DNA of 64,000 bases, taken from assembly GCA_010015585.1 (NCBI GenBank), contig ML975156.1, one strand, 5' to 3'. Made by a program: the position numbers and the translations under genes. The DNA comes from Eremomyces bilateralis CBS 781.70 (Eukaryota). Below are positions 1-64,000 of the stretch, piece by piece (positions within the stretch are counted from its first letter, which is position 1; each line of letters starts with the position of its first letter). A model generated the notes under the pieces. That model was not told the DNA's origin, ran no database searches, and saw only the letters and a program-made list of their open reading frames with translations.

Positions 1-30
1 GACATCTGCAGGCGGGAGATCAAGAAGCAA

Positions 31-321
31 ATGAAATGGCAGCCGAGTTGCAAGCGGGGGACGACGAAGTGGAGTTACCAGGGGATGGTGCCGAATGAGG
101 ATGTATTCTACCGCATGGTGCGGATCGAGAAGGGGAATAAGGGGTGGAAGAAGAAGCAGATGCCGATGGCTGACTTTCGGAGGCGGTTTGGGCATGTGGA
201 AGCGAGTGTAAGTGAATGGATGGTCGTTAGATACCAGAAGCCGTGGCTGACACCAACACTAGATTCGATATGGAACCTTGATGATTACTGGAGACCATGT
301 CAACGTGCAGTGGGATCCTGA
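31..321 (+). CDS. Probable 3' end of a hypothetical protein truncated by the window edge
   Basis: ORF with coding-like composition; the frame is open back to position 1 and ends TGA at 319-321; no recognisable motif. Confidence 0.35.
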   Translation: MKWQPSCKRGTTKWSYQGMVPNEDVFYRMVRIEKGNKGWKKKQMPMADFRRRFGHVEASVSEWMVVRYQKPWLTPTLDSIWNLDDYWRPCQRAVGS

Positions 322-683
322 GGAGAAGACATTCAAGCTTAGCGGGACTTATGGCTTATAGGCATACGTCTATTATCGATCACTAAGGAGATCATCCGGC
401 AAAGGCTGCGATAGTTGGGAGACTCCTTCGGATGACGTTGACAGTGGCACAAGACGAATAGGGACGAGTGTATCATTATTACGTAGAGTTTCTCTCTGTC
501 GATACTGTAATCATATTTAAGAGGGTCGGTTTGAGCCGCTCCTGATTACTCTAAATATAGGTAGTATAAGGATAGCAATCTGATATTGACGTCAACCTGT
601 GCGAGCAGGGAATTGGATATAAAACTGTAGGAAAACTAAAGCAGAAGAGCAGTAAGTGTACACTTGTCATGCTGGAATGTCCA

Positions 684-2716
684 TTACCACGAAAAGCCTT
701 CAGTGTGAAGGTAAACCTCGGAAGCTCCACGACCAGCAAGCACCCGAGTCTGTGCCAAAGATGCCGCCTCACGGACGTCATGCGTCATACTATCAGGGCC
801 ACAGACAGCAATTGCAACACTCTCTCCAGCATTTGCTGTCCACTCTTCCAAAAGACCACTCAAATGGGGTCTGCCTTGGGAAACCTGCAACCACTCCCCG
901 CGAGACTTCGTAGAGGAAACCTTGACATCAATATTCTTTTCATCCAACGATGGTGTTCCGGAGCTTCCGTTTCTGGAGTCGCCAGTAAGATGGATGGCCA
1001 CGCTTAGCGCTTCGGCACCAGGATACCGCTCATGAAGACGGCCAATTTCTTCCACGAACCACTCGCGCACCTCTGGCTTACGCGCCGCGAGAACAACTTG
1101 AATCAGCGTCTTCTTGGCATCTCTTCCCTTCTGGCGCGCCAGAATATCTTCGACGAGTGGAAGAGTAAACCCGGCGCCTGAGCCGCCAGCGATGATCACG
1201 GCTCGGTCGAATTGAGCGAACGATTTCAGCGCGATGCCGCCAAACGGCCCTTCAAGCATAACTGGAATAGAAATTCCCGGCGATTTCTGAGCAATGGCTG
1301 CCAACCGTCCGGTAACGCCCCGGGCAGATTCAATGTAAAAGACCGCTTCGCAGGGACTGGTCCCGTCCTTTGAAGGGGGCAAAGAGCAGATGGTGAAGGG
1401 GTGGGAGGTCAGTGATTGAAGACCAAGGTGACGGAAGCTAATGAATCGGACGAAGAAGTGCTGGCCTGGGTGCCAGGAAAGGCGGAGTGCAGCTCTGGTT
1501 GCGGCACCACCCGATCGCAAGGGGACGACAGCCTTAATCATGCCGCTTGGAAGGGGGGTGAGGACAGCTTTATGGGAGAAGCCGTATAAGAAGAGAGACT
1601 TGAGCTGTGAGTACCAGAGCCCACTGAGGTAGACAGCTCCGGCAGCAATGAAGTAATCCCTAGATGACCGTCAGTCCCAAATCTTTGTAGGTATCAAGTC
1701 CAACTTACACAGAGGTAAGCGTGAAACTGCAGTGGATAAAAAAAAAGACAATAAACACAACTGCGGCAAGGATATGCGTAGCTTTGAAGAACTCGTAGAA
1801 TCGTTTCCGCAGCGGAGCCCAAGAGAAGAACGTCAGATAGGCCTGGGGAATTAGAGCCGCGACGCCGGTCCAGTAATAGAGGTTTGCAGTCCATTGAGCT
1901 CCCAGGTCGCCTTGTGAACGTCGATAAATGATGAAGGGGAACGTATGGATCAGGGCCAAGACAAGCATTGCCCACGCAGAGTACTGATGGAAGACTTGGA
2001 GCTTCTCATGCGGTACTCCAGTCGCGAGTGTAATCCAGTTGGACTTTGATGCCAGTGCTCTGTACCAGTTAGTCGGTTCTCATTTGGAAGGCTACGATAG
2101 GCTCACAAGTTGAACGGTAGAATAGCCAAAGCCATCCAGCCCGTTCTAGTAGCGATGGGTGGGGAGTTGCCAAAGGACTTAGTTCCATGGTTGGGCCAAT
2201 AGTATGGCTTTGGTCCTAGAGTCAGGATGAACAGGTAAACAATGGCGGTGGCAGTGAGGAGCAAGACTCCAAGGCTCGGAGTAAGCCATCTGATGGCTCG
2301 GAAGTTGTATCCCTTGTACGAGAGATATCGGAAGCCTGCTATTACTTTGGATAGCGGCCCTTTGGCGCGGCTTTTCGGAGAGGAGGATCGAGAGAGCAAA
2401 TGTATCAAGGTAAAGACGCCTATTGTCGCAAGGGCAAACCAGAGCGGCGCGCGAGCATAAACCAAATCGCTGATATACCTATGGTACTTTCAGTTAGTTT
2501 CAATGATTCGGGATACAAATAGAACAAACCTGAACCCCTGCTAAGGCCGGTTGCTTACCAGTATCTCCAATTTCCTCTACTCCATGCGCATTCCTCTGCG
2601 GTAAGAACCTCCCTACAAGTGGCAGTGCGGGAGGAATGCCATTCTAGCGGATAGTCAAAAAATGGTAGTCCTTTGGGCTTCTCGGCCTCCCCTCCGGACA
2701 TGGAACCGTGATTCAT
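684..2716 (-). CDS. Ferric/cupric reductase transmembrane component (FRE family), multi-exon
   Basis: Exons encode heme-ligating His helices (HEKLQVFHQ, FFKATH..HC), FAD motif HPFT, NADPH motifs EGPFGG and IAGGSG, C-terminal EGFSW; ATG at 2714-2716 inferred; several GT-AG introns. Confidence 0.9.
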
Positions 2717-3504
2717 TTTGGTGGTTGATGTGCCCGCTGTTTAGTCAGGGATAAGAAGTAAATTTTGGTGTTACTGCAGCACGAAGAGTATGGGAGAAAG
2801 GTTGTCGGGGGTTCATATAAGGTTGCTAAGCTTGAGTCTTTGCTCCCAGTGCCACGTGAACCTGATCAATGGCCCGGAATCCCTTAATTTCGCCATCACT
2901 ATGGTTCGTCACGGCTCGTTCTCCGCCTCGGCGTGACTGATTTTCGTGGGGATGGTTCTGGTTTCAGGACCGAGAATTGCTGGCCGTTAGATATAACAGC
3001 GAGCATTTGAGCAAGTTTATATATTGGCCCCTGCACTTCAAATGCTCCCCTAGCATCCAAATTAATTGTGATGGTTTGACTGGCTATTTTCCATGCACCA
3101 TGGATTTTAGCACTGTTCTAACTTAAACTGTCTCAACTAGTTAGGTCACTAGCGATTGTGATGGCGGACACTAAATAAATTGAGCGGGGATATGACCCTA
3201 ATGAGTAACAATCATCTGCCTTTGCCGCCTTGCCCTCTGCATATTAGAGACGAGTGGCTAGTAGACGAAGCAGACGAGAATGCCCGGATTAACGAAGAAG
3301 ATGAAAACTGGAAAAGCAAAACTTGTGAAAGAGCACGAACATTGTGTTATGGTTCCAGGCCTGTGGCCTGTCTCCTGTATGATAGTCACGTGACTAAGTC
3401 AACTGTCGAAGTCTTAGACATCGCGCACGCGTCGTAGATAGCTCTTCTTCTTTTAGCTTTGCAATAAATGAAAGTGGTTCTCGTAACTTCTGCGATCAAA
3501 CCGT

Positions 3505-4080
3505 CTCACATTGGGCGTTAGAAGATTGGAAAAACGTGGTTTGGAGTGAGGAGACGGCGATCGTATTACTTCATAATAGAGGTAGTTATCGGATATGGAG
3601 CACGAAAGACAAGGCGTTTTCAAGGAGCTATACCCGGGAGCCGCGGAAAGGATATACAGAATCTATGTTCTGGACCTGCTTTTCGTACGATAAGAAATAT
3701 CTGTTCCATTGCTGGAGGGCGGAAACGAAAAAGGAGAAAATTGACGCGGAAAGAGTATTAGAAGAGGTGAACGAATTGCTTGAAACTATTTATTGAGAAC
3801 AGTGAGCTTGAAACAGGTATTGCGAGGATGAAACCCATTATGTAGAGCGACGAGTATATGTATTTGGAGTACAGCGACTTCTTTGACGTAGGAATTCCTC
3901 AGAACCAAATGCTATCGAGCCATGCTAGCCATAGATGAAGAGAGTGAAAATAAGGAAACGTATTCCAAAAAATAGGCAGAAGTTGTTAAAGCCTAGCAAA
4001 CTTGTTAGGAAGACCTGCCGAAGGAGAAGATCCAGGCTTGGATAGCGCGGATTCCACTACATAGTAGATAAACAATTGAG
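3505..4080 (+). mobile_element. Degenerate Tc1/mariner-type (DDE) transposase remnant
   Basis: Fragments translate to HWALEDWKNVVWSEET, MFWTCFSYDKK, NSSEPNAIEPC*P*MK and EDLPKEKIQAWIARIP, resembling the fungal Tc1/mariner WSDE and SPDLNxIE motifs; stops and deletions present. Confidence 0.75.
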
Positions 4081-4765
4081 CTAGAACGAGAGAACGAGGA
4101 TAAGAAGGTAAAGATTGAGATAACGCAAATTTCCTAATTTGAAATAGATCGGAAACACTCGCTGGTCTGGTCGAGCATTACAAACGGTATCACACTGCCG
4201 CTTACCAGGGCAAGCAGCTCGCAGAATGCATACGCGGATTTTCTGATAGACTCTGATCAAGACTCCAGTCTCGACAGCATTGGAGTTGAGACCACGGAGC
4301 CACACATCCAGGGAGCACATGTCGGTCCTCAGGCTAGGATGCATGGTAGGAGTATGTTATGCAAATAAAAACTCATCGTATAATCGGGTGATCACGCGGG
4401 GGGTTGAATTAGATTGACCTACTAATCTTCACTAGCATCACGCAAACCACGATTCTCATCAAGATAGACCTAAGCCTTCTTTCGTATAAGCTAACACTTC
4501 TAAAGCACTCGAATTCATAAAATTTTGGCGGAGCAATGCTGAAGGTGTGTAGATGTTCACTGTTCCGATTCTGTTCAGCCAGTCCAACCCATCAACCCTC
4601 TTTCAGCGGCTTGGCGCCTTGGCCCCAATTAGCCCTTCTGCGACGCCGCTTACCCGATTTACCTTTTCCGTGTTACCCTAACTCCAAAAGAAAAGCTGCA
4701 TCCCTCCTTGTGATGCCAATGCTTCCGGCTCCTACGCGCCCTCAAATCCAGCTCAAGACCCACGG

Positions 4766-6587
4766 TTATACCAATTCCGCGGCGTCATATCTACCTGCTT
4801 TCTTATCTTGTTTCTTCTCTCCTGAGAACTTCATACCCATCAATCGCATGATGAACGAGCCCTTGCGTTTGCCTATAGCCGCCGGTTCCGCTTCGATAGT
4901 GCAAGAATAACTCTCGGAAGATCCGCTGCTGGTGTCCGTGCAAGGAGGGGGCAGGAAGTATGGGCAATCTCCTCCAATGTACAAAGCAAGATCTGGCATC
5001 TTGTGCATCTTGGCATACTGCACTTGGAAGGTCTGTTTGGAGTTAGTTTTCTGGTTCAACGTGTGCCTTTGGGGCACCCTGGGACCCTGATGACAAGTGA
5101 CTTACTTTGAGACTGCCCAGCGCTTCCTGTGTTCTGCACTGACTCTGCAACTTATCAAAGATCCGCTGCGCATGGAGCTCCTCTGGCGGCTTGGTGTTCC
5201 GTCGACAGCGATCGGACGGGGAGAAGATGTGGTGATCACCTAAGTCCTCTGGCCGTCCTGGACAATATTCGAGGGTTTCGTTGAGGATGATATCGCTTTG
5301 GGCAGCAAAACGGCCCGCCCAATAAGACCGCGGTTGCGGTTCCTCGACCTCTTTCATATTCGAGTGCGGTGGCGGTGTATGAAAGCAGGACATGCTCCTT
5401 AAGGGGGGCTGTCGTCGCGGGCCTTCATGGTCGTGACTCACATCTCCCGGCTTTCTGCCTGATGATGACTGAATACTCGTCCTTGTAGGTGAGTGTTCGA
5501 TTCCTAGCCTCTTTCGGACTTCCGCTATTTCGGTGAACTTGGATGAAGCAGAGCGGAGATTCACCGCCGTTGCTGGGGTCCGTGGAAGTAGATCCGGAAC
5601 TGACTGCTGCCGCAAACTCGGTGAAGGAAGAGATGGATTCAATGGCCGCATCAATTGTCGATGCTGAATTGTCTCGCAGAACGACTTGGTTTGTGGAAGC
5701 CGTAGAGGCTCACCCCATTCCACGGGAATCGCGGGCGATGGCGTCGGGATTCGACTGGCAACCGATCTCCTGGCCGGCGTTGATCCAATTCCCATATTGC
5801 TGACATTGCTCGACTCATTTCGAACGTCTGCCCTGCTTTCGGATGCCTCGGCGATGGATTGAAGTGCCGACTGTGGAAGCTCCTTCCGTCGAATCTCGTG
5901 TCGCCCTGTTGCCAGTTCATTAGGAATGCTGCTGGTAATCGGTTCGCGCGGAACGCTCTCGATGTTCACGGTCGTCGTCGCTAGTATCGTAGCCTGGCTT
6001 CTACTGGAACGGAAGTTCTCCTTGCCTTGTGACTTGTTGATGCCCTGGAGCGGAGCATTTAGGACCGGCGCATGCAGATTGGGTTGCGTGATAGACCTGG
6101 GTGTCTGCGAGGTGGTGAAGTGGCTGAACGACTCATCTCGGCGTCTGCTGCGCAGGTTCTCTTTGTTGACAGGTGATGGAATGCGAGATCGTGGCAGAAA
6201 TGTTGTGCTGGTCGATGATGGAAGCCCCTTGTTGCTCTCATTAGTCTCCTTCTTCAGGACGAGATTCCCGGTTGTAATTCTTCGAGGCAGAAAACCGCGC
6301 TTTAGTCGCTGGTCTGTACCGGTATGAGATCTCGCGAGCTGTTCGCCATGCACTGACGTGGTTGGTGTGAGTTGACTATCGTCCGAGCTATCGGATGCCT
6401 TCCGATTCTCTCCTGACTTCGAGGGCCGCTTCTTGTGCAGTGCTCGGTTCGCTAAGGGTCGCAAAGAGTTGGAAAAGTTCGTGATCGACTCCAACCGTTG
6501 AAGTGTTTTGCTTTGTGTGTTGTTTTTGGGTTTACGGGTGGCGATCAGCGGACGAGGATTGCCGGTAGAACTAGCTACTTGATGCAT
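4766..6587 (-). CDS. Hypothetical Ser/Arg/Pro-rich protein with a conserved-looking C-terminal region (YWAGRF)
   Basis: 520-aa ORF 5043-6605; GTAAGT donor near 5105 joins a terminal exon in the frame of ORF 4766-5077; 5' end uncertain. Confidence 0.6.
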
Positions 6588-7364
6588 GGTGACTTTGAGT
6601 TCCAAAAAGCAGTGATTGAAATTTTGAAGAAAGACTGTGACGAACTATCGACAGAGGCAAGCCGTCATGAGGAGTGTTTATCTGTACATTTACTGGAGTG
6701 GGATGAAATTGGGGTGACGGCGAGTGTGAATGTGAATCTGGAAGCTCCGCATAGGTAAATAAACAACACAAGATCGCACCTGCTAGGCTGGCCACCAGGT
6801 GAATCTTGAAGTCCAAAGGTTCACTAGTAAGCAAATCAAAGGCATGAGTTTAAAATCAGCATTGCAGTGGAATCCATCAGTTGCAGCGTGGGCGATATCA
6901 GCTGTGACCCCTTAAAACCTAGCCAGGGAGCGATGAGCAGAGAGGACCTTTACGGTCGAAGAATTCTACCGTTAGTTTTACAACCAAGACGATCGCAGAA
7001 ACCGACGTCATTTTGGACGTGAATATGCTGTGTTGCATGTCGATCGAAATGGTAGCCATTGACCTGGTTTATTGCTTGGTCGCGTACCGTCGAGCAGAAC
7101 CGTGGATGAAGAACCCGAGATACCCCTATTTGATGACAAGTTCGAGGCCAGATAGCCCAGTCCGGAATTAGCCACGCACATTGAGTCGTCTCAAAGTTCC
7201 GCTGTAAGATTTGATCGATACTTATCTAAGGGCGGAACTTGTTACATTACATGCCATATTGATGACACTAATGTCCTTTGTTCCGAAGCCATCGATCTTC
7301 GCCAGTGATGATACAATCCTCCCAGAGATCCAAACAACGCCCCAAAGCTCATTATCTCTTTCCG

Positions 7365-10300
7365 TTACTCCTCATCCGAGTCATCGATCACAAAGCCCGC
7401 CCGCATGCGAGGAGCTGGTGCGCGTTTGACTGGCACGTCATCCTCACTATCACTTTGAGCATTGTTGCCATTCAGTGCAGAGGTCTCTGTTTGCTTGACT
7501 GCTGCCGGTTCTTCATCAACATCGCTCATCTCCACGTCGCCGGTATTTCGCTCAACATGATGCTGTGAAGATATTGGAGTTTCATCGTCCGATTCGTCGC
7601 TGGAATGATCGCTCGAAATGAGGATCTGGTCCGTTGGTCGTGGAGAGGTCGATCTCGAGGTCCGCAAGGGACTCGCATCGGAGAGCTCGGAATCGCTTCC
7701 AGCTATACTCTTCCGCTTCTTGGCCTTCCTCTTGTCCTTCTCTCCGCCTTCGACAGCGGACTTCCTCTTCTTTGACCCTGTCGTCAGGTTGAGCAAAGCT
7801 TGGCGAATATTCTGGTTTGTGTTTTCCCGTCTCTTCTCCTCCTGGGCGAAGAACTCCGCATCGTCCCCTGAATCCTCGTCAGAGCTGTGTACAAACAGCG
7901 CGCTCTTGATCTTCTTTTGCTTTTCGCTTTCCGCCTTTCGTTTCGCTCGGGCCCGTCTCTCTTTCTCTTCGTCATCTAGTTCCCCCCGGTTCTTCAGCTT
8001 CCGCTTCGATTTGGGCTTCTCCAATGCGTCCGGTTTGCGGGCGGTTGGGCCTCCCACAGGGAACAGGAGCTCTTCAATGTCGTCGTTGGCAATGAAGTCA
8101 TCCTCGCCGGAATCATCGTCAAACTCGGCTCGTTGACGAGGCACGATTTTGCGACGGATGTAATCGGAATAATCTAGGGTCTCGTCCATTCCGCCTTCTT
8201 CTAGCCCTAGAGCTTCCGAAACGAAATGAAAGTTCTCTTCAATCTCGCGCCAACCCATTTCAGAGGGGAATACCCAACCAAGCTTTGTCCCGTCACTACC
8301 ATCTGCCCAGTGCAACCCCAGTACGCTCAGCAACAATCGCAACTTGCTATCTTTAACCATGGCCTTTCGCCTGTCCGGATCGTTTGATTCGAGAGGGATT
8401 GGAGCAATTTTCGGTTCTTCGCGGCTTGGAACCGGGGCATCTGGATTTTCAGATGCCCAAGCAATTGCATCAACTCCTTGCCGAGTGGCATCCGCTTCTT
8501 GCTTCTTACGCTTTTCAAGGATCTCTTCAAGAGTCGACTGGACCCAGAAAGCGTTGCCCGATTTGTCCTGTAACAGGACTGCTTTCACTGCAACTTGGAT
8601 CTGCACCTCTTTACTCAATCCTGGTGTGAGTTCCAACTCAGGCGCCACCCTTGGCACACTCTTGGGCACCTCTCTGTCATAGCCGTGTTGAAGATAATAC
8701 AGCGTGGGGGACATCTTGCTGAATAGAATCTCGACAATGAGTTCGGGTCGCTCCTCGACCTTTTTAATCAATTTCCGGAGCACGTTCTTAACCAGCTCTT
8801 TCCACTCCTTAAATGAAGCATGCTGGCGATCCAGGCCATTTGGCCCTTCGATCATGCGGTGGAAAAGCCGAATGATGTCTGCCCTGAAGAGAAGAACACT
8901 CTGTTCTAACTTGAATGCTGCTCGGTAGAAGAATCGGTGCGCCCGTTTCAGCTGCTGTGCGTCAAGTTCATGGTAAAACTTAGTGAATGCAATGAAGGTA
9001 TTGATGCAATTTTCGTTGACGAATCGGGCAGAGAACCGCATGAAGTCGAATTTCCTTTCTTTGGTTGTCTGCAGTGCGTCCTGTTCCTCTTCTTCTTCCG
9101 AGTCTTCCTGTGGATCTTCCTCTTGATTCCCATCTTCGCCGCTATTGGCCTGTTTTTCTTTCCTCTTCTCCTTCTTCTTACGGCGAGCACGACGTTTCGA
9201 ACGAATTTGGAGGTCGGCATTTTGTTTCGAATAATGCTCGAGCATCCGAATAAATACGTGCGCGAGCTCAGTACAGGCGTCCAAGTACCCAAAACCTTGA
9301 TCCTTATAACTTCGCACCAGTCTGATAATCCGATCGTGCGTAGACTCTTCGTAGAAAATTCGGTTCTGGATGTTGTCCGCAATGTCCTGGTCGTCCTCGT
9401 TGGAGCTCTCGGCCATTTGTTGAATGGTGAGCAAGATTTGCGTGAAGCACTTCATCCCTGCATTGACGTCTATGTTCATCTTATTGTCAACCCCGGACTG
9501 CATGAATCGGTTCAATAAGATAAACGTCTCCTGGTTCAGCACGCTCGCGACGAGAGAGAATCCTTCGTCTTCCTCTGCAACCGTCTTTCCCTTGCTTTTC
9601 GCCGATTTCTTCTCCCGTCGAGCGCATTCGGCCTTCAGAAACCATGAGATGAGGTAAAAGAACTGCGAAGTATGAGATTTTAACACTCGGTCAGCTTCCC
9701 TCTCGATGGCTTTGCGCAATTGCACAAAGAGTGGGTTGAAGGATGAGTCCAAGAAGTCTTCAATAAAACTTCGTAAATGGTTTCGAGCCGATGGACTCAG
9801 TGGCGTTTCGACGTCGAACTCAGCCTAAAACCGATCAGTACGCGCTAAAAGAAGTTGATTCTGAGCCTTACCCCGTCATCGCCAGTTTTACGGCTCCGCT
9901 GTTTTGGTTTGTTCCACTTCTTGGATTTGTCCATTTTGTTCAGAGTCCGCTGAGAGTTTCCAAGAACATCTTGTCCAGAGACGGTAGACATGCGGTTGTC
10001 GGCCCGCTTCACCCAAACCATTGCTCCGAATCGATTATGCCTCGTTGGTGCATGCCGCGCATATTCTGAGAGCATTGACTTCTCCTTCTGCAACAAGTCT
10101 CGAAAGTCTTTCGTGTTCGACTTGGCCAACTGCTGCTCTTCCATGAAGAGCTTGGCTGGATTGATACCGCGTAAAAGATGGAACAGAATTTCTAAGGTGA
10201 TCACGTCTTGCTGTACGAACTCGGATCCCATGCTCGATGCGATTGTCAGAAGGAATGGAAAGATATCCTGGTCGGCGAACGTGTCGATAGTGGCAGACCG

Positions 10301-11023
10301 TGATATCTCCGCTTCTTCGCCGTCCATTGGCAGATCCGCGGGATGCGCAATCTGCACGACGTTACGGAAGAAGTAGAGAGCAAGACGGATGATATCTTCA
10401 TCTCGGGTATTTCTCTCATTGCGAGGCTGAGCCATTGAAGGAATAGTAATCTGCACAATGGTACGGAGAATCTGAGTAGTATCGTGACCGAGGATGGCTC
10501 TCTTATAGCCAGCCTGAGCTAATTGAAGATACGGGGTGTGCCGATGATGGCCAACCGTCATCTGTGCATCGTCGATGTCCAATGGCCATGTTAAAGTGAC
10601 CATTAAGTCGACTGCCAAGGTTAGATTGGAATGAGGAATAGGCGTAGAAATTACGTACGACAAGCCAGAGCGACCTTGAATTTCAAACCGCCTTCTGGGA
10701 TATTTTCCGGGAATGATGCTAATATCTGGAGCAGGTCTCCACGGAGCAAATTGGCCTCCGCCATTGAACGGGCAACATCGAAACGGTTGAGCTTCTCGTC
10801 CACATGTTTGAGCCATCTTCGCAAGTCTTTAAGAACAGCAAGCGCGTCATCGCCTAGTACATAACGCCCGTCGAGTTCAGCACTCGATCCTCCGAGCTAT
10901 TGCATGTTAGCTATTATGCGAGCTGTTGAGATGTGAAGCAGGACCTACCGCCGTGACAAGACTGTAAACATACGCCCGGACTTCTGGGTCCACAGTGGAC
11001 GGTCTTGAATCGTCGATCTCCAT
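7365..11023 (-). CDS. TOF1: Replication fork protection complex subunit Tof1/Swi1/Timeless
   Basis: N-terminus VDPEVRAYVYSLVTA..YVLGDDALAVLKDLRRWL, TIMELESS-domain segments (LMVTLTWP, RHNRFG, RIFYEE) and acidic/basic C-terminus; 3 introns inferred. Confidence 0.92.
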
Positions 11024-11776
11024 ATTCAAATCATTTGTGGAAGGTATGAATTGGAGGGTATTTGCATTGCCATGGAGGTGAATGAGGTCGTTCATGGATG
11101 GTGGTTCAAACGCGGAGAGACGCGTTGAAATTCTGTTGGACGCGTCGGGAACAGGGGTCGCGTGGCTGCCACTTTCCACTCCGGACCTCCTGCCTCGCCA
11201 GGACTTTCCGCCAACTTGTTAGCAACCGTAAGCCCTCCAAAGTGCATCTTTCTACACGTAGTATATCGAGCTGTCTAGACGCCATGAGTGAGCAAACGAA
11301 GCAGCGGCCATATTTCTATAAATAAATAAATATTCAGCTCGAAGCCCAATGTATCTGGTTCCAGCTTCCACTGATGTTCCCCCAAGGACAAGCACTCCTC
11401 CGCTCTCCGCGGTGGAACGTTAATCCGCTCATATGGACGTCCCTGCCTCCTGAATCGCATGATGACGATGATTCGCCCAAGGCATCCCTCATTCGAAACA
11501 AAAACAATTGCTCCTGTCGGCCTTGGATTTTGTTCTCTCAAGAATTCGGTGACTGGACATCCAGCACAGACCTTTTCATCACGAGGGTGTTGAAGTGCGA
11601 TTATCATGGGCTTCTTAACGTAACAACTTCCCGTGGCATCCACGAGCCTACTTCAACTAGCCGCGCATGTTCTGTATTCTATTAATCTACCTGCACCTGT
11701 CCTCCCAATTATCCAGTGCATGTCAGGAGTAGAAGACGACATCGGCAGGATCGACATCACTTAAATAAATCTCAGA

Positions 11777-12646
11777 ATGGCTCCGGATCTCAACTCCGTC
11801 CCTCCATCTCCTCGTTCTCCAACGAGTCCTTCCGCTGCTCAAACCCCGCAACCATCCACCTCGTCCTCGCGCCGAACATCTCAAATCTACCCCATGAATC
11901 CTCCTCCGCTGCCACTGGCCACGCCTGGAGGCGGTTTGCCCACCAACACCCACCCATTTCCGCCGCTGAGCCCAGTCTCCAGCAGCCACAACCATGAGTC
12001 CGGGAGCGGCGTCCCTATGAGACATCCTCGACCCCTCACCGCCGCAGAGCTGCATTCGGAGCTGGAGAAAGAGCAGGAAGCAGTGGTACGTAAATCTGCG
12101 CCGCATCAACGTCCTCCTTGTACTCACTGGTATCTTGTGCCGTAGGTCAACCGCTTAACCCGTGAACTCGCGGCTCTTCGAGCACATTCCGCGTCAGTGG
12201 CCTCCACTACTTCTTCCACCTCCACTGCCCCCGTTCTTCTCGATCCTTCCGACCCATCCACGACCACTACGAGCGTCTCCCTGGCGGGACCTACGCATCC
12301 GACCGCATCACGAAGGCACCGCAGCTCCAGCAGCGTATCCCGAGGAAGCGTCACCACAGCACATATAGGGATACCTCTGACGAGCGCAACTGCGAGCATA
12401 CCGCACCATCACCGACCCTCCGCCGGAACGGTACAACTGGAGCAGGCAGGCGCACCCTATGGGACTTCCTTACGATCGAATAGCATAGGCCTGACGTCAC
12501 CACGATATGAGGAGACGGCTATGTATAGGCATGAGTTGGAGGAAGCGAAGAAAGAGAATGAAGCGCTACGACAGAAAGTCCGAGAACTGGAAGTTTTGCT
12601 ACGGCAGAGACGGAGCTCTTCGGCTTCGAGTGCGAGGGGGACATAG
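11777..12646 (+). CDS. Conserved fungal hypothetical protein, Ser/Pro-rich with coiled coils
   Basis: Exon 1 ends ELEKEQEAV, intron ~12086-12145, exon 2 begins VNRLTREL and ends ELEEAKKENEALRQKVRELE. Confidence 0.7.
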
Positions 12647-14290
12647 AGCTGGGCTTTATACTTCGTCTTTCGTTCAGGGTTCTCCTTCGTTTGAGAAGTT
12701 ATATGGCGTTTAGGACTGGGGTATTGGGGTCAAGATTTTGCTTTTGATATAGTGACAAGAAGGATGCTATTGCCAAATGGCTCCTGCCTCAGTACTGGTG
12801 GCATGGGATGGAAATTCTTAGGCCCTGTGAGTGGTCGCTGAAAGCCTGATGGTGAGGCTTCAGTTAAGAATGAAAGATTTCAGGTCGGCCTTTTCGCGTC
12901 TTCGTGACAGTAGGGTATGAAAATTCCTGATACCCTGAACCGTGCTGATTGTTCCGTAGAAAATCATGTTTAGAGCTCAACGGTACTTATACAGAGATTG
13001 AGTGGCACCTTGCCGTCTAGGCTTGTTGGAAACCAACCTGGAATGATTCGAGCACACTTTACAGCGCTCTGGCTACCATGAATGCTCGATTAAATGCAGT
13101 ACGATGAATACAAAATGCTGATCTCATTGTACGACACGAATATCTCCTGTTGAACACGTCCTAGTAATGGTCTGGTATCGAGGCTAACTGATATAGACTC
13201 ATGCCAGACATTCTTACTAGATATTACCTGTCCGCCCTTCAATTCAAGACCAGAAAAGAATACGATTTGAGAGGTGAATTGGCAGTTTCACAAGTCTTTG
13301 TTTACCGCCCAACTGTCGCCTATAAAGGTAAATGACTTTAGAGGATAGGCACGTGGGGTGAACTCCCAGTAGGTGAACTCCCCATATGGGAGGGTCGATT
13401 CGCCAAGAGGGTAGACATATGTCTAAGACATGAAGATTGTAGTTCTTCTTCTAGGTTGTCCAAACCCTTTATACAATGATTAGGAGTGGCCCGTAGAAGC
13501 CGATACCTAAGATCCTTGGGTTCCTGGAATGATTCTTCTTATATGACTAGCGAATGTCTCTTCTAAACCTTCCCAGTGTGGCCTTGAAATTATTCCGAAC
13601 TACTACTACAAAATAGTAGGGGCGTGAGAGGTCTTAGCAAGGATCTTAAGGAGTGTGAGCTGCGAAGGTCGATAAATGTCTTTGTAGGAACTCAAGCGAA
13701 ATTGATTGGAGTTCTAATGTATGATATCCTCTTAAATTCAGGTTCAGCTATCCCTCAGGCTTTTCAAGGCGTCCTGTCTGATATCTAGCCAGGAGAGGTT
13801 GTTAATGCTCTTTGAGTGGTCCCCAACGGATGCTCCTCAAGGGGTTACCCATGAATGTCCTTGGGAACCTTCCCTGAAAACATCTTCCTGTTATTTCAGA
13901 AACTCGGAAATCGATGGAGAGATAAACTATAACTTGGTTAAACAGCGACAGATCAGTGGCTGATGTGCTCTCTGGTACCCGAGGATTTGGCATAATGGAT
14001 ATTACTAGTACCTGGTTTACGTCTAAAGGAAGGTTACCTGATAGATTATTTCCAGACATGCCTTCTGTACCTTGTAGGAGCGATGTCAGACTACCCGTGA
14101 ACATGCCTTCAGAGGTGGGCTTCAGTTCTGTGCCTCACAGGGGCGGCTGGGTTCAGCTTATCCCAGCCACCCCCTGGAAGTAGATATGGCGGCGTGCAGC
14201 TCAGTGATAAGACAGTGGAGACTGGAGAAGAGTATCCGCCATGTCCACTGTGTCTGCTATGTCTCCTATAATGCACCTTTCGTTCCCTTT

Positions 14291-15285
14291 AAAGGTGGAG
14301 GTATATAATAGTAAGATAGCAAGACCTTTAATTAGTTGATACCTGGTTCGGTGCCGCGCCAGTCCTCCGTTCCCCAGAGGATAGAAGTATATATTAGTAA
14401 GATCTTGATACAAAGTATCTATCGCACCCATCGCCATGCATTTTCTCCTAAGAGGGTAGAGGGCTATATTAGTAAGACCATGATATATGCCGTACGCACC
14501 CTTTGTTCCTCCTGGGGGTAGAGGCATATGTTAGGAAGCAGGAAGGCCTCAATGTACGCCGTACGCACCCATTGTTCCTCAGAGGGTAGAGGTATGTGTT
14601 AGTAAGCTAGGGGAGACCTTTATGCCCGCTAGAACATCATATGAGCGCACGCTTCGCTCTCCGTCGTAGATGCGGAGGGCCAGAGTTTCCCGTAGCTACC
14701 TTCAAAAGGGTGGAGGCATGTATTAGTAAGAGTCTAACAATAAAGCTCAGGCGCCAACGCCAGCATCGACTGTAGCAAACTGCCTCACTGAAGAGCAAAG
14801 AGGTGTCTTACTAAGATTGATGTCGACCCCAGCGTAGCCCTGTCTAACCGCCCTTTCGGGGGTGGGCATGTCTCTTACTAACACATCAAGGGGCCTTGAG
14901 GTATGAAAGGCCCTAAAAAAAGCACCAACCGTGGGGCAAGTCAGGCATGAAGGGTAGATGTAGGTCTTAGTAAGCCTTTCCAGGCTCTTACTACTCAGTC
15001 ACTTCAGTCACTTATCTCGAGGGTTAAAGGTACAGCTTACTAAGACACACGTCGAGGTCTACCATAGGGCATCGTTCCCTGGTCTGGAGGGTAGACATAT
15101 GTCTTAGTAACCGTTCCAGTCTCCCATTGTCTACGGTACCGTACCGTACCGCATTGTGGTACATGTTTCTATCAGAGGGTGGGGGTGTCTCTTAGTAAGA
15201 CACATGTCTTAGTACGGAATTCCAGGCTCCCATTATTACCGTACCGCATGGTGTTCATCCGAGGGTGGGGGTGCCTCTTACTAAG
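14291..15285. repeat. Array of 13 degenerate 25-bp units, consensus GAGGGTRG-N9-TTASTAAG, separated by variable spacers of about 37-99 bp
   Basis: Units start at 14291, 14377, 14452, 14514, 14582, 14706, 14791, 14858, 14950, ~15019, 15087, 15175, 15261; a related partial copy lies near 13408. Confidence 0.85.
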
Positions 15286-15931
15286 TTCCGGTCGGGAGGG
15301 AGTCAACGACAGGCAACGAGGCATGTGACTGTACAACACGACACATGAAAACCTGATTCCAAAAGGCGGATTGACTGGGACGACGGAAAGTAGAGGGTTG
15401 AAGAAGCGGCCATGGCCGTCTACCATTGAAGGTACATACATGATACCCGAATTTTTGCTGCTGCACGTCTGAAATGCCGGACGATAGCAGTGCCGCATAT
15501 TCGCTCGCTAGAAAAACATAATGACGCTCAAACAACAATGGAATGGGTGTGAAGCAGTGAACGGGACTGAGAATGCAATCGCGGGTGTGCGCTGATAACA
15601 AATGGGTATCGTAGCCGGAAATTCGGGAAAGACTGGGAAGTAAACAGTAAATGATCGCCGTGCTCCGCCGCTGAATCAACGACCACGCATTTTTTCTGGA
15701 GCAGGAGGTGAGGGACACCGTGGCCATACCGAACGCCCCCTCGGAATGAAAGGAAGGAAGTGCAATGAATGGGACGGGCCGTGGCCCCGCGATATCGGCT
15801 GGTAAAGCCGATGCAATGCCAGAGTAGTAACGGACACGATGAACGGAAAGGAAGAACAGACCGGAAGACATCACCGTACCGACTCCATGAGCAGCAGAAT
15901 ACACCGGAAATCGTAGGACGGATCTCAGCAA

Positions 15932-17733
15932 CTACGCAGCAATTCCCTCCGGAGCCCAAATGACCCCAACACCGCCGATCCTCTCGAAGGAGCTGCTCTC
16001 TTCATCATCGATCTCACCATCCAGGTCACTCCCATCCTCGGTCCCCTCACAATTCAGCAACCCGAACCGATTCGCCAGCTGCACCGTGTTAACCTGCGGC
16101 TGCTTCATGACCCTCGGACCCGGCATCTGGGAGGGCACCTGCCACCGCCTGGGCGTCGGAAGGGGTTCAGCGCACTCGTCCGCATACCACTCGATCCGCA
16201 GCCCGCGGTAGGGTTGGCGGGAGGTCATGCATGTGCGGGCGAACATGGCATAGTTGATCGAGTTAGTGGAGATGTAGATATCGGAGTCCCGGACGGTCAC
16301 CGAGAGGATGACGAGGTTGTGAACATGCTCCATGTCGTCGCGAATGGCGGACTCAGTGAGGCGAGGGTACCCACCACGGATGACGAGGTTGCGAGTGGCG
16401 CCGCGGGAGATTTTGTGGGCCATGTGAGGTGTGGTGTGGAATTGGCGATCGTTCCAACGGATGTCGATCTGGAGAGGTTAGATAATGCACTAATAGGATG
16501 AAAGTAGGAGGGAATGAAAGGGAAAGGCGTACCCTCTTCTGGTGCAAGTAGAAGTCATTCCGCTTTGCAAACGCAAGGAATTCGGCTGCTCCCTCGACGA
16601 AGGTGACCGTGGCGCAGCGCTGTTCGGGACGTAAGTGGATATCCGTCAGTCTTCCTCCGCGGATGATGTTGGCGAGGTCCCTGTGGGTAGATTTGTCCGA
16701 CAGGTTGCCGAAGTACAATGTACGTTTCTCAGCCTGGGGGTTCGGATACTTCGGGACACTGTCTGGGGCGGCGGAGCTGTCCCTATCAGGCTGACTGTCA
16801 GAGTCCGGTGCTCCATAGCTGGTGGACCGTGGCGCTATGCCGTGGGGACCACTCAGCGTAGTTGGGTTGTTGTGGTAATATGTGGTCGGACAGGAGCCGT
16901 TGGATATGTTCGATATGTCCCCAGATGGTCTCCTAATAGGCAGGGGGTTGGGCAGGGGCTTTTGGAAGGTGACGTCCCCGCTTGGGACATCATTCGGGGT
17001 ATAGTACGTTGCTTGTCGACCTCCGCTAGTCAGGATGGCGAGCTGTTCGTGGGTGACACCACTCATCAAGAGGGTTCGGCGGAGGTTGACTGCTGTTGTT
17101 AGACCAGTGGAGTATATGCCAGAAGCACAACAGCTTACGGAATTCACGTTCGATTTGAAGCTTGGGACCGTTAGTAGACGCATATCATATAAAGAGAGTT
17201 TAGAGTCATACCAATCGCTCATACTCTGCACTATTGACAAAGATCGGACCGTCAGTGATATTTCCGGTATCCGTCTCACCCTATGGGTAGTTGTAAGGTT
17301 AGCATAGAGTAGCTTGATGCTTGAGGCATAGTTCCAATATCTGAAGGCAAGAATTTGTGCCAGATGCCCATAAAGCATGCCTCCAGCTCTTTCGGGCGCA
17401 AAGGCTGAGACTTTTATTGTATCCCCATGGATTTGTAGCTTTTCTTGCTGATTGCTGGGGGTAGTTCGCCATGGTGCGGACATGTGAGGGCATGCTTCAA
17501 GAACCGGCAGTCGAGAGGACTCGGAAAGGTTACACATACAAAGTTGGCTCTGTATCACAGGAGTTAGCAACCTCGTGGTAAGGCATAGTTTGTGTAAGAT
17601 AACTTAGCACTCACCGACGAAGCAAGGCCTCAAAGTGAGACCTCTCGATGGTGACCCTGTCCCCCATCTCGAGGACATGGGAAGCAGGAGCTAGTCTCGA
17701 ATAGAGATCTGCAGGAAGTTGATGGTTGTCCAT
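15932..17733 (-). CDS. RRM-domain RNA-binding protein (similar to the fungal Nrd1/Msa2-type family), with micro-exons
   Basis: RRM segments RTLYFGNLS..IIRGG..ATVTFV and GATRNLVI..FARTCMTSR..IEWYADEC; ATG at 17731-17733; spliced in frame manually through 10-nt and 22-nt exons. Confidence 0.8.
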
Positions 17734-18213
17734 TTTGCAAGAAAGGCGAGGCAATGAAGATACATGCAATTCTAGGCTGTACACGCGGCCTTCTTATGAG
17801 TTATTGTATTGAGAAAAGAGACAAGTCTTGATTCGTATGGAGAGTGTGTGAAAGTGATAGCGAGACACAGCAGCCCGTCCACGCTGCGGCACAGGGAGTG
17901 ACACAGGGAGTGACGGAGCCACAAGAGGGAAGGAGAACAGGCAGGGGCTTAGGAGCTTGGGCCACTGCAAATCATCATCATTCAATCGCTAATAGCCCTA
18001 TGCTGAATTCTTAACCATCCGATCGACCATGCGGCATACCTAGACCTCTTATAGACCTCTTATAGACCTCTTATAGACCGCTATTAGCCGCGATATCATA
18101 TCCCCTGTGCTTGTTTAATCTTTTTCACCTTTCCTTTCCCATGTAACCTACATATCCTGCAACATTCCCTTGCCGCTCATTTGCCTATGGCGTAAACCGT
18201 TCTTTCCTCCTCC

Positions 18214-19848
18214 ATGGACTCGAATCCTTCCCCATCGTCCTCGCCGCCGCCGCCTCCCCCCGCTCCTTCAATCTCGAATCCACCGCCGAACGACCCCATC
18301 ACACTTGTCAACAGCCGCTTCCAACCGCTTTCCGGCAAGCAGAATGCCACCGCGGCTTCTCAGGATGGTTCCCTGTTCGCCCAGTTCGCGGGCAACCCGT
18401 TCTTCACGGCGGTATGTTCGTCGTGCTGGAATTCGCGAACCGGTGGCTAATTTTGGAAGGGATTCGGCCTCGCCGCGCTCGCGGCTGCGATGAGGGTCGG
18501 GCAGCAGGGCGTCAAGCGGGGGGCGGAGCTGCTGCGGCGGCGGCTGTTGGTCAATGTGGAGATCACGCATTCGGACGAAGCGTATCGATGGCTGTTGAAT
18601 TGGATGACTTTTCATCAGCGGACACAGTTGAATGAGGGCGCTTCGAAGGCGGTTGGGTGAGTCGCGTTGGGTGAGAGGTGGTGCGGCTTCCGACTGACAG
18701 TCATCAGGTCCGCAGAGCCGAAAGGCATAGTTGCTTCGATCATCCGCCGACTGACGCCAAATCTTCACCACCTCCAGATTCAAACCGTACGAGCCAACCG
18801 GGCCGATGGCTCGATAGCGACGCATTTCAGCCTGGTCCCAGGTCAGGGACGACATATTCTACGATACGGGAATGCTTTTATTGCAGTAAATAGACAGCGC
18901 GAGAAGACGTTCGATTTAGCGAAGGGCGAACCATTCGAAACCGTCACTCTCACCACGTTATGGGCATACCGACACATATTTGAGAAGCTGTTCGAGGAGG
19001 CTCGGCAGCTAGATCAGCAGATGCAGGAGGGGAAGACCATCATATACACAGCGTGGGGAACGGAATGGAAGCCGTTCGGAGAGCCCAAGCGGAAACGACC
19101 ACTGGACTCGGTGGTGTTGGCAGAAGGGATGAAGGAACGGATAATGGACGACATCCAAGCATTCCTAGACGCCCGCACCTGGTACCTCGACCGAGGCATT
19201 CCCTACCGCCGCGGCTACCTCCTCTACGGGCCCCCCGGCACCGGCAAAAGCTCTTTCATCCAAGCCCTCGCCGGCGAGCTCGACTTCAACATCGCCATCC
19301 TCAACGTCAGCGAGCGCGGCCTCACCGACGACCGCCTCAACCATCTCCTCACCAAAATCCCCCCCCGCACTATCGTCCTCCTCGAGGACGCCGATGCCGC
19401 CTTCGTCAACCGCCAGCAGGCCGACGAGCACGGCTACGCCGGCGCCACGGTGACGTTCTCCGGGCTGCTGAACGCGCTGGACGGCGTCGCGAGCGCCGAA
19501 GAGCGGATCATCTTCCTCACGACGAACCACGTGGAGCGGCTGGACGCGGCGCTGGTGCGTCCAGGGCGGGTGGACATGACGGTGCGGTTGGGCGAGGCCA
19601 CAGAGTATCAGATCGGGCAGCTGTGGGATCGGTTCTACGAGGAGTTCGATGTGGATAAAGGGGGGAAGGGGCGGTTCTTGGAGCGCGTGCGGCAGCTAGG
19701 GTTGGTAGATTCGGTGAGCACGGCGGCGCTGCAGGGGTTGTTCTTGTATCACAAAGGGGATATGGAGGCCGCTATCGGGAGTGCGGAGGAGCTGGTGAGC
19801 CATCCCACGGCCGGGGGCGAGACGCTAAAGGAGTCAGTGGTGCATTAG
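18214..19848 (+). CDS. BCS1: Mitochondrial AAA chaperone BCS1
   Basis: NPFFTA(G) N-terminus, BCS1_N region, GIPYRRGYLLYGPPGTGKSS (Walker A), LLEDAD, TFSGLLNALDGV, RPGRVD; 2 introns. Confidence 0.95.
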
Positions 19849-20619
19849 AGGGGAAGATTTTGTAAGATCCATGTTGTATGTACCCGTAGATTGTAGGATT
19901 TAGTGATGTGCCGATGTGGAACGAAGAAAACTCTGATATGCAAATGCTTCACAATAGGGATCTAAGTTCAACAAGTCGTCATTGTCGCCAATAATGCCCA
20001 GGCCAATAGCGTCCTCCACTCCCGTCCATCTGATAATTTGATATCGGATCAGATAAGATCAAGTAAGATAACTGATAATCGCATCTGCATCTTTGTTGAA
20101 AACTTGAAATGCAAGTGGGACAACGATTGCACACAAGCATATCCTTGTCTTCGATCGTCAGCCCTGATCCACGGGGGATTTTGGCACTCTGGTTGGCTCG
20201 GGATCGAACCTGTTCCCATGGGTGGTGACGGGACCATCCACTCCCGGATGACATGGAACACTTTTTCATGATCTTTGTCCAAAGTTTCGTAGATGCCGGA
20301 TAATTACAGAGTGAACATGAATTCCTTCCCGCATAAGCTTGACCTTCGTTGTGGAACGTGGATATGCCAGAATGGGAGTGGTCAGGCATTTGGGTCATAC
20401 TGAAATCACATCTAATATCGGAACACCTTCCGGGCCATCCATGCATCCCATTAGCTAGTAGGGAATAATGTACATTGCACACTCCTTAGTCCTTCGGCTT
20501 TAGGCACCTCCATCCCTAATACGACCTAACCTGCGTTACTCCTACCTAAAGTATTTTTATGGTATTGGTGGGTATACCACACTCCCTTCCAAGGGTCGCG
20601 TCACTGGTGCCGCAAGGCC

Positions 20620-23600
20620 ATGTCGAACGCCCGCCCTCCTCCCCACTCCCTTTCAAACGACGCCGGTGAAGAATGTGAACATGACCAACATAACGATTTA
20701 ACCCCCCACTCCGATGACAATAATGAACCACCACCCTCCCTCCATTTACCGTCGACATTTAGCCCTCCTCCTGGACCCGATTTGGAACTGCAAGAGCTGT
20801 CCTCCGCTGCGTCGCGTGAGACCCTCCCCCCGAATGGCCATGATCTATTATTGCTAGCACGAGATCACGATATCGATACCCCCGTTCATCACGAGCCCCA
20901 TGATCCCTCCGCCGAGAATCCCGCCGCCTCGACTCTTCTGCCTCCCTCCTCGCCTGCGTCTCGCGACTTCGACGCGGAGGGCTATTCCACCCCGGTGACG
21001 GAAGAAGATCTGGATCCGGCCACCGCGCCGCTCGACCTCCGCATGTCACGTACACCCCTCCTCAACAACCCCGTGTCGGGGACGGGATACGGCGGGATTC
21101 CCTCCTCGAGCAGGCCTCGATCTCGAGATCATGACAGAGACGAAGACGACAGGAGCAGGACGTTCCGGATACATCGCGGTCGGAACACAAGGCTACAACG
21201 AAGCGATCCAGGACAGGATGGGAATCATGGAACATATGGACGACGGTCATTTTCACTTTCAGGGCGGGACACGAGTAATGAAACGGAGGGCGAGGCAAGG
21301 AGACGGAAGAATCAGAGCAGCAGCGTGCCGAGACCGAGACCAAGATCCCGTCGATTGCCCTCGCACGATTTCGCCGGGCAGGTGGAATTCGGCATCGGAG
21401 GGGAGAGGTTGACGCTCGAGATCGACCGGGACCCCGCCCCTGGCCCCAAACTCGACGACGAAGAGAACCCCGAGTCGTCATCCCCCTCCGACTCTGACCG
21501 AGAGACCTTGGGCACCTCGACTACTTCTGCTCGATCACCGTCGGCACGGCGGCGGTCCCGAGCGCGCCGCCGGGCCAAAAGGCAGGACACCACGCCGTAC
21601 GCCCAGGTCCGCGCCAACACGCGGCAAACCGACGACATCACCCTCTCGATCAATACGCCGCGCATGTGGTTTTTCTCCATGCTCTTCGCGGTCCTTGGGT
21701 CCGCGACCAACATGTTCTTCTCGCTACGATACCCGTCCGTGAGCATCAATCCGACCATCGCGTTGCTGCTGGTGCATCCCCTGGGGAAGCTATGGGACGC
21801 TGTTTGGAAGCGGTCGGGGGATCCGGTGGAGGGGTTTGTGGATGGCTGGTTGGCGGAGCGAACGGCGAGGACGGATAGGCCTGCGCGTGGGGTTGGTCGC
21901 GTGAGGGAGGGGGGAGAAGAACGCTGGCAGAGGAGATGGAGATTATGGCTGGCACAAGGACGGTGGAATTATAAAGAGCATTGCTGCGTCTATATCGCGA
22001 GCAACGTCTCCTTCAGCTTTGCGTTCGCCACCGACGTATGCTACCCATCCTTCCCCTTACGTCGTATCGCTAATGCCATCCCAGGTCATCGTCGAGCAGA
22101 AGATGTTCTACCACCAAGACCTCGGCGTCCTCTACCAAATCCTCCTCGTCCTCTCCACCCAAATCCTCGGCTACTCCCTCGCCGGCGTCACCCGCATCTT
22201 CCTCGTCCGCTCCAGCGGCATGATCTGGCCCGGCGCCCTCACCACCGCGGGCCTCTTCAACACTCTATACGAAAAAGACAACGCCCCCGCCGACGGCTGG
22301 ACCATCTCGCGCGCCCGCTTCTTCAGCTACGTATTCTTGGGCTCTATGGCGTTCTACCTTCTCCCCGGCCTGCTCGTGCCGGCCATGAGCTACTTCAACG
22401 TCATGACCTGGTTCGCGCCGCGGAACATTGTCGTCGCGAACCTGTTCGGCGTGGTCTCCGGCCTGGGGCTGTTTCCGATGACGTTTGATTGGGCGCAGAT
22501 CGCGTACATTGGATCGCCGTTGATCGTGCCGTTTCACGCGGCGATGAACGTGATGGCGGGGATGCTGTCCGTGATGTGGATCGCGGCCCCGTTGCTCTAT
22601 TACTCGAACGTCCTGTACTCGTCATATATGCCCATCTTATCTTCGTCGGTCTTCGATAACAGGGGCCATGTTTACGACGTCAGTAAGATCCTGACCAAGG
22701 ATTTCCTCTTGGATATCGAGGCGTATCAGGAATACAGCCGGGTGTTCTTGCCCATCACATACGTGCTAAGTTACGGCATGCAGTTCGCGGGCCTGTCGTC
22801 GCTGTTGACGCACACCATCTGCAAACATGGAAAGGACATCGTTAAGCTATCGAAGGACGCTATGCGTCAGGCGAGGACCGAGGCGAAGAAAGAATACCGG
22901 CTGCTGCACGATGAGGACGATTCCGAGCCGATCCAGCCGATGCGATCAAGGACCAGCACCGACATGTCCGGGAGCGCGAGTCCGGATACGGAGAATTTGA
23001 TGGACCAGGAGGACGTGCATGCGAGGTTGATGCGAAGGTACGACGACGTGCCGATGTGGTGGTATCTTTTGACGGGACTGTCGATGCTGGGGTTGGCTAT
23101 CTTTACCGTCGAGTAGTAAGTCTTTTAGACACCCGTCCATTCATATTCACTAACGTCTTCAGTTACCCTATTCATCTTCCCTGGTACGGCCTCGTCTTGG
23201 CCTTGGGTACTTGTACCATTCTTTTTATCCCTATCGGCATCATCAACGCGACCACAAACCAAAGCATCAGCATCTACATTCTCTGCCAACTTATCTGCGG
23301 ATACGCTTTCCCGGGCCGCCCTGTCGCTAATATGGTCTTCACCACCTACGGCTACGTAAGTACTGTTGAGATCTCTCTTCTCATCCGCCCCCTATCTACA
23401 CCGCATCCCGCTAACCGCACCCCAGATCACGGCCTTCCAAGGCATCAAATTCGCCTCCGACCTCAAACTTGGCCACTACATGAAAATCCCCCCCCGCACC
23501 CTCTTCGTCCTCCAACTCGCCGCCACCTTCGTCGCTTCCTTCACCCAACTCGGCGTCATGAACTGGATGCTCGCCCACATCCCCGGCATCTGCTCCCCCG

Positions 23601-24145
23601 ACGCCATCAACGGCTTCACCTGCCCGCTCGCCCGCGTTCATTTCAACGGCAGCATCCTCTGGGGCCTCGTCGGTCCCCAGCGCTTCTTCGGCGGCGACGG
23701 CCTCTACGCTCGGCTCCTCTGGGCGTTCCCGGTCGGCGCGCTGACACCGATTTTGGTCTGGTACCTTGCACGCGTTAGCACCCGCAGCCGCCCGTTCTGG
23801 CGGAAAGTCAACCTCCCCATCTTCTTCAGCGGGCTGTCGTGGATCCCGCCGGCGACGGGGCTGAATTTCAGCGTGTGGGCGCTGGTGAATTGGGTGTTCA
23901 ACGACCTGGTCGCGCGGCATCGGCGGGAGTGGTGGAAGAAGTATACCATGATGCTGAGCGCAGCGCTGGACTCCGGGCTGGCGGTGGGGGTCACAGCGAT
24001 TTTCTTTGGATTTTTGTATCCCGGGTGGATGGAAGGGTTTAGTTGGTGGGGGACGGAGGTGTACAAGGAGGGGTGCGATTGGCAGGCGTGTGCATATAAA
24101 GATGTGCCGAAAGGCGGGTTTTTTGGGCCGAAGACGTGGAGGTAG
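20620..24145 (+). CDS. OPT-family oligopeptide transporter with a long disordered N-terminus
   Basis: TPYAQVRA (SPY motif variant), WNYKEH, IWPGAL, FDWAQI, SDLKLGHYMKIPPR, WWKKY..LSAALDSG; 3 introns. Confidence 0.93.
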
Positions 24146-24460
24146 AGGATTAGGATACCACAATAGAAATGCATATTGGTCTATGCCGTTGCTTCCTGTT
24201 CTCGTTCTTCGTTAAGGACAAGAGCCGTTTGTATGTCCAGCTTGTACCCTAGAACTGCAACAGGTTTCTCGGAGTAGAATTATCTAACTATCGCTGAACA
24301 ACCAAAGTCTAGCTTGTGCGGCCAAGGACAAGGACATTTCAATGCCATTCCAGAACGTTACCGACAACCTATAATATACAAAATACAATTTCAATGACAA
24401 TCAGTGAAGCGCCCTGGCTGACACTGCCGATAGTGAGCCTTTCTATCATGCATCCACTGT

Positions 24461-25573
24461 CTAAATCGGCTTGTTATACGAAAATTCCGGTAAGCCCAAC
24501 TGCGGCGTCGTAATTTTATCAAGAGGCTTGTTAGCCGTGGATCCGTTATTCTCTCGGTTGCTCGAGACCGCTGTCTGAGCTCCCTTAGCAGTGCTATTCC
24601 TCCCGGTCCTGGTCCTAGTAGAGATGCTACTAGAGCGTGTGTTGGCCGCGTGCGAGGTACTGTTTCCACCACCTTGCGAATCTCCGTCTATTTGGACTGG
24701 GGAACCTTGAGCCTGCCTCTGGTTCTGAAAGGCAGTGTCGGCGGGAGGAAGATTGCCGGCGCCTTGTTGACCAACCCCAGGAACGCCGTCAATGATGCCG
24801 TCACCTTTTCCTGGAGGTGCGCCACCCGGGGCGCCCTGTGATTGATTAATATACTCTATTAATTGTGACATATGATCATGGAATATGTCATACCGGAACG
24901 TTAGGGAAGGCCTCGACATTTTCCTGCTGACTCGCTAATATATTCCCACAAGCATCCGGTCTCACCGCACGCCTCTGTTGTGCATTCATACCAATCGCCT
25001 CCGCCGCGACGACCATGTACGTATCGATCGACGGCAATATTTGCACGCAGCGGTTCTGGTTGATCTCATCATCAAGTTTGCCTTGCTCTTCCCCTGAACC
25101 GACATGATCTGTAGATTGTCGACCACGGACTGGAACACGCCATTGGTGAGCGTCAGATTGGCGACCGATACACGCGGGTCGTTGCCAATCACGCTGTCGA
25201 GGACGGCCTTCTGCGAAAGTTCATCCACTTCGGCCTTGAAGGCGCCGTCGGCGATCACGTTGAACTCGTCGCCTTCCGCTGCGCCAGTACCGGCGTTCAG
25301 AAATGCGGTCACAATGCCTGTGTCGGTCATCCAGTTGCTTATGGCAAGTTGCATGGCTTGCTTGGAACGCTCATCAACTTGATGGGGGTCACCGGTTGCT
25401 TGAGGGGACGGATCGCGGGCGGGAGTGAAGGGACCCAAAGTTCCTGGGTTGGTTGCTGGGTCGAAGTTGGGGTCGGGATTAGGATTTATACCCTTATTAC
25501 CATTGTTGGCAGGCCCCTGTTGTTGAGCAGCGACCAGCGCTGGGAGGATAGAAACTAAGGAGAGATACTCCAT
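24461..25573 (-). pseudogene. Secreted fungal protein with an apparent 1-nt frameshift (pseudogene or sequencing error)
   Basis: Signal peptide MEYLSLVSILPALVAA; near 25071 a 1-nt shift restores ..NL(I)DEINQNRCVQILPSID..RAVRPDAC.., which continues via an intron (~24838-24893) into ORF 24461-24919. Confidence 0.6.
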
Positions 25574-27118
25574 ATTCAAAGGGAGATACCGCACTAGCAA
25601 GAAACAATTGAATATACCAAACAATCAGAAAGAAAGGTAGGGACGTCTCTATGCAATTAGATGAGTCTGTGAACAATTTGAAAGCCCGTTCGGAGAAGGA
25701 GATGTTGCCTAATATATAATACCCATGAATACGACGACTGGTACAACTGAAGGAAAGTCGGTCTTCGAGACGGCGATCTTGAAACCTGCGAAGCACCCCG
25801 CAGGGCCAACTCTTAAGCCCCATGTTCGAGGTGGCATAAACACAGAGAAGAGACACCGTATTCTTTGAAATTGTCAAGTATTTCACTGTGCATATGAATT
25901 TCCTTGTCTGTTTGAGTTGGCGCAAAGCCCTTATCCTACAACGGGGATGTGTTCTAGAAGACAGTCAGTCATAGGGTAAGGCACCTTACACACGGCCAGC
26001 AGATTAAATGAGACCAATCGAATCCACATTGCTAGAGCCCGCTTGAGAAGACGATGTATATTCCAATCGGGGTTCTCTCGAAGGGAAGATATTCAGTGAT
26101 TGAGTTACAGCGCATGATATGTTCCAACAATAGACCTAAGCAAGGGAGTGATGAGAGTTAAAGTCCATCAACTTTTGGCAAAATGTGTAGAACTATGATC
26201 CATTGATGCAGTGCCTGGGGCAATGGCAAGATTAGACAAGCATTGATAAGAGGACAAGCATATAAATCTGTGCCCCAACGCCACAATTCGTATTTCGAAA
26301 CCTTCGATGCTACAGAACATATACCGAAAGAATCGAAGCGGATGCTCTACTTATTCGTGAAGTATCAAGGAAATGTATGCCTAATTAGAATTAAGATGAT
26401 AACAGACAAGAGGAAAAGCATGAATCAAAGAACGGGAAGTTGAATCGAGCAGTGTCTTGAATCGAGCAGTGTCTTGAAACAAACATTGTGTCGGCTGCGG
26501 TGAAACTCGAAACGTGTCTGGCAGACTCTCAAGCCCATCCAAGTGGCCTGATATCTCCTGGTTTTGACAATTTGACTTTTAGAACTGTTCGAGTTAAACC
26601 CTCGTGATGGAAATCAAAGTCCGAACGTAGGTCTAAGTACTGATAATGCTACTACATTGAGCCTCCATAGATGATCAGATTAGGCTGTTAAACTCACTTT
26701 GTGTAGGCATTAGGCATGCGATTGAGAGAACTGTTTAGGGCTTCCAAATAAGACAACGGGACCAAGTACTACTAGAGCACGGGAAGGTTGATCATAGGTG
26801 AAAGCGCTGTCTTCTCATCGATTGATGTGATCACGACTCGTGCTCCTGCTCTGCATCGCGAGGCTACAAGGCAATAACGTAAGGCACCAGTATCACGTCG
26901 AATTCTCATTGGCCAGTACACCACATCAACGATCCGGTCCCACTTTTATTCTGCAGTTTAGCGAAACTCGAAACCTCATGCCAAGAGTTCGACATTCGCA
27001 TCAATTCCTATCATCACCCTAACTAAAGCCTAGACCTCCAATCCAGAAGGTGCTATCGGATTGAACAGAGGGTACATAAGACCGTCACGAAGAATCCTCC
27101 CCCGGAAAGCCAGAAGCC

Positions 27119-28668
27119 ATGAGTCTCCGGCAAGGTGTGCCGCAGTACGCCCAAGGGAACGAAGCCGTTCGCGCCGTCGCCGACGAATCTGATGCCGAAG
27201 AAGATGCCCTTGTGAACGATTACCGGGAACAGGTTCAATACAATCAGGATGGCATGGACGACTTGGAACGAACGGTGTCCATCGGTACGGGCGCGGGACA
27301 GGACATCCACGCACAACTACAGGCGGCAGCCACCCCGCTAGAATTCCAGGCGTCGCTGGAGACCAAGTTCGCGAGCTACGACAATTATTGCACGCTGTTC
27401 CACTTCATCTTGAATTCGGAGGGGCCGGTGGATTTGGAAATGCCGAATGTAAGGTCTCGGGAATATTGTGCGACTCGTGTCACTGACCACCTGGCAGCAT
27501 TACTGGGCATGGGACGTGATCGACGAGTTCATATACCAGTTCAACAGCTTCTGCAGCCACCGACAACGGGTCGCATTGAAAGCCGACAATGAGGCGGAAA
27601 TTCAGATCCTGCGCGATAGCCCAAATACATGGGGCTGTTACAGTGTCCTCAACGTGCTCTACTCCTTGATCCAAAAATCACAGATCACCGAACAGCTGGC
27701 AGCCAGCAGAAGAGGCGAGGATCCCAGCCAATTTGCCGGAGAATATGGCAATCGACAACTCTACAAATCTCTGGGATATTTCTCAATAATCGGACTCCTC
27801 CGAGTCCACTGCCTGCTTGGCGATTTCAGTCTGGCCATCAAGACGCTGGACGATATCGAACTGAACAAGAAGGCCACTTTCGCACGAGTCATGGCCGCTC
27901 ACTTCACCACCTACTACTATGTCGGATTCTCCTACATGATGATGCGCCGATACGCCGATGCGATCCGCATGTTCTCCCACATCCTCATCTATGTCTCCCG
28001 GACCAAGAACTTCCAGAAGAATTCGCAGTACGAGAACGTGGCGAAAAAGAACGACCAAATGCATGCATTGATCGCCATCTGCGTTGCATTCCACCCCACC
28101 CGGCTCGATGACACCATCCACACGGCGCTCCGAGAGAAGTACGGCGAGAAGTTCAACCGACTTCAGCGAGGCGGCCCGGAAGCCCTTCCCATCTTCGAGG
28201 AGCTCTTCCGTTCCGCGTGCCCGAAATTCATCTCCCCAACCCCGCCGGATTTCGATAACCCGGAGATCAACGTGGATCCCATCGACCACCATTGCGCCAT
28301 CTTTATGGAGGAGGTTAAGAACCATATGTGGTCTCCCACCGTCAAGAGCTACCTGAAACTCTACACCACCATGGATCTGGAGAAGCTGGCCGGATTCTTG
28401 GAAATTGAGCCGGAGAAATTGAGGAGCTGGCTTCTGGTGACCAAGCAGCGGAGTAGACAGGTCCGGTGGAGCGAAGGCGCTTTGTTGGATGGCGAGGTCG
28501 TGAACAGTAGCGAGCTTGACTATGCTCTTGAAGGGGTAAGTTTCCGTGGTCCACCGTTTGAGTTCAACTACTGACTGGGAATTATAGGATCTAATCCACG
28601 TTTCCGAAGCGAAGGTCGGGAGAAGGCTCGTAGATTGGTACTTGAGAAACCTGGCAAGGACCTATTAG
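27119..28668 (+). CDS. EIF3L: Eukaryotic translation initiation factor 3 subunit L
   Basis: WAWDVIDEFIYQF, LGYFSIIGLLRVHCLLGDF, ACPKFISP, SYLKLYTTM, C-terminal DLIHVSEAKVGRRLVDWYLRNLARTY; 2 introns. Confidence 0.95.
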
Positions 28669-29357
28669 AGGTGACACGTCTCGGATCACGTATCAACACG
28701 CAAAAATGAGTAGCATAGAAGGATATGGGGGCGTTTCACGTGTAACTCTATGGTCATTCAAGAGTTCATGAAAGCATATCGTACTTCGAACTCTTGAACA
28801 CCACGTCAGCGAGTACTAGGTAGACAACGAGGACTTCCAATCATAGAAGCTAGGAGAAGCTTCAAACCGAGGATCTTGAGCGACAAATTGGGGACAGCGG
28901 TGATGCCTATTATTGATGCCACCAGTCCGTTCTTTACCTGTAATCAAGGCTCCTACAAACAACCATAGTTAGACATGAAATCATGGATGTTTCACGTTCA
29001 ATTGGTCTGGTCCGAGAATGTGTTCTGCCTTAAAGCGATGTTGTGGACTCATGGCATGCAGGGTCGGATTTGGTCCAGACCCCTGCCTGTCAAGGGTACA
29101 CGATTTTCAAGCACGTGACCAGAAATATCTCTCGAGTCGGGTTTCCAAGCTCATAAGAAATCATCTCGTAGTTGCTCGGACTTCAATTCCCACCTAAAAG
29201 AGCAACAGTATGTTACTAAGCTCGACAACACTGAGGATTAGACACACTACGCGTATTGTGTCTTCCTTTTGACCTGGCCAAACTGCAGGGACCTCGCAGT
29301 AGACTCCTGCGTTCTGCAGGAGCCGATGCGATTCAGAGGATCTTATGGCTCTTAGGA

Positions 29358-32300
29358 ATGGGCTCTAGACCGGTATGACTTGCAAGATTGAAGACATGGC
29401 ACTTTCTGACCCCGATGTAGACACTATGCATCAATTGCTCTCGACCTATTCGCAGACAGCTTCACACGATATCCTCTTTTAGCCCACGCGACAAGTCATC
29501 GACAGGTAGCAAAGCCCTCGGTCAAGAGAGAAGCCGACACCTCGTAAATCAAGGGTATGGCTTCAAGTTACCAATTGCGAATCGCACGACTCCATCAAGA
29601 ACCTTCCATTCTGGTGTCGCCCGCGGCCATCGACAAGAACTGGGCTGTACCTCGAACAACGAACACACACAGGATGCAGCAACACATATCGAAAGCGGAC
29701 AACATGTGCCTCCGGATCGTTCTTGGACCGATTCTCGCCTAGATGCTTGGTTGAAAAAATACCGGGTAGACAAAGATGCATTTGTGCAATTGCAAGCCCG
29801 TCCACAGGCGTCCTCCTATCCCTCGTTACCACCGGAATTATTCGACCCATCGTCTGGCAGCGCGATTCACAAAGCATTCAAGGAAATCCTGCCTGACGAT
29901 GTACAATGGGCCTTCAGAACTCGGGAACAAAGCTCCAAGGAGCCACGCTTTCGCTCCATGCAGATATTACTAGATGGAAAGAGCAAGCGCATCGCGGCTC
30001 TGGGAGAAGGTTCAACAAAGGATGCCGCGATAAAAGCCGCATATCTGGATTTGGTAGCCAAGCTGGACCACGCGGGACTGCTGAATTCCTTTTGGCTGCG
30101 GAAAAAAGATGCGGGTGTACGGAAGAAGGAGGCCGAGACGTTAGACTTCCTAGGCAGCGAACGGTTTTCCAAGCTGCAAGTCTTCAACTATGCCTCTCGG
30201 TTTGGCTGTTTTCCTAACGTCAAAGTCGAGCGAGTGGAGTCACAAACGGGGTCGTTGCTGTTTCGAACGACGATCTCCCTCCATGAACTTGGTGTCGTTG
30301 GGATTGGAGAAGCTCAAGATGTCGCATTGTCCGAGATATATGCCGCTCTGCATTGCAAGAGCCAACTTGAGCTTCTCAGGTCTCGCGAATCATCAAAACG
30401 GCTCGACCTACGCGACTATAAGGCGCTTAGTCTTGACAACGCTAGCGATTTCATACGATTCTTCCTACGCAACCATCCCGACAGTAGAATCACATTCGAC
30501 GAATCCGTGACGGACCCCTACGGTCTCGGATTCGAGTATTCTCGCGTCCAAATCTGTCTTGACAACCAACCACTGGGTCCTCCGGCGCTGATGTTGGAAC
30601 GTTCCCAGGCGGTACGGACCGCCTTCCTTTTCGCGGCGGTTGAACTCACGAACCAGCATTCCGAGCTGTTTGCGGAATATCACGAGGACCTTCGGGAAGG
30701 GAGAGGACTTACATCTCGGCGCCTTGAACCGGTGTCCTTCCAGATTGACGGGCCGATGCGCGCTTATATGGAAGATGTCATCTCCCAAGCCGAAAAGCCG
30801 GCGCAAGGTGTTCGAATATCTTCTTCTCTGGAAAACTTGTATGAAAAGTTTGCTCATGGCAAATTGGGATACGCCGCTCGACTTGGCACGGTGGAAAAAT
30901 TGCTTGACCGGGATCCCTCACCGCAGACTCCGGAAGCGTCGGAGAATGCGAATCTCGGTTCAGACGACCCAGAGTTCACGCACTCGAATCTGCAGGACTG
31001 GCTTCCAATGCGCGAATACAGCGAGGAGCTTCTCGATATTGTCTCCAACAATCCGTTCTGTATCATCTCCGGAACAACAGGCAGCGGGAAAAGCACTCAG
31101 GTCCCTCAAATTCTTCTGGAGGAAGCGCTTCGTCACGGCCCAGACCAAACGTGTAATATCATTTGCACGGAGCCCCGGCGAGTGGCAGTCACGACTTTAG
31201 CCGAGAGAGTAGCCGCTGAAAGAGCGGAAGGTGTTGGGGATTCCGTGGGATATCGAGTGAGCTTCGATCGAGTCCTTCCCAGGATGCCGCAGCGGGTCAC
31301 TTACTGCACGCCGGAAATCCTATCACTGCAGATGCTTCATTCGAACGAAGACGTCCTCGCAAACTTAACGCACATCATTGTTGATGAGGTGCATGAGAGA
31401 AACGCCCGGACAGACGGACTTCTCTCGCAGCTGAAGCTGGCCTATGACAATCGAGTCCGGGCTGGAAAACCTTTTCCAAAAGTCATCCTGATGAGCGCTT
31501 CACTTGATGGCGGCCTGATTGAGGAGTATTTCAGCTTAAGGACTGCCGATGGGAAGGTAAAGCGTTGCCCAGTGTTGACGGTCCCTGGAAAAGTGCATGA
31601 GGTGGAATACAAAGATCTAGAAGACGTCGACAAAGAGCTGAGCAGCGACACGGTCCTACGAACAGCTCGCACCTTGCTGCGCGACTCGGACTACGAGAAG
31701 TTCATGAAGTTGGAAAAGGCTGTAAAACCACTAGCGTCCAGCCCGTCAAATATGCTCATCGGTTGGAGAAGCGAATGGGAAATTGCTCAGGATCGCGAGG
31801 AGGCGAGGGTATCCTATGCGTTAGTAGCGGCGACCATTGCGAAAATTTGCAAGTCGGACGAGAAGGGTGCGATCCTTGCATTTCTTCCGGGCTGGAACGA
31901 GATCAAACGCGTCGAGGAGCTGCTCCAGCGCGGGAAGGTTTTCGGACTCGATTTCAAAAACACGTCGAAGTTTCGAATCTCCTTGCTCCACTCGACGAAT
32001 CCTGCAGGCATGGAGGAAGCACTCACCCCCCTCCCCGACACATGCCGAAAGATTCTCCTGGCAACCAACATCGCGGAGACCTCCATCACAATTCCCGATG
32101 TTCGATTCGTCGTGGACAGCGCCAAGCAGCGAACGCCTCGCTACGATCACGTTCGTAAATTGTCCGTGTTGGACCGAGAGTGGGTGAGTCGGTCAAGCAT
32201 CGTGCAGCGAGCCGGTCGTGCAGGACGTACGCAGCCTGGGACGTATTATGGGCTTCTGTCCAAGAATCGGCACGAGTTATTGCGAGACACGATTGCGCAG

Positions 32301-33527
32301 CCATCGATCGATTCGAGTCACCTACATCTGGCGTGCTTGCGAGCACGGTCACAGTTTCCGGAGATGTCGCTCCCCGAGTATTTCGCCCAGTTATTGGAGG
32401 CTCCCTCACGAGATGAAGTCGCAGCGGCCGTGAAAGATCTCCAGAATATCGGGGCCATCGGTCCCGATCTCACTGTGACGCTGTTCGGTCGACTATTGGG
32501 AGAGTTCCCAACTCAGCCTTCGATCACTCGGATGATCCTCCTGGGGGTGATGTTCCGCTGCCTTCAGCCTATGATCGTTCTAGGTGGATTCTTGACAACC
32601 AACCAGCAGTTCTTCATGCACCCCGAGACCACCAAAGACAAGCTCCGAGCCGATGCAATTCGCGCAATCTACTCGCAAGGGACGGCGAGCGACCACATCG
32701 CCAGCATTTCCGCCTTCGACGAGCTCCAATCCATCGAGACCAGAGAAGGGCCGGACGCCGCGGTGGAATGGGCCGAGAAGAGCTTCTTGAACATCCACGC
32801 GTTCAAGATCGTCCAGAAATACATGCTGCAAATCCAGCGCGTGATGTGGGACCGGCGCATCGTTCGTGATATCTACTCCGCGGAACACAATGTCAATTCC
32901 ACCGAACTCAGCCTCATCAAGGCGCTCTTCCTCTCCGGCGTCGCCCCCAATGTCGGGCTCCGCAGGACGAGCAACCAATTCTGGACGCGCAGCGGCACGG
33001 AGGCACTATTGCCGATGGACTCCGCTGCAAGGCCGACGCATTGGATGTCAGGGAAGGATGCAGATCGGACACTCTGCTGCTACTCCCATCTCAACGTGGT
33101 TAAAGAGGGCCATCTCGCGATGTTTCGCGACGTGTCCATGGTGACCCCGCTGATGACGGCGCTCTTTGGCGGGCAGATCACACCACACCCGGATGTCGAG
33201 GCGAATTCATTCCGCATCGACAAGTGGTTGCCTATCAAAGTCAACGGGCACGAGGAAAAATCCGAGGCGCTTCAGGTCTTCATGACGTTCCGGGAGATTT
33301 GGGATCAGCTGTCGCATAACTTGCTGGAGGAGTTGAGCTTGCCGGAGCTCACAGAGCGATGGAAGCGGAAGGATCCGTTGTTGCTGACGTCTTTTGTGAA
33401 TGCGATAATTCACCTACTGAACTATGAGAGCGGGTTGCTGGAGACACGGCGAGGGATCTCCACTCAGCCAGCAACGGCGGACGGTCCGGAGCAGATGGAC
33501 GAGAAGGAGTCTGTGACCGGACATTGA
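29358..33527 (+). CDS. DEAH/RHA-family ATP-dependent RNA helicase (DHX30/DHX36-like), possibly mitochondrial
   Basis: GTTGSGKST, TEPRRVA, DEVHER, MSAS, FLPGW, ATNIAETSITIPDV, QRAGRAGR, HA2/OB regions; ATG 29358 plus a 48-nt intron (29373-29420) removes the in-frame stops and gives an Arg/Ser-rich N-terminus. Confidence 0.88.
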
Positions 33528-33707
33528 ATGCACTTGGGTTATGCGGAGATGATTTATTACATATAATTGTACCATACTTGTAACTCTTCCATAGCGTCAT
33601 GCATGTATAGCCGTGGCATACGACACCGTGAGCTAGTTTTCATCCTCTATGGTTCTTCGCTTGGTCTCTCCCTTCCTCTTCAGCCTTCGCTGATTTCCTC
33701 CAGTTGT

Positions 33708-33926
33708 CTATTTCTTCAGCGGCATCGTCTTCGCGAGCTTGGCCTCCGCTTCCTTCTCGAGCGGGTGGGTTGGGTTCGAGGGGATCTTCTTTAGGTGCGC
33801 GGCGGAGGCTTCTTTCACGCCCATGCCGGTCGGAGCGGCGCCAGTCTCGTTGGGATTGGCTTGAGGGTCGGACTGCTGATCGCCCCTCTGGTTCGATGGG
33901 GGAGGAGATTGGCGGCCTTCGGTCAT
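33708..33926 (-). CDS. Small hydrophilic fungal protein (72 aa)
   Basis: MTEGRQSPPPSNQ...SNPTHPLEKEAEAK resembles a widespread small fungal protein (recognised from memory); 5' UTR intron just upstream. Confidence 0.6.
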   Translation of the reverse strand: MTEGRQSPPPSNQRGDQQSDPQANPNETGAAPTGMGVKEASAAHLKKIPSNPTHPLEKEAEAKLAKTMPLKK

Positions 33927-34482
33927 GGTGTGAAGTACTGGAATGCAGTTAGCAGTAAGCATCTAGGGAATGGGATGTGGGATCCTCCTTACTGAAGTGA
34001 CGATGTTGGTTGGAGGCGAGATATTGGCAATGGGCAGTTGTTCAATTGGGCTTAGATTGACGAAGTGAATTATTGTACAACGGCATTTGAATTTAAAACG
34101 GCTTTTATCATTTTATGTATAAACCATCACCAGTCACTGGATTCCATGCTCTTCCCACTCGGCACCATCATATCGACGTCATACTCTCTCACTTGTTGTC
34201 ATCTTTCGGCTTTGGTGTATAATACCTGAATCTGCACTTTTGGTCGTTGTGGCCCATCGGATCGATATTATGTTTACGCCACAACAAACAAGCCACATTA
34301 TATGGCGGACGAAAAGAGCCCAGCGCGTCGAATTGAAAGTTCCACATCTTGAACATCAGCCATCCAGGTCGCATTATCCGTCTCCAGCAGGTCCCTTCAA
34401 AGGCTTCGCTCACTGCATCACATTTACTGCTTTCCAAATAGAATCCTTGTCTATATCGTTGGAATTGCAATCTCTGTACACG

Positions 34483-35959
34483 ATGGCCGGCGCTTCCCGA
34501 CAGGACTACATTGCGCGCGTCCGCTACTCCAATGCTCTCCCTCCACCACCGAATCCCCCCAAGCTTCTCGATGTCCCAAATACAGGCTTGTCGGGAGGGC
34601 AGTACACATCCGCGGGATTTGCATCGAGACTGGCGCGAGAACAGCCGCTCAACATTGAGGCCGATGCCGAGCTTGGGATGCCCATAGACTTGATCGGTAT
34701 CCCTGGAGTGTTCGAGGGAAACGAGCAGTGTGAGTAGAGCCAGACCGAGATGCAGCGCGCATAATACTTTCTAAATCTAACAACCGCCAGATATCTCTAC
34801 ATCAGACCACATTCCACCCGTCCATCCCCATGACAAAGCCCTGCTACGTCCGCTCGCAGCGCTAGGCAAGCCATTGTCACAGGCCTATGGCGTTTCATTC
34901 CTACGGCGAACGGAGTACATCACCGCCTTACAAGGCGGTAGCCGGGACCCGTCCAGCGCGATGCTCCGGCAGAAAACCACAGAAAAGCGGTTCAAGAAGC
35001 CCAACGTTTCCGATGACGACCCGATCAACATCCTGCGCTCCATCATCAAAGGATTCGACGTCGCATATCCACATGACAAGTACACGGGACCGGACACGCC
35101 GAGTAACATCCGCGGCGCACAGACTACGGCGGCGGAGAAAGAAGCGTGGGAACGGCCGAGACATCCTACCAAGCCGCATCTCCGAGTCCTGGACTCCTAT
35201 CCTGTCCTCCCTGACTTCGCCGCCGTCCCCGATACCGGTGCCTACATTGTCGTCAAGTTCAACCCGAACCCCGTCGGCCCCACGGATAAATACGACGACC
35301 GCCTTGACGTCGGCATTCTCTTCCCACAGAACCCCCCACCCCACGAACTAGCGCGATATCGCGAACAAGAGAAGGCTCGCAAGCACGATCCCTCCGCTCA
35401 GTTCGCGATCCCCTTCTACCACTACGATTTCTTCATGCCCAGCGCCGACTCCGTCCGCCCTATCAAGCGCAAGTTCGACGTGCTGGATGACGACAACGAC
35501 GGGGACAAACTTTACACCTGGGAAAGCGGCGTGCCGGAAACCAAGGGGATGAAGTCCTTTAAGTACGACCGGGTCCGCCACTATGAGACGTACCAGCAGG
35601 CCGGCGAGGGCCCCGACGATTGCTTCACGGATACCGTGGGCGTGGCGCTGCATGACCCGGAGGCGACGGAGACGGGCGTCAGCAGCGGGAAGCAGAAGGC
35701 GGCGTACTTGTACGGGATCAGCCAGCGGACGTTCATCCGGCCGAAGAGGGCGAAGATGAGTGCGAGTGCGGCGACCGGGTGCGATCATGACGAGGAGCAG
35801 GAGTTCGATGCGGTGGAGGTGCGGGTGAAGAAGTTGGAGGGCGACGAGTTGAAGAGGAGGAGGAAGACGATGGAGAAGTTCGACGAGAGAATTGGAGATC
35901 AGTTCTTTCCGATGGGCGATGAAGCCATGACTCTGGACAGTCAGGACAGTCAGGAGTAA
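34483..35959 (+). CDS. PAF1: RNA polymerase II-associated factor Paf1
   Basis: QDYIARVRYSNALPPPPNPPKLL, ELGMPIDL, VSFLRRTEYI, HPTKPHL..SYPVLPD; intron ~34729-34790. Confidence 0.93.
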
Positions 35960-36090
35960 TATTTGGGCTCGGGATATCCACGTGCAAGGCGTTTGACGGC
36001 ACACGAAACTATAAAATCGGGCTTGATCACGAGTCTGTTGACGAACACCTCCTATTCATGGTGCGCTGTACTTCTATCCGAGCCTTCCAA

Positions 36091-38403
36091 CTACCAATTC
36101 CACATGCACTTCTGCGACAACACCTTCGTCCCCAGCAGCTCGTACTCCTTCTGATAAATCCAGCTATCATTCCCATTATTGCTCAGCCGTGCAAACACGC
36201 TGCCCCCCTTCCACGCCACCACCTGCTGGTCCAAATCCCTCGGCGGCGCGCCGATCAGCACGTCCTTCACGTACAGCGGCTGCAGCTCGCGCAGCTTCTC
36301 CTCCAAGAATGAATTGAATCCCGCGATCGACCCGCCCCCGCCCACCACCATGATCCCCCCCAGGAAGTCCCGCACCTTCCGGTCCTCCGCCCGCGCCCCT
36401 TGCGTGATGCTGGCGAACACCGCGGCGTCCAGCGACATGATCGGCAGGATCCGGTCGCGTTCGTCGGCGAGCTTCAGCTTCTCGGCGACAGGGTCGACGG
36501 CGGACGGCGCGAGGATCCCGCTGTCATCGGGGGCGTCCTGGGAGCCGGCGCGCTCGGGCTTCGGGGTGCCTTCAGGGGCTGGGGAGCCGGCGACGGAGGA
36601 GCGGGGGGTGGCATCGGTTTCGTGGAGTTGTTTGAGGAGGTTAAAGGACGCGCGGGCGGAGGGCGCGGCGGCGGAGGTGGGGGCGGAGGTGGTGACGGGG
36701 GCGATGGAGCCGTTGTGGGCGTAGGATTGGGAGGCATGTTGGAGGACCTGGGATTGGGCGATAGAGAAGGGGTCGTTGGGACTGCCGTCGTAGAGGTCGT
36801 AGGAGCGGTCGACGAGATGGCGGCGGCCGAGGAGCTTGTCGTCGTGGTTGAAGATTTGAGGGCGGAAGTAAGCCTGTGACAGAGGTTAGATAGGCCCATT
36901 GATGGAAGCTGGGTAGGGTATGGCTTACCATAAGAGCGAGCATCGGCTCATCATATGTCTTGAAGTTGTACTTCCGCGTGTCCTGTCCCGATGCCCGGAG
37001 ATGGAAATCGTAGAGCTGAACGCCGATGTCCCCTTCATTCATCGTGCAAAACTTGTGCTTCAGCTCCTCCGCCAAAAGAAAATCGTAGCGTCGTTTCAAG
37101 TTGATCTCTTGGTAGGGAAAATGGTCGTAGAGCATCATTTTCATAAACGCTTCGGTGACATCCGACCCGCCATATTTCATGTTGACGCGAGACTCTTCCA
37201 CGCACATGCCATCCTCGACGCAGCAGATGGAGGTCTTTTGGGCACCGATGTCCACGATGCATGCCATGGAATATCCCGCGCCGTAGGTGGCGGCGACGCT
37301 CTCTTGCATGAAGCAGACCCTTCGAAATCCGAACTCGCGCATCAACATGTCGAGACAACGGTTGACGTACTCGCGCTCATAGAGGTCGGGGATGACGAAG
37401 CAGCAGCTGTACTTCTGCCAGTCCTTCCGCTTCGTCAAACCCAGCTCGGTTTTCATCGCTTCCTCGATGATGAGGTACAGGTCGTTCCACAGGGGGTTCT
37501 TTTGCTGGTAGTCTTTCTCGTTCAGCCACCCGTTGCGGAGCGGCCAGAGCAATCGATACCGGGGCTGGGACTTCTCGGGGATGCGCAGGGCGGCTTGGCC
37601 GCAGACGTACTCGGGCGCGCTCGAGCCGCCAACCTCCGTCCACTCCACGCGCTGCGGGTCGTTGTGCTCGGTGATGATCTCCGGGTGCGCACGTCGATTG
37701 AAGTTGACCACCAGCTCGCGGGAGTTGGGCATCAACCGCCGCTTATTGTTTCGCATCCGTGTTTTGAGTTCGAGCGCCATGGACATGTACTCTTTGGAGA
37801 ACTGGAGAGGGAATTAGCATCATATGTCCAGGGGAAAGAAAGACGCCGTACCTCCGCTCCAAACTGCTTCTCGGGAGGGACATCCTCGTCCTCCTGACCC
37901 TCCAGCTTGATCCGCTTCGGCTTCGGTTCGCCTCCATCGATCTCGCTCTCATTTTCCTTCGCCTTCCTCGCTATCACCATCGGCACGGTCTTCGGGATCG
38001 GGTCATTCGCGAGCCCGATCCGGAGGTTCTGGCTTCCCGGGTGTATGACAATGAAGGTCGAGCCATGCGCTTCCGGACTTGTCGGTTCCACATCCTCCAT
38101 CCGGTCATCGTCCAACACCACGCCTGCCCGGGCTCGGTCCCGATCGCGCGCTTCCTTCACCATGCGCTGGGTGTTTTCCTCTTGGATCGTGCGGTAGGCG
38201 AGGAACTGCTCATCGCGCTTGAGGTATTCGGTGTAGTAGTTCTTTTGGTTGATCATACTGACGGCAGGCCAGCTGGTTAGGTCGAGGTTATTGTCCGTCT
38301 TCGCAAGGCCTGGATATTCGTTAGTTTCGACTCGCGATGGCGTTCACTTTGATTACGGACCTTCCTCCCTGAGGGCAGCTCGCCCACTCTTCTTACCAAC
38401 CAT
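36091..38403 (-). CDS. ARP8: Actin-related protein 8 (INO80 complex)
   Basis: MVGKKSG start, INQKNYYTEYLKRD, VIHPGSQNLRIG, VDIGAQKTSICCVEDG, WKGGSVF; 3 introns. Confidence 0.95.
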
Positions 38404-39115
38404 CTTGGCTGAAGACCGGGCTATACTATGCGAATTAGAGAGCTATATGAGGAATTGAGATATTGTCGGGAGATGGAGGGTGAGATGAACAAGAGAAGGT
38501 ATCGAATTGTTAACAAGCCCAGCGGTGGGTGCAGAATCCGATTCGAATTCTAGGAGTGTGGATGGAGCTGTGGAATTTCCGAATGATCGAGAAGTGAAGG
38601 ATGCGAGATCCATCCATACCGCATGCCGTCCTCCGTAATATGGTGAAGCTCTCCAAACGGGTCCAAACGGGCGAATCACCTGTAGTTTTCAAGTCACTTC
38701 ACCTCACTCAACTTATCCCATACTCGATTTCCTATTCAGATAGCTTTCAATTACTATCGTCTCTTCTGTAGTTTTGTATTCTCAACCAGATCTCATATTA
38801 TGTTATAAAAGGTGCGCACATGAACTTTAATGTTCTGGAGATCATCAGGGTCATACAAGGGCGTACCTACTGTGTACTATGGGAAGAGCATGGGATATCT
38901 CAGGAAATAAAATCCAAAGTTGCCGTTGTCTTCCTCCTCCTAAATGACAATAGGCAAGACATAAAGCAAGGAATTTAATCATCGTTTGGGGAAAGGCCTC
39001 AGCAGAGAGCGTCGAGGACTCTCAATACACCTTGGACACAGCCATCAATCATCAAACTCCAAGGTATCATCCCTCCAGACGCCGACATCAACCTAACCAG
39101 ACCCAGACCGCGTCA

Positions 39116-41537
39116 TCACTCATCCTCCTCCATTTCCACATCCTGCTCATACTCCTGCTCCTCCTGTCCCGCCAGTTCCCCCTCCACCTCCTCCGCGACG
39201 AACTGCTCATAGTCCTCGAGACTCTTCTGGATATGCACCTTGAACTTGATCACGTCGTTGAGGATCCGCTCGATTTCGGTATGCAGTTCTTCTCGGACGG
39301 CGTCCGCGCGGTCTTTGAGTCGCTCGTACCTGCAATATATGTCAATATCTGTCAAGACTGGAGATCATGACGCTTCACTCACTCTAAGTTGGTATTCATC
39401 TCTCGTTGTTCGGTCATCTGTATGCTATCGCTCAACCCGGTCCTTAGACTCGCGAGCTCTCGCTCCATCTTCTCGACGTGTGTATCGGAAGTCATTTTTT
39501 GCTCGTTGGTCAACTGTGCCCTTGTCAGCAAAGTCCCATGGTGGTTCATTTCTCTCATCTTATGGGTGCTCACCTCTCGCGTCTTCTCAAACTCATCCGA
39601 CGCAGACTTGACGCGGTACTCCAGCTGATCGACCTCCTGCTTCCGCTCATCCAACTCCACATCTGTCTTCAACACTAGGTCGCGGATTTCCTCGTCCTGC
39701 CCCGTGGCCACCATTCGTCGCTCACCGATCTCTTTCCGTAGCGTGTTGATGTTGTTGCGGACCGCACCCTTCAGGTCAAGATTGAGGAGCTGGTGCGGCT
39801 GGTACCCGTTCCCGGCATCCGTTAAGAATCGGTCGTCTTCGGACTGCGACCCTTGGGAAGTGCTGAAGTGTGAGCCGTCAGAGACAGACAGGACGAGCTC
39901 GTAGTTGATTCCTTTGGCATTGGAAGCGGTGGAGGGGATGATGCCAACTTCGTAACCTAAGGAGTTATAACGCTCCATTGTGTTTCGCAACTCCTCGAGT
40001 TTGGCCTCGGCTTCGGCTTCTCGCTCCCCTACCCGTCTCCTTGCTTCTTCCAGTCGAACTTGAGTGGCCTCGACGCCCTTGGACATGCGTTCTCGGTCGG
40101 CATTCATGCGGTCGATGTCTTGGATCGGGATGCCTTTGCTGTCCAGACAGTCTTGCAGCTCCCGCCGTTCTCGATCAGCTTCATCGACTTCCTGCTCGAC
40201 CTTCTGGATTTCTTCCTCGAGAAGCTGGATGCGGTTCTGGTATTTCTCCACTTTGGCTTCCATGTTCGCGTTGTACTGCTCGAATTTCCCCTTGTCCTCC
40301 TCTAGGATCTTGATCGTGTCGTCTAGCTTCTTCATTTTCTCCGCGCCACGGCCAAGCTCTTCGACCTGATCCGCCAAGGCCTTGCTCTCTGCTTCAAGCA
40401 GCTTGACTTGCTCCAGATGCTCGCGATTCGCCGCTTCGAACTGCCCGGCCATCACATCGATGTGCGGTTTGATGATCTTCTCCGCATTCTCGTCCGACTC
40501 ATCGTCTTCGACCGACAACCAGTCTCGATATGCGTTCGACAGAAATGTGAAGATGATTCGATCTCCGGTCACATCGTAACCCGCCTCCATGCATGCATCG
40601 TCATATACTCCCGATGCATATCCATCCATGATCCGCGCTAACTGCATCATCCAATGCAAGAGGCCCAAGAAGATATGCCAATTGTTTCCTCCCACGGCCG
40701 CAATTTGGCTTTTCATGATGTTCTTCTCAAACGGATACCGCAGCTGCTTCAGCAACGGCGGCACCTCCGCATCGATACTCTTCAGAAAGCGGTACGATGG
40801 GTCCAGCCGCTTATACAGCCACTGAAACATGCAATTGAAATCCTTCTGCGTCGGCGACGTGAACGCCTTGGCGGATAGACTGTATTTCATATCCATCTCA
40901 AAGTTGTTCTCCGACAGATACTCCATTAGCTCGTGTGCCATCTGCGCACGCGTGCTCCCGTCTTTTAACCGTCGCGGATCCTGCGGGACGGTCGGCGGCG
41001 CCGGGGCGGTTTGGAAGAACGATTGTCGCGATGCGCCGCCTCCGCCGTTCACCCCCGACGGACGCGCGCTGAAGATGCTGCTCCGTCGCTGCGCGCTGAG
41101 ATCCAGGCCGAACGACGGGGGACGCGGGGTCGAGGCCGCCATTGGGGCGAAGGTGGATCGCCGCTGCGACGACATCATGTTGTTGGTCGAGTTGCGGTGA
41201 ACGCTCGCGAAGCCATCGGCGAGGTTGGAGCCAGAGGAGGAGCGGTGGAGTTGGGATGTGCGGTTTGGGGCGAGGGAGAGGCGGGAGGTGGAGGTGGACC
41301 GGCCGTGGGAGTTGAGGTTGTTTTGGGAAGTGGAGCGCTTCATGGCGGAGGAGGGCATGGGGATCGCGGAGACGTTGTGATTGATACCGCCGAGAGTCTA
41401 TGTTAAAGTTAAGCGGTTAGTATACCAGCATTGGTTTGGAGGTTGAGCGCAATTGCGATGCGATGCGAATGGTGTGGGGAGTGTGGACTGACTTCTCGTG
41501 GTCTTCGGACTGAGAACAGTCCGGACTCGTGCGCCAT
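39116..41537 (-). CDS. NDC80: Kinetochore protein Ndc80/Hec1
   Basis: Ser/Arg-rich tail, [42 protein letters not shown] (CH domain), long coiled coil, [14 protein letters not shown]. Confidence 0.95.
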
Positions 41538-42068
41538 CGCCACCAGGAATCAAATATTCGAGGACCTTACTATCCAATACAGTATCCTGAGTTCAGCAGC
41601 AACTGTTCTAGCTTTTGAGTTGTGCAAATTGTGCGGTGCTGCGCATGGGGTTTCAAGTTGAGGTGCGGATGAGGTTCTGTTGTCGCGTTTGTTTACTCAA
41701 GTGAAGGGCTCCAGCAACGGCGCTTCTGATTGGTCCCCAAACATCGGTAGGGTATTCTGATTCTCAGCCAAGGCCTTAAGGCAATAAGGCATATATTCAA
41801 ATTCCGATCTTCACATGTTCTGTTTTATTATAGGCTATTTACATGTGAACTGAAGAGTTGGATGGATGGGAGTTACTGGAGTGATGGTTGGCAGGACGAA
41901 AAGTAGGTATAATTTAACTGATGAAAATCCGATTGCCGCTATCCTCAGTTACAAGTGCTTTCATAAGAGTACAGTAGCGGCAACCAGAGTGCCATTCCAT
42001 ACATGTAACCAACTCCCAACACCAGCAATTGCACACGGTGTTCTAAAATACATAGACAAACGGTTTTC

Positions 42069-43409
42069 TCATGCACCCACCGCCGCCTCGGTGACCGTGC
42101 CACTCTCCGACGTATCCTGCTCTTTCTTCTCGCCATTAACCGCCGGCGACGGCTTCGACGCCGCCATCTGCCACGCGGGAATTGCGGCCTTCCCGTTGGT
42201 CCCGAACCTCCCATAAGGGCTTTGAGTCTGGGCGCGGTCTGCAACGTTGGAGCTGGATGAACCTGTGGCTTGAGCTTCTCCAGTAACGGATGCTGAGCCG
42301 TTGGTCGCTGCGGTCGGTGTTGCCGCCGTAGGAGTGGCTGTAGGGGTAACTGCAGGGGTAATCGTAGGCGATGCGGTGTTCGCCGCTCCATCAACTGGTC
42401 CTTGCACGCCGTACACTGCTGGGGTAACCCCCGAGAGTGGTCGCTGATGTCCAGGAGCAGCTTGGGCAGATCCCATCCGGTTGCCGATTAAGGTCTTCAG
42501 GCTCTTCAATTCCTGGCCCAGTTCTCTTAGTCGCCCGTCGGCGCTTTCCTTCTGAGCATCCATTGCCCGCGGAAGCTGATCCCGCAGTCCCCGGATCTCA
42601 TCTGCCGTGCGGCGCGCATCATCGTTGCGGCGGCGGTCGGCCTCGGTCAACTCCTTGATGACCGAGTCGAGATTGTCGAGGGCGCTGTCCAGACGATTTG
42701 TTCGGGCTTCTTCGGAGGATTTCAGGGAGGCGGTATCAGTTGCGAGTTGGTCGAGGAGGGCGAATGCGCGAGCGAACTGTTCGTCGATGGCAGCTTTGTC
42801 CTGCTCGACTTGAGGTGGTGTGGGTGGTTTGATTAATGGGACGAGATATCGCTGGCGATGTGTTAACGATAGATCTTCTCGGAAAAGGAAGGATGGCGAA
42901 CCTTTGCGGTGAAGTAGAGCCCGTAGCTAACACCTCCTACTACGGTCGCCATGATGAACCAATCTCGCCAGTCGCGCCGAGGCACTCTGTTCATATGTCA
43001 ATCTCGCGTCGTTCATAACAAATCTGTGGCCACCTACTCTGGGGGAGGTTGTTGCTGTGGCCACGTCGGAGGATACCCATATCCTTGGGGCGGCTGTCTA
43101 TAATTGTATCCTGTAGGAGGTGCTGTTGCTACCGCACCAGCTGGAGCAGGGCCACTCCCTGATCTCGCTAAGGCTACATCGACCTCATCTTTGGTGAGGT
43201 TTTTCGATTCGAGAAACGCGAGCTTCTTCTCGATGGGCGCGTTTGCGACCGATGGGTCCTGGAGAACTAGAGGGTTGTTAGTAAATTCGAGAAACATCGG
43301 AACCGTTTTCATGTCATACAGGTGACCTATGCAGTGGTTAGTTGAGTGATCTCTCATCCCTAGGTGTTCGATGACGAACCGCTGAGTTGACCAGGTCTTC
43401 GCGGACCAT
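42069..43409 (-). CDS. PEX14: Peroxisomal membrane anchor Pex14
   Basis: MVREDLVNSA..FLQDPSVANAPIEKKLAFLESKNLTKDEV (Pex14_N), RDWRDWFIMAT TM segment, coiled coil, IPAWQMA. Confidence 0.94.
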
Positions 43410-45058
43410 TTTGGCGGATTGAAGTGAGCGCTCTCTCACCACTACGTCCGCTGTATCCCCTACTCTTTCATAGATGATGGAAAAGTAAGATCGCAAAGAG
43501 TGCCTTGAATGTTACAAATTCCAGAATCGCCATCGGCACGATGTCTACGGACCGAACCCTTCCTTGAAGCCACCATTCGGCATGGGGAACCTCGGCAGCG
43601 GCGGCCTTCGTACCCCGTGACCCCAGCCACCTCGTCGGCCTTGCCAATGTCACATGACCGGCCAACCGCCGATTTTCGGCTGACTAAGGAATCCTGTGTA
43701 AGCTATTGTTCACGTATCACGATGCTTCCACCCTCCACTCAGCATCTCCCTCCTCTCCATCCTCCAGACAGTCTAAAGGCTTAGTATTGGTGTATCAGCT
43801 CTTCGATATTTCGGTCTTTTGAAATTGCCAAGAATCGATCCATCCTCAGAAGCCCAGCCGGTAACATTCACGTGGCACCTTGCAACAACCCATTCGGCAG
43901 CTCGGCGCGTCACAGTAGACGTGTCACATCATGGACATGCTCAAAGACCTGGACCCGCTGAATGAACTTCCTCAATAGAAATAATGACATTGCCTGCTCT
44001 GGTGGCACGTATTCATACGGGTTGTGCGATTTTGACCAAATGATTTGATTCTTGGAATGCATCTCCCATTGAATGTCCCTCAATTCGTAATGTCCAATTT
44101 AGACTAGATACTACACATGTCATCCATTATCTTAGGTTCCCCCATCTTTTTTATTAATATTATTTCTCTTGTCGGTCCTTTCTTTTCTCTTAGTGTTTGG
44201 GGTATTCCTTTCCTTTTCTCACGTCACTAGAGTCTCGCTTCGTTCCAGCTTGAATCTGAAACCCGAAGAGCCTCAAACGTGCGGTTAAAGTCATGCACCA
44301 CAGAATTTCGGAATCTCGTCCATCCGGTCAAAGCATTTCTCCTCGACCAGTAGTATGGCGGGACTTCTTACATGCGTTTCTCACATCCGTTCGGGCTTCC
44401 GACGCGTTCTGTTCGGGACGCCGTTTCGGAGCTGTGATACTCTTCAGCTAGGAGCCTTGGCATCCCCAGAGCCGCTCAACTTCGCACCCAGCATCATGCT
44501 TTCTCTCGTCTTCAATTGCGTGTCTTGCCTTCAGCATGGTATACTTTCCCATAGACACGATCTGCATCGAAGAGCTGACAGCATGGTTCTGGGCACGATC
44601 CTGCAATCATAGATTCTGGCCTGAGCAAGCCGATGAATCCCTTGGCTTGTGGGCGGGCCTCTGCCAACACGCAGTACCTAGATTTTTACTTAGAGCACCG
44701 ACTCGTTCCAGGGAGATCTAGCGTTTTCTCACGTACGCTCTGTGTCAAGATATTGATTGATTTTAGTAGAGATCGCCCTGTGCTACCCAGCCTTGTTCTC
44801 GGCACAATGGACGCATGATATACAAAAGGCCTCCGCTGTTCCCTCGATTCTCAAGTAGGCATAGCTTGGCGTAAGGTCTTCTTCCGAGTCCAAAGGTTCA
44901 GTTCTCTATCTCGTGCCGGTCACAGACTCTACCATTCATACTTTCCTTCATTTTATACTCTCCTTCATTTGTACGAGCTGTGCTCGACTGTCCGCTCCTT
45001 TGAAAGTGAGCGTTGTTCCTTTTGCATTTTCTCTTCATTACGCTCTCTTTCGGTCACG

Positions 45059-46725
45059 ATGAAGGGACTTCTCCCTCTCACGACACTTCTCTACGTATCT
45101 TTCGTAGCAGCCAACCCGCTGCCAGGCGACCATGGCCGTAAGCATCAAAATACTTGTCTATCAACCTTCTCTAACACTGGTCAAGGCATCGCCGATCTAC
45201 AATCTCGAGGACAGCCCTTAAAGCAGATTAGGGACCAACCCAATATAGCCCGCCGATCCACTGGCCTCGCCTTCGCCAAACGCGGCCGGAATACTAAGGA
45301 TGCCGAAGATTCTGCCGATGCTGCCACCGAGGAAGCCGCTATTGCAGCATTAGAGGGCAATCAAGCAGATCCTGAAGCCGCTGCCGCTCCGGCATGCGCT
45401 GCGGCCCCAGCCGATGCCACCGCCGATGCCACCGCCGCCGCAGCCAACGATCCCGCCGTTATATCACCTGCCGCCCCGGAAGGTGCCGTTAACAGGGCAG
45501 AGGTCCACAAACCTGGCGCTCAAGCCGGTGTCGCTCCTGCAAAAGTTGTTATCCCGGCCAACGGTGCCGAAGATGCTGCCGATGTAGCCGCCGAGGAAGC
45601 CGCTATTGCAGCATTGGAGAGCCATGAAGCAAATACCCAAGCCGGTGCCGCTCCGACAATCGTTGCAACCCCAGCCGATATCACCGGCGTCGCAGCCAAA
45701 GACCCCGCCGTTACATCACCTGCCGCCGCGGAAGATGCCATTGGCGGGGCTGGGATCCACGAAGCTGGCGCTCAAGCCGGCGTCGCTCCTGCAGACATTG
45801 CTGCCCCCGCCAACGGCGCCGACATTGCGGGTAACGACACAGCCGTTGCAGCCCCAGACGCTGCAGGCAATGACACTGCTGTTGCAGCCCCGGCCGCTGC
45901 AGGAAATGACACTTCTGTTGCAGACCCAGCCGCTGCAGGAAATGATACTGCTGTTGCAGACCCAGCCGCTGCAGGAAATGATACTGCTGTTGCAGACCCA
46001 GCCGCTGCAGGAAATGATACTGCTGTTGCAGACCCAGCCGCTGCAGGAAATGATACTGCTGTTGCAGCACCGGCCGCTGCAGGCAACGACACCGCTGTCC
46101 CTGGAGGTAACGGCAAGGGAAACGGGAAAGGGAGAACTAAGGGAAAGGGGAATGAGAAGGGCAATACGGGTAAAGGAAATGGAGGGAATGGGAATGGGAA
46201 TGGGAATGCTGCTAAGGGCAAAGGCAAAGCTGCTGCGGCTACGGGAGCAGATGCCGGTGGCGACGGAAATGGTATCCAACGGCTAACTGCGATAGCGCAG
46301 AGTCTTGGGATTCTGAAGCGGGATCCGGAGCCGGAACCGCAGCTTACCGAGATTCTTGGCCAGATCTTGGGGAAGGGGAAAGGCAACAGTGCGAAGGGCA
46401 ATGGGAAGAATGCGGGAAAGGGTAAAGGCAAGAATGCGGCTCAGAACGTGGGAAAGCAGGCGAAGGGGAAGAAGGCTACAGCCAAGAACGGGAAAGGCAA
46501 AGCTGCAGTTGCTTGTACTGGTGAGTTTGGCATACTGTTTGACTCCACTTTATCCTGGAGCATCTGCTAATGTGTCCTATAGCTGCCGCACCAGCTGGAA
46601 CTGGTGCTGCCGTGGCAGCTCAAGCCACTGGCGGAGCTGCTGCTGCGGAGAATGCGACTGTCGCGGATACTAGCTTCCGTCGACGCGATCGTCGTGTCCG
46701 ACGAGCAATGGAACCCCGAGATTAG
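45059..46725 (+). CDS. Secreted Ala/Gly/Lys-rich repetitive (cell-surface-type) protein
   Basis: Signal peptide MKGLLPLTTLLYVSFVAA, KR dibasic sites, internal repeats, GKGN low-complexity region; intron 46521-46582; stop TAG 46723-46725. Confidence 0.75.
45820..46100 (+). repeat. Coding tandem repeat of 36 bp (DPAAAGNDTAVA), about 7-8 copies
   Basis: gacccagccgctgcaggaaatgatactgctgttgca repeated nearly perfectly. Confidence 0.95.
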
Positions 46726-47188
46726 AGGAATTGGACGTAAAAATAGGGGTTGGTTGTAAAGGTATAACGTTGTTCGGTGCATAGGAAGCCAGTATGACCT
46801 ACCGGCAGCCCTTGGTCGGAGTCTTTTCCTACTTTATGTCATCTCCTGCGGTATAAATTCAACTTGACACGACTATCAGAATATATAGAGGTCAATCATA
46901 AACATATTGGCAATCAACCATCACTACCTGTTCGTCATACAAGTACACTACATGTGCTATGCGTTTCCTTAGACTCTATATTTCTCACTCAGATATGACT
47001 TTGGCGAAGGTGGTTGAAACTAAATCGCCCTGGGGCACAGATGGTTCCTGTAGAGCACATTACGGCGCGACCTCAAGGCCATAAGTTGACAATTCATCCT
47101 ATCTTCAATTTACATCATTTTAAATGAGCCCAATCCGAAACCCCAGTGTCGGAGCATCGTGCAGCTGGGCACCACCATCGAGCGAAGC

Positions 47189-48556
47189 TTAGAAGATACC
47201 TAAGATATTCGGCGGACTTGCGACTCCCCCCGGGACCTGTGGTTGAATGTCAGCAAAAGCCTTTTGTAAGCTTTCGGGACGGACTTACATTGCAAACCTC
47301 GCTCGTCACGAAGAACGAATACCGATTTAGCTTCTTGCACTGTTCCGCAAGCGCCTCTAGGTCGAACAATTCCCCAATCGGACATCCCCAGCCGCCTAGG
47401 AGCACTTCATGCATTGCGTAATCTTTCTGCGTGGCTAATACCAGGGCTAGTTAGCTATGTCCAGGCGCTTACAAGTCGACAAAATGTTACTTACGCCAGC
47501 ATTCAAACGAAGGCTGGTCGCCTGCCACGGCTGAGAAGTGATTCCAGATCCACTCCAGCACTTCTTCGCTCTGCTGGACTCCCGAGAAGGTCGGTGGGCT
47601 GGGCCTAGCCGCGAGCTGCTTTACCTCATCCGTCGATAGCTTGTTGTACGAAGCCATGTAGCCTGTCAGTCGTATTAGCAGGGGATTGAATTGACAAGTG
47701 AACGGCAGATATTACCAGAGCGGATGATCAAGATATCGCCGAACTTGATCTCGACACCCTGCGCTTCCGCGACCTTTTTCAACTGATCCAAGGTGATATT
47801 CCCTCGCTCGAACGGGTTGTATTCGACGTTGTTCTCCAATCGCCAGCTATGGAAGTCGAGGAGCACGCCTCGTCCGACGATGCCCTTTTCCGCCCAGGCT
47901 GAATTTACCATAAGAAACGGCTAGATTAGATGATGAAGGGGAGTTACCATGAATTCCGAGAACATCACTCTTGTGCTCTCCATGGATGTCATCCATCGTC
48001 ACGCCGTTGTAGAACTTCTCCTCCTTCTGGTATCCAAAGTGGCGGAGTCCATCCCCTACACTGAATCAGTGGATGCAATGCGTCCGGTTATAGGTGTATG
48101 TGGACGTACATTGGCTGCTGCTTTGCGTATTAAATGACCATGTATCATCATTGACAATTCTTGTCCCCTTTTGATAGACGTCCTTGTGGAATGCCTGACG
48201 GCCGAAGAATGGAACCTCACTTTGGGCATCCAGAGGCCAGTTCATTGAGACCCTAGGTACTCTGTTACCAGGCTGCCGAGAATGATAGACCGACATCGCA
48301 CGAAAAGCATTGTGGCAGTTTTAAAGGGGTGGTAATGGTTACCTTGTCCCGGTCTGAATTTCCTTGGAGGCTTCCCGGACTACTTCGTCAGTCAGACGGT
48401 TGAGTGTGCCAAGCTGATCGTTGGAGCCGTATCTATAAATATGCCTTAGATATGTCCAGACTCTTGAATGGTAGGGTGTTCATACAGTCCCCATGCGGAC
48501 CAAAAAGGGTCCCCCTTTCGTAGGGGTAGTTCTGAGAACTTTGGGATCGGTGACAT
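47189..48556 (-). CDS. Putative cyclase-family (kynurenine formamidase-like) metal-dependent hydrolase, multi-exon
   Basis: SAWGLYG..DQLGTLN, NTQSSSQWDGLRHFGY, GIVGRGVLLDF, GDILIIRSG, LLGGWGCPIGELFDL, PGGVASPPN. Confidence 0.85.
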
Positions 48557-49378
48557 CCTTGACTATGGCTGGTTGAGCAACGTTTAAGGTACTTGACTGT
48601 TCAAAAATATACAAGAGATTTATTATTTGACTTGGAAGAACTCATGGAGAAATAACAGCAGAAAATAGCCTGGTAGGATCGTCATCGCGGAGTCTCTCCG
48701 AGTCCCTCGGTGCAATAACATCAATACGCGGGGCATTGTTCGTCATGGTCAGGAGGGCAGCTAAGTACGGCACCTGCAGCTCTTCTCCCTGTATGTCTGC
48801 GGAGTTGAGATAGACGGAGAGTTGTAGTAATCGGCTCTTGCGGTGGCGAATTCATCAGCATACAGCCGAAAGGTACCTGTATTCATTATTCCACATACAA
48901 TCCCTTTTGAACCTGTCATTTTCGCAGGGACCAGGCTGATTTGCCGTATGGACAAGTGGGGAAAATATCTTTCGGCCCGTCTATCAACAGCTCCAAATGT
49001 TGGTGGTATGGAGGCTGATGAGTCGTTCTCTTCGATTGCTATCTCGGCAGATTTGAGGTTTTAGTGATCGAGGAGGGATCTACCCCTTCTCTTCCCTTTC
49101 CTTTAGCCTTTTCTGTTTTGAATCCCATTTCAAGGTGTAATTGATTTGATGAATTCGATGGAATTCAGCTATACAGTATACATTTGCCGTTCTTCAATGT
49201 GACCGGGGTAGATCATAGCGTCGTATCTGCAAGCATCGAGATGATGCGGATGATGAACCACAAGCTATTAAAGCTTTAAACAACCTCAAAGACCCTCTGT
49301 GCCTTATGACGCTCCACCTCCACCCCGACGCTCCTTTGTTACCTGTCCTAACCGTAGTCAGCATCGATCCGCTGATAT

Positions 49379-50884
49379 ATGTCGCTTCTCCAGCACGCGC
49401 GAACATGTCTCGCTAACCAAGTTGCGAACAAAAGTTACAATGCATTCATTTCCCGCGCGACGGAGGAGCAATTGCTCCGCGTCGTTCCAGATGGAGAAAA
49501 TGCATCTACGCAGCGTATGCGTGCCTCAACTTCCTCTCTAGCTCGCCTGAAATGCTAATGGACCTTTCTAGGCCCGCTAGAAGGCAAATTGATTGCTATC
49601 AAAGACAACATTTGCACCACCGACTTCCCAACCACAGCCGCATCCCGCATCCTTCACGAGTTCCCCTCCCCATACGATGCGACCGTCGTCTCGAAACTCC
49701 GCGACGCCGGCGGTGTCGTCGCGGGGAAGACGAATCTGGACGAGTTTGGGATGGGTTCCCATTCGATTCATTCCCACGTCGGTCCCGTCTCCCAGCCGTC
49801 CTCGATGGAACATGGAGAAGGCCAGCTTTCTGTGGGAGGTAGTTCCGGAGGCAGCGCGCTTGCGGTCGCGACAGACCAGTGTTGGGCATCGCTGGGGACC
49901 GACACGGGCGGTTCGGTGAGGCTTCCTGCAGCATATACTGGGGTGTATGGTTTCAAGCCATCGTACGGGCTGCTCTCGCGATGGGGCGTCCTGGCGTACG
50001 CGAACTCCCTGGATACAGTTGGGATCCTTGCGAAGGACGTCGACTCCGTGAAATCTCTGTTCCATGCCGTCAATGGCTATGACAAGAAAGATCCCACCAG
50101 CCTAGCCGAATCGTCAAGAAGGCGGATCACCGAGCTGGTGGAACAACGGAAGCGATCCGGCCGCTATCGAATCGGTGTGCCAAAAGAATATAATACATCC
50201 GGAATCGATCCGAAGATCAAATCCGCCTGGAGAGCGACCTTGAAAGCGCTACAAAGCAAAGGCCACTCCATCCACCCCGTTTCCCTTCCCGCAACCAAAC
50301 TTGCCCTCCCCGCCTACTACGTTCTCGCCCCTGCCGAAGCTGCCTCCAACCTGGCGAAATACGACGGCGTTCGATACGGCACCCGGTCCTCCGGCCCCGA
50401 CACCAGCGGCGGCGTGCTCTTTTCCCAAACGCGCTCCGAGGGCTTCGGCGACGAGGTGAAGCGGCGGATCTTGCTGGGGAACTACTCGTTGAGCGCCGAG
50501 GCGATCGACAACTATTTCATCCAGGCGCAGAAAGTAAGGCGGCTGGTGCAGCGGGACTTCGATGGGGTGTTTTCGTTGCGGAATTCGCTGGTGGACGAGG
50601 GGGGGGATGGGGAGGGCGAGGGAGAGAGGGTGGATGCGCTGCTGGTGCCGACTGCGCCGACTTTGCCGCCACTGGTTAAGGATGTGAAGCGACAGGATCC
50701 GGTTGCGGCGTATATGAACGATGTGTTCACGGTGCCCACAAGTCTGGCGGGGCTGCCGGCCATCAGCGTGCCGGTCAAGACCGATCATGGCGCCGCACGG
50801 TCACAGATAGGGATGCAAATTATTTCCCAGTATGGCGATGATGAGTTGGTACTGGAGATCGCACAGTGCTTGAGTGAGAGTTGA
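49379..50884 (+). CDS. HER2: Glutamyl-tRNA(Gln) amidotransferase subunit A, mitochondrial (GatA/HER2/QRSL1)
   Basis: [38 protein letters not shown] (amidase signature), [25 protein letters not shown]; intron ~49515-49571. Confidence 0.93.
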
Positions 50885-50996
50885 ATGCCAAGGTCTATTT
50901 TCAAGAATGATGATGATGATGGTGGTGCTACGAATATCAAGTCCTAGACAACTTCAGAACCAGCCACGAGCAGTGGCCAACCATAGGTCGATAGTC

Positions 50997-53515
50997 TTAC
51001 TGGCCGCATACACCTTCTGAATCCTGCTGCCCAGAGCTGCGGAGACAGGATGGGCACTTCGTGCTGACCTCGCAGGTATGGGTGGCATCCAATTCAGTCT
51101 TACACTGCGGTTCGTCGTCGATGGATCGCGTTTCATCAGTTTGGCATCCCATATCTCCGGATGAGGTCAATGGTGTAGAGTCCTTTCCGTCTAACCCATC
51201 GTTCAGGGCTGAGTTGGTATTGTCCTCCCGTGTTTTGCTGCCTTGAACATCGCTGTACTCGTCAGCCTCGTTCCGGGCCTGGTCGAGAGGTCCTTTCGAG
51301 TCTGAATGCAGGCGGAACAACATTCCATACCATGGGCGTGCATGCTGATCACCACTCACTTCGGTAACGTTTAACTCTGGTTCGGCGGTGGTTGCAGTCG
51401 AGGTTGTCGAACTGGCAGCATCGTCCTGATGGTCCTGGTGGTCCTGGTCATCCTGTGTGGCCTGTTCGTCCTGCTTATCCAGCTTGGCCTGCTCATCCAG
51501 TTCGTCCTGCTCGTCCAGATTGTCCAGTTTGGCCTGCTCATCCAGTTCGTCCTGTTCGTCCAGATTGTCCAGCTTGGCCTGCTCGTCCCGCTCGTCCCGC
51601 TCGTCCAACTTGTCCAGCTTGGCCTGCTCGTCCTGCTCGTCCTGCTCGCCCAGCTTGTTCATCTTGGCCTTCTCGCCTAGCTTTGCCAGCTTCTTCAGCT
51701 TCGCCTGCTCGTCCACGAAATTTTCCCAATCCCGCCAGTCCTCCCAATCCCGCAAATCCCGCCAGTCCCGCCAGTCCCGACAGTCTTGACAGATTTGGAA
51801 CTCATGGGCGTCATGCACGGTGTGCCAGTCCTTCCATTCCTGCTCGTCATAGTCGTCATAGTCCTTATACACCTCATATTCCTCCTTCCTGTCACGCTCG
51901 TCCTGCTCGTCATATTCGTCATATTCCTCATGCTCGTCCTGCTCGTCCTGCTCGTCCTGCTCGCCCTGCTCGCCCTGCTTCTCGTGCTCGTCGTGCTTGA
52001 GACATCGATGCAATTCCTCCATCAATTCCTCATCCGACTGGCTCATCTTCAGTGTTCGAAGGGTGCTACGATCATCTTGCGATCCATCATTCGCGGTTTG
52101 TACCGATGTGTCATTGGTGGACGGACGATCGTCTTCAACTGCGTCCTCGGGGTCCTTCATAGTACAGTCTGGGGCGTGGCGTCCGTTTTCAACGTGGAGA
52201 TTGGCTCCTTCAGGTTCACATACGGTACTTTCCACAGATTCCTGTCGGGGGGCGGAAGTATCGAGAGGAGCAGTCAAGACGAATACGGGTGAGTTTCGGC
52301 CGGATTGATGGAAAACACTGACTCCCTCGATAGGCGACGGCTGGGACTCATCCGATTTGGCTACGTAGGCAACCGCGGATGATGGGATGGTGCCCTTAGG
52401 GACATCTTCTGCATGCTGGTCGGTCAGCTTGGCCGTTGCCTCCTCGTCTTCGGGGTCGTCTTCGTGAGCTGTTTGCTGCTCAACCGTCTCCGTCACCTTC
52501 TCTGGTTCTTCCCTAGCAGCAACTTCGAGGTCATGGAAGATCTGGTCTGTGGCTGCGTCCAGTGACAAATGCGGAAGGGGTCGGACTTCTCGTCGACGAC
52601 TCCGACGCGGGGTCTCCGCTGCGTTCGGTTCCAATGGAAATCCGGTGCCTGGCATCGGGGTGATGAAACAATCCGTCCGGAAGGAAGTCGTGGGGCTTTT
52701 AAACTTTGGTTCCCGATCAGCAAAAGCACTGCTGGTACGTGCTTGATGCTCAAGGGCTGGGACCGTATCTTGTGCCTTCTCCGTGGTGTTCGCAGGCTGG
52801 AGTGCATCGGTAAATCCTCGATGCTCATAGTTTGGCGGCTTGTCGTCCAACTCCAGTGATCCGAAAATTTTGTGCTCAGGGCTGCTTCCATTGGCAGTGC
52901 GGTAGATTCGGCTGCTTTCTTGGCTGATCATCGACTCCAAGGAATCGGTGTTGATATCGACATCCATGAGAGGCGCAAGTCTGGGAGGCGCGGCGCGAAT
53001 AGGAATGGGAGATGAACGTGGAATATCTTGCCGCCCCTCGAAGACATCGTCACACATACTCGGGTCTCTTTTGTGACGGCTCCTGCTGAAAGTCGACACA
53101 TGGAGAATTCCGGAGGACCTGTAGACCGGAGGCTGCTCGGCGCTGGTCTCACTCGTGCACGAGCGATCCATGTGCATCAATGGATAACGGTCGCCATGAA
53201 CCGTCCAGTTCAACGCGGAAATATCGCGTCGCTTCTTTGGAGACTGTGAGACGGACCGTTGCACCAGTGACGAAGTGCGACTCGGGATAAAATCATTGTC
53301 CCCGACACTGTCATCACCACTAACAGTATTGGATCAGCGCTCCACGTGAGAAAGTCGATAGGCGGGTCTTACGGGAGGGATGCGTCCTCGGCGGACTTCA
53401 AAGCAACAAAGCTAGAAATGCTTGCACGAGCTCGCACCATTCGACGGGACACACTACTGAGGCTACGGGATACCGACCATCGGCCTTCCCGACGGCGTGG
53501 ACTCTCCGGTTCCAT
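50997..53515 (-). CDS. Hypothetical acidic low-complexity protein
   Basis: 755-codon ORF extended by an upstream exon (ATG 53513-53515, intron 53321-53372, in frame); no recognisable domain. Confidence 0.6.
51420..51995 (-). repeat. Coding repeats: 9-bp DEQ and DWR units and 45-bp EQAKLDNLDEQDELD units
   Basis: tcgtcctgc and tcccgccag repeats are directly visible. Confidence 0.85.
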
Positions 53516-54548
53516 AGTGACACGGTGGCGAGCCGCGAGTGGTTCTCAATCAAGCGCTGGTTCTCAATCAGGACTGAAGAAAAGGAAAGGGTGATCTCAA
53601 TCAAGCATTCACTGATTGTTAAGAAAAGGAAAAGGTGATCTCAATGAAGCATACGTGTGATACTCAGGTTTGAGGAAGCGATGAAGACAGGAAGACGACA
53701 ACAATCTTTAAGTGGAAGTGACAGGAGAGGAAACTGCTCTGGACAACGATCGGTATGACAATCACGAACGATGATTTGGCTTGGATATGCCGAATAAGGA
53801 GGCGCTACATAGAATGAATGCTACTCGTGTAGCACGAGTTACCTTACGCTCTCTCCCCTACCATATCAGGACCGGAGTAAGATTCCTTCCTTTTGCTCAG
53901 TCTCCCCCCTGCCGGTCAAGAATTCTCATGGTGTCCGATGAAAGGAACGCATCGATATTGCCTCTAGGTGCTGTACAGTGATTCTTGGACGAATTATTGA
54001 ACAATAGAGTCGCATTTCGTCGGTATGGACCTCGATGGAAACATGACATCCCATTGACACAGGAGTCACGCACTCCTGCTGACTGGTCTGTTACAAGTTC
54101 GGATCCTGTATAGAGTCGCATGGTTTAGCAGTGATCCTGTCATGAGGAGCAGGGAGTGCAATATTTTGACGCATATCGTTTTTGGACTTCGAGGTGTTCA
54201 AATAAACACGATGAAGTGAACTCATGAGTCAGAACTGATATCAGGTATTAGGGAGACTTTGCAGTTGCTCCACACACTAAACTCCGATCTCCGGCGCTAA
54301 CGGGAATATCTGTATACGGCTTAGCGTATGCTATTTAGGGGGTCATTTCGTGTTTTCATAGACACCTGGATCATAGAGAACGGAGAACGAATTAATCTCA
54401 GTCAATAGTATCGCTCATCGCTTTCCCTTTCACGCGCCGTTCAGTCAGTATCTTCAAATTGGATAGCCCTCGACGTATCCGCTTGTCCACCCGATCTGCA
54501 CCATCTTGCGTGTACCCTCTCCATCGACCCGTCGTCGCGAAGTTTACC

Positions 54549-55658
54549 ATGCCTAAGAAGCAGCACGAGCAGGCGTTCCGCGACATCATCGATACGGGTA
54601 ATTCTCCCTGGCGTTGAGAGGCCGAGATTATGGATCTAACTCATTCTAGCTCGCAAAAGGAAGCATACCGAGGCGTTGGCCCAGAAGATTCTTGGCTCCG
54701 GTGGCCGCCGGACCAGCGCGCCAGGATCCCTCGAGTCCCGCATTGACAAGCCGACGCATTCTCAAAGCATAGGAGGCGCGGTCCAGTCGGGGAGAGTGGG
54801 AAAGGTATCCCGATATCCCAGCTTCATCAGCTATGGTGTATACTGATATCGATGCAGAAAGCCAGACCAACCGCCATCGCGTCGACCGCAGCGTCGAAGC
54901 CCACCGCGCGGCGAGCTCGCGTGCAGAACCTCTACGAAGATGTTATCACAGCCGATAACAGTGCGCTGTCCAACATCGCCAGTGTTCGGCGCACCTCGGA
55001 CGCGATCCAGGTGAAAGGCATGGGATCTCCGAACACGGTCATTGCGAGCAACTTCGCGTATGGTACAACCGCGGCGGACATCGAGTCGGTCCTCCTTGCG
55101 CCAGAGAATGGGATTGATGGACTGTTACGGTGCCGTCTCCTCAGTTCGTCACCGACAGTCATCGCGGAGTTGACGTTCAGCGAGCGCTTCGCCGCCGAGA
55201 GAGTGATTGGGCTGTTCAACAACAAATCGGTAAGTGACAACCGCTGTTGCCGTCGAACGACGACTTAGACCAGTGCATAGGCCGATAACCACATCCTACA
55301 CGTCTACTTCAAAAATGAGCGCCAGCCCCCTGTCAAGGCCCCCGCAGCCAAACCCACTCCCACCCGATCCGCCGCAAAGGTTCTGCGCGGTCCACCGACG
55401 GGACCGAGACGCGATCGAGAGAGAGCCGAGGCCATGGAACTCGACGACCGAACGCCACCGAAGGCTCCCCGGGCGCAGGTGGAGAATCCTCGTCGCGCGC
55501 CGGCCGAGTTCCAGGATGGTCGATACGGGTTCGCGGAGGAGCCGGCGTACAATGAGAGTGGTGGAGGCGCTCGTCGGGGACGCAATTACGGGGGGGGTTC
55601 GTCGGGACTGCGGTCGGATGTGGTCATGTCCGACCGCGATCAGGGCTATCGCCGCTGA
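54549..55658 (+). CDS. Hypothetical protein with an RRM-like domain
   Basis: VIASNFAYGTTAADIES..VIAELTF..AERVIGLFNNK|ADNHILHVY, RG-rich C-terminus; 3 introns inferred. Confidence 0.7.
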
Positions 55659-56420
55659 ATGAATGCAGGCACCGACGGAGGAATCCGCATCGGCATATTC
55701 ATCATGAATGGGGGTCTGCGACGACCGACAATCGCGAATGATGGTTCTTGACCATTCACCGACATAGGGAAATATGTGCTGGGGGTGCGCATTCAGCGCT
55801 GGATACCAAGTTCTGGCTTATATAAATAGCACGGTTATTCCCGACACACTGTAATATACATAGTTGCCGTCCAAAATGGGCAAGGTGTTCGGGTACTTGC
55901 AAAGAATCCGAGACACAATTCACTCTGTGGATGATGTAGCTAGCACCTTGGGCACTTTGACGTGCCAAAAGACAGCTCTAAAAAGCACTTAGGATAATAT
56001 AGAAGTTGATAATTACCTTATCTATTTATTCGGATTAATCAAAGGCCCTACTGTAGTACTGAGTACTCACCTCTGCAGCTCTGCTTCAATTGCATCAACA
56101 GTGGAACAGTCCCCAATGCGGGAGCACCCGTTGAACTTGAACAGAACCCGGCATATCAATGTTACAAGTACGGAATACGGAGTACTAAATACCTCCTAAA
56201 CAGTCCTAACCCATACTAAATAAATACAGCTGGGCGTCCACGGTCCAAAGCCTAAACTCCCAAGTCCCAAATCCTCGAAGTTCGACGAGAAGACCCTGCA
56301 GACGGCTGCAGTACCGTAAACCCCGACCTCCGTCATTCTTAATTTCATCCCCATCAACCGCATCAGGGCTTTGATGACCCCGACCGTACCTTCAAATCCA
56401 CACCACTCATTGCCTACAAC

Positions 56421-57414
56421 ATGACGTCCGTAAATCCCCCACCAGCTCCATCATGGAGCGAAGACGAGCTCATCGAGGCGCTGGCGCTTCTCGAAAACAT
56501 GCAAGAACAGGTACCGCCGCCCTCCTCACCCCCTCCCCAACCCATCTCCAGGCGACATACTAACCCCAACCCCCCCCCCGTAGCTCGATCTCCTCCGCAC
56601 CATTCCCGCCGGCATCATCCGCGCCCTCGGCGCTACCCATCTGTCCCCCGAAGACTACTTCCAGAACTTCCTCGTGCCCGCGCACGGCGGCTCGCGGCGT
56701 CTGAACAAGTTCTCGACCGACTGGCACGGCGCGCCAGTGCGTGGGATTGTGGAGCACGCGAGCGCGCGGGAGAAGGAGGACGCGGATCTGAGCGCGGGGT
56801 TGACGGTGCCGAAGTACGGGTGGAGGGAGCTGGCGAGGTCGAATGCGAGGGTGAAGAAGGAGGGGGAGGATGGGGAGAGGGGGACAAAGAGGGAGGAGGT
56901 GGAGGAGTTAGTGAAGGGGTTTGATGAGCAGACGGAGAAGGCCACGGTGAATTTTGATAAGGAGAGTTTGGTGATTAAGGTACGTGGTTCGCGGTCGGAG
57001 GGACGCGACGCAACTAATATATGGTACAGATACAGCTGAAGGTGCCACAGTGGAAACTGCGGTTCGTTCTGAATCCGGAGTTTGACGACCAGGACCATGT
57101 GGTCTATCAAGTAGAGTGTGTCGGCAGCAAACCCGCGCAAACCTCGATTACGCGGTGCATGAACAAACGCCCGGCTGCTGGCGACCTCCAATACCTTCTG
57201 GTACGTCCTCCGCCACCAGCGCAACCCCATGGCTAATTCCGAGCAGGACATGATCGGCGCGTATCAGGATGCCCCCTTCGTGACTTGCGCCATCTGCAAC
57301 AAAACCGTCAACCAACAGGTCATCCACCCCACCGGCCGACGCAGAAAGGAGATTAAGAACGACGACGGCACCACCGAGACCGTCTGGGAGCCCTACCACG
57401 AATCCTGCACCTGA
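56421..57414 (+). CDS. MED27: Probable Mediator complex subunit 27
   Basis: C-terminal YLL|DMIGAY..FVTCAICNK..PT.R..WEPYHESC matches the Med27 zinc-binding tail; 3 introns. Confidence 0.72.
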
Positions 57415-57432
57415 TCTCCCGTTCCGAGCGCA

Positions 57433-57897
57433 CTAAAACCCCTCCACCCACCCATGTGCATCCGGCACACCCCAATGCCCCCACACATCCCGCACCATCC
57501 CCCGCTCCGCATCCACATCGCTCCACGAATACGCCCGCGGGTACCGGTAGGTCCTTGACCGAAAATCGTACACCTTCCCCGGCCGCCGGTAGCGCGCGGC
57601 GGGCCACAGCGGCGGCAGGCTCGCGTCGTCCAAGAGAGGATCGAACTGGGTCCAGCGGCTCCAGCGGGCGCGGGGGACGGGCTGCGCCGCGGGTGAGGCA
57701 GTGATAGAGAGGAAAATGTCAGGGCCGCGGCCGGTGAGGAGGTCTTTCCAGCGGGAGCGGCGGGTGCCGTTGTGGTGGTCGCGCGGCCAGATGAGGTTGT
57801 AGTGGGGCTTGTCGATGCGGACGCGGTGGCCGTTGCGGACCCAGCCGACGCCTTTGATGAATTCGGGGCGGGGGTTGCGGGACCACGGGTTTTCCAT
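57433..57897 (-). CDS. Hypothetical basic Trp/Arg-rich protein
   Basis: ORF from ATG 57895-57897 (MENPWSRNPRPEF...) with GC3-biased codons. Confidence 0.55.
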   Translation of the reverse strand: MENPWSRNPRPEFIKGVGWVRNGHRVRIDKPHYNLIWPRDHHNGTRRSRWKDLLTGRGPDIFLSITASPAAQPVPRARWSRWTQFDPLLDDASLPPLWPAARYRRPGKVYDFRSRTYRYPRAYSWSDVDAERGMVRDVWGHWGVPDAHGWVEGF

Positions 57898-58393
57898 GTT
57901 ATGAAGATATGGCTGAGAGTTATGGGAGGCCGATGACAGATGCTTGGTGTTTAGCGGGGAATCGAGGAAGAATGGTATATTGGTGACTTGGATTACGGCC
58001 TTTGTTCCGAAGCGGCACTTATATTGAGCTCTGTCAAGGGGGGCAAACCGCACGACACATTTATGTTTGATATCGTGATTTTACGGATATGTAGAAGAGA
58101 ATTCATTGTTGCCAACAAACACTTGTCCTGCATCATGCTTTGATGCAGTAGGCAATCAGATGGGGAGTATGGTCCAAGGATCGGTCGTTGAAATGGGCGG
58201 GCATGATTGTTCTGCTCCCGGCAGATGTCAAATCGGGCAACATGCGTTAGAATCCGATCATTCCGGAGTTGATGTCACAACCGTAGCATCGTGGATCAAA
58301 TTGAGCAGAATCGCAAACGTTTGTAGACGCGGGTGATCTCGGATCTATTGACGGCTATACTGTACAGAAGATTTCTTCATAGCATTCGCTCCC

Positions 58394-58821
58394 TCACAGC
58401 TTGCTGATGAACAGCCTCGCCAACATCGTCCGCATGTTCTTCGGCAGGATATATTTGGTGAACACGTAGATCAGCGCCGGGATGAGGATGAACGCCGTGG
58501 TAACCTCGTTGACGAAGTAGAAGGGGATGAGCTGGGGCATGGCGGCGTAGAGCATGGTCTATGATATCGTCAGTACCGCGAATCCCACCACGCTCCTCGT
58601 CTAATGCCGTGACATACGTAGTTTGGCTTCTCCTGCTTCGCCGGGGCGGCCAATTGGTTCCGGGCCTGCTGCGCTCGGAACGAAGGAACCTTCACCGTGG
58701 ACACCTTCGCCGAGGTCGACGCGGCGCGGGCAATCAGGGACCGCGAGGCCGTGGATTGAAGGCCCAGCGATTGGCGCTGGAGGCCCTGCACAAGAGGGCG
58801 GAACAGTCGTGATGAGGACAT
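58394..58821 (-). CDS. ATP8: Nucleus-encoded mitochondrial ATP synthase subunit 8 precursor (74-aa leader + 48-aa Atp8)
   Basis: Exon 1 58618-58821 (MSSSRLFRPLVQGLQRQ...KQEKPNY); phase-0 intron 58559-58617 (GTATGT..CTGAC..TAG); exon 2 58394-58558 (TMLYAA-MPQLIPFYFVNEVTTAFILIPALIYVFTKYILPKNMRTMLARLFISKL*). Confidence 0.92.
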
Positions 58822-59461
58822 GATGCTAGCAAGCAATTAGCTGGTTGGGTGTTGGAGTCGGAAGGTTTGCGGGCAGAGCATACGGAGCGGGTGGATGGGT
58901 AGGAGGGGTCAGAGTCGGTTTGATGGACCAATTCCACAATCAAAGTCAGCCACACCGACGTCGGTAAGGCAGCTGATGAATTGATGGATGGGATGGAGGT
59001 TGGAAGGCCGTTGGTTGATCGGACGGGTCGTGGTAGAAGCTCTCTCTCGACCATCAAGTTTGGGTTGGAATCCACGAAGCATGAGGTCGGAGAAACTGCG
59101 GCCGGCAAAAGGATGATCCGGAGCAGGGATATATGTGGCTGATTTACTGTGGCTGATTTACTGTGGCTGAAGTGCTTCACTGCTTTTTTCTGTTTTTCTA
59201 CAAACAAAACCGCGTTCACGTGTTTGGGTGCAGGGGGTTGCGCTCTGCATATCGGAGCTTCACCTTTCGCTCCATCAGACTGGCATCGTTGCTATGAAAA
59301 GTTGCTTGCTAAAAGGAGCTTTCACGCTCCCTCTCTACCCTCCCCCTACCCAGTCGATTGGTTCCCTTCAGTGACACCGATATTGTTGAAACTCCTTTCT
59401 CCGTTTGATCCCCATACCGAACGACACACCTTCCTCCAACCCACGATCCACGCCGCCCACC

Positions 59462-62400
59462 ATGTCGCTCTTTTCGAAGTTGAATACTGGGCAAACAACT
59501 CAGTCGAGCCTATTCAACCCGACGAGCACCACTTCAGCGGCCCCAACATCATTCAGCAGCCTTTTTGGAGCACCGCAAGGGACCCAGCCCCAGAGCAATC
59601 AGAGCAATCCTGCGACATCCAACCCAATGTCACAGGGTACACAACCTTTCGGTCTTAGCCTGGGAGCGACCACAAGTTCATCACAACCTCCGCAGCCTAC
59701 ACAGCCTGCACAGCCTTTCGGTCTTGGGTTTGGAGCGACGACAAGTTCATCACAGCCCGCGCAGGTAGCACAGCCAGTGCAGCAACCACAGCAGAACACC
59801 CAAAACAACCAACAGGCGACCGGCGGTTCCAGTCAATCGGCATATTTCGATCACCTCCTGGAACGAGCCCGAAAGAACAACAAAAACAATGGCGTCTCGC
59901 AGTTCGGGGAGCTGCCGAACCTCCAATTGGGGCTGGCGGACATCGCCCGGAAAGTGCGAGATCTGGGGACGGGCGGCCCGGCGGAAGCTGGAGCACCGGG
60001 AACGAACGCGTATGTGTAACTTGTGACCGGAGTTTATTTGCGCTTCATCTCATGTGCCCCCCATGCTGACCACGATTCAATTCTAGACAATATCTCCTCG
60101 CTGCTTCGGGCGTGTCAGTCGCGTCTGCCTTGCGCGATCTGAACGACGTCACTGCGCGATCGGGAACAAACGTCGCCGCGCAAGCTGCCAACGAACCGGA
60201 CGCCGATATCGACGCCTATGTCGCCGGCCTCCATGCGCAAACAACGTCCGACCTCATCACGCAGAGTTTGGAGCAATCCAAACGGGACTTCGATGCGTTT
60301 TTGGAGGAAAATGTTCAGATGGAATGGGATGCTCAGCGACGACGCATCTATGAGCACTTTGGCTTGGTTGGTGCAAGGGAAGAGGATGGTAGTGTCGACG
60401 CGTCACAGAGTGGTTTTGGCAGGTCGTCCCGGAGAAACAGACCATTGGCAGCCTCTACATCGGTATTGGATCTTGGTCAGAACGGCATGTCCATTCGAAA
60501 ATCGGTCATTGGAAATGCGGGAAAGCGAACACTTCGTGGATCCGCCCTGGGGGATCTCCCCAAGGAAAACTCAGGAAACAACCTTGCCTCCATCGGTGGC
60601 GATGCCAGTGCACATTTCCAACGGAACAAGCAAGAGAAATATGGCCAGAAGGTATCGGAGCTCAATCAGGCTCGGATCGGTGAGTTGACATACCCGCTCC
60701 TAACCCAGTTCTGCGAGGTCGAAGCTCAATCCAACGTGGACGATACCTCCTATTTGGTAGATTCCTACAAATCGCTCATCGAAGGTACGGAAGAGTCAGC
60801 GGTGCAGACGTCGCTGGATCAACCGGGCGCCATACGGGAGCGGAAATTTGCTCGGCTATACTTGAGCGATGATGCGCAACGATCCATGGACATTCGGAAG
60901 CGAATTCTCAACGGATCGAGGAAGTCGCTAGAGAACAAATTCCTCGCGCACGTCGACGCAACCATCGAGCGCAACCCGAAGGAGGCAAGGCTTGGAGGCA
61001 TCCCTACGATTCTCAACCGTGTCCGAGCATACATCCGAGTCGCCACCTACCAAAAGGAGCTGGGTGCTGAAGTGGAGCAACTCCAGACTCTCAACGACGA
61101 TTACCTGTGGGTTCTCATCTACTACCTCATCCGGTGCGGCCTGGTCACCGAAGCGGCTCAGTATGTCCAAGACAGCCAACGGGCCATCGTGGGAATCGAC
61201 CGCACATTTCCCCAGGTCATGTCCGCCTACGCCAATGACCCCGAGCGAACGCTGCCTCCTGATTTAGCGCTTCGCCTTCGCCAAGAGTGGAACCGGCAGT
61301 CTAGCTATCCCACGGAGCAAGTCGATCCGTACCGGATGGCATGCTACAAAGTCATTGGCCGCATCGAGCTCGAGCGACGCACGTTGCCAAACATCAACAT
61401 GAGTCATGAGGACTGGATCTGGCTGCAGTTTGCTCTGGCGCGGGAGTCGCGGCCCGAACAGGAGCTTGCGGCCAATGTGTTCGACCTGGCTGCATTGCGA
61501 CAAACCGTGGTCGATATTGGGAATCGGCACTTCAAGGCCGGCGCGGACAACATCGAAAGCCCGGGCACGTTCTTCCACCTGCAGATGCTCGTTGGCATGT
61601 ACGAGCAAGCGGTCGCGTGGCTCTACGACTTCAACCACGTCGCGGCCATCCACTTCGCCATCGCGCTGGAATACTACGGACTACTTCGCGTTTCCGATTT
61701 CAACCAGTCCGAGCTCCTGGGCTTCAGCACGCGAGAGGAACCGCAGATCAACTTCGCGTTGATGGTCGGCCACTACACGGGCGACTTCCGCTCCGCCAAA
61801 CCCGAGCTCGCCGTCGACTACCTCACCCTCATCTGCCTCAATTCCGACCTGGAAGGCGCGCTCGGCGAGCGACAGTCGCAAATCTGCCTCGAGGCGCTGC
61901 GCGAACTCGTCCTCGAGACCAGGGAGTTCGCCCTCCTTCTCGGCGACATTCTCGCCAACGGGGAACGCATCCAGGGCGCGATCCAACGGCGCTCGAGGCT
62001 CATCCGCATTCAGAACGAAGATACCTTCCTGCAGTTCATCACCTCCCAAGCCGCCGCGGTGGCAGAAGACTGCGGCCGCGTCACCGACGCCGTACTCCTC
62101 TACCATCTCGCCGAAGACTACGACAGCGTCGTTTCCGTCCTGAACAAGACTCTATGCGAAGTCATCTCCACGGAGCTAGGCCAAGAGCGAATCCGACTGA
62201 TCCCGCCGAAGCCGCGTGTCCAGACACCCGGCGAAGCGAAACCGGAGCTGCAGAGCTCATTAAGCCTGACGACGGTGGACGACCCGTCGATCCTGGCCGA
62301 TAGTATCCGGCGGTTGTACATGAGCAGCCAGGAATTCTCCCGGCGGATCACGAAGTCCAACTGGGAGATACTGGGGCGGATGGTGATGCTTGCGAAGGCG

Positions 62401-62853
62401 CGAGATCTAGTCAATCAGGGAAATTGGGATGGCGCTCTCATGGTAAGTTCCCCAGATCCTCTCTCGCAACCCGCGTTCTCGTGGAGGTGGAGATGTTATT
62501 GACGCGCGACTAACTCACGATCCCAGGTCACTAAGCAGACTAATCTCCTCCCGCTCTCCGCGCAAGGCGACATCGCCGCCATCCGTACCGCTGCGAACAA
62601 CTTCAATGCGTACCCCGAACTGTTGGCGCGCACCGTCGGCCCGCTGCTGCTCTACACCATCGTCGCGTGCGGGCAGGAGCGCAAGCGGCTGCGGGGGTCG
62701 CCGTACTTCGACGCGACAAAGGTGACGCGCGTGGAGGAGTTGGGGCAGGACGCGCGGGATCTAATGGTGTTTGCGGGGCTGGTGAGGTATCGGTTGGAGG
62801 GCCGCGTGTTCGAGGCGTTGGCGAGGGCTGGGGGAGATGCGGAGGTGGCGTGA
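59462..62853 (+). CDS. NIC96: Nuclear pore scaffold nucleoporin Nic96/Nup93
   Basis: FG-like N-terminus, ELPNLQLGLADI, QSKRDFDAFLEENVQMEWDAQRRRIYEHFGL, WVLIYYLIRCG, DPYRMACYKVIGR, EDWIWLQF, FAGLVRYRL; 2 introns. Confidence 0.95.
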
Positions 62854-64000
62854 TTGGGAGTTGGGGGGTTGGGGGAAACGCAGGGTTTCTCTCGATATGG
62901 CTAGGGAATGGGAATAAAATCATGAGGATGTTGATATACCCTTGTTAGATATGGAGGTAGAGATGAGCCAACAGGACCAAATGCAGACCCCGGTTGCCAT
63001 CCGTCAACTTGGTGCTCCACCGTATATCTCGTTGAGTTTCTTGGTCTATCCTGACGGAGCAGGATTAGCAGGTGTCGACACTATGAAGTATGACGATTTT
63101 AATGTCACGTCCTTCGATACATAACAACACTTTATACATGATTGGATAGACTGCAGTTCAGTAGTATCAGGATATCTTGGACAGAGTGAGATACTCTGGG
63201 CGATCTGATGATGCTTTCCATGGCGCGTCTACCCCACCAACTCCTTCATAATCCAGCCCAAAAAATCTCTATTCCCCGCAACAATAGCCACCGTCAAAAA
63301 AGCTACAAAAGCAGAGGCTGCAAAAGCAAAAAGAAATGATTTCGGCCGGGCTCGATCCGGCGACCTTGAGTGTGCTAACAGGATGTTAGACTCACGTGAT
63401 AACCAACTACACCACGAAACCAATTGATGGAATGAATTTCCGGTCTTTTTACCAGGTGCACAAATCTTTTCAGACTTTCGTAAACCTAAAATTTCCCCTC
63501 TTAGATCGTTGCTGGGCAATTGGAGAGCGAGCATAATATCTCATACCCTGTGGGGGCGTATATTCTTCACGAACGGAATTATATCGGATGTCCTAGATGG
63601 TTGAGGCCGAAAAGGTCTTCGCAGTGCAAGAAAGATCCTTGCAGGGAGGCCTCCCCCTTATGGTAGAGGCTTAGAGCCTTTAACACATGAATTGTGAACT
63701 GCCCATTGAAGCAACTGTAAACATTTATTGGCAAATTGTACTCCGTACCTGTATAGTTTATTGTCCATATGAAAGTCATGAGATTTTAGCTAAATGCAAC
63801 TAATCAAGGGACGGTCTCGACTGAAGCTGACCAATGGAAGCAAAAGAGCATACGGTCAATATTCGCATCAGTCTCAGTGATTGAATATATCTACCAGGTG
63901 CTCCACCGCTGAAACTTCCGTGTTCTATCATATCACCCCTAAAGGTTTCACCACCATTACAATCCATCGGTGGAGAGGATGGGGTTCATGACTCTGGTGG

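Follow-up and report, generated by a model that had tools for sequence, protein, structure and literature searches.

Subunit 8 of the ATP synthase is encoded by mitochondrial DNA in most fungi. The locus described here raises the question of whether Eremomyces bilateralis CBS 781.70, a dothideomycete of the order Eremomycetales, specifies this protein by a working nuclear gene. The window, by which we mean the whole analysed stretch of 64,000 nucleotides from contig ML975156.1, had been given a first-pass annotation from its letters alone, and the core of that reading was that ATP8 is present as an intact, spliced nuclear gene behind a presequence-like leader, derived by organelle-to-nucleus transfer. 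The profile search, the splicing and the dN/dS values reported below agree with it, and we conclude that the locus is very probably a functional nuclear gene for the ATP synthase Fo subunit 8 (Atp8/A6L) of E. bilateralis.

The coordinates given at first pass, 58394-58821, proved exact: they delimit the coding sequence from ATG to stop on the minus strand, with a spliced product of 122 aa (Table 1). The coding part of exon 1 (58821-58618, 204 nt) ends in phase 0 and encodes the peptide MSSS...KPNY; exon 2 (58558-58397, minus strand) adds 54 codons in frame with it. Both translation and the transcript contig described below confirmed the proposed in-frame joining of a 48-codon ATP8 segment to a 68-aa exon. 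The coding intron sits six codons upstream of the ATP8 Met (MPQL), and the linker encoded by these codons is conserved across the family as [T]-x-[LM]-x-[AS]-[AG] (alignment A1, 25 precursors). The 3' border of the other intron lies 4 nt upstream of the ATG, and this intron is absent from the same contig as the coding intron. On reading the 5'UTR exon upstream of it we saw no ATG.

Table 1 Features of the nuclear atp8 locus of E. bilateralis (positions are those of the window)
Feature	Position	Strand	Basis
5'UTR exon	58884..58986	-	Transcript contig piece; contig end at 58986, then Illumina adapter letters
5'UTR intron, 58 nt, GTATGC...GCTAAT...TAG	58826..58883	-	Contig joint 58825/58884
Exon: 4 nt of 5'UTR, start codon 58821-58819 and leader codons, 68 codons in total (P0002)	58618..58825	-	Sequence, contig
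Phase-0 spliceosomal intron, 59 nt, GTATGT...TACTGAC...ATAG	58559..58617	-	Contig joint 58558/58618
Linker TMLYAA, six codons between intron and ATP8 Met	58541..58558	-	Translation
Mature ATP synthase subunit 8 (A6L) segment, 48 codons, MPQL...FISKL	58397..58540	-	PF05933 (72.8 bits), yeast chain alignment
Stop codon TGA	58394..58396	-	Sequence, ORF list
3'UTR, 3' end beyond what the contig fixes	57800..58393	-	Contig piece 57800-58558

Letter for letter, the product equals a protein already in the databases: NCBI, from a contig of 997,570 bp, lists it as 'hypothetical protein P152DRAFT_449061 [Eremomyces bilateralis CBS 781.70]', and in UniRef the same 122-aa protein bears the name 'ATP synthase protein 8'. 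The forecast that standard annotation would either miss the gene or call it hypothetical was therefore half right: an identical model is deposited, so that the gene was not missed, and UniRef recognises it as ATP8, but the NCBI name is indeed 'hypothetical protein'. A suitable substitute for the latter is 'ATP synthase subunit 8, mitochondrial precursor'.

The identity of the mature part is plain. The Pfam profile search matched residues 7-54 of exon 2 to positions 1-48 of the 48 positions of PF05933 (Fun_ATP-synt_8), with 72.2 bits where the cut-off is 26.1 (E 3.7e-20), and this full-profile match supports the ATP8 assignment made at first pass. The yeast ATP8 chain 6b2z_A aligns ungapped to residues 1-48 of the mature segment (E 1.7e-10), which is also matched by 37 further solved-structure entries. 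It comprises about 48 residues: an MPQL start, a single hydrophobic helix and, at the C-terminus, a basic tail with SKL as its last residues. No second ATP8 copy was found within the window by tblastn of the mature part, the next match having E 1.5.

The surroundings and the composition are those of the nucleus. The divergent neighbour on the plus strand encodes Nup93/Nic96 (PF04097, 560 bits at 60070-62499; profile end at 62503-62850). The GC content is 0.53 in the window and 0.61 in the ATP8 coding sequence; GC3 reaches 0.79 in exon 1, 0.93 in exon 2 and 0.94 in the mature part, next to 0.70 in Nic96, and the 72 mitochondrial-type loci gathered for comparison have a total GC of 0.21-0.33. 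The Nic96 neighbour and these values identify an ordinary nuclear locus and not raw mtDNA; the statements at first pass that the codons mostly end in C or G, that a spliceosomal intron is present and that the locus is no raw AT-rich NUMT hold. The NIC96/Nup93 gene itself extends over 59462-62853 (+), with about 320 bp between the transcript ends at 58986 and 59303. In its first open frame (59462-60016), S, T, Q and P abound and FG-type dipeptides (SLFG, PFGLSLG, PFGLGFG) occur; this frame gave no Pfam family match.

Transcript evidence came from a single public run, X1, in which 73% of the sampled words of 58200-59000 are present; it was the only run that matched, none is on record as RNA, and its library type was taken as RNA by guess. 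An X1 contig of 2514 nt lies on 57800-59600 with 0 differences and omits exactly 58559-58617 and 58826-58883, both of which have CT..AC borders on the plus strand, i.e., GT..AG on the gene strand. The predicted coding intron is therefore removed, as the first-pass annotation had expected for 58559-58617, and so is a second intron of 58 nt in the 5'UTR, both in a contig whose RNA type is guessed. X1 contigs are unstranded and hold neither expression level nor 3' end information, and the stop of this one at 58986 gives an approximate 5' end of the transcript. A second X1 contig begins at 59303 and covers the neighbour gene on the plus strand.

At its other end the atp8 contig extends 1427 letters beyond 57800 (approximately 56373-57800 of the window, both strands), so that it may be a merger with a convergent transcript; probably a convergent gene overlaps the atp8 3'UTR in the unstranded assembly. 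Among open frames of the plus strand at 56343-57039 there is a faint resemblance to NRP1_C, at an E of 0.0015 that falls short of the cut-off.

The leader comprises the 74 aa that precede MPQL. With seven Arg, four Lys, a single Glu and no Asp it has a net charge of +10, and S, T, A, R, L and Q account for 68% of its residues, in agreement with the composition described at first pass. Residues 5-15 (RLFRPLVQGLQ) have a helical hydrophobic moment of 0.85, which was equalled by 1.9% of 2000 shuffles. To judge from its composition, the leader fits a matrix-targeting presequence. Mitochondrial presequences are processed at R-2, R-3 and octapeptide-type motifs; in the alignment of 25 precursors, inspected by eye for these motifs before MPQL, no Arg is conserved at a fixed distance, and the last Arg before the MPQL Met stands at -21 in the window's protein and at -3 to -56 across the family. 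The exon-1 peptide gave no Pfam family match. A search for a leader donor with residues 1-68 returned only the protein itself among four candidates; the word index is a weak probe for leader-type sequence, and therefore no donor gene can be named.

The same architecture recurs in many Dothideomycetes. An exhaustive HMMER search with the 54-aa exon 2 as a query yielded 137 representatives at E <= 1e-3, of which 24 reached E <= 1e-10, and 20 of these best 24 have a C-terminal ATP8 domain behind at least 22 extra residues; some N-terminal extensions among the exon-2 matches are read-through of introns or of AT-rich mtDNA and not leaders. With the whole precursor as a query, 25 proteins were recovered at E <= 1e-3 among 31 candidates, 17 of which align, leader and all, with 98% or more of the 122-aa precursor. 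The named sources are Verruconis, Venturia (three species) and Tothia of Venturiales and allies; Lasiodiplodia and Macrophomina (already annotated 'ATPase F0 complex subunit 8 mitochondrial fungal') of Botryosphaeriales; the Trypetheliales genome bins Bogoriella, Trypethelium and Bathelium; Delitschia, Aaosphaeria, Corynespora, Dendryphion, Kalmusia, Didymosphaeria, Sporormia, Westerdykella, Pyrenophora teres and Pleosporales sp. CAS-2024a of Pleosporales; and, among other Dothideomycetes, Trichodelitschia, Lepidopterella and Aulographum. Aligned (A1), the 25 precursors start with M-[SN]-S-x-R-x-x-R-P-[LF]-A-R-A, Pro9 being found in at least 90% of rows, and have 20 invariant columns, all of them in the mature part except Met1. 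All 25 leaders are basic, with net charges of +5 to +11 and zero to three acidic residues.

Three further proteins (P0017, P0033 and P0022) were left out of the leader analysis, as 102, 174 and 155 of 300 shuffles, respectively, equalled the leader-HMM score of their N-terminal extensions; these are probably mis-called upstream sequence. Another odd candidate, P0007 (178 aa), consists of three identical tandem mitochondrial-type ATP8 copies with the linker NSLPKPHPFVNLPLQSG, and text similar to this linker follows ATP8 in P0073 and P0079. It is probably a read-through around a small repeated or circular mitochondrial contig rather than a real fusion.

Shared gene structure was seen in environmental DNA. 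A scan of metagenome contigs gave 80 loci, eight GC-rich (0.46-0.62) and 72 AT-rich (0.21-0.33). Counted back from the ATP8 Met, codon -6 is immediately preceded by an AG acceptor in all eight GC-rich loci, except that in L005 the codon is -7; seven of them have the conserved leader on an upstream exon with an in-phase GT donor at its end, and introns of 52-67 nt; the eighth, L056, is truncated at the contig end. The intron of the window occupies the same position as those of the GC-rich environmental loci. The common leader and the common intron position argue for one ancestral nuclear gene.

The mature part is under purifying selection. Pairwise comparison of the window's sequence with eight nuclear-type loci (Nei-Gojobori) gave dN/dS of 0.10-0.39 at dS of 0.57-2.2, values that are rough, given a nearly saturated dS and a strong codon bias; the alternative outcome foreseen at first pass, a ratio near 1, was not what these relatives returned. 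Nuclear-type mature sequences are also less hydrophobic than mitochondrial-type ones from AT-rich loci, as 32 distinct sequences of the former type and 54 of the latter demonstrate (Table 2); the environmental mitochondrial sequences being related, the p-values of the hydrophobicity comparison are not independent tests, and its direction is the informative part. The window's protein, with a GRAVY of 0.89, Glu12, Pro21 and Ala41, conforms to the nuclear type. Hydrophobicity as a limit on the import of organelle-encoded membrane proteins is an established view in the part of the literature available to us (PMC10809612), and the contrast between nuclear and mitochondrial forms is consistent with such a limit.

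Table 2 Mature ATP8 of nuclear and mitochondrial type
Property	Nuclear-type (n=32)	Mitochondrial-type (n=54)
GRAVY, whole mature part	0.89	1.26
Best 17-residue window	1.79	2.27
Helix Pro21	29/32	0/54
Glu12	32/32	14/54
Residue 34, commonest	Gln (29/32)	Arg (51/54)
Residue 35, commonest	Arg (19/32)	Phe (52/54)
Ala41	32/32	2/54

Taken as a working gene, the locus would operate as follows. Transcription would start from the promoter region of about 320 bp that is shared, divergently, with NIC96, and the transcript is spliced twice, as in the X1 contig. Translation in the cytosol would produce the 122-aa precursor, whose basic leader of about 74 aa with its amphipathic stretch would guide it through TOM/TIM23 to the matrix, after which the leader would be removed by cleavage. 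The remaining 48-aa subunit with its single helix would be inserted into the inner membrane and join the base of the peripheral stalk of F1Fo. The mitochondrial copy of E. bilateralis would have been lost, to judge from its absence in relatives. The gene itself would go back to one ancient transfer from mtDNA to the nucleus, common to much of Dothideomycetes, in which a mitochondrial piece and a leader exon became joined across the intron.

Whether a mitochondrial copy persists beside the nuclear one is the point on which the strongest alternative turns. In an incomplete transfer the nuclear gene would be functional and E. bilateralis would have retained an intact, expressed mitochondrial atp8, the two copies being redundant or differently regulated, as atp9 copies are in some Pezizomycotina. 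Such coexistence, at least temporary, is hinted at by the nuclear-type precursor of Vermiconidia calcicola (Mycosphaerellales), since Mycosphaerellaceae are reported to keep the mitochondrial atp8-atp6 pair and to co-transcribe it (PMC7999263, accessible part), and combinations of nuclear and mitochondrial atp9 are described across Pezizomycotina in the text available of another study (10.1101/2021.03.17.435722). Against it, the mitogenomes reported for Pleosporales (PMC5626475, PMC11881002, PMC7225605) and Macrophomina (PMC8451660) lack atp8 according to the portions of these papers at hand, and a GC3 of 0.94 with dN/dS of 0.10-0.39 suits a sole, essential copy. We regard an incomplete transfer as unlikely.

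An ATP8-derived paralogue with another role, for example an inner-membrane protein outside complex V, with ATP8 supplied from elsewhere, is very improbable. The substitutions peculiar to the nuclear forms (E12, Pro21, Q34, R35 and A41) could be read in that sense; all of them reduce hydrophobicity, however, which is what import would lead one to expect, and the positions shared with yeast (MPQL.PFYF, the K-Y-x-LP motif and R..ARLFISKL) are retained. Moreover, relatives with the nuclear gene have no other atp8 as far as the accessible accounts of them go (PMC5626475, PMC8451660).

A non-functional NUMT or decaying pseudogene with a chance open frame, which has mitochondrial ancestry and nothing more in its favour, is scarcely credible, as the nuclear composition, the dN/dS below 0.4 and the splicing in the RNA-derived contig rule out an AT-rich, unspliced and neutrally decaying insertion, the frame runs without defect through the full PF05933 profile, and orthologues with the same leader and intron exist in many orders.

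This leaves a functional nuclear gene as our preferred reading, and with it the question of when the transfer occurred. For a tree we used the 48 columns of the mature part, with 36 rows of nuclear and 76 of mitochondrial type. In the free tree all 36 nuclear-type rows fell into one clade (SH-aLRT 95), together with the mitochondrial-type L008; 48 columns resolve little else. L008, which adjoined the window's sequence there, is a metagenome contig with ATP8 at 1516-1659, a GC of 0.25, a branch of 0.61 and an unusual sequence (…KYILPSNTRKIFSRFYISKI). We rejected it as a true neighbour: its GC content is plainly mitochondrial, and the tree in which the 36 nuclear rows were constrained had an lnL 33.7 above that of the free quick search and was not rejected (p-AU 0.866), so that the placement is likely a long-branch effect.

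Two further sets of sequences bear on its age. P0018 and P0147, from contigs of 197 and 452 kb of Vermiconidia calcicola (Dothideomycetidae, Mycosphaerellales, Extremaceae), encode a nuclear-type ATP8 precursor, and the Vermiconidia leader scored 11.7 bits with the leader HMM, a score reached by none of 300 shuffles (best shuffle 9.2). By sequence, this rock fungus of Mycosphaerellales probably has the leader-intron-ATP8 gene. As other Mycosphaerellales have a mitochondrial atp8, in the available text of the report on them (PMC7999263), the two copies may have coexisted, or a separate event may have taken place. P0026, from a bin labelled Pyrenula ochraceoflavens (a eurotiomycete, Pyrenulales), is an ATP8 precursor with a leader of Dothideomycete type (MSSARLLQPLARA...); the leader alone scored 25.9 bits, and again none of 300 shuffles came as high. 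Judging by this score, the bin clearly contains the leader-intron-ATP8 gene; either the label or the purity of the bin is at fault, or the nuclear gene is not confined to Dothideomycetes. If the labels are right, the genes of Vermiconidia and of the Pyrenula bin would make the transfer earlier than proposed.

A further reading, to which we give less than even odds, is that nuclear atp8 had one origin, earlier than the loss suggested in print to follow the split of Dothideomycetidae and Pleosporomycetidae; Eremomycetales, Trypetheliales, Venturiales, Botryosphaeriales and Pleosporales all have the leader-intron-ATP8 gene. An early single origin, if true, would imply a long coexistence of nuclear and mitochondrial atp8 and several losses of the latter, and the phase-0 intron would be the seam at which an mtDNA fragment captured a pre-existing leader exon. 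It would also be a rare and datable natural experiment in making a hydrophobic organelle gene importable, by a helix Pro and a drop in GRAVY from 1.26 to 0.89.

The published record provides the frame for these data. Franco et al. (2017) described mitogenomes of Pleosporales without atp8 and atp9 and a nuclear atp8 in Stemphylium lycopersici (TW65_04673), whose product is N-terminally longer and has a targeting peptide predicted by TargetP; in the text at our disposal they suggested that the mitochondrial loss followed the Dothideomycetidae/Pleosporomycetidae split (PMC5626475). Shiraia-like species, also of Pleosporales, have a nuclear atp8 and mitogenomes without it, in the accessible portion of that report (PMC11881002), and Song et al. 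(2020) found atp8 absent from nine of the 20 mitogenomes analysed, in what is available of theirs (PMC7225605). The gene list of the Macrophomina mitogenome, as given in the part consulted, has atp6 and atp9 and no atp8 (PMC8451660); the nuclear genome of Macrophomina encodes the ATP8 precursor P0146. Across eukaryotes, transfers of atp8 are rare, with a count of fewer than six (PMC10809612).

In the literature that we searched, with most subscription journals outside it, no report joining Eremomyces and atp8 was found, nor any joining atp8, Dothideomycetes and presequence, and the 2017 paper on Pleosporales was the sole fungal account of a nuclear or nuclear-encoded atp8. The phenomenon is not new: the 2017 paper had already described a nuclear atp8 with a targeting peptide from Pleosporales, and many Dothideomycete nuclear genomes have annotated orthologues. 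What goes beyond the print we found is the class-wide leader, the phase-0 intron six codons before the ATP8 Met and the shared hydrophobicity-lowering substitutions, including the helix proline, as well as the nuclear-type gene in a fungus of Mycosphaerellales and in the bin with the eurotiomycete label. Leader, intron position and substitutions are all common to the class, and E. bilateralis, from an order that has received little study, contributes a well-documented locus whose splice structure is supported by transcript data. Missing atp8 in mitogenomes of Dothideomycetes should not be taken as loss of function. Natural transfers of atp8 reveal the changes that allow a hydrophobic protein of the organelle to be imported, knowledge that matters for the allotopic expression of ATP8.

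The nearest point of reference for the mature part is the mitochondrially encoded Atp8 of S. cerevisiae (6b2z), which likewise has 48 residues and aligns with it without gaps from end to end; the MPQL.PFYF.N start and the RLFISKL end are common to both. The yeast protein is synthesised inside the organelle without a leader, whereas that of the window has a leader of 74 aa, a Pro in the membrane helix and a lower hydrophobicity.

Engineered allotopic yeast ATP8, for which the leader of Neurospora subunit 9 was reportedly used, is a laboratory construct, whereas the gene in the window is natural, with a conserved leader of its own, a junction intron and a mature part made less hydrophobic by its substitutions. 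Both share the route proposed here, cytosolic synthesis behind a long leader followed by import and assembly, which succeeded with the yeast construct according to the accessible text (PMC10809612). The nuclear ATP9-5 and ATP9-7 genes of Pezizomycotina (Dequard-Chablat et al. 2011, as summarised in the available part of 10.1101/2021.03.17.435722) are similar in that the gene of a small hydrophobic Fo subunit moved from mtDNA to the nucleus; there the mitochondrial copy is variably retained, and both the subunit and the transfer event differ from those of the ATP8 studied here.

Closest of all are the nuclear atp8 genes of Pleosporales, which resemble the window's gene, as far as their description in the accessible text of the 2017 paper allows comparison, in nuclear location and in an N-terminal extension predicted to be a targeting peptide. 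Ten named Pleosporales precursors have the leader motif or the mature-part signature of the window's protein. Their leaders measure 50-55 aa in the Pleosporales rows of A1, compared with 74 aa in the window, and the order differs too: the window's gene belongs to a fungus of Eremomycetales and represents this order in the known nuclear ATP8 family.
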